Source of the DNA: Squalus acanthias
Lineage: Eukaryota
Length of the DNA: 64,000 nt
Assembly: GCA_030390025.1 (NCBI GenBank)
Contig: CM059437.1
Coordinates: 4,092,001 to 4,156,000 of the forward strand
Direction: 5' to 3'
Position numbers and translations under genes: made by a program. Positions 1-64,000 of the stretch are shown here, piece by piece (within the stretch, counting starts at the first letter, position 1; the number at the start of each line of letters is the position of its first letter). The notes beneath the pieces were generated by a model. The model worked only from the letters and a program-made list of their open reading frames with translations. It ran no database searches and was not told the origin of the DNA.

Positions 1-46
1 GATAACTTGGGAGAACTCTCCTGCTCTTCTTTGAAATAGTGCCATG
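1..46 (-). mobile_element. Truncated Deu-domain SINE fragment (opposite orientation to the adjacent copy)
   Basis: Reverse complement CCATGGCACTATTTCAAAGAAGAGCAGGAGAGTTCTCCC resembles the core of the adjacent SINE at about 243-280. Confidence 0.6.
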
Positions 47-485
47 GCTCAGTGGGTAGCAATCTCATCTCTGAGTCAAAAGGCTGTGGGTTCATGGTCC
101 CACTCCTGAGACTTGAGCCCTATAACCTAGGCTGATTATTCAGTGCAGCGCTGATGGAGCGCTGCACTGTCAGAGGTGCCGTCTATTGGATGAGATGTTA
201 AACCAAGGCCCCATCTGCCCTCTCAGGTGGACGTAAAAGACCCCAGGGCACTACTTGAAGAAGGACAGGGAGTTTTCCCCCGCTGTTCTGGCTAATATTT
301 ATCCCTCAACCGACAAGTAAAACAAATGATCTAGTCATTTATCTCATTGCTGTTTGTGGGAGCTTGCTGCGCGCAAATCTTCTGCCACATTTCCTACATT
401 GCAAAAGTAGTTAATTGGCTGTAAAATGCTTTTGATGTCCTGAGGTCGTGAAAGGTGCTATATAAATGCAAGTTATTTCTTTTTA
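45..485 (+). mobile_element. tRNA-derived Deu-domain SINE (SacSINE1-like), near full length
   Basis: A-box-like TGGCTCAGTGG and B-box-like GGTTCATGGTCCC head; Deu-like core GGATGAGATGTTAAACCAAGGCCCC...; LINE-derived tail TGTAAAATGCTTT...GAAAGGTGCTATATAAATGCAAGTTATTTCT. Family name from recalled consensus. Confidence 0.75.
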
Positions 486-934
486 GTACTGGAGGGACCA
501 CAGGTTTAGACACCAGTGACATGAAATCGTGCTGCGCAATATAACTGTAAAGACATGTTAATGTCTTCATATGTAATTCCTCTGTCTACTATTGTAACAA
601 AGACATTAATCCATCTAAAATAAAAGAGTTAAAGCCTCTGTTCGCATAGCAGAGAAGCAGAATTTCAGTCTGGTCATATTGTACAGTGTAATTTCACCCC
701 CTTTATCTCAGTGCTTGGTTGAGAAGCCAGAGGTGAGAATGCAAGATCTATGGCGGGGTGTCCAACCTGTAACCCAAGAGCCACCTGTGGTTCCTGAGCC
801 CTGGCAATCCAGCTCCTGAGGCACACAAGGCCTGAATCCTATTTGCATTTATTCCTTATTGGCTGGCATGTCTTGTTTTAATTTTGTGGACCTGGAGGTT
901 TAGAAAAGGCTGTTCATAAAGCCAGTCTCATTGA

Positions 935-1306
935 GAAATAAAGACAGGGTTTGATAGGGTAGATGCAGAGAAGATGTTTCCACTTGTGAGTGAGTCCAAA
1001 ACTAGGGGCCATAAATATAAGACAATCACTAATAATTCCAATAAAGAATTCAGGAGAAACTTCTTTACCCAGAGAGTGGTTAGCATGTGGAACTCGCTAC
1101 CACTTGGAGTAGTTGAGGCGACTAGCATAGATACTTTTAAGGGGAAGCTAGGTAAGTACATGAGGGAGAAAGGAATAGAAGGATATGCTGATGGGGTGAG
1201 ATGAAGTAGGGTGGGAGGAAGCTGGTGTGGAGCATAAACACCGGCATAGACCAGTAGGGACGAATGGCCTGTTTCTGTGCTGCAAGTTCTATGTAATCCT
1301 ATGTAA
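935..1306 (+). mobile_element. 5'-truncated CR1-type LINE (ORF2 C-terminus plus 3' UTR and tail)
   Basis: ORF 974-1204 MFPLVSESKTRGHKYK...RRNFFTQRVVSMWNSLP...FKGKLGKYM is the typical CR1 ORF2 C-terminus; tandem tail TTCTATGTAATCCTATGTAA. Confidence 0.9.
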
Positions 1307-1354
1307 ATCAGAACACATCTGTCAGTATCAGCAACTAGATATATACAAGTTAAT

Positions 1355-1523
1355 CAGAGCATGGGTTCAAATCCCACCATGGCAGTTTGAGAATTTGAAT
1401 TCAGTCTTTCAAGAAGCGGTTCAAGAAGGCGGCCCATGACAACCTTCTCAAGGAGCAACTAGGGATGGGCAATAAATGCTGGCCTGGCCTGCGACGGCCC
1501 CATCCCGAGAATGAGTTTAAAAA
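1355..1523 (+). mobile_element. Internally deleted shark-type SINE fragment
   Basis: B-box GGTTCAAATCCC at the 5' part and 3' tail GGGATGGGCAATAAATGCTGGCCTGGCC...CATCCCGAGAATGAGTTTAAAAA, typical of shark SINE/LINE 3' ends. Confidence 0.6.
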
Positions 1524-4500
1524 ACTTAACATGTAGCCTTGGAGGCTTCATAGTCTGTATCTGTATGGCCCACCGATACAAAGGCGTGGACATCCTTGCT
1601 CAATTAGACTGATGTCTCAAATACAGAATCTCCCCATAACTTTGTGGATTTTTAGCCATGGCAGTGATTCAACCAGCGCAGGTCGTTGCCTCGTACCAAA
1701 GTAATCAGTGGCAGATTAAACCCCACAATATGGGTTTCACATTCTTTATTCGGTAATTAACCTCTTCGGTGACATCATTAGTGCAGTATTACCAGGAAAT
1801 CATTTGCTGTATATTACTGGGAAATTCTAAGCACCCTATATATTATAACGGATTACATGATATTGTCATAAATATCTGTCCCATTACTTAAGAAAGGTCG
1901 CGACATTAATTTCTCAGAAACCTAAATGGTAATCAAGAATTAGATTACATCGAGCAAATATACTTTTGGCTCGTTATCAAGAATCATCGATTGTCGAACA
2001 AAAGGCTTTATTTTTTTTGGTGTTGGTTCTGGATTTCTGCCTTGCTGATAAAACCCAATAAAGCGAGTTGACTTAATCGCGGTTGGTTTTCAAGTCTCCC
2101 CTTTTACAAGTGCCTGATGTGGTTTTAATAGTGTGTGCAGACGCCCAGGGTGCAGAGCCAACAAATATGCTGCGAATCACATCTGTTTTTCTTCAAACAG
2201 GTTTTACTGAGTCCAAGCGTTTACACAGTGATAACCTTTCAACCCAACCCCTCCGAAAAGGGTTGGATTGTATTTTCACTCCGATAAAAAGAAGCAATAT
2301 GTAGAGAATAGATTTGGAACCAGAGGGAAACCCGTCACAAACACAGAACACCCTCAGATACTTCGATTTTTTAAAGTCCCATTATCATTTTCCTGATTAT
2401 TATATTTTTGGGGATGTGTGTGATTTGAAACACGATACAAACATCCTGCTGGCTGTTGGTCCTGTACTCAGGGGTTAATGCCATGCAGAAACTGTTTATT
2501 TTATTCAATGTTTAAGGTTTATATTTCACATCACCCGTTGAAAGTTTTCTCAGGCAATCAAGGCGGAAGTCTGAAGCGAGCGCGTCAGTTTGTCATAAGC
2601 TTTATTCTTCAATATACACCTACATTAAACATTTATATATCAGCTCTTGACACTGGCTTTTTCCGACATTAGCTGTGATTCATTTTCTGCATTCCTGCTG
2701 TCTCAGTTTATATTCATTGCGTCTCGTGTTTCGCACCTGTAAGGACACCATCAGCGACTCATGGAAACGCTGCTTCTTGTGATTGTGTAGATCTTTGGGT
2801 CCAGCCCTCTGCCAAGCGTTTACAACTTGGAGCTGGCCCTGAGGTTTGAGGAAATCAAAGTGCATTTTTTTCGTGCTGTGACACCCGGTGTTTACCATTA
2901 AAAGGATTCCGTTTATTCCCATGTTTTTCGCACGATTTTTTAGTTTGTTTTGTAAAATATTAGATTTCTTCAATGCAAAGTATTTCTTGCGCTACTTGGC
3001 TCAATCATCTTATAATACAGATATGTTTTTTTCTTGCTTGTAGTTGGCCAATGCTGTACAGTGCTCAGGTAAACAATGTTCAGGTAAACAAATAGCAGTG
3101 AAGTAGACAGAAAACTAAATATAGGACAACTCTAAAACCGTTCCAAAATGTTAATAACTGAACTTTGTACAGCAGAGAAACATGAACGGTTCTTTTGGCA
3201 ACCATTTGCGCAGAGAATATAGTGTCGATAGACAGATAGATGATAGCAAATGTGATATGGGCAGATAGCTATTTATGTTCATTTAAGCATTAGATAACAT
3301 AAAAAGATACAGAAATAATATATACAGTTATGTATATATGGGTGCATCTATGGATAAAATAAATTATATCCATAATATTGTAGTCTGTAGTTATAGTTAT
3401 CTGTAGATTATATATAAATTGTTGCCTACATATTTCTGTCTGTGCTTATGCAGATCTATATATTTATATCTATCTCTAACCATGTCAATGTTCCGTTATA
3501 ATATTCAATAGTGACGATTTGGTGAATGGTTACAGAAGAAAAGTGAAATTGACTAAAAGGATGACATAAAATGGAATTGTCACTGGCTGTCTCTTTAAAG
3601 GGGAAAGTCAGAGTGAGTCCACTTTAAGACTAACAAACGAAAAATTAGTTCCTAACTGGTGCTCCGGGATATTGTATATAAATCGCTGCTGAATATTCTT
3701 TTAAGGTTACCACTATTGGCATGATTTTTGGAAAGTCTGAGGATTTTCAAACAATTCAATGATAAACGCGGTCACCGGCTCCAATAACAGCAGCAGCGAA
3801 GTAACCTAGCTGGACCTGTAATAGATGGTAAAATAGTAAAGATTTAATTTCTGACTGGATCCGCTGGATCTTGCGGGGGAGCTCGTTAACGACACTTACT
3901 CTACATGGGATGCATTATTTCCCGAATATACACACATTCCCGTTCCATTTGGGGTGAAAGGTTGCTTTCGTATTGAAAAAAGTCGAGACTATTGAAAGTG
4001 TGAAGGAATATAACAGAAATCAGCGTTCAAGTGCAGAGTTAAAGCCAAACTCGCTCCCCAGCACCGTCCCGAACTCCGGACTCAAAACATAACACATGGA
4101 ATCAGAGTCACTTTAACTTTTCCTACCGAAATTATTCGCCTTTTTAAGGCTGGCTAATTTGATATTTTTGGACTATTGTTTAAATCTTTGGCTGATAGTT
4201 TCAGTAGAATGAGGGCTATGGTGTATACAGCGAGACTTTATTAGGGATCAGACATTAATTCTACCTTTAAACCAAAGTGAAAGTGTTAGCTGGTGAGAAC
4301 TGATAGCAACACTTCAGACATTGGGTCGTGTGCGTTCCTCTGGAAGCTAATGCCCTGATTATATAAATTGCAATGGGTTCTCAGGTTAGAATTGAAAACG
4401 AATACAAGTTTTAAGGTCGTCAGTAGGGATATTTGTGCCTGGTGTCAAACCTGAGGGAACGCTCTCCGCTTTGAGCTCCCCAATGTAACACCACAATGAT

Positions 4501-6953
4501 ATTAAATGCATGTATGTTTAAAAGGCATGCGCCTCGCAGATGATCCATATAATAGAAATGGTATGCCCATTCTCCCATATTTCATGACTGTAATTGTTAG
4601 TTCCTGCCAGAATCCATAATTATGATTACAGAAACGAAACTCAAAGGTTCCCAAAATATTAAGCAAAAATGCATGTTAAAAATGTTCTACTGGGGTTATT
4701 ATTGCCCGCTTTCTCGTAGTTCGATTACAAAAGTTGAGAATGAACTAACAATTTTGAAATTAAACCCACCAATTTTTCCACCCATTTCAATGTTCTTGTG
4801 TTCGTTTTATGATGTATTTCTAGCAACATTTATTCACCTTCTAGTCAGTGCAGAGAGGGTTCATTCCCATTCCCAAATACATACATAACGCAACAATTTG
4901 ACTTTTAATATCTTACCTTGAAAAGTTTCTTTGATGAGGGAAACCGCGGCGAGGTTTGTGTGATTTTACAATATTTCAAACTTTAGCTCTGGGCAAGGCC
5001 ACCTGCAACTCCAGTATTTCATTGATTATAGTTCTTCGGAGAGAGGGGCCCGTTCACCGCCCATTTCACCGTGAATGGCTTTCGATTTATATGCAGATAT
5101 AGATTTTAAATTTTTACATATTTATAATTCCTCGTTGCCTGCAATTCATAATCTGCAGTTCTTTCCCCTGTTGTATTCCTGGGATTGGGGTCAGTCCGTA
5201 ATAGATCAAAGGGAGTCGGGTTCATGTTTTAAAAGTGGAATGACCCGCTAATATTTCGGGGCGTTGGTTTTATCACTGTGTTTCAGTTTAAGAGTTTTGA
5301 AAATTTACCGACCGGTTTTTTAATCTATTGAAAGGAAACAATTACATTAAAATGAATTCACTAAAAATTGATCCCGAAATTGTTTTGTTTAACGGCCTAT
5401 TTTTGGTACAGGTGTTGGTGCGAGAGATCAGGACTCTAACCTTAATATCGAATGCAAGTCTTTCTTTGCTGAGTTAAGCCAGTTTAACGCGGTGTGATTA
5501 AAGGGGATAAGGACTGCCAATTATTTTTTTTATAAATGTATCACCTGCTCCAGAAACTAATAATAGAACACAACAACGCGAGTTATATATCTGCTAATTT
5601 TGAGTGTGTATTTTTAAGATTAAACATGAGCTCCTCGTTCTCAGTTTTATTTCACGGTGGGACGTAAAATTCAGGATATCTTAATGGAATCCAAGACTTG
5701 CAACAAATCTGCGGAATATTGGAATTGAGTTATAATTGTGGGCGATGGGATTTCGAGGTATATTTACGGGATGTGGGCGAACATTCATGGGATGTAGTTG
5801 GTGGGATATATTTATGGAATGCGGGGTTCTGATTGTGTTGGGGATTGTAGACATTGGGATATTCTGTCGATTAAGATGCCGTAGGTGACCCCAACCCTGG
5901 CCATTCCGACCTCGGATTATCCGTTTCTGCTCCCCAAGGTCCCATCACACCAGGAGGACCACCTGGAAAACAAGAGCGCGGGCCGCCGCCTTCTCTTATT
6001 TATAGTTATGAATGTTAGGCACTGTAATCTATATCAAATCAGCGCTTTAACCCGAGAAGTTTTGAATTCTGATGTGCCCTGTCAATTATTTAAGTGTGTT
6101 TATTCAGGGTATACCTGAGAACTCATTTTTAATGTGGAAGCAAGTCATCCTCGGTTCCGAGGGACTGCCTAAGAAGAAGAAGACACTCTGTCGGAATTAA
6201 AACACACAGTTAGAATCGTCTGTCTAATTATTTAAACAATCCTTCACTATCCGTTTTACACATACTGTACTAATCTAAAGAGGTTATGTAGAATTAGGTT
6301 CACATATAAAGAGATAGAAAGGAGATGTCTATCTATTTATCCAATTCACTTTATTTACACGTGCATATTTCGGTAAATCAAGGATTTTTGATCCAGAGTA
6401 ATCTATGTATGTGTCTCTTTATTTGCCAATCAACACTTATATAAAGTTTCTTGGAGGTGAGTTTTGGAAGAGATAACAAGGTACAATGTACTGATGTGTC
6501 GCATTTATTTTCCAGCCCAGTGCTGACAGGCTGCTTTGGTCGGGAGTGCAGTGAGTCCTCCTCCTGGAGGCGTGCGTTTGTTTATGCAAGTGTGTATGCA
6601 AATAACGGCGGTGGGAGCGACCCGACTCTCTGAAGTGAGAGATGATGATAACTCGGTTACCCTCCTTAGACAGGGAGCTGACACGCCGCATCCTTAACAC
6701 AAGTTCCTGACAACGGGTGCAAGAACTGCAGACACATCAAGGGATTTGGTTTTCGTATCTGCAATGTAGACAGAGACTGGAATTAAAATGAAGTAATAAC
6801 TGTTCACAAAGGGATTGTGATTTAAAAAAATGAACTTTTCACCCAAGAATAGAAGCAAATCCATGAATGGATATGTTCCACACTGCATTGCAAAGGGTGT
6901 TATCGGAAATGTCTCAATTCATATACCTAGTCGTATACTGTGTATGTATGCAT

Positions 6954-7004
6954 ATATATAAATATGCATATGCATATATACTATTTATATATATATATAT
7001 ATAT
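6954..7004. repeat. (TA)n / TGCATA microsatellite
   Basis: Visible TA dinucleotide runs. Confidence 0.85.
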
Positions 7005-7008
7005 ACAC

Positions 7009-7435
7009 ATGAAGAGAGGTGGGAGGAGGGTCGTGTGGAGCATACACACCGGCATAGACCAGTGGGGCCGAGTAGCCTGTTTTACATATTAGTATTTATT
7101 GCACAGAAACAGGCCATTCGGCCCAACAGGTCTATGCCGGTGTTTATGCTCCACTCGAGCCTCCTCCCACCCTACTTCATCCAACCCCATCAACATATCC
7201 TTCTATTCCTTTCTCCCTCATGTGTTTATCCAGCTTCCTCTTAAAAGCATCTATGCTATTCGCCTCAACTACTCCCTGTGGTAGCGAGTTCCACATTCCA
7301 ACCACTCTCTGGGTAAAGAAGTTTCTCCTGAATTCCCTATTGGATCTATTAATGACTGTCTTCTATTTATGGCCCCTAGTTCTGATCTCCCCCACAAGTG
7401 GAAACATGTTTTTGTGTTGTAACGTTCTATGTAAT
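7009..7435 (+). mobile_element. Short CR1 3' end, split in two (7009-7083 and 7407-7435) by a nested insertion
   Basis: Both pieces match the 3' UTR and tail of the copy at 935-1306 and join across a duplicated TGTTTT. Confidence 0.75.
7084..7406 (-). mobile_element. 5'-truncated CR1-type LINE, same family as 935-1306
   Basis: Reverse complement is highly similar to 974-1280; the antisense ORFs 7220-7489 (+) and 928-1161 (-) are near identical (ASTTP.GSEFH..TTLWVKKFLLNSLL). Confidence 0.9.
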
Positions 7436-7464
7436 ATATATACTAAACCTATCTCAGATAATAT

Positions 7465-7512
7465 ATTAGATAGAAAGATAGATAGATAGATAGATAGATT
7501 AGATAATAGATA
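7465..7512. repeat. (GATA)n microsatellite
   Basis: Visible AGAT tetramer run. Confidence 0.85.
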
Positions 7513-9068
7513 AAAAATACACATTATTCTCAGTAAAATATTTCTGAATTTGACCCATATTTTTTAGAACAAAATTGTGTCAGGAAATTTATTTTACCAG
7601 TTGACGGCCAAATAATATAAATATTTCAATAATATGCTCCCCAACAAAATATACGCTCAATAAATGTGTTTTAAAAATGATCGTCTGTAATCTCCATGAT
7701 CGCAGTTTTTAATGTCTTCTCCCACGGTGCATTTGCCCCACAAACTGAGCTAAAAAAAGAAAGGTTTCATGATATTTTTCAAAGAAAATAATCAACTTCC
7801 TACAAATTTATTGCTATAAGTTTTCTGTATGCGGGGCTTAGGTATCACAATGGAGACATGAGGCTGAGGTTTAGTTTAGATGATGCCGCATTGAATGAAC
7901 GGAAACTTTTAACTTTGTTTTAACCTGAATTTTGTTTCTGTGTCTTGACTGTTGATGGAGGCGGGAGGCGTAAAGTCGCCTCTGTTGTCAGATATTTCCG
8001 GGAACTTAAGAGAAAAATCTTCCAAGCCACATTTTAGTCTTTTCTCATTTAAATAAAATGGAATGAAATTATTTCTGACCGGAATTTGCGACGAGAAGAA
8101 CCTTTTCGTCAATCCTTTAAATGAGCTGTACTGGTGCTTCTCGTTCCTTAGAAGAAAATAGTCATCATTTGTGATAAATAATGCTTAAATTTCAGATGCT
8201 GTATTTTCTGCAGTAATTTCCTTTTCCCTCCTGTTTTTCATAATATAATGAATAAGAATTTATGGCTGTAATAATACATTGCTGGAGCAGTTCATCGCTG
8301 CTGTGTTATTACCGTAACGTCTTGTTTCTTTGATAGATGAGAACTAAGCTATTGTGACCCCGGTACAAAAAATAAGCCAAATGAGAACATTCATTAATGC
8401 AATAAAGATTCATCTGAGGCAGACTTTGCTGCGAATATTTTAGCGCTGTAGTGTTGAGTTAAATCAAATATTGATGGATTTTGATATAATATAGTGGGTA
8501 ATGTTTAAATAATTAAACTGATTGCACCACACATAAACCAAATAAATTTTTTGAAATATGGAAAAGAAAGCATTTGGAAATTTCAAAAATTACCTTCCAA
8601 TCCCCCCCACTTATTTAAAAAAAAGTGTTTCCCATTGCAGCTCCATGATCAATCCACTTCACATCAGATAAAGTATCAGTTTGTATAAATTATCTGATTT
8701 TAAAAAGGTCACTTATTATTAGGACTCTAATATCCCCATTTCCATATCCTGGGGTTGCGACAGGCGTGGCTAACGCAATCCATAAACCGCCATTAACTAT
8801 TCATTTATTCAGTGTAGATGCGACCTTTGACCTTCCCAAATCTAAATGAGTTGCTATTTGCTCTCTATCTTGACACTTCCAAACCTTGCTAAATCATTTT
8901 GAGTCTGGTTTGAAATAGAGGAGTTTTTTTTGTTTTAAAAGCGCATTGCCCTTGGACTGACTAGAGGGAGAGGAGAGAGAAGGTTCCTACTAGTCCAAAG
9001 TTGACCCTAAGCGAGGAGCTACCAACGCTTAATCAAGAGTGACCCAGACTGCTGAATTAATTTCGGCG

Positions 9069-9085
9069 TGAACTCTCCGTGAACC
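9069..9085 (-). promoter_or_regulatory. HoxB1 3' DR5 retinoic acid response element
   Basis: GGTTCA-cggag-AGTTCA on the minus strand about 5 kb 3' of the HoxB1 stop; same half-sites as the known Hoxa1/Hoxb1 3' DR5 RAREs. Confidence 0.85.
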
Positions 9086-11629
9086 AAAGACTGGAGAGAA
9101 GGAGAGCTGGCTTCTTGTGGCTGGCCCTGGGCAAACCTTTCAGCCTGAGTAAATATTGAACGAGTCCATCTGATGGCCGGAATGAAATGGCCCTGTCAGG
9201 CAAAAGTAAACTTAAAGGGGGTAAAACCACAAGGAGCTGAAAATTGTACGGCCACCTCCTCATTGTTTTCCATTCAGGTCAAACTCTCCTTCACCTGCCT
9301 GCTAAGTAAAGATACACGGAGGTGATCAGTAATTAAATTGAAAAGAGTAGTGCTGTCATATGACCCTCCCCCCTCCCCATTCTCTCAGTAACATTTTAAA
9401 ATCTTGTCTTTAACTGAAAACACAGGAAACAGCTGGAAGGTAGAACTAACTTGCATACATGCACATTTAAAAGTTTCATTTCTGTAGTTTTTGAAGGGGC
9501 TGAAAGTTAGATAATCACCGCTCGGATCTGCCCTTCTAAATAAATAATCTGGATTGAAAGCTGACAATTATTTTAATGATCCAAGACACACATAAGATAT
9601 GCAACATGGAATCCTGATGAATATGTAACTATCCTGCCAAAGTAACACTGTTGTGTTGAGTTTAGAATTTTCCTTGATTCTAGATTTCTTCTCTTCAATG
9701 GGACTGAATGAAAAAGTTATCCCGTTTGATTGTTTACCTTGATCACCTATGCATTATTCCCCGCACCCTAATCATATCCACGTGGGTTATTTGAAATGAG
9801 GATAAGATAGAAATAGTACTGATTGAGATTGTAAATTGCACTTTAGGCAATTCTAAAATCACGTTTCATACGCCTATGGGATAATCAGTTCTTCAATTGC
9901 CTGGTCCGCTATCGATCGCTATAATTTCTTTGTCATTCCCCCTCTCTGGTGCTGTGCAGGTTGTAGTAACCAGGACTGTACTGGACTCTCCCGACCAATA
10001 TTTGATGTAGCATTTTCAGGGAAATATTTTTTACGATAATAGACTAAATTGATAGATACATATTATTGAAGCTGCTAAAGGACCCTCGATGCTTAAAGGG
10101 CGAAATAGAAATGTCAGGGGGTTAATATCAATGAGGAGGAGCTGAAATGCTGAAAGTTATTTAAACTCTTGCATATTGTTGTTTAGTATTTTTTTAAAGC
10201 TGGTTACAAGCTCCACGTTTGTTTTTTGTTTTAAAAATAAAAACGCGTGAAGTTGCAGCCAATGCAACTCGGAGCTGGTGTAGCGAGAAACACACAAATA
10301 ACAAAGGTCTGTTGATAGTTCAAAGGGAACCGTCATAAATTTTATGAGCGCGGTTTGCTTTACATCAAAAGGCATCACATGGGGAGGGTAAAAGCTCCCA
10401 CAAAACAAGTGCAATTAGCACAAAGTCGTCAGGAGCAGATGGCTGTGGTCTCTGCTCGCTCAGGAGAGGAGTTAGCCCCTTTGAAATTACTTTTTTTTTA
10501 AAGAAAAACCCTTCCCTACAGCCATCAAGAACAAGAGACTTTCGAACCTTCGCCTTTTATTTATTTCCAGCTTTCCCAGGATGTTTTGGGGTGAATACCA
10601 GAGCCATTTCGTTATTTATTTATATATTTACAGGGAGGGGGTGGGGGAGGGGCAAGACCAGGGCTCTTACAACTTTTGCTAAAGTCACTCACTCCCAATA
10701 CTTTTTTTCATTCAATGAATTTCAAAGGCACGTTTGCAAACGTGTGGCATGAGAAGTATATCATTCACACCAGTGCTTGCAGTCAGAGGGAGGATTAAAG
10801 CTGTGTGTGCTTGCTTGCAAAGGAAAATAAAATGTTGATCTAAGAGGCCATGTACATAAAAAACGGGCAAACAGTATTACGTGGCAACATTGTACAGTCG
10901 GCGAAATGCTTAGATATTTACATTACAGTAACCACACACACAAAACCCGCACCATGGAGAAACCCAGCAGTTTGCAACTATTTCCGGTAACAACTCCCCG
11001 ATTTCAGTGGAAAGCTGTACTTGTCTTTTGTTATGCTCCGCACCACAAGCGAGATCAGAAAGGATTCCCTGGTTACATCATTGTTCTCCGGCACATATAT
11101 TCGATTGAAATGCATTGTCCATGCATGCGGTTTTACACAGTGTGCTGGTTCGGGCGAAGTTTGTAGCATTCTTAAGGGCACCTAGAAAATCAACATGCTT
11201 TCAAATGAAAATAACTGGAGGAGGCAACCAAGTTTACACTGAACATTTCTTTTCCAAAAAGCAGCACAGCTTCTCTTTAGTCTCAAGAATTGTCTCCCTC
11301 GGGCTCGCCAACTCTAATTCTTTCCTTCCTCTGCTTTTTAAAAACATATATTTGTTCTCTTCCCGAATCTAGTATATTTATACGACATTCAGGAAGAGAA
11401 CAAATGCATTTTCCCCAGTTTCAGAAATTCGAGCTTTGCCCCCTCGATCAAGCTGTCGCTGGTCTAACTTTTCTTGCAGAGTTTTCCGCGGAAATAAACT
11501 TCGCTGAAGGTGACGGCAGCACCGGTCAAACCTTTCCCAGAGATCTTTAAAGCGCTTTATTTGGCTGAAATATGGGGTAAAATGTCTCGAGCGTATGTTT
11601 GTCAGGACCTCTGTGAGAGGAGGTCTGGA

Positions 11630-11650
11630 TGTGTGTGTGTGTGTGTGTGT
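11630..11650. repeat. (TG)n microsatellite within a TG-rich low-complexity tract
   Basis: Visible TG run. Confidence 0.85.
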
Positions 11651-12310
11651 TGAAAGTGTGATTTATATCTCTGTACCTCTGTGTGCATGTGTATATAACT
11701 GTGTGACAGTGTGTTTGGAATTCATGTATTAATGTGCGCATTTTGTGCGAATCAATACGTGTGTGCGCGAGTGTAAGTATGTGAGAGGGGAACTGTACCT
11801 CTGTGTGGGATTCGACTTAGAACTGAACAATGTGTATTAGTATATATAGGTCACAGTGTATATGTTGGGGGGTTAATTTAGTTAGACATTAAAAAGTTAT
11901 GCATGGTTTTAAATTCGACATAGAAATCTGCTCGCTTCCAGTCACCAAATCATTTGTTTACTTGGCCAGTGGCTGTTGTAGAAAAGTGGTTTAATTTAAA
12001 TGAGTACATGTTCTCCATTCAGATTTATGTCATTAGAACTAAAACTAGCAATAGCAATAGAAATTAGAACCTCTTCTGGGTGATTACATTTGCATCAGTC
12101 CTATTTATTGCATTAATTGTACCCTACAGTTTATTCTGAATTTCGCCAGTCTCCCTGCCTTCTCTCACTCTCCCCTCTCTCCATTATCTCGCTCTCTCTT
12201 ATATATATCTGTATATATAGAAAGTTTGAGAGTTCTCTGCCTGCGATGGACAACGGTGTCATCTTCAGGCGGCTTTTGTTGACTTGTTTGTTAATCCCAG
12301 AGGCGTTTGG

Positions 12311-12324
12311 AGGTAAAAAGGTCA
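12311..12324 (+). promoter_or_regulatory. HoxB1 3' DR2 RARE (early neural enhancer)
   Basis: AGGTAA-aa-AGGTCA, matching the recalled mouse Hoxb1 3' DR2; 1.7 kb 3' of the stop codon. Confidence 0.85.
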
Positions 12325-12910
12325 CTGGTACATCCGGAGTTTGCTGTTGCATTCCTCGCTTCGCCTCTACATTTATTTTAAAGACGTGGCCGAGGAGTGT
12401 TTGTTTAATGTCGTTCACGAGGGATATTCACGCAGCAATGAGCGCTTCCTTTCAAATTCCAGCGAAGCTGAGCAGCATTGAAGGGGACATTTCTTGAAAT
12501 TATCCGCATTTGCAGACCCCGGATGGGTCTTTTTAAGCTGTTTGACTTTAATTGCACATTTTAAAGCTCTGGTATTTGTTTTCTAACGATTTTGTCAATA
12601 TAAGGTCAATCTCATGTGCTAAAAAGCAACCATCCAGTGATCTCGTTGTGTGCTTTGGTTTATTTATGGGCTGCCAACAGACAGATTACTGACTATAGAT
12701 TGGAATACTTCACAGTGGTCAAAGTGCAATAACTACAGGAAATAAAACATGGCTCCGGATCATTGTATTGTCATAGATATTATAGCTCCATCATAGACCA
12801 TCCCTAGAAAGATGCATCCTACATAACTTGCCTTGCGAATTTTGAGGGAAAATAGCCAAGAGAAATGAAAACAGTCAAGAAACAAAGTGTGTTATAATAA
12901 TCAATTCGAT

Positions 12911-12916
12911 TTTATT
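12911..12916 (-). terminator. Candidate HoxB1 polyadenylation signal
   Basis: AATAAA on the minus strand 1.1 kb after the stop, followed by U/GU-rich sequence. Confidence 0.55.
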
Positions 12917-14031
12917 GGCATGAGGTAGCTGAGCACTCGGGTTGCAGACTGAGCGTGGTGAGCACGTTTGGAGGGCTGCTAACGAGACAAAACTGATAAA
13001 ACTCAGTAAAAGATTTGAATCACAGCATCTTCACCTGGGGTAGGATTGCTCTGGTCGCCATGTCTAGCGACAGCGGCGATGCCCTTTTTTTTGGTGAAGA
13101 GGTCCTCTGGTCGGCATTACTGGCGAACTGGTCATCTCGAGCAGTAATGTCCAGAGGAGATCTTCATGGATGCATTTTGCCACTTTACAACACATGTGCC
13201 ACCAGAGCACACCCAATCCCATGTTGACTCCGGCCTTCCTCACAATGATATCAAAAGATACCTGCACCAAGGCTTAAAAGCAATCGAAAAGTCCAATATT
13301 CTCGGAATTATAACTTTTGTTGGAAATATTTGGTTCTGTCGCAACGAAAAATCTAATCACAGTTTCTGATTTAAGCTTTTATCAAGCAACAGAAAGAACA
13401 GAAAATGCCACAAAAAGTGAACGAACGATATTAGTATTTGTCTGTTAACATTTAACATGCGCCTGCTACAATCTCCACTCAATTTCTTAAACTCTCCACT
13501 TCCTCTCTACACCTAGCATGTATCTTTTTAATCGATAACCCTGTTACAGTATTAGTAGTGCAATCACAAAAAGTACCACAGATCTCATAAAACACACTTC
13601 ACACTGCAGAATAAAGGTGTTTCATCGCAATTTCCGATATATACAAACAATTCCGCTTGAAATCAGGATTCTTAAATACAAAATAGACTGAAATCTACAC
13701 CTATGCATAGACAGCGAGGCTCTATGAAGCCAGACTCCCTGTAACGTTAACAATAACAAGGCTGGCAGTCAAAATCGCAAGCTAAAAATATATATACAAT
13801 CAGCCGGACAGTATGTCGTATTACAATCATCGGTATCAAAATATGGGATTCTCGCATTGTAAACATGTGAAAAGTGCAATGCTAACTTTTTTTTTGGTAA
13901 TTTCCCTGAGTTTATTACAAGTATAACACAAAAAGGGAGGGCCATTAACATCAGTAAAATGTAATGATGGAAATTAAAGTCATATTCTCCCTTTTTTTGA
14001 AAGGTATTGCTCTTTGTTTTGATAGCCTGAG

Positions 14032-14375
14032 TTAAGAGGTGTGGATGTTCTCTGATGTCGAAGATCTGGGCGATGTGGATGGCGAGGTAGTTGATGACTT
14101 GTCCGATCCGTCCCCCGTTTCCTTTGCAGCGTTGGCGGGGAAGTGGGGAGCGAATCCTTCCTTTTCTCGCTTCTTCTGCTTCATCCTGCGGTTCTGAAAC
14201 CAGATTTTCACTTGGGTTTCGTTCAGCTCCAGCGTGGCCGCTATCTCCACTCTCCTGGCGCGGGTTAGGTACTTGTTAAAGTGGAATTCCTTCTCCAGCT
14301 CAGTCAACTGCTTGGTGGTGAAATTGGTTCGTATGGTGTTGGTCTGGCCACCTAATCCGTATTCAGCAATTTTGG
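14032..14375 (-). CDS. hoxb1: HoxB1 coding exon 2 (homeodomain)
   Basis: Group-1 homeodomain [57 protein letters not shown]; acceptor TTTTTCAG|CC; stop TAA at 14032-14034. Spliced CDS is 936 nt (311 aa). Confidence 0.96.
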
Positions 14376-15168
14376 CTGAAAAACATAAAAGGGAAAACAA
14401 TTAGATGGACCCTACATGAGCAAACGCCCCCACACCCCGCCCCAACCACCATTAACCAACAACTTCAGCACTTAACTGTCCCGGAACTTGATAGAAGCAA
14501 AAGATAAAATAGAGCACAAGGCTTTTAGGCTGAATCCAACTCATCTTATTGAAGGACGGGACTCTTAAAACAGAACATTAACTCTTAATTAAGCCACTAC
14601 AACGCAAATGCGAAACACTCGCTCCCCCCTCGTTGGGTTTTATCTAATAAATGTTGGGCCCAACTTCTTTTGTGAAGTGCACTAAACCAACTCACTGTGA
14701 AACACACATCTTAAAATTGGTAACTTATACACAGAGATCAAGTTTCGCCGAGTGGAGAAACACGCCTGTGCACTTCACATTTAAACCTGCAGACCCGCTT
14801 TCCACACCGACCTGTCTGTCATTTTCAGGTCAGTTTCATAAATTCAGAATCAACCGGCCGCTTAGCTCTTATTTACTGAAATTGATTCCGGGAGGGGGGA
14901 GGGGCGTCAGCAAATGGGTTACTGCAAAACCATTCGAATACTGTAGCTCTTAATTTGCGAAGTTCAAACAGAGGGCAAAGTATTTTTTTTTTAATTTACT
15001 TTAGACGTTTTCAGAAGCCAATGAATGTTAACGTCAATTATATTTTACAATTTGTAATAATTAAATTGTGAAAGTTAGGAAGTGCTTGAATTGGATTTCC
15101 GCCACTTCCTTGGCTCACTTACAGGTAAGGTAAGGATTAGGGTTAGGGTTAGAGCTGCTCATACTAAC

Positions 15169-15760
15169 CTGTTTTAGGAGGGTTTCTTTTCACTTTCATC
15201 CAGTCAAACGTCTGGCCCGAAGAGGATGAATCAGAGATGCAGCCAGGTTCCTTTTCCCCCTCTTGAGATGGAGACAGATTAGCATAAGTCCCGTACGCCA
15301 AACCCTGTTGCTCTTGGCCGTAGGAATGCTGATATTGGCTTGGCCCTGAGACACCACAATAACCGTCTGAAAGCGGATTGACAGTGGATGCTACATTGCC
15401 AGTGTACCCCGAGGTTTGAAAGTACGCCCCATCCGATTCTTGATTGAAAAAGTAATGGTGATTGTAACCCGGGTTGCAAGTTTGGGCGGTGTAGTTGTTG
15501 GGGCCTGAACCGGTGTATGAGTTTCCCAGACTGGAATGATGCGAGTAACTGGGTGGCTGGTGCTGATGCTGGAGTGCATTGTGCGCGCTTCCTCCTACTA
15601 AGAATCGTCCATCACCATTGCAATTGTCAACGTTACCTGCAGAAGGAGCGAAAGCTGTTATTCCTTGTTCTGAATGGTGGTAACCCTTGGATGAGTAGGC
15701 GCTCGTCCCACGATTACAAATTGCGTACTCTAAGAAGGAGTTCATCCTGGTATTGTCCAT
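15169..15760 (-). CDS. hoxb1: HoxB1 coding exon 1
   Basis: MDNTRMNSFLEYAICNRG N-terminus and hexapeptide TFDWMKVKRNPPKT; donor ACAG|GTTAGT in phase 1, matching exon 2. Confidence 0.95.
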
Positions 15761-15885
15761 CTGCCAGTGATGGACGGTCAACCTGTTCGGTATCTCCCTG
15801 CCCCTGAAACGCCAAGCACTATGTCACCCAGTAAACTTCCTCCATGGCTCGCTGGCAATCAAACGATCTCACTCAAGAGGACATT

Positions 15886-15907
15886 CACGTGACCCCGAGT
15901 CGCCAAT
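15886..15907 (-). promoter_or_regulatory. HoxB1 proximal E-box plus CCAAT composite
   Basis: CACGTG-N11-CCAAT about 130 bp upstream of the ATG. Confidence 0.7.
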
Positions 15908-15944
15908 GGCAAGGGACCTCCTGATGTTAGTGAACTGCATGAGG

Positions 15945-16010
15945 TGATCCATCACCCCGGTGACATTTACATCACAAAAGCTTTCAATCAAAGTTATCCG
16001 CATCAATCTG
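15945..16010 (-). promoter_or_regulatory. HoxB1 autoregulatory rhombomere-4 enhancer (b1-ARE)
   Basis: Three Pbx/Hox sites on the minus strand in the known order: AGATTGATG (R1, ~16001-16009), TGATTGAAAG (R2, 15981-15990), GGGGTGATGGAT (R3, 15947-15958); a TGACA Meis/Prep-like site at 15961 and a Sox-like ACAAAAG lie between R2 and R3. Confidence 0.9.
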
Positions 16011-17799
16011 ATAGCAACACTTAAACGTCAAATCAGCCTTCAGAAAAAGGGAGGGGGGGGGGGAGAAAGTTGGAATTATTCAAGATTGTCTTTAAAGTGT
16101 TAAAAAGATTTGTTCAAACCAAGAACCACAGCTGCCTACAAAACCTGGGCATATTATCTTCCTGCAGCACAGCAGAGCTCAAGTAGGTAATTTAATATAT
16201 ATTTTAATGTTTTATTTGAATAATGCAACATTGCAAGGAACAAACCATTGTCTTATCGTCGATTTGAGCCGTTTTTAGTTTTAAAAAGTAAACAGGTTGA
16301 AAGGTGCCCAGCATTTCGCTTAACTTTGTTCTAAAAGTCTGGAGTAGGCGGAAATGAATCTAACATATCACAGCACGGATACAGAGAAAAATAGAGCCAA
16401 TTGTATGGGGGAGGGGTTATAAAATAAAGCATCCGTTTTAAATGAATTGCAGCGATCTTTTGGTGAATGCTGTAGTACATTAAAAGCTATGTGATGTCCA
16501 TATGATTTTTGGAAAGGTAATGTTCCTCATGGGATGTTTGATAAAAGGTCTCATAACAAATGTAATATAGATGAGTATTACCCAGTTAGAATTGCATGTT
16601 GCTTAATTACCGTTTTTTATGTCCCAATTTTGTAATTCGCTGGGATCTGCTAAAGAGTCATAAAACCATGGGTTAAATTTAGAAGTGTAATGCAATAAAA
16701 TATACTCATGCTGTCATTTCTATTCCTTCAGTGAAACTGTGTAGGGAATTCAATGAAAGACGAAACATAAAAAATACGATGCCAATCCGATAGAATCCTT
16801 TCTATAATTTGAGAGTTCAGCCTGGTTACACCATTAAAACAAAGATAATGTATATTTAAGAGGCTTATTTCCACTGCGAAGAAGTGATTGCCTTGCGAAA
16901 GTAATACATCCAATCAATTCATCAATAATATATTAAATCAAGAATGTAAGTTGAATAGCCTATATGCTTTTGAATTAAAAAAAACATTTTTGTTTCTAAA
17001 AAAACTTTGAAATGTTCATCTTATATACCCTTAGCCTTGTCATAAAGCTTATGGGTACCTGTAATAGATGCAGTGCTGACAGCACTACGGGAGAAATCAG
17101 TCATTTTATTTCTCAGTGGGTGCCATATATTACTTTCCAGCACTCAGACTGAAGTTTCGACGATTCTACGGGGGCGGGGAGGGGGGTTATTCTATGCATC
17201 ATAAATAGTTCCTCGTTTAAAGTTTTGAAATGTATCTTACCTAAGTCAGCAAACCCAAGTTAACTAAAAGTGGCAGACTAGCTTGACAAAGTGAATGGTG
17301 ATTATTCATATTTTGTCGGAATTGAAGGCATCTCACACAATGTCCTTCACAGTCTAGTTTCGTGAGCTGTCAGGATATGTACTATTATCTCAGCATTTAA
17401 GCACGTTTAATATGTTTGACATAATAAGATGGTTTTCCCTTTACATTCTGGGTTATCACATATATACACACAGTTTAGTGGTGATTAGCTAGAAGCCCGG
17501 GGCCTACAATTATACTAATTTACTCAGTTAACAGAAAAAGATTAATTGTACAGTATGTGATGTGTCACTGTTGCACCTAGACATTCGAGCTGCTCGTCGC
17601 CCGCCATCTGTTAGGTTCATGGAGAGCTTATATTTTCTACATAATGATACCTTATCACTGTCACCGAATTCAAGAAACATTATTTTTGCCTTCACTCATT
17701 CAGTCGGTGGATCCATATGTCAAAGGCAGCTCTGGCAGCCAGCAATTTAAATGTTTGATGTAAGCTCCATTTTGCTACTGCTTACTGCACTTTTCCCTT

Positions 17800-18100
17800 T
17801 AGGGAGAGAGAGAGAGAGAGAAAGAATGAGAGGGAAATGATGATATAGATGGATAAGTACAGATAGAAAGGGAGCGATACAGAGGGGAAGATACAGAGAG
17901 GAGAAAGGGATAGGTACTGAGAAGTACAGAGAGGAGAGAGGCACAGACGAATAAGTACAGAGAGAAAGAAAGAGAGGCAAAGAGGGAACTGTATACAGAG
18001 AAAGGTACACAGAAACATGAGAACCGGATACAGAGAGAACGAGAAAGCAAAAGAGAAGAAAGAACGAAGGGTGCACGAAGTGAGCTGGGCAGAGACAGAG
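17800..18100. repeat. Purine-rich (GA) low-complexity tract with degenerate ACAGAGAG units
   Basis: Strong purine bias on the plus strand; produces spurious Leu/Ser ORFs on the minus strand. Confidence 0.85.
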
Positions 18101-19439
18101 ATGCGTTACTTAAAGCATATAGCCATAACAGGTATATTACATCTAGACTAGACCTGCAGATGTTATTTTAACTGTCAGAATTATGAACGGGATCCCTAAT
18201 ACTGAATGATGATCTAATGTATTGGTTTGCAATACATTGTATAAGTAACTCAACAAAGTTTCATGACAGCAATGTCCCAAATACAGCCACTTGCTGGGGT
18301 TTCACTGGGCTAATGATTTAACACGTGCTGGCACAGGATTGGGAGTGAGCGCCATAAATGCGGTGCATCTACCAGCTGCTCATGCACGATGTCAGATGCA
18401 GACAGTGTTGGTTGAATAAAAGAAGCTTTGGCGAGTAAAACTTTTGGGCTAGTAATACTGTCCAACCACAATGAAGCAGAAAGCCCTGCTCGTGTTTTCG
18501 ATATGTGTTACATTTTGACAAACTAGATCTGTGTCCGACTTTGCACCCACGTGCAACCTGCCACCTAGTATGAAAGACATTTAATTAATCATTTGAAAAT
18601 AACTGTACTGACACGAATTACTTAATAAACTAGCAATTTCCATTTTAAACTGCGTGTAAATGGAAAGAAGGTGGTTGACAGAAATGAATAGTACTTTCAA
18701 GCCATACTGGATTATTTTATTGATTAGGATAGTTGGGAAGCGGGGATGATGCATTTGATACCATATTATGCAATATTACTTACAAGTATTTAGTTGAAGT
18801 GAACTAAAATACGTTCACTTTCACTGTTCCAGATTCTAATCTGTTTTGTTAAAAGCAAAGAACGCATCAGCTAACGTCTATCATGCACTGAAACTAATTG
18901 AACCATACTAACTGGTCATAACTGCAACTGTGTGTTCAGAATCCGTTTTCGTTCTCTTTAAATGCCACTGGCAGTAATTATTCTCAGTGCAGCAGAGACA
19001 TGGAAACTGGACTGTTTCAGGATTGGAGAACCCGCTTTTCAATGAGATGTTACAAGTTTGTTTTGCCCCTGCTGCCGCGGGTTACAGATTTGTAACATTC
19101 TTAGAGAGAGACTGAAGCCCTCAGTCAATATTTTAAATCGCTGTTACAGATCTTCGGTGATTCCCCAACAGTGACACAATCCTTGATGTCGATCTCATTT
19201 TTATGTCAACCTCCTTTAACAATGTGATTGCACAAATCATATCTCCGTGAGTCCTTTTATCTGAGTGTCTATCAATGCTATAGTATTGGATTAAGTTCAC
19301 TGAGAGACGCTAATACCCACTTCTTTAACCCTTTATTGTTTTGAATATATATTTACGAAAATGTAAGCCTGTCCTCTTTTCGTGTCAAGCCTTTATTTCA
19401 GAATAGTATGACCTCTTGTATCGTAGTAGAGGAAGAATA

Positions 19440-19600
19440 TTTACAGTACACAATATTTTGCAAAGAATACAAAAGTGCCTTATTTAAGAAATATAAAATG
19501 TGCTTTTTAAATTTTTGCATCAAAAACTTCATGACCTTTTTGCAAAGCGAAAAGTAGTTCCATCTCCTCACCAATGTATCAACTTGGTACTGATACCCTA
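19440..19600 (-). mobile_element. Highly decayed CR1-like reverse transcriptase relic
   Basis: Translation QVDTLVRRW...CKKVMKF...KKHILYFLNKALL loosely resembles the CR1 motif QxDLDxLxxW...KCKVMHFG...YxLNGxxL. Confidence 0.35.
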
Positions 19601-22600
19601 ATGCCGTCTTAAGGGGGCACTGATGGCTGAGGTACCACATGATGTCCCATCTGCCCTACTCAATAAGCGATAAGGATGCCATGGCTCTAATCACAGAGCA
19701 GAGTTAAGCATTGTGCTGTGACCCCCTTAAAAATTCCTCTTCTGTACCCTGTTCCCCCCCCCCCCCCCCCCAGGCTCCAATCTAAACCAGATGTGAAATC
19801 CCATTGGGTTATCTTGTTGAAAGATCTCGAATACAATAATCCAAGAAATCAGAAACATTTTAATGGAAAAAAACTAGACGAAGGGTCAAACCCGGTATGT
19901 AGGACAAGCTTGAAAATATTAAGATAGATAATGAATGAAGATGAGATAACTGAAGAAGAAGAAGAAGAAGTAGTTAGGTGACATCAAGCCAGTAGATTAT
20001 AAGAGGAAGGAAGGCCGAGAGAAAAAGAGCACTGAGGTCCTGGTAGAGAATGGGTTAAAGAGCCGACGAGATTGTCTGTTAGGGTAATAGCGAAAAGGGC
20101 ACTGTTAAAGTTGGTTTCTTGTCTAAAATCTGTTGTAATGCATTATTTTCAGGCAAAAGCTTCGGGCACTTCAGTTGCTATAGTGACGTGTGTGCTAGCG
20201 GTGTGTGTCCATGTTGGAATGTCTGATTGCATATGTGCACAAATACACTTATGGTAGTTAGTACTTCCCCCTCTATATAATGGGAAGTGAAGCGATGTGA
20301 AAAAAAAAGAAATGGAACATTTCAAAAACGAGAAACCATGCGGTGTGTTGCAGGCTGTAATGTTTCAGCCACCATCAATGGACGGCTCAATATGGAGAAG
20401 CAATAGGAGTCCTTCACTCTGGCGCATGATTTGTAGATTTCTGTGTAACCAACAGGCCGCCTCTTTAAAGCACTATTCACTGTATCCCAAGGCTTTTAAA
20501 GGTCTAATTTAGAGACTAGTAATATACAAATCCAGTACCTGGCATTTGTCATTCTGACTCATGTAATCGTTTTATTATTGACATTTAGTGTTTAATTGTT
20601 AAATTTATTATAGAATTTGTTTTTTAAAATAATATTTAAGTTTTATTTCAGCTATCTGTTTATTGACTTCCCAGTTTCCAAGCCAATCAGAGTGCATGGA
20701 GAAATATGTCTGAACGATTGATTTTAAATTTATGAAATTGATCAGAAATTGACAAGTAGGAGGAGAAAAAAGGGATACACTATGTCTTTAAGGAAGGTCG
20801 GATTGAGTGGTTAGTTCCCATTTATTAAGGCTGTTCTGTGGGCGTAGAATTGATTTGTAATTGTCACTGGCGTGTTCCCTGGACGTGGAGCAAGTTTTAC
20901 TGGTCATTATGCTATGTAAAGAGGCGCTCGTTAGAGATTTGTATTGATAACACGTCAAGCTTTGCACACGTAAGTTGAAGGAGTTTCTACTCAATTAAAC
21001 TGTCATGCATTTATACTGGAATAAAGAAGAGCACATAACTCCATGGCAAGACTAAATCCAAGAATTTCCTGGAGTCCCCGCGCTCAGACTGTATTAAACA
21101 CGTGAACAGAATTCCTCTGTACAAGGGAGCCAATTCTGCCATCTGCTCTTAGAATCTCTTAATAGCCATGGAGCTTTCTCTCTGTTCACATGTTTCTATC
21201 TGTCCTTCTCATTGTGTCTGTCTCTGCCTTTTTCTGTTTCTCTCCATCTCTTAGTATATTTCTCTATCTCTATGTGTCACTCTGTATGTCTTGGCCTCAA
21301 ACTTCTCTTTCGCTTTTGGGTCCTTCTCTGGCTATTTAAAAAAATTGCTTATTCGTACGTTTATTTATTCTTCCTCCCTGTCTCTGCATCTTTTTTCTGT
21401 CTGTTTTTCACTGTGCCTCAGCACTCTTCCATTTGGATGCTGAAAACCCGAAGCGTGCTATTGTTATAGAAACACCACAAACGCTGCCTTGCCTCTAGTG
21501 ATCAGGCGAGAATGTTTCCTTGTGTGATTTGTATTTTTTGAAAACCCATTGCGCACTAACAGGTTAACTGCAGCCTGTAATATAAGTAGCGTTGGACGGG
21601 AGGCAGAGAGTTATTCAAATAGGAACAGCGTCTAAAATACGAAAGATGAAGCAAAGATCGATAAACGAAAAGAATAATTGAAGGAACACGAGACAAAGAG
21701 GGGGGGGGGAGCAGTGAAAAGTTAAGACATGAGGGAGTGTAAAAGAGAATTCGATTGCGTAAGTGCTTCAAAGTATCTTAAGAAGCATAATTAGAAAGAA
21801 AAACTTGAGATTTTAAAATGCAATGGAACAAAGACAGCAAAAAACCGGTGCAGATGAAAATATTGTAGAATAAATCAGTAAATAGTGAGAGTGTTTTCTG
21901 CCTGGTACACACACGGCGCCATTTTGAAGGGACAAGGCGGACCCGGTGATCCTGGGCTGAGCAGAATTTCCCAAGGCACGGCCAAATTTCTGCCTTTGCT
22001 TGGGGAACACCCGTGACTAGGCAAATGCGTAATATGATTTATATTTTGTGTCACTGCGATTGATTTCTCGAGATGACCCCCCCCCTCATTCATAAAGCAG
22101 CTTGATGTATGAGTTTAAGTTTAAAAAAATTACATCTTGTAAATAAAGCTCCCCTGGCAGGGCGTGGGGTGGGGGGAGGGGGGGGGGAGGAAAGTAGAGC
22201 ACAATTGCAAATTAAAAAATGAACTGATGATCGATGTTGTTAGTTATTTTCTGGCGAAGATTTCCCACTCAGGCTCGGACAATGTTTCTCCTGTCTTAAC
22301 CTACGTTTTGGCCTCTGTTAGTGCCTCAGCACCTCCTCTTGCTTTTATTTCCTAATTTCTTTTATCCTTTTTCCTGGTTCTCCAAAGTTTACGTTTTAAT
22401 TTCCTCGCGGTCTCAGCCTCTCTCGCCATTCATTTTTCGCCATACTGTTATATATCAAAGAGAGAGAGAGAGAACTTGGCAATTACACCAATACATACAA
22501 TCCCGGGGCATTGTAAACAACACATTGCACCAACTAAACAAGGTTAAATTTCAGGAGACCCTTACAGAATGAGATATTTATTATCTTTTAAAAGTGCCCT

Positions 22601-22809
22601 TTAAATTCTTTCAGTCATCAATGGTTAGTGAAAAGAAGCGGATTCGTTTGGAAGGATGGGAAAGGAATCACATTGAGCTCCTCCCCATAGGTCTGTATTT
22701 ATAATAATTGTTTACCACATTTTTGGTGGCTTGTTTTATGTTCTAAGTTGCTTAAATACTGTTTTAAGCTAAAAAAATAAAATAGAAATTCTATCGAATA
22801 ACATACATT

Positions 22810-22932
22810 TCAGCACAGGGTGGCCATTCTGCCCATCGAGCCTGTGGTGGCCCTTGCTTCATGTTGGAGGCATCTACTTTAACCCAATTTCCCTCATCCT
22901 TTCATCTTTTACTTCTTCAAGTAGTTATCTAT
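22810..22932 (-). mobile_element. Old CR1-like 3' end relic
   Basis: CAGCACAGGGTGGCCATTCTGCCCATCGAGCCTGTG resembles the CR1 3' end at 7101-7140 (GCACAGAAACAGGCCATTCGGCCCAACAGGTCTATG). Confidence 0.5.
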
Positions 22933-23562
22933 AGAATCACTCTACAATGTTCTTAGAAGATTTATTTTACAGAAATCGGCGAAGTCAGGGAGCTGGAAAT
23001 GTCATTGAGCGCCTGGATGGGGAGTTGATTGAATAATTGTTGATCTTTTTCATTCACTAACGGGGCGGGGGTGGGGAGAGGGAGGGAGGAGGGTCAAACA
23101 CAGAGAGAAATGAAATTAACATTCAAACATACAATTCTCTTTTAAAATACACATTTGGTATACCCGTTTCACTAAGACGTCTTGGAACGTGAAGTGAACG
23201 CAAAACATGTACAATTGACAGCAAAAATAGTGGAAAGGAGAGCTCCAAAGGAGGTTAAAACATATGGTTATCCATCCTGTTTGTTGCTTAAAGCGATGGA
23301 TTGATACAACCCATTTACTAGACTATATAACACCTGCGATTTTATTGTTGTAGATCTACCGCGACCAAACCAAATATTCAGGATAGACACATTTCTCCTT
23401 AGATAAAAATACTGTGATTTACGTGATTTTCTTTTACAGCGAATATTTTCTGCACAAGCTATTGCTGGCTTAAATCACGGTGCATATATTTCTAATAGAG
23501 TAAGCACACTAACAGCCACCTTGAAACACAGACAGTGAAGGTTCATTAAAGAATTAAGTCGT

Positions 23563-23568
23563 TTTATT
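23563..23568 (-). terminator. Candidate HoxB2 polyadenylation signal
   Basis: AATAAA on the minus strand about 450 nt after the stop, at the end of an AU-rich tract. Confidence 0.55.
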
Positions 23569-24015
23569 TAAACTATGAAAATAATGTACAATAAATAATT
23601 TAAAATTCACTATTTCAGAATTTTCAATAAATAGGCTACCTCTAAAACATGAAATAACTCGTCACAGTTGTCCTTTTGGGAGCTATAAGATAAAGCAGCT
23701 TTACTATAAGTACAATTCCGAGATATGTTTTCCTGAGTTAGTGAAAAGGGGAATCTACAATTTTTTTTCACGGTCTTGACACAATTTACGAAACTGCAAC
23801 TGAATAAAACCGTATTTAAAATACCTGTGCATTAAAGACTGCAATTCTTGTAGACTCCAGGTCAAGGCTGAAGAATAAATTATTTACTGTGAGATTAATC
23901 CTATATCACACAGACTTTTATTATTCCACATTATTGTAATTTAAAATAGGAAATACTGAACATCATTTTTAAACATGGCTGAATTGCTACACTGGCCCTA
24001 TGTCTTGGCGAATCG

Positions 24016-24731
24016 CTATTGATAATTGAGGTGCTGCAAGTCTATAGTGCAGAGAGCGCTGGTAAAAAAATCAAAACTGTCCTCGGGGATATCCACAGGA
24101 CTATCGATGGAACCCTGCAAACTGGGAGATAATCCATCAGAGAACGGCAGGTAGGAATCGGAAGAAAACATGTTTAAATCTGGCAGGGAGACCATCTCCA
24201 GCGCCTCCGGGCTGAGCGTGTCCAGACCAGCACAATTCTGGCCTGTTGTAAACCCGTTTTCAGCAGTTGCCGTTAGATAGAAGGGGCTCTTGGCTTTACC
24301 ATCGCTGCCGCCGCACACTGTCAGATCCCGCAGGTTTTGGAGTTCTTTGCTAAGTGTGTTTTGGCTTTGCTTTCTTGCCTGGTCGGCGCAGTTTTTGTTT
24401 TCTAAGTAAGTTCCTGATGCTTCGACAGGTTGGGTGTAAGGCGACGAATCCTCGGCTTCGTGTTCTGGAAGCGAGCTGTTGGACAAAATAACTTCCCCGT
24501 CTTGATTTTCTTTATACTGTGCTTGCCTCTTGTGCTTCATGCGTCGGTTCTGGAACCAGACCTTAACTTGCCTCTCGGTCAGGTCGAGCAGGGCGGCAAT
24601 CTCCACTCGGCGTGGCCTGCACAGATATTTGTTGAAGTGAAATTCCTTCTCTAGCTCCAAGAGCTGTGTGTTGGTGTAGGCTGTCCTTAATCTCCGGGAG
24701 CTGCTGCTGTTATCCTGCTCACCCTGGCCTT
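24016..24731 (-). CDS. hoxb2: HoxB2 coding exon 2 (homeodomain)
   Basis: Group-2 homeodomain [59 protein letters not shown]; C-terminus [18 protein letters not shown]; acceptor CTCTTGTTAG|AA. Spliced CDS is 1080 nt (359 aa). Confidence 0.95.
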
Positions 24732-25340
24732 CTAACAAGAGAAGTGGAGAGAGTGAGAGAGAGAAAGAGCATGAGGAGGAGTGAGAGTAAATGTTTTTAC
24801 ATGCACATTGAAAAGAATTGAAATCGCTTCTGTTGGGCAAAAGTCATTCTTTCACAAATTACATTGAAATGAGCTTTGTAAAGGTCTCTTTCTTCCAGCT
24901 GGTCAATAAGGATCTTTACCCTTTAAATAAATATCATCAAATTGACAAATTCGTACAGCAGGGCTTCATCTTTACCCTTTTCGAGTTCCTGCAGCTTATA
25001 AGAGTTTGATCAACATGGCCGCCGAAAATGCAAACGTCAGGATCTACAATATATCTAAGCACTTTCACAATATAAGACAAATCGCATATTAAAACATTAA
25101 ATAAAATATTGCAATAAATCAGCATTTTAAAGCCAAGCACTGGATCCGTCAGACAATTAGAAATGCATTTCATAAATCAACCGGCAATAAAATTACAGAT
25201 TAACCCGTGCTTTATAAGACGTTGTCTAATACAGATACGGTACGCTAAAGTTTGAGTTTTGTAAACTATGTATTTTTGATTTTTTTTAAAAAATCCAGAT
25301 TATATAAACGGGACAGAGAGAGCCTGGGCTCTGGGCAGAC

Positions 25341-25704
25341 CTGTCGGAGACTCCGCCGCTTGAGAGGACCCAGGGACCGGTGCTGACAATGACAGAGGTG
25401 CCTCGCTGTTTTTCTTCGACGCCTTTTTCTCTTTCATCCAGGGGAACTCGGCCGCGGCAGCAGATGGGAATGGGCCATTTGGAGGCCGCTTTTCGCGACT
25501 TGGCCGCGGCTGGTTGCTGCTGGGATTCAGGCTCGGGATGGTCTGCTCAAAAGGAGGAGGAATTAGTGTCGAGTGTGAAAGCGTCGAGTTCTTGATTGAT
25601 GAACTTTGAAATGTATCAGCGACAGCAGGGAAGGACGTCAGGCACTCGGCGAGCGAAGGCTGGCTGTTAATGAAACCAATCTCTCGCTCCAATTCGAAAT
25701 TCAT
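25341..25704 (-). CDS. hoxb2: HoxB2 coding exon 1
   Basis: [26 protein letters not shown]-terminus and EFPWMKEKK hexapeptide; donor ACAG|GTCTGC is weak but phase-compatible. Confidence 0.92.
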
Positions 25705-25789
25705 GGCCTTCTTAATCCCGAATGGAGAAAGTTATGAATATTGTAGGTCGAGAAAAAATAATATTTTCAGGCTTTAATTCTGTTTCTCT

Positions 25790-25885
25790 GATATTACAAG
25801 GCGTATGGGGACCGGCTTTATTAAACTGAGGACTAGATTGAAATTGGACCAAATTCGTTGTCACATGATTGGCGTTGCCCAATGG
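25790..25885 (-). promoter_or_regulatory. Group-2 Hox conserved 5' UTR/promoter block with E-box plus CCAAT
   Basis: GCGTATGGGGACCGG...TTGAAATTGGACC...GTCACATGATTGG...CCAATGG, resembling recalled Hoxa2/Hoxb2 upstream sequence. Confidence 0.65.
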
Positions 25886-26771
25886 CAATTTGGTGTCTAA
25901 TGAAAAGAAACCATTATCTCTGCAATTGATTCAAAAAAGTGAGAGAAAAAAATTATTCCACTTTATTTTTACTGTCAGAGTTTTAAATTCACCTTCAGAT
26001 TTTGTCAATTCTTGTCGTGCATTTTCCTTACTTTTAAGAAGGTTGAATGCTGATTAAAAAATTTTTTAATTCTCCCAATCCTATCACAGTATTTTGCAAA
26101 TCAAGTGAAGACGATTTGCACCTAAAATCTGGCGGCTTGAGTAATTAACAAGGTACCTCATTAATCTTCAAAGTTTTGACAAGAGGGCCAGGAACAAAAT
26201 AGAACTTTCACAAGATCAGCCAGGCAGTTGCTATATGTCTGTAGGAAAGTTCCAATCCCTTTAAATGTCTGTATCTTTGGACACAATTCAAAAAATGCGC
26301 TTTTCCCGATTGACGAACGGATATAAATGCTATTACAGTAGTTTTTCAAAGCAGAGAAGAAGTTTCTGAAACCAGGTAAGTATAAGATTTTAATTTGAGG
26401 AAGACATGAAATAGTGAGAAACTATTGCGTAACTATTTTAACCTATTTTATTTTAGTCCAAATTTAGTGCAACATTTTTCTTTCTATCTATTTATCCATC
26501 TACCCATTCATTCATCTATTCAGCTATCTGTCCAACCTTTATGGACAGAAATTCCATTTTTTAGGTTGCTTTAAAATTGTTTTTATCCGAAAACTTGTTT
26601 AAAATTACGAGAGTTTATTGAAAATTAATTTGCAATTTACTAGTTTATCAAATACTTATGGCTGCGTGAAACAAGGACTTTTTAAAAGTTATTTTAAAAA
26701 GTAATTAGCATTCATGTTACAATAGATATCTTTTTTAAAAGCTGAACCCGGGGAGGAACTGAAGGCGGCCA

Positions 26772-26803
26772 CGATCAATCTTTCCCACAGAAGGGCTTGA
26801 CAG
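26772..26803 (-). promoter_or_regulatory. HoxB2 rhombomere-4 enhancer core (Pbx/Hox plus Meis/Prep sites)
   Basis: AGATTGATCG (26772-26781, minus), matching the known Hoxb2 PH site, with CTGTCA (26798-26803) upstream. Confidence 0.8.
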
Positions 26804-27094
26804 CTAAGGCTCGGGAGCACACACTGAAGAATTTGCCTCCCCATATCAAATGCCAGGAAGTGAGGCTGGCCTTCCTTTCTGACCATGTTTTTTTTCTAAA
26901 AGCGGGGTGGCGAAAAGCATTTATTTTTAAATCTAAAGCCGCAAAACACATTATATAAATAGCAAACCGGTGACTTCAGGAAGACTGAGTGAGGAGAGAA
27001 ACGAAGACATCTAGTCAGATTAGGGCACTTTTACGTTTTCAAGGGGAGCCATATAAATCCCATTGGCTTGGCTCGGTTTACAATCCCTCCTGGT

Positions 27095-27172
27095 AAACAC
27101 TGTGTGGGACGCGCAATGAATTCGTGCAATGGGGCCTAGAAACCTTTGTTTGTCAAAACGTGTGTGGGTGCA
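27095..27172. promoter_or_regulatory. Candidate HoxB2 r3/r5 (Krox20/Egr2) enhancer
   Basis: Two Egr-like sites TGTGTGGGAC (27101-27110) and TGTGTGGGTG (27161-27170) flanking a Box1/BoxA-like CCTTTGTTTGTCA; adjacent to the r4 element as in tetrapods. Confidence 0.6.
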
Positions 27173-29647
27173 AGTATTTAAGCGCGGATCCTCACAGGCC
27201 TCTGAGTCACTCTTCAGAAAGAAAGAAATCTATTCTTAAATCAGTAAGAAAATAATTCAAAAAAATAGAATATTTGATAGATTTATAAATATGTGGGATA
27301 CGGCCACTAAAATTAGCAGCAATTTTAGTGTGAGGGTTGCACCGGGAGCATTGGCTGAGGAATAATTGGTTAAAATGTGACGTGAGGTAAAGGCTGTAAC
27401 ATGGCGTGTCGTTTTGTTTTGAATTGGTAGCTGCAGATTTATTTTCACAGTGAGCTTAAGATGATGCCTAGTCCTCGTCCTGAAAGTGTTTGATCCTTAT
27501 TAAATAGCAATAAATTGCTCGAAATGATTTACGAGTTAAAAAACGCGATAAAGTTAAATATTTTCTATTCGTTTCTGATATTGTTTTTGTGCACAGACTA
27601 TACATTGATATATACACATATTTAATTGAATCCAATATAAACAGTGAAATACGACTCCTGACGCTGAAGACAAGTCTAGAATGCATTGAATAGAGGGGGA
27701 TACACATATTAATGCAATGAATTAAACAGCTCCAATAAATAAAATTGGTTTCTGCATGTTAAAAGACTAGGTTAATTTTCACTTGAGATCTGAAGAACGC
27801 CAAATGATTGAAGCATTTCTGTAGATCGCCATCAAGAGCAAAATATGTTACGGATTTTTTTTTGCTGGGAAGCTGGGTTTTTTTCTTCCTGGGCGGCGAG
27901 AGGTCGAAAATCGAACAATATGGCGCCGAATCTTTTTAGATCTGGTTGACATCAGCTGCAAAATTGTATTTGGAAAACCCTGGAGAATTGTTATACGAGC
28001 CCAGGAAAACTTTCACACAGATCTGTGGCTTTTAACTGATCCATATCACTGTGTATATGATTAGGAACTGATTGAAGGAGCGTTGTCTTTCATTTTGATA
28101 TCACACAAGCAGAAAAAAAAGTTTATTAAAAAAATTCTAATCTAAGTTTTACAAAAATCACAGGTGATGGTCAAATGACCAGAATTGTGTTTTTTAAGGC
28201 GGAGAACGTTATTTAAAGAAATACTAAATATGATTATCAATGTTATTACATAGGATTTCTGAACTTATAACTGATGTACACTTTAACTCTTGCTGTCTTC
28301 ACATCTAAACCCGTGATAAATTCGATTTTTTTGTTACTGGTTTTACAGGAATCACAACATATCAGTGAACTCTTGCCTTGAGAAGTATGTATACTTAAAA
28401 CAAAACTATTAAATTTTTTGTTGTTATATTCCACAATTAATTTTACTTGAACCAAGACTGAACAGTGCAAAAGATCATTCTTACTGCTTAAACAATTCTA
28501 TAATTAGTGCACAGAAAGCTTAAAGAATGAATCAATGCAATTCGTCTATGGGAGGTAAAATTAACTTTTAGCAGTTGTTAGAAATAAATGCGTGTTTTAT
28601 ATGATTAGGTAACCAGAATCACTATGTGCTTTGCTTTCCCTAGGTCTCTGAGAGGTTAAAACCTATTGTTACAATGTGTGAGTGTGACTATATGCTTGCA
28701 GTGGTTACTATAAAAGTTGTGCTTCACGGTGTTTTAGGGCACGCCAAATCCAATAAACTTCATTTTAAAAAGCACAGTAAAAGTTCTGTTCGAATAGTAA
28801 ACTTGTCAACTATTTACAAACATCTGCATTCTGAAATTTCCTATCAGAAACTGAATAACTTGGGAATCAAATTAGTTTTTCAAGGCGATTAACACTGTTA
28901 TCCACCCAATTATTTCCCATGTTTTAGAGTTTATAGAAATCTTGAGTGTAAAATCCATTCTCATACACAGCCATGCACATCCTGCTATGATAACATCACT
29001 TTAAAACGAGTTGATTGCCAGACCAAGAAAAATATCTTGCATTTTGAATGGAATGAACTGGAAAGGTCTGTGTACTTTGGCAGGCTGCTCATGCTTTTGT
29101 CTTTGTTTCTCTTGCAGGTCCAATAACTACTCGGCCCAGACAGCACGTGGTGTCTCCTTACACCGGATGGAAACTTTTTACCCCTTAATTCCTGAATGTT
29201 TGTGTAAGTCTCTGGACCTTGTTTGGTAATAAAGATATTTACAAGCTGGAAAAGTGCTTCATTCTTTAGTTTTGTAAGAGGCATTAATCTGAGCACTACC
29301 CTCTTCGCACAAATCCCCTCCCCCTTTCTGATATTAGAATAGACGAGACTTAGAACAGCAGAGGAATGATTAGGCAATGAAATATAAACGAGGCAGAGCT
29401 TCCTATTCATGCCACTGTGTGTATGTGTGATTGTCTGTGTGTGGGAGAGAGAGAGAGACAGAGAGAGCTTCAAATGTATGATTTGAATAGTTTTGCCATC
29501 ACAGTTGTCTAAGACGCTAATGTAAACTGCCTATTAATGGCGTTCTGATGGTTGTATATATATATATATATATACATATAAATATAAAGATTTTCATGTT
29601 ACGATCATTAATATATAATCCATACAACAAAATCTGTTAACAGGAGA

Positions 29648-29653
29648 TTTATT
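29648..29653 (-). terminator. Candidate HoxB3 polyadenylation signal
   Basis: AATAAA on the minus strand about 900 nt after the stop; another lies near 29934. Confidence 0.45.
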
Positions 29654-30553
29654 CCAGAATTGTTTGACAGACAACTCTTAGCAAGGAAAATAACTACGAA
29701 GAAGGCAAGGAGTGTCAGAAAGGGAGGATTTGCTATATTTTTCTAAATCAAGACTATACAATTACTGTCCTATTCTGTCCCCATGCCTTCGATATAACTA
29801 ATTACATTATTTGTAGGTACAATGGCAACAGAAAACTACATTTTTGTTCTAGTTTACATTAACTAAAATAAACTTGTTTACAGTGACATGAATACAACCG
29901 CTTCGACAGGTAAATACTAAAAAGTACAGTTTTTTATTTTTTTTTATATAAATACGTATTGTTGGGGATAAATAATACAAAAAAGAAGAAATATTTTCCT
30001 GGCATTAATCAATAAATATATCTGAATGTTCACCAGAATACACACATATTGAAAGACGCACCAGCTAATCAGTTTTAAGATTCCTTCAAGGCCGAGTTGG
30101 AGTTGCTTGCCTCATATGAGTTGGTTCACCCATTGAAATGTAAACGATAAGTGCAATACAGGTGTCCAGAGGAAACCAAGCATCAGCAAATACCCAAAAT
30201 GTCTTCACTTTTGCTTTTTTCAAAGGACAGAAGATTTGTTCATTTACCCTGTTTCACGTTAAGTCCAAGAAGAAACAAATGTACAACCTTTAGGATTTTG
30301 CATGACCAAGTATTGATGGAGCCTAAAGATTGCAATGGGGTGGGTGATGGGGGAGGGGTGGGGTGGAGCAGGCATGCTCTATATAGGAGGGGTGGTTGGG
30401 TGAGGGGACAATGTAAGCAACATATATTAATACAAGCCAGCATACATGAAGAAGAAGACTCTATTAAGGAAATGGATCAAAGAGATTTCATGAGAAAAGG
30501 AAAGGAGAACTCATTGTTTACTTTTCCTCAGTGAAGCTCCCTGCTTACGCCTG

Positions 30554-31323
30554 CTACAGATGGGTCAGTTTGGGAGCTTCCTGAATTCTTCCCTGAGAAG
30601 GATGATGCGATGAAAGGTCTGTGTAGGTTGGATGTGGGTCACAAGGTCCATGGTGCTGACTGGGAGCCATCTGAGCAGCACCATTGTAGTCCATGTTTGT
30701 GGATGCAGGGTGAGAAAGGTGATTGAGGCCGAAAAGAGAAGGCCCCGAAGCGGACATTGAATCCACATAGTTCCCGCCAACATACACAGGACTGCCCTGC
30801 ATGTTTGGTGTCCCATAGTTGCCATTGCCCTGTAGTGCATGGGGGTCGTATTCTGGAGCCGTCCCAGGATATCTCTTCTGCTGCTGAGTTGGGCAACTTT
30901 TCATCGGGTTTTGGTAACTCGTGGTCATGGCATAAGCGTTCTGATGAGGTTTATTGAAAGGCGGCGGTGAAGGGGCGTCATAGGCAGAGTTGTTAGCAAG
31001 CGGGTGCATGGCGTTGACAAAGCCGGCAGAGCCCTGGACGGAAAGCGGGGGGCTGCCCGTGGGCGACGGCCCTCCGGAAGAACTCACCATGCCTTTCGTT
31101 TTTTGATCCTTCTTGTACTTCATCCGGCGGTTCTGGAACCAGATCTTGATCTGCCGTTCACTGAGGTTGAGCAGGTTCGCCATCTCCACTCGGCGAGGTC
31201 TGCAAAGGTAACGGTTAAAATGGAACTCTTTCTCCAGTTCAACCAGCTGCGCGCTGGTGTAGGCAGTGCGCGCTCGCTTTGAGGCGGAACCCGGCGGGCT
31301 TTTGTCCCCACTGATATTTTCAG
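30554..31323 (-). CDS. hoxb3: HoxB3 last coding exon (homeodomain and group-3 C-terminal domain)
   Basis: [61 protein letters not shown] ... [13 protein letters not shown]; acceptor TGCTCACAG|CT. Spliced CDS is 1185 nt (394 aa). Confidence 0.96.
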
Positions 31324-32130
31324 CTGTGAGCAATAAAATAAAGATAATTACCTCTTTAAAAGTGCACGCATCTGAACAAGAAAACTCGCCAGATAAATTT
31401 AATAAGTCTTGAAAGAAAAACACCGTTAACACATCAAGGACCATCATTTTCACATCAATCGTTATTAAAAGTTTCATACCGCCCCCCCCCCCCACACCAG
31501 AAATATGACGTGGCATCCCCAGAGCTCAGAAAATTGAATCATAATCATATTGACACAACGTTCAGAACAATATATTCTACAGTTGAATTGATACACTTAA
31601 AGAGGACAGGGCAAATGATGATTTGCAACAGACGCAACTGCATTATATAATTATGGCCCATTCAAGATTATGCTTATAATCAAGAACTGCTACATCCGAT
31701 ATGTTTAATATTACTATTCAGAAGCGGCATTAATAGTAGTTATAGGCTTGTAGCAATTTCTTGCATTACCTGCTTTTTAATACTTCACTTTTTTTGATGT
31801 CATGTCAACTTTCTGGTTTCACAATCAACCAGTACCTGACCTTTGTGCATTCTGAGCTGTTTAGAAGCAGTGACACAGTGTATATATTTAGTGCAATTAC
31901 ATGTTACAACATGTTTCAGTTTCAAAGCAGAATAATAACTATTTGAGAAATTGGAAAAAGTGGGGGGGGGGGCGGGCCAATATGCTTTAATGTTAACAAT
32001 CTATCAACAAAGGCTTTAACGTGCTGCAGCTATTTGAAAATCGTGTTTTTTCATGCTTTGATTTAAATAATAGTGCCGCCTTTTCATTTGATGCGTGGGT
32101 ACCTAGAGCTGCAAAAGAAAGCTGGTGTAC

Positions 32131-32545
32131 CTGTGCTGGGACAGTTGTTATTTTTTTGCTTGGAGTTTTGCCGTGACTCTTTCATCCATGGGAATATCTG
32201 CTTGGTGAGGCTGGGTGTGGAGGTGTGGGAAGACTTGGGCAGAGTCTTGCTGGTGCCTGGCTGTGTCGAGTTGCTGCTGGGGTTTTGGGGAGGTGAGACA
32301 GGTGGAGGTTGGCGGTGCTCGGGGAGGTTCGAACGCATGCAGCTCCCATTGATGTCTTTAGATTTGGGATGCGGAGCACTGGTGCCAGCTGGCTGAAGGG
32401 AACAGGCCGACCTCTGGTAATCACTTTCAACGTGAGAAGATGGTGGATAGGGTTCCTGCGCCACTTCATAGCTGAAACCATTTGCTCCCTGGTATGTGTA
32501 TCCACCGAATAGAGTACAGTTGTCGTAGTATGTCGTTTTTTGCAT
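32131..32545 (-). CDS. hoxb3: HoxB3 first coding exon
   Basis: MQKTTYYDN start and [18 protein letters not shown] hexapeptide region; donor ACAG|GTACAC in phase 1. The exon probably begins at acceptor CTTCTAACCTTAG|G at 32661. Confidence 0.93.
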
Positions 32546-35500
32546 CTCGCAGTTTCCCAATATTTATTTCACAAACTGTCAGGGTCCTGACACCCTTATC
32601 GAATAACATTGGCACCCCGATTCACGTGACGTTTTCTTCCAATAGCCTCCTGGCAGTTGACCTAAGGTTAGAAGAACCACAGAATAATAGTGGAACGGGT
32701 GTGGATCCATCTTACACATTCAAAAGCAAATGACATGAATAGCTTTCACCAAACAGGCAGCGCAGATGCCATGGCTGATCCTGATTCCTGGCTATTTGGG
32801 ACTGTCGAGGACGAGAAGGGGGGGAAAAACCCACTCTCGCTTTGAGCTCTGGTCGAAAACGTCAAATTTATATAACCATCTGCAAAACTATTTTAATAGA
32901 GATCAGATTCGGCATTAGCTCACAGCTAAATTCTTTTGGTTTAGGCAATGTTCCAAAAATGATAATTATTTATGAAAAAACTTCAGACAAACTCGGGTTT
33001 GCTATCTCACAGGCAGTTTCATAAACTTTCACAATCAGCCCAGTTAAAATACACCCCAAAAAATTTCGTTCCATTTGATTTTATTGCCCCTTGCTTGATT
33101 AAGTGCCATGCTGTCAATATTCTAGATTAAAAATCTGACCTACCGCCTAAAATTAGGTTTACATTTATTGATATGAAACGGAGCTGCCAAAGTCTCAACA
33201 TTTAAACGTACAGCGAACATGGCGGGATGAGATTTCCCCTGAAAACATCTGGTTTAAATAGAAGGAAACTTATGGATGTTTCAGTAGCCATGTATTCAAA
33301 CTCTAATCTGAAACACACTTTTATAGGCACCATAATTTCTTGCTTAACGCGGCAATCTAAAATTCACATCTCTCTTTACTGCTAAAAGGCAGCCCTGATA
33401 ATGTCGGCGAAAATCGCAGAAAAATCACACAAATTATGCAGGGCTAAGAAACAATCAAAACGACCATTATATACACAGGAATCAGACACTCTTAACCATT
33501 TGATTTAAGTTTGGTTACATGGCATTCTGAATATATATATGCATATGTATTTAACGTGGCCTTTTAGAATGTATTACTTTGTCAAGGCGAAGGTGAAGAA
33601 GTAAGTGCTTTTGTTTCTGCCTTTCTCTGCCCATGTTTAAACTGGATACTGTTTTTGGACGGCTCATGCTTAGCCTTGCGGCGATATTTTTGGACCCTTT
33701 TCCTCTTCCCCGCCACAGCTTTAACTATCCATGATGGATCGACAAAGTATTTCAAACCTGAAAAACAGGGGTTTGTGTTCTCTATGACCAGCATTTGAAC
33801 CTTTCTCTTAACCAAGAAACAAAACGGATAATAGGTACTGTCTTGGAAGGTGCTCTATAGTTTGATGTATGAGGGGGTCAGCCGACCAATAAAGATTTTT
33901 TTTTGTGTTTAAAAAAAATCGGGCCAAGGACTCCCGGAGCGGCTCAAACGCAAAGAGTGAACGGCGAGACGGCCCCGGCACAATCCCGACACTCCTAAAA
34001 TATGCAGGGTTTTCATTTCTGCTCCACACTCGCACCGCATTTTAAAATTTCTGTTTTAAGTACAGTTTCAGTTTGATGCACCTTCTTTTAAAAAAAATGA
34101 TCCGAAGCAATTGCCAGAATTATAAACCGCACAGCAGAAACTCGGCGAGAAACGTTCGAGAACCGCCGAGTTCTTTCTAAAACTTGCACGTATTTCCAAT
34201 TTTTATATAATATATATATTACTCGTCATTTCGAAATGTTAATTTTGGTGTCTGGTGCTGATTAATGATATTGTAAAACAAAATTATTAGATTAAATGCA
34301 AACACCTCACAATGCGAATGCCTGTCTATGTCGCAAGCAATACTTCTCTCCCGTGTTAAATAGGATTTAATATTTATAAAGAGACTAATGTTTTTTTACA
34401 GTTTAATTCAGCGAAGGATTCACTGTCAGACGATACGGCGTTGGAAATATATTAAAGATCTGTCTTTCTGAAAGAGAGAATTAAAATGTGTTCACAAAAT
34501 CGATTTTTGCTTCATGGAATGTTTATTATGGTACAGGCTCTCACACTTTGCGCTAAAATTATATTTAATTTATTCAGAGTAAACCAGCCAAGTAAAAGGT
34601 TGAAAATTGTATTAAAAATATCAAAACAAAGCATTCATTCAAATCAATGCACATTTCTGGGAAAGGAAAACGGAATGGAGTTCTAAAAAATATATATAAC
34701 GCCGTAATTTACGGGCTCCGTGCTTCGAAATACATACTTTAAAAATGGTAACATCGAATTTTATAATTCTGTAGTTTACAGCTCTGCTCATGTGTACTTC
34801 GCGGGGTTACAGGCGGTAGTCGGATAATAGCTTTGTTCTGTAAGGCAGGGCCAGAGTTCCTTATTATTTACAATCAGAAGATAAAATACACACTGAAATT
34901 TCAGGCTTTTCATTCAAGGCCGGGCCAGAGCAATACCATTTTCTCCCTTTGCCACAGAGAGAAAACGTTGCAAAGTTTTATTTACCAATACACACACACA
35001 CAAAATGATAAATTCTAATAAAATGACCCGTCTTCAGCTGGGTGCCACGGCTGCACTTAAGGAAGCTCTAGTCACTAACGGAGCTGAAGCGTGCCACTAA
35101 AACTAGAATTTTACAGCAAAATACATGGACGTTTCTATTTCAAGTGGTGCTTTGAGAAACATTGAACAAAGCCAGAAAAGTCAGGCGCGCTCCAGTCGCC
35201 GTTTGCCACCATGTTTCGGAGAAACACAGAGGCTTGAGGAGTAATGTGCTAAGATTTCTCTCTCCATAATCCGGACACACGGTACCTGCAGCCCCCAAGT
35301 CCTCGCAGTGCTATGTAAGCGAAGGGGCCATTTGATTGCCCAAAATGTGTAAAATATACAGAAAAGAACCATCCTAGCTAATGGGACAACAATAGGGGAA
35401 GTCGTCATACACCTTAAATTATAGAGCACCGTAAGACGCCCACGTAAATATGTCTCAAATCACAACTGAGAGCTTGGTTTTGAAAAATACTCCAAATTAG

Positions 35501-35588
35501 CCCCCCAAAAAAGGCACAGGGAACGGGTTCCGTGTTGAATTCAGATGCAATGTGTAACAGTCGCTGCGTGAAAGGAAGCTATAGCTTG

Positions 35589-35605
35589 TGAACTCTTCTT
35601 GAACC
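35589..35605 (-). promoter_or_regulatory. Group-3 Hox upstream DR5 RARE
   Basis: GGTTCA-agaag-AGTTCA on the minus strand 3 kb 5' of the HoxB3 ATG; matches the recalled conserved Hox3 5' RARE. Confidence 0.85.
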
Positions 35606-35687
35606 GAGATTGAAGTCATATGGTCATAAATCACTGGGACATATACTCCGCCATTCACGAGTGATAGCCTATTTGAGTCCAGCTTAC

Positions 35688-35881
35688 CTTAGCCACTGAC
35701 GATAGAAGCAGAGCCAGACATAATATTTCAGATTCACCACGCAATCGATAAGCAGGAGTTCCCAAATTCTTTTTTATACATATATAAAAAAAAAGGAAGG
35801 ATAAAACAGCTGGTTATGGCGCTGAAATTCACTCGTTGAAGGCAACGGCAAAGAAAGGCGAGATGGTACAGCTTCAAAGAA
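35688..35881 (-). other. Predicted non-coding HoxB3 5' UTR exon
   Basis: Acceptor GCTTTCTACAG|T at 35881 and strong donor AAG|GTAAGC at 35688; HoxB3 is known to have several 5' leader exons. Inference only. Confidence 0.45.
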
Positions 35882-38800
35882 CTGTAGAAAGCTCAAGGCT
35901 TGAATGGACAGCCCTGATATTATTGAGCCCTAGACTGGTACGCCCTGCTCACAGATAACAATGGTTTCTCAGCTCTACAGGGCAGAGTGAACTAGAAAGA
36001 AAACCCATATATTCGGTATGTTTGTTATGAATCTATATATAGATATATACACAAAATATTAAAAGCACGGTTTTAAGGGGAAAAATACGATTTCTTTCTT
36101 GAATGCTGGGCAGGCAACGAGTGTTAATCCCCTCGAAACACAGCGTCACAAGTGAAAAATTATGCTAATTAGCGACGTGGTGGACAAGGCCTAGACTGGG
36201 ATGCCAAGCTCGCTATTTGCTTCACGTGTTTGGCAATTATGTGTCAGTTTATGCTAATATATTTTTCCGGCGAAGTGAAACCTTTCGCCAGCCAAAATAT
36301 TATTAATGCAAGATATAATAATAATCATAAAAAAGTGAACTTCACATTACACAACTCCGCGAAGAAATGCATTTCCCTCTATCCGCATTGTTTACTTAAC
36401 TCGTGGTCCGAATCATTAATTAATAATTTATTCATGACCCCAAAAAAAAACTTTTGTGCCAGACTGGGTGCGGTAGAAAGAAAAGAAAATGGACGCAGCG
36501 AAGGGGAGGAAGGAGGAGGAGGGGATAATTCTGTTGTATTTAACATAGAGCAACGCACTAGATGCAACAACCTCTCTCTAAACTTTTAATGTGGGTTGTG
36601 TGTTGCACTTGCTTGGACACTTATGGTGATTTTTAAAAAATTAAAATAAAAAAAATGCTCTCCCGACAATGGAGAGAGAATTGTCACATGAGTGAAAGCC
36701 AATGGAAAAAGAATTTGGAACTTAAGCTCTTTTTTATGCATGCCACTGCTTCTGTCGTTTATGGCCGCGTAAGATTTATGACTTCATGGCACCATAGCTG
36801 TAAACAGTGTAAAAGGGATAGATGTTGCACTAGTTAGGTACATGAAAGGAGAGCCTGTACGGCGTAGGAGGAAGACGGGCGAAAGAATCTACAACTCTGC
36901 AACTTTTTAACGCCTTCATACTATTCTTTTATTTTTTTTGCAAACTATGTCTTTTTTGGGGTTTGTTAAAGAAGCAATTCAGAGGTCCGAGGCCCTCGTC
37001 AATGCTTCTTTTCTGTTCGGAATAAGTGAGAGGAAAGGTTGATTTTTTTTAACGTGCAGTGATTTTTCTACAACACACTGCTCAGCTGCCAAAGGTATAA
37101 CTTCACAAAGTGAGACTCGGATTCTGGCCGTCTAAGAAACAAGTTCCTCCCGCTTAGAAGCAGGACAGGCTAAAGAATGTCAGACAGTATCGTATGTTAT
37201 TTTTTCCATCGCGAGGTGGCTGAGTATATAACTTTGCAACTTTGCAACTTGTATAACTGGACGACTGCTCACTTTTTCCTGCACCTATTGTTTTGCCTGT
37301 AAACTCCTTCCGCGACTGGGGGAAGATTCAGTTTCACTTCGGTGATCTCAACAATGAACTTTTTTTCTTACATCTGCTTCTAGATGGAAACCATATTTTG
37401 AAAATAGAGGTTTTAATTTGATCTTTTATGTGGTGGTAAGATTTTTTTAATGTACCAAGAAAATGCTAATACAATTGCAAAATGTTTCTGTATTGTGCTT
37501 GTAGAACAAGTGATTCCAGATCGTTGCCAACAAAATATCTGATTTTAATCTAACTCGGACCTTAACAAAAAAAAACTTTGGCAATTGAAAACTTTGCATG
37601 CGATATTAAGGCGTTATGTAGCATAGTATACACCTCTGTATAATGTATGTCTGTTTATCTAACGATAGCTTTATCTTTCCATCTATCTATCTATCTATTA
37701 ATAAACAGGACACTGAACTGTGGGAAATGGTTCAGGTGTTAAATAAATATAGTCTGACTTACCGCAATAATGCTGCTAGTTCCCGATCCAAGGTGTAGCT
37801 GCTGATGGGGTCTTTATAAAAAGCGAAGACTGCAAAAAGGAAAGAAAAAAGACAAACCTTCGATCAAGGAAATCGTTACAAAATCGAATTCGTTGCACAC
37901 GACCTCTGAGGAAATCGACAGAGTATTCGAGCAAATGACAGAAAGAAGCAACAAAAAGTGGAGCGTCAGGAATTAGGAATACAATATGCATTATTAATAA
38001 TATATTAGAAATGGGCATCGTAATGTGCTCAAATATAAACATTAAGTGTAAATACTTTTAACTTATATGTTGGTCTGCTCACCCAACCAGAATCTTGACA
38101 TTATTAACTTAAGTAAAATGCTGTGTATATTTTTGAAATTGCTCATGTATTTGTGCTTAATCATTAAATAAAGTTGTATTTCATACATGTTTGTGGTTTT
38201 CTTTCTCAAAGTGGTTGATAAATTAAATGTATATTTACCACCCTACACTTCACGGAGGGCACTTAATTGCCTGGTTTTAGTGTTTCCTAACTAATGGTAG
38301 TCTATCTTTAGTTAAAACATACAACATTTAGCCAGTTTTATTTAATATTTGGATCAAATAGGCTTGTGGTTAAATGCCGGGCCTGCAACAAACATCATAT
38401 ATTAAAAGTATACGTCATTTTAAAGCGTTTCAAATTTCCAATGTGTCTTTATTTGTTATTTTATTTTGAGCAGTAATACAAAATTCGAATGACGACATTG
38501 AATGATTTGAAAATTGGATTCATATTATAAAATCAATTGTTTCATTATATCCCAGCCCTCCTGTATAAAAAAACTAAAGTAGGGCCGCTGATGTCTTTAA
38601 TAGTGAAAATAATAACATTCTTTTGTGTATGGCTTCTGTTATTGGTCTGGAGTAAAAAATTCGTTACATTTTGCCCCAAAAGGCAACAATTTCGGAAAGA
38701 TTCCGCGCACCAGGCTTTGTGACCTCCCAGTGTAAAAATGATTTGTTTCATCCAAAAGCGGCAACAGTTACGCGTGTTGAATCTGTAGCTTCGTTTACTA

Positions 38801-41800
38801 TCGAATTACTTACATATATAAATATTTATAAATGGTTAAATGCGATTGGGAGAAACGGAGAAGTAATATAGTTCGACTAATGTTAATAATAAAGGTTAAG
38901 TACTTATATGTGACTAAACGCCAGCACCGTAAACAGAACAAAGGAGAAAGACGGGGATGCGGGTTAATGCAGGGATTCACCTGCTACTGAATAATAAACG
39001 GAAGCCTTTCGTGTTTTCATATAAAACGTTAAAATGCGTTGAATTATACATATATGTTAACTTTAATGGATTTTCGCGGTATTTATTCGTGGGCATTTTT
39101 CGAGCGGTGGGAGAAAAAGGGCTAGTTCTTCGCTGCTCAACTCATAAATTATTTACCTTGTCTGGGAAACAAATGTTCATGAATCATTGGGTGTCATGAA
39201 CGGCTATGTTTAAAATTCGTTTTATTTTCTTTTGCTAAATTAATGTGAGGACTTTCAAAGAAAAAAAAAGGGGGACGGGAAAGAGTATTTCTATCAATGC
39301 ATGAAGAGGGGTCTGACTCAGGACTCCTGAATCCAACACACACAGACTAACTCACATCCGCGCGTTACAGTTGAGTAAAATGCATTGAGTATTGTTCTCC
39401 CCTTGAACTAATTTACAGTCTTTGAGTATCTGGAGGATATTTAAACATTTGCAGTTGGACTAAGTGGATAAAAAACTAAAGGAAAAGAAATAAAATATGT
39501 CTTGGCTCATTGTGACAGATATAAGCCTCTCTCTGAATGACCTTTCCTTGAATAGTAATAACTCACCACATTAATGATCAATCAACGGGACGGTTTGAAA
39601 TGACTCCAAAATAACAATCCGTCCCACTATCCCGGGCTTTCTCTGCGATCGCATATAATCCTTTTATAAGAGATATTGGACGGCACGCATCTCTTCCCCC
39701 TGACCCGATTTGTTTTTTAAATGGCCTTCTGTAAATAATCTGAGTACTGACTGGGTGATCACAGCCCGGAGACACAGGCGAAGGCCTTCCATCCAAATGC
39801 CAGAGTAATACGCTTGGATTATGCATTCACGTGGTCAGTACGTCAACGTTTCCCCATTTTATACAGACTTTAGCAATTGTTAATTGAACTCTTCATTTTT
39901 TTTTAGTGTTGGTTCGCTGAAACTTGCAGCTTCACGCATTTCAAAAACTTCTCTCTTTATAGCGGATGACGAGAGATACTCTACAATCTTATTTCGGTAG
40001 AAGCTGTTTGCAAAGGTAGGTTGTTTTTTTTAAAAAAAAACCAAAATGATATAATTAGCTTTTTCCAAGAAATCCAGGACAGGGACAGAATGAAGTTTGA
40101 GTAACTTTTTGTTGCTTTTTTTCCCTCCTCTCCAGCTTTCTCTGTTAAGGCAAACCAGCAGCTTGAATTTTGAGAAGACAAGCGTTGCTGGGACGCCTGT
40201 TTTGGATCAGCACTGATAACCTGTGGTCTCCCCACTCTGCTCTGTAAAACGCCTGTGATAGTGGGCTTGGTTTTACACCCACGCACAGTCTTTCAAAGAA
40301 ATGGGGGACTCCAAAATTAAACGCCTTATTTATTCTTAACAAGCAAAGGATTAGTTCACAGCAGTGCACGTCCTTTAGCAATGCGGTCATAGATCCGATA
40401 GTAAAATTAGCAGCATGTCTCTGATTTAAGGAAGTCCTTTATGTTCATACTCGGTATATTTCATGTAAGCTACATGTAAACATATTATTTATTTTAGCAT
40501 AATTCACATCATAATTTATGGAACAGTCGTAAAATATGTAATATATGCGTATATATATTACACCATGCTTACTAGTTTGACTCGTTTATTTAGGTGTCGC
40601 TTGAATTGTGATTTCAAACAAGAATTATTCATCAAATTGCAATGTGTTGATGCGCTATGCACCCATCGGAATGTGTTCAGGCGTCTTATGTTAGGCCGGA
40701 GTGTTAAAATGTAAAAAGAAATGTCGCCTTCATTAGATAATGTGTTCTTCCATATTTAAATACATTTTTACTATAATAGTGAATGCCAGCCGTGCAAAAC
40801 GTGTGACATAATGTACACTGGCGCGTTTCCAAATGTAGTTTCTCATCTGACCTATTAATGCATAACTTGTGTTTAATGTGACACTTGACCCGCAACACAG
40901 TGACGTGCTATGGAGCGCTTTGCGCTCTGCAACTTGCCTCGTATCACTGCCTCTTCATTTTACTTTTCAAACGGCTGAGAAATTAATGGAAACCTAAAAA
41001 TAACACACTAAAATAAATAAAGATATTGATTTAAATTAACGAGAGCGCAGTTTTGGGGGTTTGAGAATGCCTGGCATGAGTCAGAGAGAGATCAATAGGG
41101 TTACTGTACAACTAGGAACAGAGGGCCTTTGATCTGCGAAGCTAAGCGGAATTGCAGTGACAAACTCCTCGCTTAACTTGCTAGATAATACACCAGGAGA
41201 GGCTGTGCAACAGGAAAGAGTTAATTTTTAATAAGAGTAAAAACAAGCGTTTTAATGTCACTGTCCTTTTAACAAATACTGTGCAGCGCAGCACGTAGAA
41301 AGAACATTTCGGCTTGAACTTAAGAATTTCTAAATGGCTTAGATCGTTTTGGCAGTCAACAAGAAAAAAAGGTATCGAGAGAAAAAAACTGACTCGAGTT
41401 TTCCAGTTTGCTGCATATTATCACCCATAAAAAGAGCCCTCTGCTGTAAAACAGTTAGTTCTGCTTGTGTGCCAAGAACGATAAAATTCAATTTGATTAT
41501 TTCTAGATCCATTCTGACGCCTGCAGTTCAAACTATCTTCCTCGGCATACCAAACACTTGGTGCATTTTCATCTTGCTGGAGGCTGTCCGCAGCACGTAA
41601 AATGATTTGTTAAAAAAAGGGGGAGCGAGGAATTTAATGGAAAGCAATTTTCTGCGAACATCAAACGCCACCTTATCGCCGGTCGTCTATCTGGCTACAG
41701 ATGCCTAAGGAAATGGAAGCCTATTAAAACCTTTTCCGTTTAACAAAACGTTGTACTCCCATAAATGAGCGAATGGTCCAGCATTTTTTGTTGCTATTTT

Positions 41801-42519
41801 AAGGTGGCGCACGCTTTACCAGTGATAGTAAGTCACTCTGCTGTAGGCTAAAATAATTGTTATATTCTCCGCAGTAGTAAAACAGAAATCACCTTCAGAT
41901 GGAATAAAAGTGGAGATGAAACAATTCTAGAAAGTTAAAAGAGACACATTTTCTCTCTCAATTTTTCAATTAAAAGGCAAAGAGATTGAGTTGAAGAACT
42001 TTAAGGCCGGCCAACACTCGAGGGGATTTTAGTTCGGGAACTTAAAAAGTCGCGAGTACAATAGGTAAACACTGTTTACCCAGGTCATAAATCATGTGCA
42101 CATTCATCTGGAGGATAACACTCTATATAAAAATGCGTTTGAAGCTTCTTCCACGAACTCGGAGGTGTCAACAGCCATCAAAGGTAGACCCAAACCAAAC
42201 GTTTAACTGTTTGTAAGATCTTTCGGAAGTTTGAGGAGGAAAAGAGTTTTCTGAAGTATTCTTCACCACCTTCTGCAAAAAAGAGCACTTTGGGGGGGGG
42301 GGGGGGGGGTTGGGGGGTTGGTGCGAGAGGCCACGTCTGTCTCAATCCGTTACACACAAAAAAGTCAGCAATAGTTCACGGAAACCAACCGGGGACCTCT
42401 CTCTCAGGTCAAGCTATGGGCCATTAATTATATCCACCCTGGAATTCATGGCGAGCTGCAGAGGAGGGGGGTGGGGGGGGGGGGGAATGTTTAAGCTGCA
42501 GTTTCCGTGGTTCGCTTAC

Positions 42520-42716
42520 CTGTTGGATCATTGCAATGGAACTTGGAAAAAGATCACTGAATTTGCTATTTCATCACAGGTGGTGGAGCTCAGCTCTACC
42601 CCCCTCCCCCCACCCCACCCCCACGGGAGGAAAAATGTTTATTGGACCCTGGTGGATTTTTTAAAAATGCATTCTGGAAAATCTCGAGAGTGTCATCGAA
42701 AGAAGCATGGGCTCGC
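42520..42716 (-). other. Predicted HoxB3 leader exon (internal)
   Basis: Acceptor TTCATTCCTGTCAG|G at 42716 and donor CAG|GTAAGC at 42520; contains one arm of the long-range inverted repeat. Confidence 0.5.
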
Positions 42717-45700
42717 CTGACAGGAATGAATTCAACCAGCAGCAGTACTGGGAAGTTATATACAGCCGTTACACAACTAGGCCTCTGCCTGAACGGACTA
42801 TCAGGAAAAACGCGAGCAGTTTGATTATTTCAGAAGCTTAATTCTGTATATGTTGTTCAAAAAGAACCCCAACAAAAACAATGTGTTATTACAAATCCAA
42901 CATGATTTAAAGATTGCCAGTGGAGGCCAAACGACTACGCCAGAATGTTAAATGGAACACAAAATAACGATGTGAGTTAACGTGTCCAATAGGAGCTGGC
43001 CTGGTCGATGGATGTTGGAAATGACTGCCATATGAGCTCAGGGTTGGCAGAGCGACAGTAGCAGGGCTCCTGCCTTTAAATACCGACCACGCTAATTAAA
43101 TATGCTGTGATATATAACAGCGGACGAGAGTGAATAAAAGAGATATAGAAAGAGAGAGAGAATGGGAGAGAGACATACAGAGAGGAAGATACAGAGGAGA
43201 AAGCAACAGCGAGAGAGAGTTAAATAGAGGCAATGTTAGTTCCTGAGCACAATGATACAGTCGCACTATATCAATTTCCTAACAATGTCAATGTGATTTA
43301 AAAAATGATTACAGTCATTACTTTCAAGCAAATAAACCTCAAACCTCTATGGAGTGCGAACAGGGCACCACCTTATCCTATTTTTGTTCTTGCAATTGCA
43401 ACAATTTCGGACAATTGCTCCTTAGAGACCGACCGCATTTCAACACAAAGGAATGGGAAAAACATGGAAAATTTGGCACCAGAAATACTAGCTTCTCGGC
43501 GATCTGAAGCCTTCATTGAAAAAAAACCCAATAATAACAATCAAAAATCATCATCACTATTAAAACAGAACTATATACCATTGGAGCCTTCAAGTGAATT
43601 GCGCCTCAAAATTAGTTTCGTTTTGTATTATCAGTGAAAGGTCAGAGGTTAGAGTTATTGCATTTTCACTTTTCTAATAGCCAGTCTGGGAGCAGGGAGC
43701 AGCAGCAATATAATTTATTACCTTGTCTTTACTGGAGCTAATTTGATCGTTTGTTGAGAGGCGTTGAAACGCCATGAGTTGCAAAGTCAGGAACACTACA
43801 TACCTACTACAGTGCTGATCGTTCAATTATATATTATTTTCTTTGTGCATTTATATTGAACATGTAAACTCACATTAACCGCGATTTTACTTATCTGGGC
43901 TATCTTTGTCAATGTTTACAAATTTTAATTTACAAAAGATTACCAACGAAATATGGCCTGTTTGTAGCATTGTATTTGTGATCTTATCGTGTGTATTTGA
44001 TCCATTCTGAACATTAATTTTCCATTAAATGCTTTTTACAATCTTGCCCTTCTATGTATGAACAAATTATGTATTATTACGCCATCGGGTCCATTTTTAA
44101 AGGGCTATTTGTTTATACATTGTAGCGGTGTATACTTTTTTGTGGTTCTTATCACCGTTCAAATATTAGGAAATATAAATGTGATTTGACCCTCGCCCAC
44201 TCTTCTGCACGGTGCCCAGATATGTTATGGTAGAGTTCTCAAGGAAAAAAAGGTCGTAATTTTTCATCAATTTGAAATAGCCATGCACGGCCCAGCAAAA
44301 TATATTAACAGGGAGAAGGGACATGATTTATTATGAGGAGTATAATTACCTGTACATTAAATAGCCATCTTATGAGAGCAACGGTTACTCTCGAGTGTAC
44401 GTAGGGTTGGTTCCTTGCAACCCGTAATGCATTATCATCCCGTTAAAAGGATTTTATTTAAAGTATATCTGCCCAGTTTGAAGGATATCAACGCCAATGA
44501 ACGATGTAAATAAGGGAGAGAGCAAAGCAATTCTGAAATGAAACACCACAAATAAATCTTAGACTCGTTCACAAGTTAATTCTGTCAGCTGATGGACCGA
44601 GAGAGCGAGAGAAATATTACGGTGAAAAGAGTCCAGAAATCACAAAACTTGAGCAATTTTCCTTCGTGTTTGCATAATGTTGTTGCTCTTTCATGTAGTG
44701 GAATGTGATCTGTAGGAGAGAAAAATTAGTAGATAATTTGATATACATTTCAACATGAACTGAAAGGAATAATATACAAAATATTGTTCAATACAACGGC
44801 GCGGTTTCGTTCAGTAGTACGGTGTCATCAGCGTCTTCCCAGTTTTAAAATATATTAACCCCAGTCTTTATGTTTTGCTTTCTATAGAAGTCAGTGAACC
44901 GCTCGTTAAAGAGAGGCGAAGGAACAAAGCCTTTAGGAGGGGCTTTTCGCTGAGTGAATCGGCAAGGCATTGTCAGGGTTGTTTTTAAAGCACAGTTACC
45001 GTATTTAAAGAAGGGGCTGTAAATTCTACGGATAGAACAAACAGCCTTTAAGCCTTAACATTTTCAGAATATAAGAGCGTATTTCGCCTTTCCGTGGCAT
45101 AAATTATTTCTGAAAAAAATTACATATTGCTATCAGCGCCTCTGAACGAACGCAATGCTACTGAGAATGATTCATGTGTGTTGAGGGCATCGAGTCACAT
45201 TATTTTTCCATTTTGGTGCTGGGAGTTATCAATTAATAAAGCCTCAATTGAATCCAGGGTCAGACTTGCAAAGAAATTTACACATCTTTGCTATGGAAGC
45301 TAAGCAATATCCAATTGTGTTCTAATATCGATTTGCTACTGCCTTCCCCCTTTCTCTTTTCTCAGGAGCCTTTTTTTTGGCAAATGAAGAAAATCGACAT
45401 CCCGAAGGCCTGTCAATCATAGAGCAACTCTGAGTTTTCATTGTTTTTTTTCTCATTTACAAGCACATAACTACTATTCAGTGAGTGAGGGAAACAGATT
45501 ATGTAGCACAATTTGTTAAAAGGAAATATAGACTTTGTCATTCCGTTCAATGACTGTCTAGCTTTACTTAATGTAACATATATATAATATATATATATGA
45601 CTACATGCAATATATATATATATATCAAATAGCGAAGGACAAAGGCAGGTACAGAATAGTTATAATATAAAATAACAAACTCTCAATTTGTTCAATGTAC

Positions 45701-48700
45701 TTGTGGTTAGTTCTCAAATAATATTGCCTGCCATTGACTTCTGCATCTTGTACATTAAACAATGAAATGGTTAATAAGCATTTGAGTTTTTCCATCTTTG
45801 TTGAGCTAACAGACACAAGATACCATTGATAACTTCAACGAAGCCCTGTGTAATTATCAAAACAAACACTTAAAAACACTTCAGATAATCATAATTAAAA
45901 ACGACCATTAAATATCCCTCAATAAGCAAAAGACTGCCATTCAGTTGACAGGTAATGGTATTTTCAGAGACACGCGTGTTTCAATACTGATGTTCCTTGC
46001 CTGCTGCAACCATTAATATTTAATGCCAATCACTGAGTTATTCTAATTTTACTACATAAAGGTTTGCACTAACGATCGGTGTTAAATGTTACGCTGCTAT
46101 TAATGGCTTCAACTTGACTGGCTGGCGTCCAACCGCAGAATAAAAGGAACGAGGCGTTGTGGAAGTCTGTTAGTCCTCGCTCATTTTCAAAATTGGGTTT
46201 TGCAATTCATTTCTGGTCACCCAAAGCGCCTCCTTTACTAGGTTTTTATTCCAATGAGGCGTTGTGTTTTAAAGAATTCATACAAAACTATCCATAATTG
46301 GTAATCACGGATGCTGTAATTTAAGACCCCCAGCTATAGCTTTCATATTATCCTCTGATCTATTGCTACAAATGGCCCGCAATAATCAACTCTGGGGAGA
46401 GGATTACAACCTTCCTCATTCCTGAATATCATCACTTGCACATCATTCTCAAAGAGCATGATTTATCACGCAGACGAACATAAACAACACACAACTTACA
46501 CACAATGGTATCCATAGTGCAGCTGACATATTTCGCAATAAATCAAGAAAGCAAGAAGAAAAAAAACATTCCCACAAAAAAATATCGATGAAAATGGGGA
46601 AATAAACAAACATACCACCGTGGTAAATTGAAAAATAGAAGGAAAGGCACTATTTGTCAAATGTTATGACAGTCTTGTAAAACATAAATAACACACATAA
46701 TATTTACATAGAGAGACACGAGGCACTGCAGCTGTACTTACAATAATCCAGCCCACGGTGTGTCTCTCTTCCCAAATTGTTTTATTCCAGCCTCTCTCTC
46801 AAGTTATAGGCTTGTTTTTAAAAGGACAGTAGAATTTCACGTCAGACACAGTGAGACCATGTCGGCGATTTACCGGCGAATACATATCTATTCAGCAACA
46901 GCTGCATTAATTATTTAATGAGTCACGTGATCGAGGGGGAAGGGGGGATTTCAAATTCATACTCCAAGGAGAAGTGTGACCTTCCACTGGGAGAGCGGAG
47001 ACATTCTTTCATATTCTTCTTCATTCCCCATTTTTTGGGGGGGTTCTCAAAATTGTATTCATATCTTGCTCGCGATTCTGCTTAAAAAGTGGGGTTCAGA
47101 TGATTTCCTATAAGTCGAGAACTTAATAGAAGTGTGACTATCTCAATGCATTCAGGGCTTTCCTAAGTCTCATCCTTTGAATCCTGAAACGCTTCTTCAG
47201 ACTCACAACCTACGTGTCTATCTTTTGTGGTGCCGAGGCAGTCTATACGATTGGAACTAGAAGCTCGTTGCCACAGTAGTAGATTTCTGCTTGATTCATT
47301 TCACCACAAGTTTGCTTGTTCCTTATGTTGAATTGCCAAGTTTTATATTGTCCATTTTGCCCTTCATCTCATTTTCTGTCGCACGGTTGGTTTTGTATTA
47401 CTGTGGAGCGACTATTTTTTAACAAGGTCCCTTTTCACTTACACGCGGGCACTTTTGCTCCTCCAGTTGCAAAGCTAGTAATCAGTCGCTACCAGCAACA
47501 TAAAGGTCACGGAAAAAATCTCGAGCAGTTAGCAGAATAATAAGACTTTTTAAAAAGTCCAATCCAAAAATGTTTGCATTTGTGACATAAAGCGATTCGG
47601 ATCAACTCTGTGTTAAGGGACAGAAAATCGCTGTTATGGTCAAGGAGATGTATATAGGGGTGGGGGGAAACCTCGTTACGTTTGTTCTGGTAACAGCAAT
47701 GTTTTGAAAAAAGCAATAATCTGAGCAAGGAACATGCCCCGAGAAACAATTTGACACAGTGCTGTCTAACTTCGTCGTGTTTCGATATTCTCTCTGCGGG
47801 TGCTTCCTACAGTGCAATGTAAATTGCGGTAGGTGTATTGACAATAGCACTAGAGATTATTTCGTTACAATTTTTTTTTAAAAATCCATCCTAAGTAGTC
47901 CATAATATTACCTGGAACTCGGCCTTTGTTCTCGCCAGAAAACACCACCGATTTCAGAAATTTATAATAATATAATTTAATAATATCCTTATCCATCTCA
48001 TCCGTCATATTTATTGCTTTCGAAAATGATGTTAGAAAAATAGAGGCGCTTAAAAAAAAAGAAAATAAACTATGTTTGGTTATAAAAGCCACCCAAATAA
48101 TTTGAAAAAGAAAACGATTGCGGGGCGGGGACTTCTCATCTAACAAAGGCAATTTTTTTCGTTTATTTGTTTTTAATGCACATTTCGAAGATTTCTCTAA
48201 ACTGCATGGTGAATTATTGCATTCACGAGTGTTTCTATTGCCCAGAGAAGCACAATGGGTGCCTTCATAAATTAGAGCTGGAGAATTTAGTAAAGGTGCG
48301 GGAACTGCGCCACAGTTTCACGCACTCTTAAAAGAACTTGTATTTCACGGTAATTGCTTCTAAAATCGTAAAAAAAAGTGATATCTATTTTATACTCTTA
48401 GACAAGGAAGACACGGAGTAGCAATAAGGTTACAACTGGGGTGTCCGTGTACATTTTGCAATTTGACTTTGGTAATAATAAGCTAGTGTAAAAAGCCCAA
48501 CACATTGTACACACGGAATTTCTCTCTCTATCCCTCCCTCCTTCTCTCTCTTACCCGCTCCTCACTGCCCGTAAACAAACCGCATTTAAAGATAGAAAAA
48601 TCAGGATGGAATCCTATTCTTATAATGAATACACTAAAAAAAAGTTTGAATAAAATTGCAAGGCCAGTCAATATTGAATGTTACTGAATCTTCTATAGAG

Positions 48701-49111
48701 AAAAGACAGATAGGCTGAGAGCAAAGTAATGGTCCATTTTTCTTCTCATTAGGTGGATTTTTGGAGGCCATCCTTAGATGTGATTGCAAAGTGCAAGATA
48801 TACCTAAACTTCATTCCACAACCTACTCTTACCTATCACTAAATATTAAAAAAGAGGGATTTCAACACAAACATTCACGATTGTCTATCTTTTCTAATGG
48901 AAGGGATTGCACACAAGACAAGCCTAACAGAACAGACACTCTTCAGCAACGCTGCACAGATTTTAAATGGAGTGAACGAGGGGTAACCCTGGTGGGGTTT
49001 TTTTATCCTTTAGTATTGAGAATGTTCAGATAGAACAGAGTCATGTCTTAAAGGTCAAGGGTTTCAGAGGTCAGACTGCTAGTATAAAAACAGCTAATCG
49101 GATAGAAAAGT

Positions 49112-49128
49112 TGTCCTTTCCGTGAACC
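49112..49128 (-). promoter_or_regulatory. HoxB4 3' DR5 RARE (early neural enhancer position)
   Basis: GGTTCA-cggaa-AGGACA 2.8 kb 3' of the HoxB4 stop; RGTTCA-N5-AGGACA is the group-4 3' RARE type. Confidence 0.75.
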
Positions 49129-49368
49129 CTTTCGGCCGTCCCGCTGACCAACCAACGCGCTGATTTTATTCCGTAAGATTCATATATGTTTAAAAAAAAA
49201 CACCACAGAAAGGTAAAGAACAAAAAACACAAACTATAAGCAAATTCTCCAGTCGATGAATTGACTGCGTATTCCAGGCTGCAGACAGCGAGTATGTGTT
49301 CACATTTAATTGTTAAAAGAACAACAAAGCGATTCAAAGTGACGAAATTAATTGACTTTGTTTGTTAC

Positions 49369-49535
49369 CTTTCGTTTCACCGTTTTCCGTTTTCCAGATC
49401 TGAACATTTTCACGATTTTTAATCATGTTTGAGAGGGAATCTTTCGATGTGACTGAGAAATTCCACGCTCTGCCCATATTTTTAAAGAACCCTCCAGGAC
49501 GCGCACCACTTTTCCCCGGGACGAGCCATCCAGAT
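49369..49535 (-). other. Predicted first exon from the distal HoxB3 promoter (5' end approximate)
   Basis: TATA-like CTTTAAATA at ~49562-49570 next to CR3; donor AAG|GTAACA at 49369. In mouse the distal Hoxb3 promoter lies next to CR3. Confidence 0.45.
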
Positions 49536-49559
49536 TTGCTGTTGAGCAACAATGGGAGA

Positions 49560-49605
49560 AGTATTTAAAGAAAGCAGTGATTAATGATTTCAAGTTAATT
49601 CTCGC
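49560..49605. promoter_or_regulatory. CR3-like Hox/Pbx-responsive late neural enhancer shared by HoxB3 and HoxB4
   Basis: AGTGATTAATGATTTCAAGTTAATTCTC: a TGATTAAT Pbx/Hox site (49578-49585) plus a second TAAT, resembling recalled CR3 HS1/HS2 and in the expected position 3' of HoxB4. Confidence 0.65.
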
Positions 49606-51045
49606 ATTTTCAGAACCTCTCTGCGTACAAATAATGCCTGTGAACTTTAGCTCTATAGCTTGCATTCAGAGCCTTTGGCAACAGTCTGGCGGAGGGTGTA
49701 GGACTGGCTGGCCTGTTATCTGTGTCTATGAATAGAGAAAACTGAACAGCCACTGTCGGTGATTCAATGAATAATTCTTATATTATTAACTAAAGTAATT
49801 ACTCCTCAAAATACTTCAGAATTATATAGCTTAACGAAAATGTTACATTTGGAAAGGTTGCATTTCAGATGGGCTCAGTTTCGTGGGATCTCCGGGGTGG
49901 GGGTTGGGGTGGGGGGGGGGGGGGGGGTTGGTGGAAGAGGACAAAACATGTATACATTGGTGAGAGAGGATTTTCTCACATAAACAACAGATTGTAAATC
50001 TTTCTGTTGTCTCCAAAGGCAAAACGTTAAAAAAATCAAACTTTATTCGTGTGTTTCTTTTGTTACAATTGAATATGTGAAATCTCTTATACATATATAT
50101 TGGGGTTTTATGCTGAAAAACACACTCTATAAACATTCATTAGAAAAGGGCACATTGCACCGTGTTCTCATCAATGATGTTTTGCAGGTTGCGTTTGAAA
50201 GGAATATGTTTGAGGGATGGGGGTGGGGTAGGGTGGGATTACCACATCGTTCAGTTATGACTTCAAAATGCAGTTTTGCAACAGTATTTGTTAAATTGCA
50301 GGACTGAAGCAAAACACGTGCATCAGTGAACTAAAGTCTTGAGTCAGCCAATGTTTCACCCTAATGTAGAATATTGTGTTGTGCATTGATATACACTCCA
50401 GTTAGCTTTGCTTTTGGTATATGCTGCATTTTCTGATCCCAGATTGCATATGCAATGTGTTATACGAAAGAAAATTAAAATTAATACGGAGCTTCATCTG
50501 ACAAAAGAGGTCATTTGTCTTCTTGATTATCTATTTGCTTGTCAAAGCTTGAACCATTACACTGTCCAATCCCTTTCTAATACACAAACACACATGCACA
50601 AAGGAAAAATGCTAAGAGGCACTGTATAAATGATAGAAATGGACTTAACGTTATATGATTAAAGGTTGCAAAAGAGAAAAAAGGACATGGTAACGAAGCC
50701 AAACAATCAAGGGACAACAGATAACCATACTGGATTAACAAATCTTCACAAAAAGCATTTTTCAAAGTTATTACTCCTTTGTAATACTGTGCAATGCATC
50801 TATATTCACAAGCAGGTGTAAAAGCCTCTGACAATGTCAGAATAAGCATTGTATTTGCTCTGAGGTGTACCCCTTTTGGCATTTTTTTCTGCTAAGCCAG
50901 TGTCCTTTGTTATCACCCTGGCCAACTTACACAGATAGATGAGCTTAGAGAAATCTGCAGTCATGTTACCAGATCCTATTGCTTCAAGGATTTGTCCAGT
51001 AGACTAGGTATAAATAAACAAAGGAAAAGATAGACCTTGAAAAAA

Positions 51046-51051
51046 TTTATT
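51046..51051 (-). terminator. Candidate HoxB4 polyadenylation signal
   Basis: AATAAA on the minus strand; a proximal alternative lies at 51421-51426. Confidence 0.45.
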
Positions 51052-51965
51052 TCGCTTATTACTATTTACACGTATTTTGGTCTGGATGAGAATCAATACA
51101 TACAGAACAATGCAAGGACATAGACTGCTAACGAAAATACAAACTCCTGTGGGCCCGAACGAAGAAGCTGCTAAACTTCATAGTTTGGAATGTCATAAAG
51201 AGTGATGAGGAAATTAAAACAGTTTATCTACCTAAGCTTCCACTTTTTTTTCTGGAAAAGTACATTCTGTTAACACTGAGGCCAGAGGCAAGTATTGTAT
51301 CGTGGCTGTACAAGTCACATGCAACATTTTAATAACCACTTTAAATAACTTTGCTGACATAACTTATTCCTACATATGATTTTTTTACACGTTTGTTTTT
51401 TAAAGTCCAACTACATACATTTTATTGGCACCGAAAGAAATATATTTGGGATCAAAACATCTGAGGAAATGGAGTACATGTCAGTGTTATATTCCAAAGA
51501 AAATACCCAAAATGTTTCTTTTTTGTAAACCCCATTGGAAAATGACTCCAAGCTTAAAACCACAAGGGCCATCTTGCCGGACTGTTTCAACATTCTTGTT
51601 GTGGGTTTGTTTTTTGTGTGAATAAAAGACAGTTTGTCATTCCAGGTTGACGAAACGGAGCCTCATTTATTAAAGTGTTCGTTTGCTGTCGAGGTAATCG
51701 TAGGCATAGAGTTCATCCTTTGTACCACCAAGTAAACATGACAAATGGGGAGACTTTGGCGTGATTAAAGATGAAACGAGGATTCATCTTTGCCAATCTC
51801 TTCCGAAAACTGCAATCTACAATATTACTTATGGGGGAGGGGGCGAGAGGAGTGGGCGAAATCAGAGTATTTACAGTTTAGACTTTGCCATTATAAATAA
51901 ACAGTCTTTCAGTTAAAATCCTATGCTTCTGCGCGCGTCTACCAATTTCTCTCCCACAAGAGCAG

Positions 51966-52285
51966 CTATAATGTGGCCGATGGTCCATTTGGCTCCTGGT
52001 TCTGAGAGCTTCCTTGCGATTGATGACTTGCAGAGGATGAGGAGCCTGTAGTAGACCTGATTTTGGTATTTGGCAACTTGTGGTCCTTTTTCCATTTCAT
52101 TCGCCTGTTCTGGAACCATATTTTAATCTGTCGTTCTGACAGGCAGAGAGAATGGGCTATTTCCACCCTGCGTCTCCGGGTCAGGTACCGATTAAAATGG
52201 AACTCCTTCTCCAGCTCTAGAACTTGCTGCCTCGTGTAAGCAGTGCGGGAGCGCTTGGGTTCCCCTCCTTTGTAATTAGGGTTCA
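51966..52285 (-). CDS. hoxb4: HoxB4 coding exon 2 (homeodomain)
   Basis: [70 protein letters not shown]; acceptor TTTTGTTCAG|TG. Spliced CDS is 726 nt (241 aa). VEIAH and TKIRS favour B4. Confidence 0.96.
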
Positions 52286-52483
52286 CTGAACAAAAAGCAA
52301 CAACACAGAAATAACTGACTGAACACCACGAATCTCACAAGGAATAGAACTAGTGCACTTAAAGTAAGCATTCGAGTAAGAAAAATGTAAAACTTCACTT
52401 CTATCATTAACTGATGTTCAAAGAGATCTGAGCGGCTAGGACACAACACATCAAAGGCACATGGCCAGAAGTGTAATGGTACT

Positions 52484-52540
52484 GCAATAAAAATTTATGG
52501 AGGATGTGATTACTGACCTCCAGATAGGCGATCGTAAATC
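52484..52540 (-). promoter_or_regulatory. HB1 element of the group-4 Hox intron
   Basis: Minus strand GATTTACGATCG...GTAATCACATCCTCCATAAATTTTTATTGC, the conserved homeodomain-site cluster of Hox4 introns. Confidence 0.8.
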
Positions 52541-52616
52541 TAAAGAATGGCTATTTACAATGGGTGCAATAGATCCCGGGCTTTCAGGTGGTAAAAAGCC
52601 CAGGCAAACGACTCAC

Positions 52617-53022
52617 CGGAGTTTATATGTAATTTCTTCATCCACGGATAAACCACAGGCTCTTTGGAGCAAGGAGTGTTTTGGTTGCTGAAGTTCTGGC
52701 TGCAAGAGGGCGGTGGGCTGGGAGTCACCGAGACACACTGGTGGCCATGCTTGGCTAAGTGGCTCTGCAGGCCGGACTGCGATTGCACGGGACCCCTAGG
52801 CGCCACGACTTGCTCGCCCGAGCCCTGGAGGTTGCTGCAAGAGGAGTAGGGCTGCTCGCTGTACGCTGACCGCGGGTACATCGCCTCATGCTGGAACCCG
52901 GGCTCCCGTGCCCGGGTATAGTATTCCGGAGAATGACTTGGTAGGTAATTGTTCTGTGAATACTCTTCACACGGTGGAAATTTAGGGTCCACATAGTTAG
53001 AGTTAATCAAAAACGAACTCAT
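52617..53022 (-). CDS. hoxb4: HoxB4 coding exon 1
   Basis: MSSFLINSNYVDPKFPPCEEYSQ N-terminus and KEPVVYPWMKK hexapeptide; donor CCG|GTGAGT in phase 1. Confidence 0.96.
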
Positions 53023-53084
53023 GACCTTTAATATCTGAAATGCAAAATAACTCAAAATTTTTTCTAACCCAGCCGTTTTTTCCT

Positions 53085-53195
53085 GTTCCTTAAAACCCTC
53101 CTACTTTACTGTCAAGTGAACAAAGTTAGGCGTTCATGTGACACAGGCAGCCAATGGCAGGTCCCGTTCGATTCCCGGATAAGGAAATAGAATTG
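53085..53195 (-). promoter_or_regulatory. HoxB4 proximal promoter/5' UTR block with USF E-box and NF-Y CCAAT
   Basis: CATGTG (53135-53140)-N10-CCAAT (53151-53155) and TTCCCGGATAAGGAAAT; NF-Y/USF control of the HOXB4 promoter is established. Confidence 0.75.
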
Positions 53196-54424
53196 GACGC
53201 TGAATGCTCCCAACCTTCTCCTCTAAACAGTTTTTGATTACAGCTTTTAATGTGTGCTTTTTTTTTTATTCCTGAAACTTTGCAAGTTTACAAATAGGAT
53301 CTTCTTGCTTCAGGTCCGTTAAACAGACTTGAAGTCGACCAAATGTTTCTATATTATGTGCATCAATGGTTTGTTGTCGTCGATATCACTCCCCAAAAAT
53401 TAATTGAGTCAGTTTTTAAAAAGCATAAAATAGGATCTGATATGTTAGAATCTATCGTGCCTTGTAAATCTTTCTGTAATCGCCATGCTAACGCCTTTGC
53501 AGAGCTTGGGGAGGGGGAAGGCGTTTGGGCTGGCAAAGATAAATCGGGTTGCTTCGGATCAATAGAAAATTCATCAACTAATTCAGGGCACCTAAGTCAA
53601 CAAATTACATTTAGCAGTGCATTAGACGGGCGATTTTCACCCAGAATATCCCTTGCTGAAACGATTCTGCTCGAATCATCCCTAAAATAGGCATAATTAT
53701 AAGATAGAAACATTTCACAGGTGCCAACCACACGAAGTTGCCCACGTTCGATTAAAAACATCGCAAACTGCGGAAGGAACGTTAGCACACGCTTGTCTCG
53801 TTGCTACATTGAATCGCTTTCGTTGGCTGCAATTACAAATGCAAAACATATTGCAATAGAGCTGCAACATCCTTTTATTGTTGAAATCCTCCTGTTTGTG
53901 AATTTCAGAGATTAATTAAGAGTATCACACAAATAACTGTTAAGTTTTATTTAAAATGATACATATAAAACCGAGGAAAAAAGACACAAATAACTGGAAT
54001 TAAATAATTGAAGATGATCATATACTTTTTATGTATTGTAGACTGTAATTCCATGCACAGCAAACGACATGCGTGGGGGGGGGGGGGGGGGGGGGGTTCG
54101 AAATGATTAATTTCTAAGTCATAACAAACCCTTTAAATCTGACCATTTCTAAACGGAGGAATGCGCGGGATTATCGAAAAAGGTAACAGTTACATTCCAT
54201 ATTTAAATGACGTAACAAATCCAGCACCAGAGAGTGCTGAGAGTACTTGCAACAAGACAAAAAAAGGGAAAGGATAACACGCCATTACAGGCAGCAATCT
54301 CACCCGCAGAACCAGGTAGATGAACATGCTTCGATTTTATTTATTTAGATATATTATCGATTTGTAGAAAGAAGATTCTAGACGTGAGCATATTCTTCTG
54401 TCTTCCGGGTGACTGTTGTAGCGT

Positions 54425-54515
54425 TTGTGTCCACTACATACTCCCCTAGATACGAATTTGTGACCACAACTTTGTCAACACAAATTCGGATCTACAGGGT
54501 ATATATAGAGGACAG
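54425..54515 (-). ncRNA. mir10a: mir-10a-type microRNA precursor
   Basis: 5p arm TACCCTGTAGATCCGAATTTGTG (54479-54501) equals miR-10a-5p; 3p arm CAAATTCGTATCTAGGGGAGTA (54439-54460) pairs with it; canonical position 5' of Hox4. Confidence 0.97.
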
Positions 54516-56627
54516 ACAGATACTTTGCAGCATTTTTGTAGCTCAGAGACGTTCAAAAGCATCCATGTAAATGTACACACTCTATTGAAGCAAATGTACA
54601 AAAATATGTGTATTATATATGTATCTACACAACTTGAGTGAGGATCCGCTTCTCCGATTTCTTGCAGTGATTTGCTATGCAATGGATGTATCTTTATATA
54701 CATCGAAATGTGAGTCGTACAGTTTTGCAAATGTATAGAAAGCAAAGCCAGTTAATTCTGAACAAAGTATTCTGCAAGAATCCAAACCATTCACTTCCAG
54801 GGCCAACTTCGAATCACCCTCAAGTAAACACCCATGCGTTTATATAAAACAGTGAGAAAGGAGGCCAAGTCACATGTGATACTACTTTTCCAAAAGTTTG
54901 CTTACAGCTGCAACAGAGACAAAGAAATTTTCTTTATATTTAATTTATTCACGAGCAGTGGATGAGCCGCCACGCAGTGGCTGTATAAATCTTACAGTAG
55001 ACATTGGGAAAACCAGGCATCCTCCCCCCGTGATAAATTCTTGTAAAAGAAAGAACGTAACTGTGGTGTACTTGGCTGATTTATATTTGTGTAGCAGGTC
55101 GCCCAAGTAGTGGGAACTAAACAGCCAACTAAAATGACCTCAGTACTTTTCACACACAGTGTGATTTTTTTTCTTAAATAGAATGGCTGCCATAAATTGC
55201 CCATAAAATTCTATATTAAAAACTTTGCCAATCTAAATCCATTTACGACGGAGGAACATAAATACCAAATGGCTTCAGCACAAAACACTTTTATGAATAG
55301 GGACAATGTTGTTTAACATGCAAACTGTATCAAAGATTTCCGGTGATGGCAATAAAACATGAAAATGATGCAGAGCCTTCACTCCGCGCACCCTCCGCAT
55401 GTGAAAAGACTTTATGACTTAAAAAAACTTCTCTCTTGCAGGTCTAACTTCACGATAATGTTAATCACCATCTTTAAAATCTTCCAAAAAAAAACAAGAA
55501 TAATTTTATATAATGTTACTCTTATCTAATAGCCTTGGCCCTTACAGTTGTGTCTTTTAAACATGTTTTCGCTATCACTGCAGTTAAATAGGAAATGCAG
55601 AGCCTTTTCAAATGTGTCTTTTCATAAAAGATAAACCCGGTGCTTTGTTTGACTCGCTGTAATAAAAATGTCGACATTTCGGAAGTTTGGAAGATGAATA
55701 TATTTACTGTCCCCTATCTGCTCTGCATTTCAAAGGAATCTCGCTATAGATTGCTATCCTAACAGAGGATGCAAACAGCAGCGAGATGGGGGAGGCCTTT
55801 TCCCCCTCCTGTTTGTAGCCTGCCATAGGGGAAGTGAAACGCAGGCCTCAACCTTACTGTAGTAAAGGACTCACTACTGCTAAGGATAGTGACTTAAACA
55901 AGTAAACATGCAAATGCTGTCAACATACTAAGCATTAAAAAAACTAGCTGTCTTGACATAAATATCAACATCGTTCATATGTTTAGAAACACGGTGACAA
56001 TTAAATGATTGCAATTAATTTAGAGTTACCAGTGTTTAAACCACATATTCTGATCATTTATTTTGCAAGGTTAAATTGTGGTATTCTGTCTTAAACACAC
56101 TTATACACACATCTCTCTCCACATCGCCCCCACCCCTCCATCCTAGATATATATGTTGGGGTTAGTTCAAGGCTAAAATGTCACCAAGTTACTCCAACAT
56201 CCTAACATAGATTTCCGATTGCGTTAAATCACATACATACCCTCACACACACACACACACAAAAACCCTTTGTGTTTCTTCCTCTACATTCTCAAATTCT
56301 ACATTACAGGACGCGTCGGTTTGGGCTTTGCAAAAAAAAAATCGAACAGAGAGGTCCAAAATACCAACTTCAACATAAACATATTCGTTCTCCTTTGTCT
56401 GTTCTTGCACTGATAACATCTAGTTAGAGGAACGCTTTCCAGCAGCCCTCTATTTTTTCCCCCATTCGAAAAGCCTAGCAGCTTTTTAAGAAGTGGCCGA
56501 GCACCGGCCTGGTGAACATTTTGTTTTCTCCCTTCAGTTTTCGTATTAATCTCATACACTGACAGTCTTTGTTAAACACCAAGGCGTGCCGTGCGTCCGA
56601 GTACATTTTAATATTTGTTAGACGCTT

Positions 56628-56644
56628 TGACCTGAGTTTCACCC
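56628..56644 (-). promoter_or_regulatory. B4U-type DR5 RARE upstream of HoxB4/mir-10
   Basis: GGGTGA-aactc-AGGTCA on the minus strand; RGGTGA-N5-AGGTCA is the group-4 5' RARE type. Confidence 0.8.
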
Positions 56645-57953
56645 CGCTCTTGGACTCTCCCCCTCTACAAGTTCTATAGTACGGAGAGGTCTCTCAGTCA
56701 TATTGAATTTTGCTCAGGTCATTACGTTTGAGAAAAATAGCAAGGCAGGAGTTTACTCAAAACAGCATTAAGGCTGGAAATTCTCTCAAGCATAGCATGT
56801 TTTGTGATTCCATTAGCATCAAATATTTATTATAGAAGTCACAATTCTAGGATTCTATAGGCAGTTACGTACGCAGATTCCAATTTGAATAACAAAAGTA
56901 ATTAATTGGTCTGTTTTCTCGTGCATGCTTAGGTTGCATTAATATAAAATGTTCTTTTTTTACAGTTACATATTTCACATATTACTACATTGAATTAGTC
57001 AAAGAATAACATCAAGAGATAAGGCGTCAGTCGAATAAAAAGTCCCAGCACATTTCACATTTTCTATGTGTGTGTATGTGTGTGTAACAGAGAATTAATT
57101 TAATTTCTTGAAAACGATTGTTTTAACACGTCAGAGGATTTTCTAATTAAAACTAACGAGTATGGCCCCTCACTCGACACAACCCCCTCCAGGCAAATGT
57201 CAGCAAATTTCTCGAGGAACTTATATTCAAAGATGCTCAAATTGTATTTCATTTTCCCCTCCATTTTCTCCTGATGTACTTTCTATCTATTAACAAATTA
57301 GTGAAACCGTGTCGGTACAGTGTTAAACATGCAGGAATAAAAAAAAGGTTCAAATATTTTCCAATTCCACCATATTATTTAATATATAAAGTAGAAATTT
57401 CAATTTCATGCGAAGGGTATGGTGAATGTTGCTTTGACTGAATGTTTCAGTCAAGGTTGGGGAAATGGCGTGTTTATCTGCACCTATTGAATCCATTGTT
57501 GTTAGCTCAATGTTTTCGGTGTAATTTATTGTTTAAATCATATGTTTTGTTGGACATTGCACATAATAACACATTCAACGATGGCATTAAATGATAGAAA
57601 CATCCCCATGCTGCTGTTTACTGTTTGTGCTGACGGTGACTTACCCGCCCCCTCAAAAGAACCCTATAAGTTACAGAAACTGCTTTGGCTTAAAATAGTG
57701 AATTTAAGGCTTTAAAATAAACAAGCATCAGAAGAGACGTTTATATGAAATAGAAAAAACTTATGAACACTCAATTTCATGAAAGAAAGCAAAAGAAGGC
57801 AAATGTGATTTCAAGTGAATATGATTTTTTTCATCCATCCAGAATATAGGTAACACGGTTTGCCACCGAATTTAAACCGATACAAAATATTTCATATGCA
57901 GAAAGTATTATTGTGTTCATTTTATATCAGAGGGAGAAAAGTAAATATATAAT

Positions 57954-58065
57954 CCCTACATTAAAACAGTGACTACACTTCAAAAGTATTTCATTGGCTG
58001 TAAAAATGCTTTGGGACGTCCTGAGGCCATGAAAGGCGCTGTATAAAGGCAAGTTCTTTATTTCT
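57954..58065 (+). mobile_element. 3' tail fragment of the same SINE/LINE family as 45-485
   Basis: ATTGGCTGTAAAAATGCTTTGGGACGTCCTGAGGCCATGAAAGGCGCTGTATAAAGGCAAGTTCTTT closely matches 414-480. Confidence 0.85.
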
Positions 58066-61000
58066 ATAATGCACAAATAAGTTATGTAAGACATCCACAT
58101 AAGCCAATCATTGCAAAATTCCCTTAAAATCGATTAGTTTAAATTTTATCCATGGTAATTTAAATGCATAACTGTGGTCTTTGTAAAAAAAAATAAAAAA
58201 ATGTATGCAGCAGACATAGTGATTTCATGCTTAAATTATTAGAAAATGCACTTGTTTCAATGTGGAAGCAATAGAAAATAGAAAGAAAAGTGACTTCAAG
58301 AGTAGGCCGCCCCGAGTTCCCCCCTCGTTGTCCATAAATGTGTGTTTGGAAATACTTTTAGAAGTTTGCTACACAAATTCCTCATTCAAACATTCAAAAT
58401 TTAAGAGCCTATATATTTACTTTGAACAGATTTATTGCAGAGTAACTATAGTGTAAACAGATTTAAAACATGTTCGGTGCGCAGAACGACCCCAAACACA
58501 CTACCTCGCAGACAGATTTAAATAGCTTACTTTGTTTAAATGATCGGACTAGGGCCCAAGGCTTGTAGATTTTTTGTGCAACTTTTTAAAAATTGTGCAT
58601 TGGCGTGAGATAGGAAGCAGAAACACGCGTATTAATGATAATTAAAGGAGGCTGACATCGAGTTCATTTGACATTTGATTTGAGACCTATGGGAAGAAGC
58701 TAGATCAAGCTTATTCTTTTTTCCTTTTGTAAAATTTGATCGAAATTCTCCGAATCTTCATGGATGGTCGCAAAGAGATAAACTTTATCCTGGGAATCTA
58801 TAAACGGGTAACTGGGGGGGAGGGGGGGGGGGCCTAAAGCAAGTACATGGGCGAAATGAAATAACTTAACCTATTCCCTGTTTGAGAATATGCAATATAA
58901 TTCTAGGGTCTCGCGTTCCGCCCTTTAATGACTTTAATGCCTTATATGATACTTGAAATCTAGCATTTCCTCAATCAAGTGGAAAACTCTGTCTCTACTT
59001 TAATTTGATTTCCTGGCTCTATCTTTCCCCATTTCTACCTATACATGCCAAGACTATATATGTTTGAAAACGTCGCGAATGTGCATATGTTCCTATTTTA
59101 TGTGTCATTTTCACATTAAGTTGTGTAATTTATACTTGACTCGGCTCATCTTGTGTCCTTTTGCCCTGATATAACAACAGACATTTACTATTCATCCTTT
59201 TCCGTCACGTCACCAATTTTAAATAAATGCTTCTATTTCCATACAACTTGACTCTCAAATGTTTTTGAAAGGAAAGCTGATTACATCTGGCGGGAATTAT
59301 TTGACTCGTCCATTTGTGTTTTCAAAGTCTCTTATAACCTATACCACAACCCCTTCCGCCGTGGATCTGGTGATTTCTATTTATTGTGCAGTGTGTCCTA
59401 TAAAAGAGATCAATTAATCCTCCCTGTTTTTGCACAGATCGTGGTCAGGATAGTTAGATGACCCCCCCCCCCCCCCCCCCCCCCACCACCTCCCCAACCT
59501 CTCTCTGTCTGTCTCTCTCTCTCCCTCGTCTTATTTTACATACTCTGTAGATTGTTGTCCATTGCTAAGCTCGACCTCCACTTCCACATCTTACCTCGGT
59601 ATCATTTTCTCATCTGCGCCGATAGCCAAGATCACCCCTTTTACCATTGACATCGAACTGGGTCTATCTAAGCAGACAACAGCAAGTCACGCACGACGTA
59701 AACTTTTGACCCTCCACTTTTTGACCCCTTAGCTATAATGCTGTACTAACAAGCCCCCATGAACAGTTTCAACATCACAATCCTCAGACAGTATTGCTGT
59801 ACAGTTTTGCTTTTTTCCCCCACGAGGCTCGATTTTATTTTAAACTTAGCGCTGCTTCACTTAATACATATAATTTAGAAATCGAAAGATTTTATTGAGA
59901 CACTGGAATTTCTTGAAAGTTGGGTTTGAACTCTTCAAGAATGTTTTTATTTCTTACCGGCTCTGTTTGAATGAATTTATATCATTATTCGTCAGGAAAA
60001 ATATACAAACTGAAAGGGTGAGTTTTGAAGAGATAAATGACTACAGCACTTAGAAACTGCTGATAGTGCATAAGTAGAACATTTTGGGGAGATATCAAAC
60101 AGACTCCTCCGACTCTGTTCTGCCAGATTAACTGCAATGGAAAGGCTGGTAAGCTTTGTGGCAGAAAGGAGACGCATAATGACTATGAACTTGGTCTGAA
60201 GCGGGCTCTGGTGGCGGATCTGACACGTTGCATGTGTAAAATAGCTCCCCAGATTCTGTTCATATTTGTTTCAATTTCTGCTTTTAAATCCGATTTTTAT
60301 CGCGGCAACATATCACAAGTTATTTGTAGCAAAAGTTTTTCGAAAGCATTGTCAGTTTGTGTATACTGTGCGCTCCGTGTGACGTTAGACTGGCAGCTAT
60401 CGTACCTTGTTTAATAAAATCGGAGTATATTTAATATAAAGAAGCAGGTCATCAGGACAATCCCTCAAGAGATGAAGCATTAACAAGGGTTTTAGATTAT
60501 CTTTGTCATCAGATTGTGTAATATTTCGGAAGCTTAAATGTAATCCAAAATTAAATTAAACTAAATTCAATTCAATTCAATTAAGTTAGGGTATTGGACT
60601 GTAACTGACGGAGAACGAATACTATACAAAACAGTTCTGGATATTTGTAATACTTTTTCAAACTAAACGAATAAGATTTTGTGTTGTGAAATGTCTCGCT
60701 CAATCGCACTGCAAATGTCAGGCATCAACCTATCTATTTTTGTATAAGTAATGGGGGTTAACAAATCTGCACGGCCTGTGTGCCATAAAAACACTAGAGC
60801 CTTTTCTAGAGTAGCAGAATTATTATGTTGCCTGATACCAATTATATTGTGGTTTATAGTTTTTTCTTTCATTTTTCAATTTATTAAGTGAAGGAGATGT
60901 ATCGAAAATAACAGTGCTCTGTAATTTAAGATCTCACCTTCTGCCCGTGTTGCATTTAATTAGACCATGATGTGTATGCTGGTCTCGCTTAGGTCGCGCG

Positions 61001-64000
61001 TTCTGGAACAGGGTGCCGGTTTGTGGCCTAAAGTGATCCCTGTTACTGACGGTAGAAACCGCGGGGTAGAGTTAATGATAACGTATGGGATCTGAATGCT
61101 TTTATCTGTGTGTCTGCAACTAGATGTTTAATACGGCGATATAATCATCTGACACCTTTATGACTCCGTCGCGCGTTTGTGTGACTGCCTTTTGTTTCCT
61201 TTCCCCCTAAATTACAACCTTAACCCGGTCCTCAAATCCATCCAGTGCCTATAAACGCGCCAGATGCATCCCACTTAAAAAAAAACCTAAACAAAGAGAA
61301 TGCATCACCTTTAGACTGTGCAGTTAACCTGATAGGGATGGTTATCGATCCTATGGAACAGATAATTCGCTTGTGATAGTAGCAGGAGCAAATACATCTG
61401 TGTTAGAAGGGGGGCAAGAAACGACACCACTTTCGCTGCATCCAAATTATTAATGTTACAGTTGACTATCGATTCACGGTATAAACGCTTGTGTCTGCGT
61501 CGATTTACAGAGAGGAAGGGAGGCCTGATAACCTTAAATAGATTGGGAATGGCTTGAATGGTTGTTTGTGTTTTATAATTAATTATGAATTATTTGCAAG
61601 GCTTTTCCGCCCTAACTGAGTTAGATCCAATTGGAACCTAAATCAGTATTTCTTCTACAATAGGGAAAATTACAACCTACATATATATTTGGTGCTATTT
61701 GACATTCTCTTTCTTACACTTAGCTATGGCTTTCTTGGTCAGGATTGGTATTTTTTACTTATGTACCAATATCTATAAAGAGCCCGTAGTTTCTTGTCTC
61801 TTTTTGTAATTATGTATGCTCTATCAGTTTCTTTCTCACACTAATCATAAACTATTACACTAATGTATTTCCTGAGCATCCTGCCTTTAAATCAGATTGA
61901 AAAAGCTAAGTGAAGGGCCAAGTGTAGGACACCATCAAGGCTGAAAAGAATAGAAGTTGGTTGGTGGTGTATGAAGCGGATCTGAAATTGACAGATTATT
62001 TTGCTTCTGAAGAAAACAATAAAAACTACAAATAACGTGTTTAGCCCAAACACAAAACCGTGAGCCATTTGGCCGTAATGCTCTAAATCCACGTGTAAAA
62101 TAGGTACTTAGAAATTCTAAAACGAATTGCATTAATTGTTGCTTTTTCCCCATTTTACTGCAGAACACTGAAGGACACGCGTTCAGTTATACCGGGCACT
62201 AGGAATAAAATGAGAAATGGAACGCAAGACCACAATGTACTTCCTCCGTCAGGGATGTGTTTTCCTGTTTACCCACTGGATTTCCTGAGCTATCAGCGCG
62301 GAGAAGCAATAAAAAAGATGACAGAAACATTTCGAAATTCTGAGAGAGAGAAAAAAACTTTTGACTCCTAACATTGATTTAAAAAGCTCCCGCCCCCCCC
62401 CTCAAACTGCAGACCGGAAACGGCAAGAATTAAAAAAACTTGACAGACGGCTTCGAGGACTTTGCCACAACACTGATTATCACAGGGTGAGAAACTTGAC
62501 ATTTACTGATGAGAAATGTCAAAGTATAATTTTCCTCTTATGTATCTACATTTCTCCTTAGACTGCTTTTGTGACTGCACAAGTAATCTTTACAATGAAC
62601 CTCAAAATTTGCAGACAATCACCAGATTAGCGTGACGGGAAGTCTAGTACAGTAAGGGTGATAATGCTTCCAATTTTACTCTTGATAAAAGCACACGGTG
62701 ACAGTATCCAAGCACTGCAACACACAGTAAGTGCAGTGTATAAATAAAATACTAACTATATTATAGAACGCTAGTCTCTGTACTTGTTTGGGGTAATTCT
62801 TTATTGTGGGATCAAAGGACATCCGTTTGTGTTAAGAATCTCTTTAGCCTAACAAATTGATATAGCACCTATTCCCCTGTCTCTCACTTAAACTTGAAAC
62901 CCCAAAGGAAAAATTTTCGTATACAAGTCTGTGCAACTTTCAATTAGTCGTACTTAAGAGTCACATTTCAAAACGATGACATTTATAGAGGCTAAAAGTC
63001 TATAATTCTAAACTGACAGCAGTAAGAGTTAAAGGCTGTAATTTCGAAGTAATGATTTAGTTTTGCGTTTGAATCCAGAACAGTTACAGAAAGTATGGGG
63101 CACTTCATATTTTGAAAACATTTTGCTAGTTGATCAAATACTTATTTTACAATTGGATATGGGTGGAAAAATACACCTCTATCCACTTTTACACATGCAT
63201 CTTAGGCTTTAGAGTGCAGGTTAACATTGCTGCTGTTCCCTTGCTCACCTTGAATGCATTATGAATTCACAAGATAGTTTACTTAGGCCAGAGTCAGAAA
63301 ACCCAGCCTAACTCGAACCTACTGATCGAGCGTCGAAAACAAGAGTGGGAGATGCCGAAGGTGAGGCAGTATTAGGAGGGGGAGGGGGGGGGGGGCGCAG
63401 TTTAGTCACAAATATTATTAAGGATAATTTTGAGATTAGACCCCACTCACTGTAACATGGGTGCTTTTAAATAAGAGTCCTATTTTTTTCCATTTAATCT
63501 TTGCAAAAGTTTACGATATAGTTACTAACATATATTTGGATGTCCCTTCTTTTAAGCATTAAAAACACTGGCGATCAACTTGACTCTTAGTTTAACAAGA
63601 AATATAATTAATATTCCTTCTGCATTCAGTTAGTGGGAGAGTTAACATTTGGAACACTGATAAACCAAGGAAGTGTTTTAAAAATAATAAAAAGATGTCC
63701 TTGACTGCACACCGCCTTCCTCAAAAGGCCGATTTCCTTTTTAAACAATATACGTAAACAGACTATATAAGATTACATTAATCCACACGGGACAGTGTTG
63801 AACTGCCAATGTTCCAACACAATGATTATTACAGGAAATTAAAAAAAACGTTGTTAATATTTCGTAAATAAAATGAAGTTAAGGCAGAAACGAAAAGCCT
63901 GCATCGTTTTGTATCTGGATTATTAACTGGAGTAAACTTTGCATTAGATTAACAACTAGAAGTGCGAACACGTTTGAGCAAACCCCCGCCCCCACCCTTC

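Follow-up and report, generated by a model that had tools for sequence, protein, structure and literature searches.

A possible long-range RNA duplex between two segments of the HoxB3 leader in Squalus acanthias

Long Hox3 transcripts begin within the domains of more posterior Hox genes and are therefore made where Hox3 protein does not belong; their handling has been little studied. The stretch of Squalus acanthias DNA analysed here (64,000 nucleotides of contig CM059437.1, referred to as the window) carries HoxB1 to HoxB4 and mir-10 on the minus strand, and a preliminary description of it proposed that two HoxB3 leader exons, once spliced together, fold into an RNA stem. Is the complementarity of these segments more than chance, are both of them exons, and what could a duplex between them do to the long HoxB3 RNA?

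Complementary segments in the HoxB3 leader

The reverse complement of the upstream segment aligns colinearly with the downstream one, exactly as had been described, and the two lie 6.74 kb (~6.8 kb) apart on the same strand. A G-tract follows the stem directly; G-runs are common in the window generally.

49440..49520, minus strand: upstream (5') arm of the predicted duplex (alignment and folding)
42621..42703, minus strand: downstream (3') arm of the predicted duplex (alignment and folding)
42599..42622, minus strand: G-tract immediately after the stem, matching a G-quadruplex-type pattern (pattern search)

As minus-strand, Hox-sense RNA the arms form a duplex of -63.0 kcal/mol (core -58.5 kcal/mol) against -55.8 kcal/mol for the plus strand, and the exon-to-exon pairing score is 61 on the sense strand vs. 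46 on the antisense strand. For either arm this is the best duplex energy among about 3,200 windows of minus-strand RNA, the background being -19.9 +/- 6.1 and -30.8 +/- 6.5 kcal/mol for the two arms and their next best separate partners reaching -49.0 and -56.7 kcal/mol. The folded model contains 57 pairs (22 G-C, 31 A-U and 4 G-U), in agreement with the initial estimate of a stem of about 55 bp with a loop of about 84 nt; the spacers of 71 nt to donor 49369 and 13 nt to acceptor 42716, adding up to an 84-nt loop, had also been given correctly. It is true that four of the five transitions between the arms become G-U pairs (the remaining one is C·A), but five transversion mismatches had gone unmentioned and the G-U argument is weak (4/5 on a chosen strand, p=0.19).

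With the arms joined by splicing, folding the entire modelled leader to its energy minimum yields this stem. Its helices have probabilities of 0.97, 0.89, 0.96, 0.44 and 0.45, i.e. 0.89–0.97 for the outer ones and about 0.45 for the inner ones. Compared with shuffled sequences, the trimmed leader has a z-score of only -2.56 (2/200), and the leader including the G-tract one of 0.08. The helix probabilities support the fold proposed for the joined exons, provided that they are spliced together. The duplex gains less in the precursor, where about 39 kcal/mol is spent, before any loop cost, on opening the arms out of their local structure (23.8 and 15.2 of the 58.5 kcal/mol).

The arms had been said not to look like a transposon, and each has indeed a single match in the genome, namely itself, in a search that missed even the partner arm. 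A dispersed repeat was rejected as an origin: further copies were not found at this low sensitivity, and the upstream arm has an ancient HoxA paralogue. In the unspliced region 42.2–49.8 kb, Rfam gave eight weak matches, all far below the gathering score.

Exons and transcripts around the arms

Scanning with the reading frame of the upstream exon using HMMER retrieved one protein, Hox-B3a isoform X3 of Scyliorhinus torazame, which clusters with isoform X2; a further search also retrieved isoform X2 from Chiloscyllium punctatum, and a word-index protein search gave no match at 30–98 residues nor among longer proteins. The RefSeq entries matching this frame are XP_072343638.1, XP_072343637.1 and XP_072417361.1. 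These shark Hox-B3a models bear out the assignment of the locus to the HoxB3 leader, and donor 49369 is used in all three. They place the following exons in the window, all bounded by AG/GT:

59595..59653, minus strand: upstream leader exon, coding part, in which a 138-codon frame starts (17/19 residues identical to XP_072417361.1)
49369..49538, minus strand: internal leader exon of long HoxB3 transcripts, 170 nt (residues common to RefSeq Hox-B3a isoforms)
37763..37829, minus strand: leader exon that follows 49369 in all three annotated models, 67 nt (RefSeq mapping)
35688..35768, minus strand: next leader exon, 81 nt (RefSeq mapping)
32131..32661, minus strand: HoxB3 first coding exon with the AUG at 32545 (mapping from RefSeq models)

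The first of them, which lies 5' of mir-10 and HoxB4, was mapped from the bamboo shark model only. Exon 49538–49369 has the borders CAACAG/CAAA (acceptor) and AAAG/GTAACA (donor); the HoxA paralogue keeps both splice sites, and none of 500 shuffles aligns as well. The upstream arm is hence exonic in the orthologous gene models of two other sharks, and for this arm the proposed minus-strand co-transcription holds through those models.

The downstream arm lies in a predicted exon:

42520..42716, minus strand: predicted cassette exon, 197 nt (splice consensus, same donor in HoxA)

Its borders are CCTGTCAG/GCGA (acceptor) and ACAG/GTAAGC (donor). The donor recurs at the matching place in HoxA, and the alignment of the HoxA and HoxB exon bodies is not above chance (114/500 shuffles). 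In two other, distant organisms the contig alignments cover the downstream arm and stop at 42735/42736, roughly 20 nt inside the predicted intron. That 49369 is normally spliced to 42716, the junction on which the preliminary description relied, is unsupported: all three annotated models go from 49369 to 37829 and skip 42716–42520, so that the second exon can be no more than a cassette. These models are computed and were found through their open frame, so that they form a biased sample, and contigs drop rare forms; an isoform containing the cassette may exist unseen.

Sequencing reads were aligned to 42380–46880, with the upstream exon outside this interval, so that a joint to 49369 would be visible only as a loose end. 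Among the joints and loose ends listed for four runs (14 joints, 24 of 70 loose ends) none falls at 42716, and contigs of all four runs pass this position unspliced. Unspliced contigs are no proof of absence, because run X1 is also unbroken at the antisense splice sites and the list covers 24 of the 70 loose ends. Sixteen matching runs were taken as RNA by guess, none being on record as such; the spliced joints argue for RNA in run X8.

These joints belong to the opposite strand:

42663..45469, plus strand: Hox-antisense transcription unit over the downstream arm (joints, contig breaks, depth steps)

Antisense donors 42972 and 43641 are joined to about 45366 in two joints of X8, with the acceptor at 45364–45365, and the plus strand has GT donors and a pyrimidine-rich AG acceptor at these places. 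Contigs of X8 and X9 break at 45394, 30 nt past the antisense acceptor, and a single X1 contig with a depth of 130 spans 42663–45469. The left end of the unit is uncertain (42.35–42.68 kb). Over the downstream arm the antisense signal prevails; it is abundant and alternatively spliced.

Unspliced, the pairing would loop out an intron that holds two further elements:

49112..49128, minus strand: DR5-like element GGTTCA-n5-AGGACA (motif; also in HoxA and HoxD)
46742..46940, minus strand: conserved element of the looped intron, its 3' end resembling a splice donor (67% identity to HoxA)

The first, which we take to be a retinoic acid response element (RARE), had been announced in the preliminary description and was found at 49128–49112; a strict consensus search missed it. 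The second is likely an alternative Hox3 promoter or first exon, predicted from its sequence, whose transcripts would then lack the upstream arm. The surrounding region 46643–47000 has counterparts in both HoxA and HoxD, and one block of 30 nt does not differ at all between HoxA and HoxB.

Selected pairing, common origin or chance

A long-range duplex of the arms, maintained by selection in the precursor of the long HoxB3 RNA, is plausible and the likeliest of the readings considered, though we put it somewhat below an even chance. Codons of the upstream arm are identical at 24/27 positions in catshark and 22/27 in bamboo shark, those of the rest of the exon at 14/23 and 15/23; the arm is better kept than the loop part in catshark (p=0.023), not significantly so in bamboo shark (p=0.16). 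The downstream arm aligns in runs X9 and X10, and the adjoining intron does not. Taking the simplest single-base change for each amino-acid difference, with the partner arm assumed unchanged and silent changes invisible, five of the seven inferred upstream-arm changes in the two sharks fall on unpaired positions (49506, 49504, 49503, 49474 and 49450), a clustering with p=0.015 or 0.027 depending on the denominator (about 0.015–0.03). One of these five would close a mismatch. The change at 49444, seen in both species, turns A-U into G-U, and that at 49491 breaks a G-C pair unless the partner has changed. On this inferred set of changes, the result speaks against pure chance, yet arms that had arisen long ago by copying, one from the other, would be expected to show it too.

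The arms could indeed be the scar of an inverted copy, left by template switching, or share factor-binding motifs of convergent sense and antisense units, each arm then being conserved separately (through the upstream frame, splice signals or an antisense start), with no function for the pairing. We consider such an origin possible but rather unlikely. Colinearity over about 80 nt, transversions as numerous as transitions and the weak G-U bias fit it, and shared ancestry would put fast-changing sites at mismatches, mimicking the five-of-seven result; moreover, the depth in X1 and X8 drops within the downstream arm, as would be seen where an antisense RNA starts. The HoxA paralogue points the same way in one respect, as the first two blocks of the upstream arm are common to HoxA without a partner there (0/500 shuffles). 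On the other hand, the sense strand pairs better than the antisense strand, the copy adjoins an acceptor consensus that brings it to 84 nt from its partner after one splice, and two of the inferred changes keep or add a pair.

A check on the HoxA3 paralogue, suggested in the preliminary description, turned out negative for the pairing: 27 of 53 mapped pairs are kept there vs. 20–26 for slid controls, and the exon score is 26. The paralogue thus retains the exon layout without the pairing. No HoxD counterpart scored above shuffled sequences in the HoxD3 region of the same genome, and a metagenome scan for Hox3 contigs yielded four short loci, none of which extends to either arm. A local hairpin in the HoxA exon bearing the same GGAAAAGUG block was rejected, not being above chance (z-scores of -0.36, -0.73 and 0.42).

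Chance complementarity of two conserved segments, the best of very many possible pairs, is unlikely, and the outcome depends on what is taken as given. The plain-DNA match has 28.3 bits, with E=0.010 for one arm against the window, and the same bit score corresponds to an E of about 13 in a self-search of the whole window. In a G-U-aware all-against-all scan of 30.0–53.2 kb the arm pair (score 61) comes first on the minus strand; four real plus-strand pairs outscore it, and 5/51 block shuffles of this 23-kb region reach its score. It is joint fifth within 8–64 kb, and the equal-sized control regions around HoxA3 and HoxD3 of the same genome hold two and three stronger minus-strand pairs, respectively, two of those in HoxD being local hairpins. 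When exon is compared with exon, none of 3000 shuffles reaches 61 (maximum 53) and none of 11 other exon pairs of HoxB and HoxA scores above 35. Searching the upstream exon, annotated independently of the pairing, against all 19.4 kb downstream places its best partner exactly at 42703, which 1/600 shuffles equals. Among real 170-nt windows 5/215 have a partner as good, one of them being this pair itself and three having G-run or CT-rich partners. The pair is thus ordinary without a prior and unusual given its exon positions, with a chance probability of about 0.002–0.02 for an independently known exon. Chance gains from the second exon being a predicted one; against it, the partner segment has both splice signals and conservation, and the clustering of changes in relatives at unpaired positions is not what chance predicts.

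Very unlikely, finally, is that the pairing acts on the plus-strand RNA, in an extended antisense transcript carrying both arms, or merely as competition: plus-strand spliced RNA is the strongest signal over the downstream arm and its duplex still has -55.8 kcal/mol (3/500 shuffles), but the X1 depth drops from 130 to roughly 9 past 45.5 kb, with no sign of the RNA reaching 49.4 kb, and the downstream arm is possibly only partly inside it.

Possible consequences for the long HoxB3 mRNA

The leader exons share a frame of 138 codons that runs over five of them on the minus strand (59653–59595, 49538–49369, 37829–37763, 35768–35688 and 32661–32622) and stops 76 nt before the HoxB3 AUG. No stop interrupts it in this genome or in the bamboo shark model (115/138 residues identical), and the part of it present in the catshark model is also open (96/119 identical). 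Pfam reported no family above cut-off for the three shark proteins. In relatives the five-exon frame is annotated as short 'Hox-B3a isoforms' without a homeodomain. We regard it as a candidate conserved long uORF or microprotein, judging from its openness and identity across the models.

The cassette would shorten this frame to 94 codons, with the stop at 42663–42661 inside the stem, and would raise the number of upstream AUGs from 10 to 15. A 54-codon AUG-initiated frame over the predicted junction is not rare (128/1000 shuffles). The HoxA3 paralogue (C4, about 68.8324–68.8380 Mb) has a 55-codon AUG frame, dependent on an acceptor picked by consensus, that starts within 2 nt of the matching place and has the HoxB3 phase where it exits the exon; its peptide is unrelated.

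If the selected duplex forms, it would link leader exon 49538–49369 to the predicted cassette exon 42716–42520 and bring donor 49369 to within 71+13 nt of acceptor 42716, so that, we infer, inclusion of the cassette would be favoured. In the usual annotated route, which skips the cassette, the duplex would exist only until intron removal. With the cassette included, the 57-pair hairpin would stay in the mRNA. Stems of such strength hinder scanning, and the hairpin, the shortened frame and the additional upstream AUGs would together make this isoform a poorer template for HoxB3 protein. The antisense RNA is complementary to the downstream arm throughout and could dislodge the upstream arm, its duplex with the downstream arm being worth -135 vs. 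-58.5 kcal/mol for the two arms. A complete antisense-gated switch, in which the duplex pulls in the cassette, the helix truncates the 138-codon frame and blocks scanning, and an RNA resembling HOXB-AS2, with its start over the downstream arm, opens the duplex by strand displacement, is distinctly improbable. If true, it would explain why transcripts from the Hox4/Hox5 domain yield no ectopic Hox3 protein and would give a concrete sequence mechanism for a Hox antisense RNA; a duplex tying together exon choice, upstream frame and antisense RNA would be a directly testable mechanism. Should the duplex fail, the five-exon shark HoxB3 leader, the open 138-codon frame and the spliced antisense unit remain.

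Several of these elements have known counterparts. PCCRs are complementary segments that lie near splice sites, with less than 10 kb between them, and have been proposed to influence splicing; their variation is often too small for covariation to show (PMC8052449). The HoxB3 arms are likewise stably complementary, part of one pre-mRNA, less than 10 kb apart and near splice sites, and both lie in sequence conserved at the level of sharks. Whereas PCCRs as defined there are intronic with exons excluded, and known cases have helices of 11–20 bp, the HoxB3 arms are exonic or predicted exonic, their 57 pairs are interrupted and the duplex would outlast splicing. Hox leaders dampen translation by uORFs, to which Hoxa11 adds a stable stem-loop (PMC8172242, PMC8892498): translation inhibitory elements have been described for Hoxa3 and Hoxa11 (Alghoul et al. 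2021, PMC8172242) and conserved uORFs for Hox genes (Ivanov et al. 2022, PMC8892498, whose main text mentions Hoxb3 0 times). The shark leader also contains an uORF; the Hoxa3 and Hoxa11 elements are local, whereas the HoxB3 stem depends on two exons separated by 6.8 kb and would alter the length of a five-exon frame. The layout of the shark leader matches the long zebrafish hoxb3a transcript splv2, which has one exon between Hox4 and Hox5 and more leader exons between Hox4 and Hox3 (PMC2148072). The antisense unit resembles human HOXB-AS2, a natural antisense RNA of 3594 nt within HOXB3 that overlaps sense exons (PMC8293171), orthology resting on position only; a 78-nt sense-antisense overlap at Hoxb3 is common to human and mouse (Mainguy et al. 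2007, PMC1831499).

A literature search on long-range RNA base pairing in HOXB3 returned no papers, and no description of this structure was found in the literature covered, which lies outside subscription journals and most supplements; the available parts of bioRxiv 10.1101/400366, PMC8330917, PMC4470032, PMC2868907 and PMC2080641 contain nothing on this element. Long-range pairing near splice sites and inhibitory Hox leaders are known already; the texts available contain no description of an exon-exon duplex as long as this one in a Hox leader.

Other paired or structured elements occur elsewhere in the window. Inverted copies of about 320 nt at 971–1291 and 7090–7410, 3' of HoxB1, are 88% complementary, the second holding a 74-nt hairpin, and look like a mobile element. 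A 40-nt inverted pair surrounds HoxB1 (14817–14856 and 20715–20754, 83% complementary, E=0.005 in the window self-search). The only Rfam matches in the window at large, both outside the arms, are mir-10 and HOTAIRM1_2, the latter at 21897–22140 on the plus strand between HoxB1 and HoxB2 (43.6 bits, E=0.013), i.e. in the HoxB and not the HoxA cluster.
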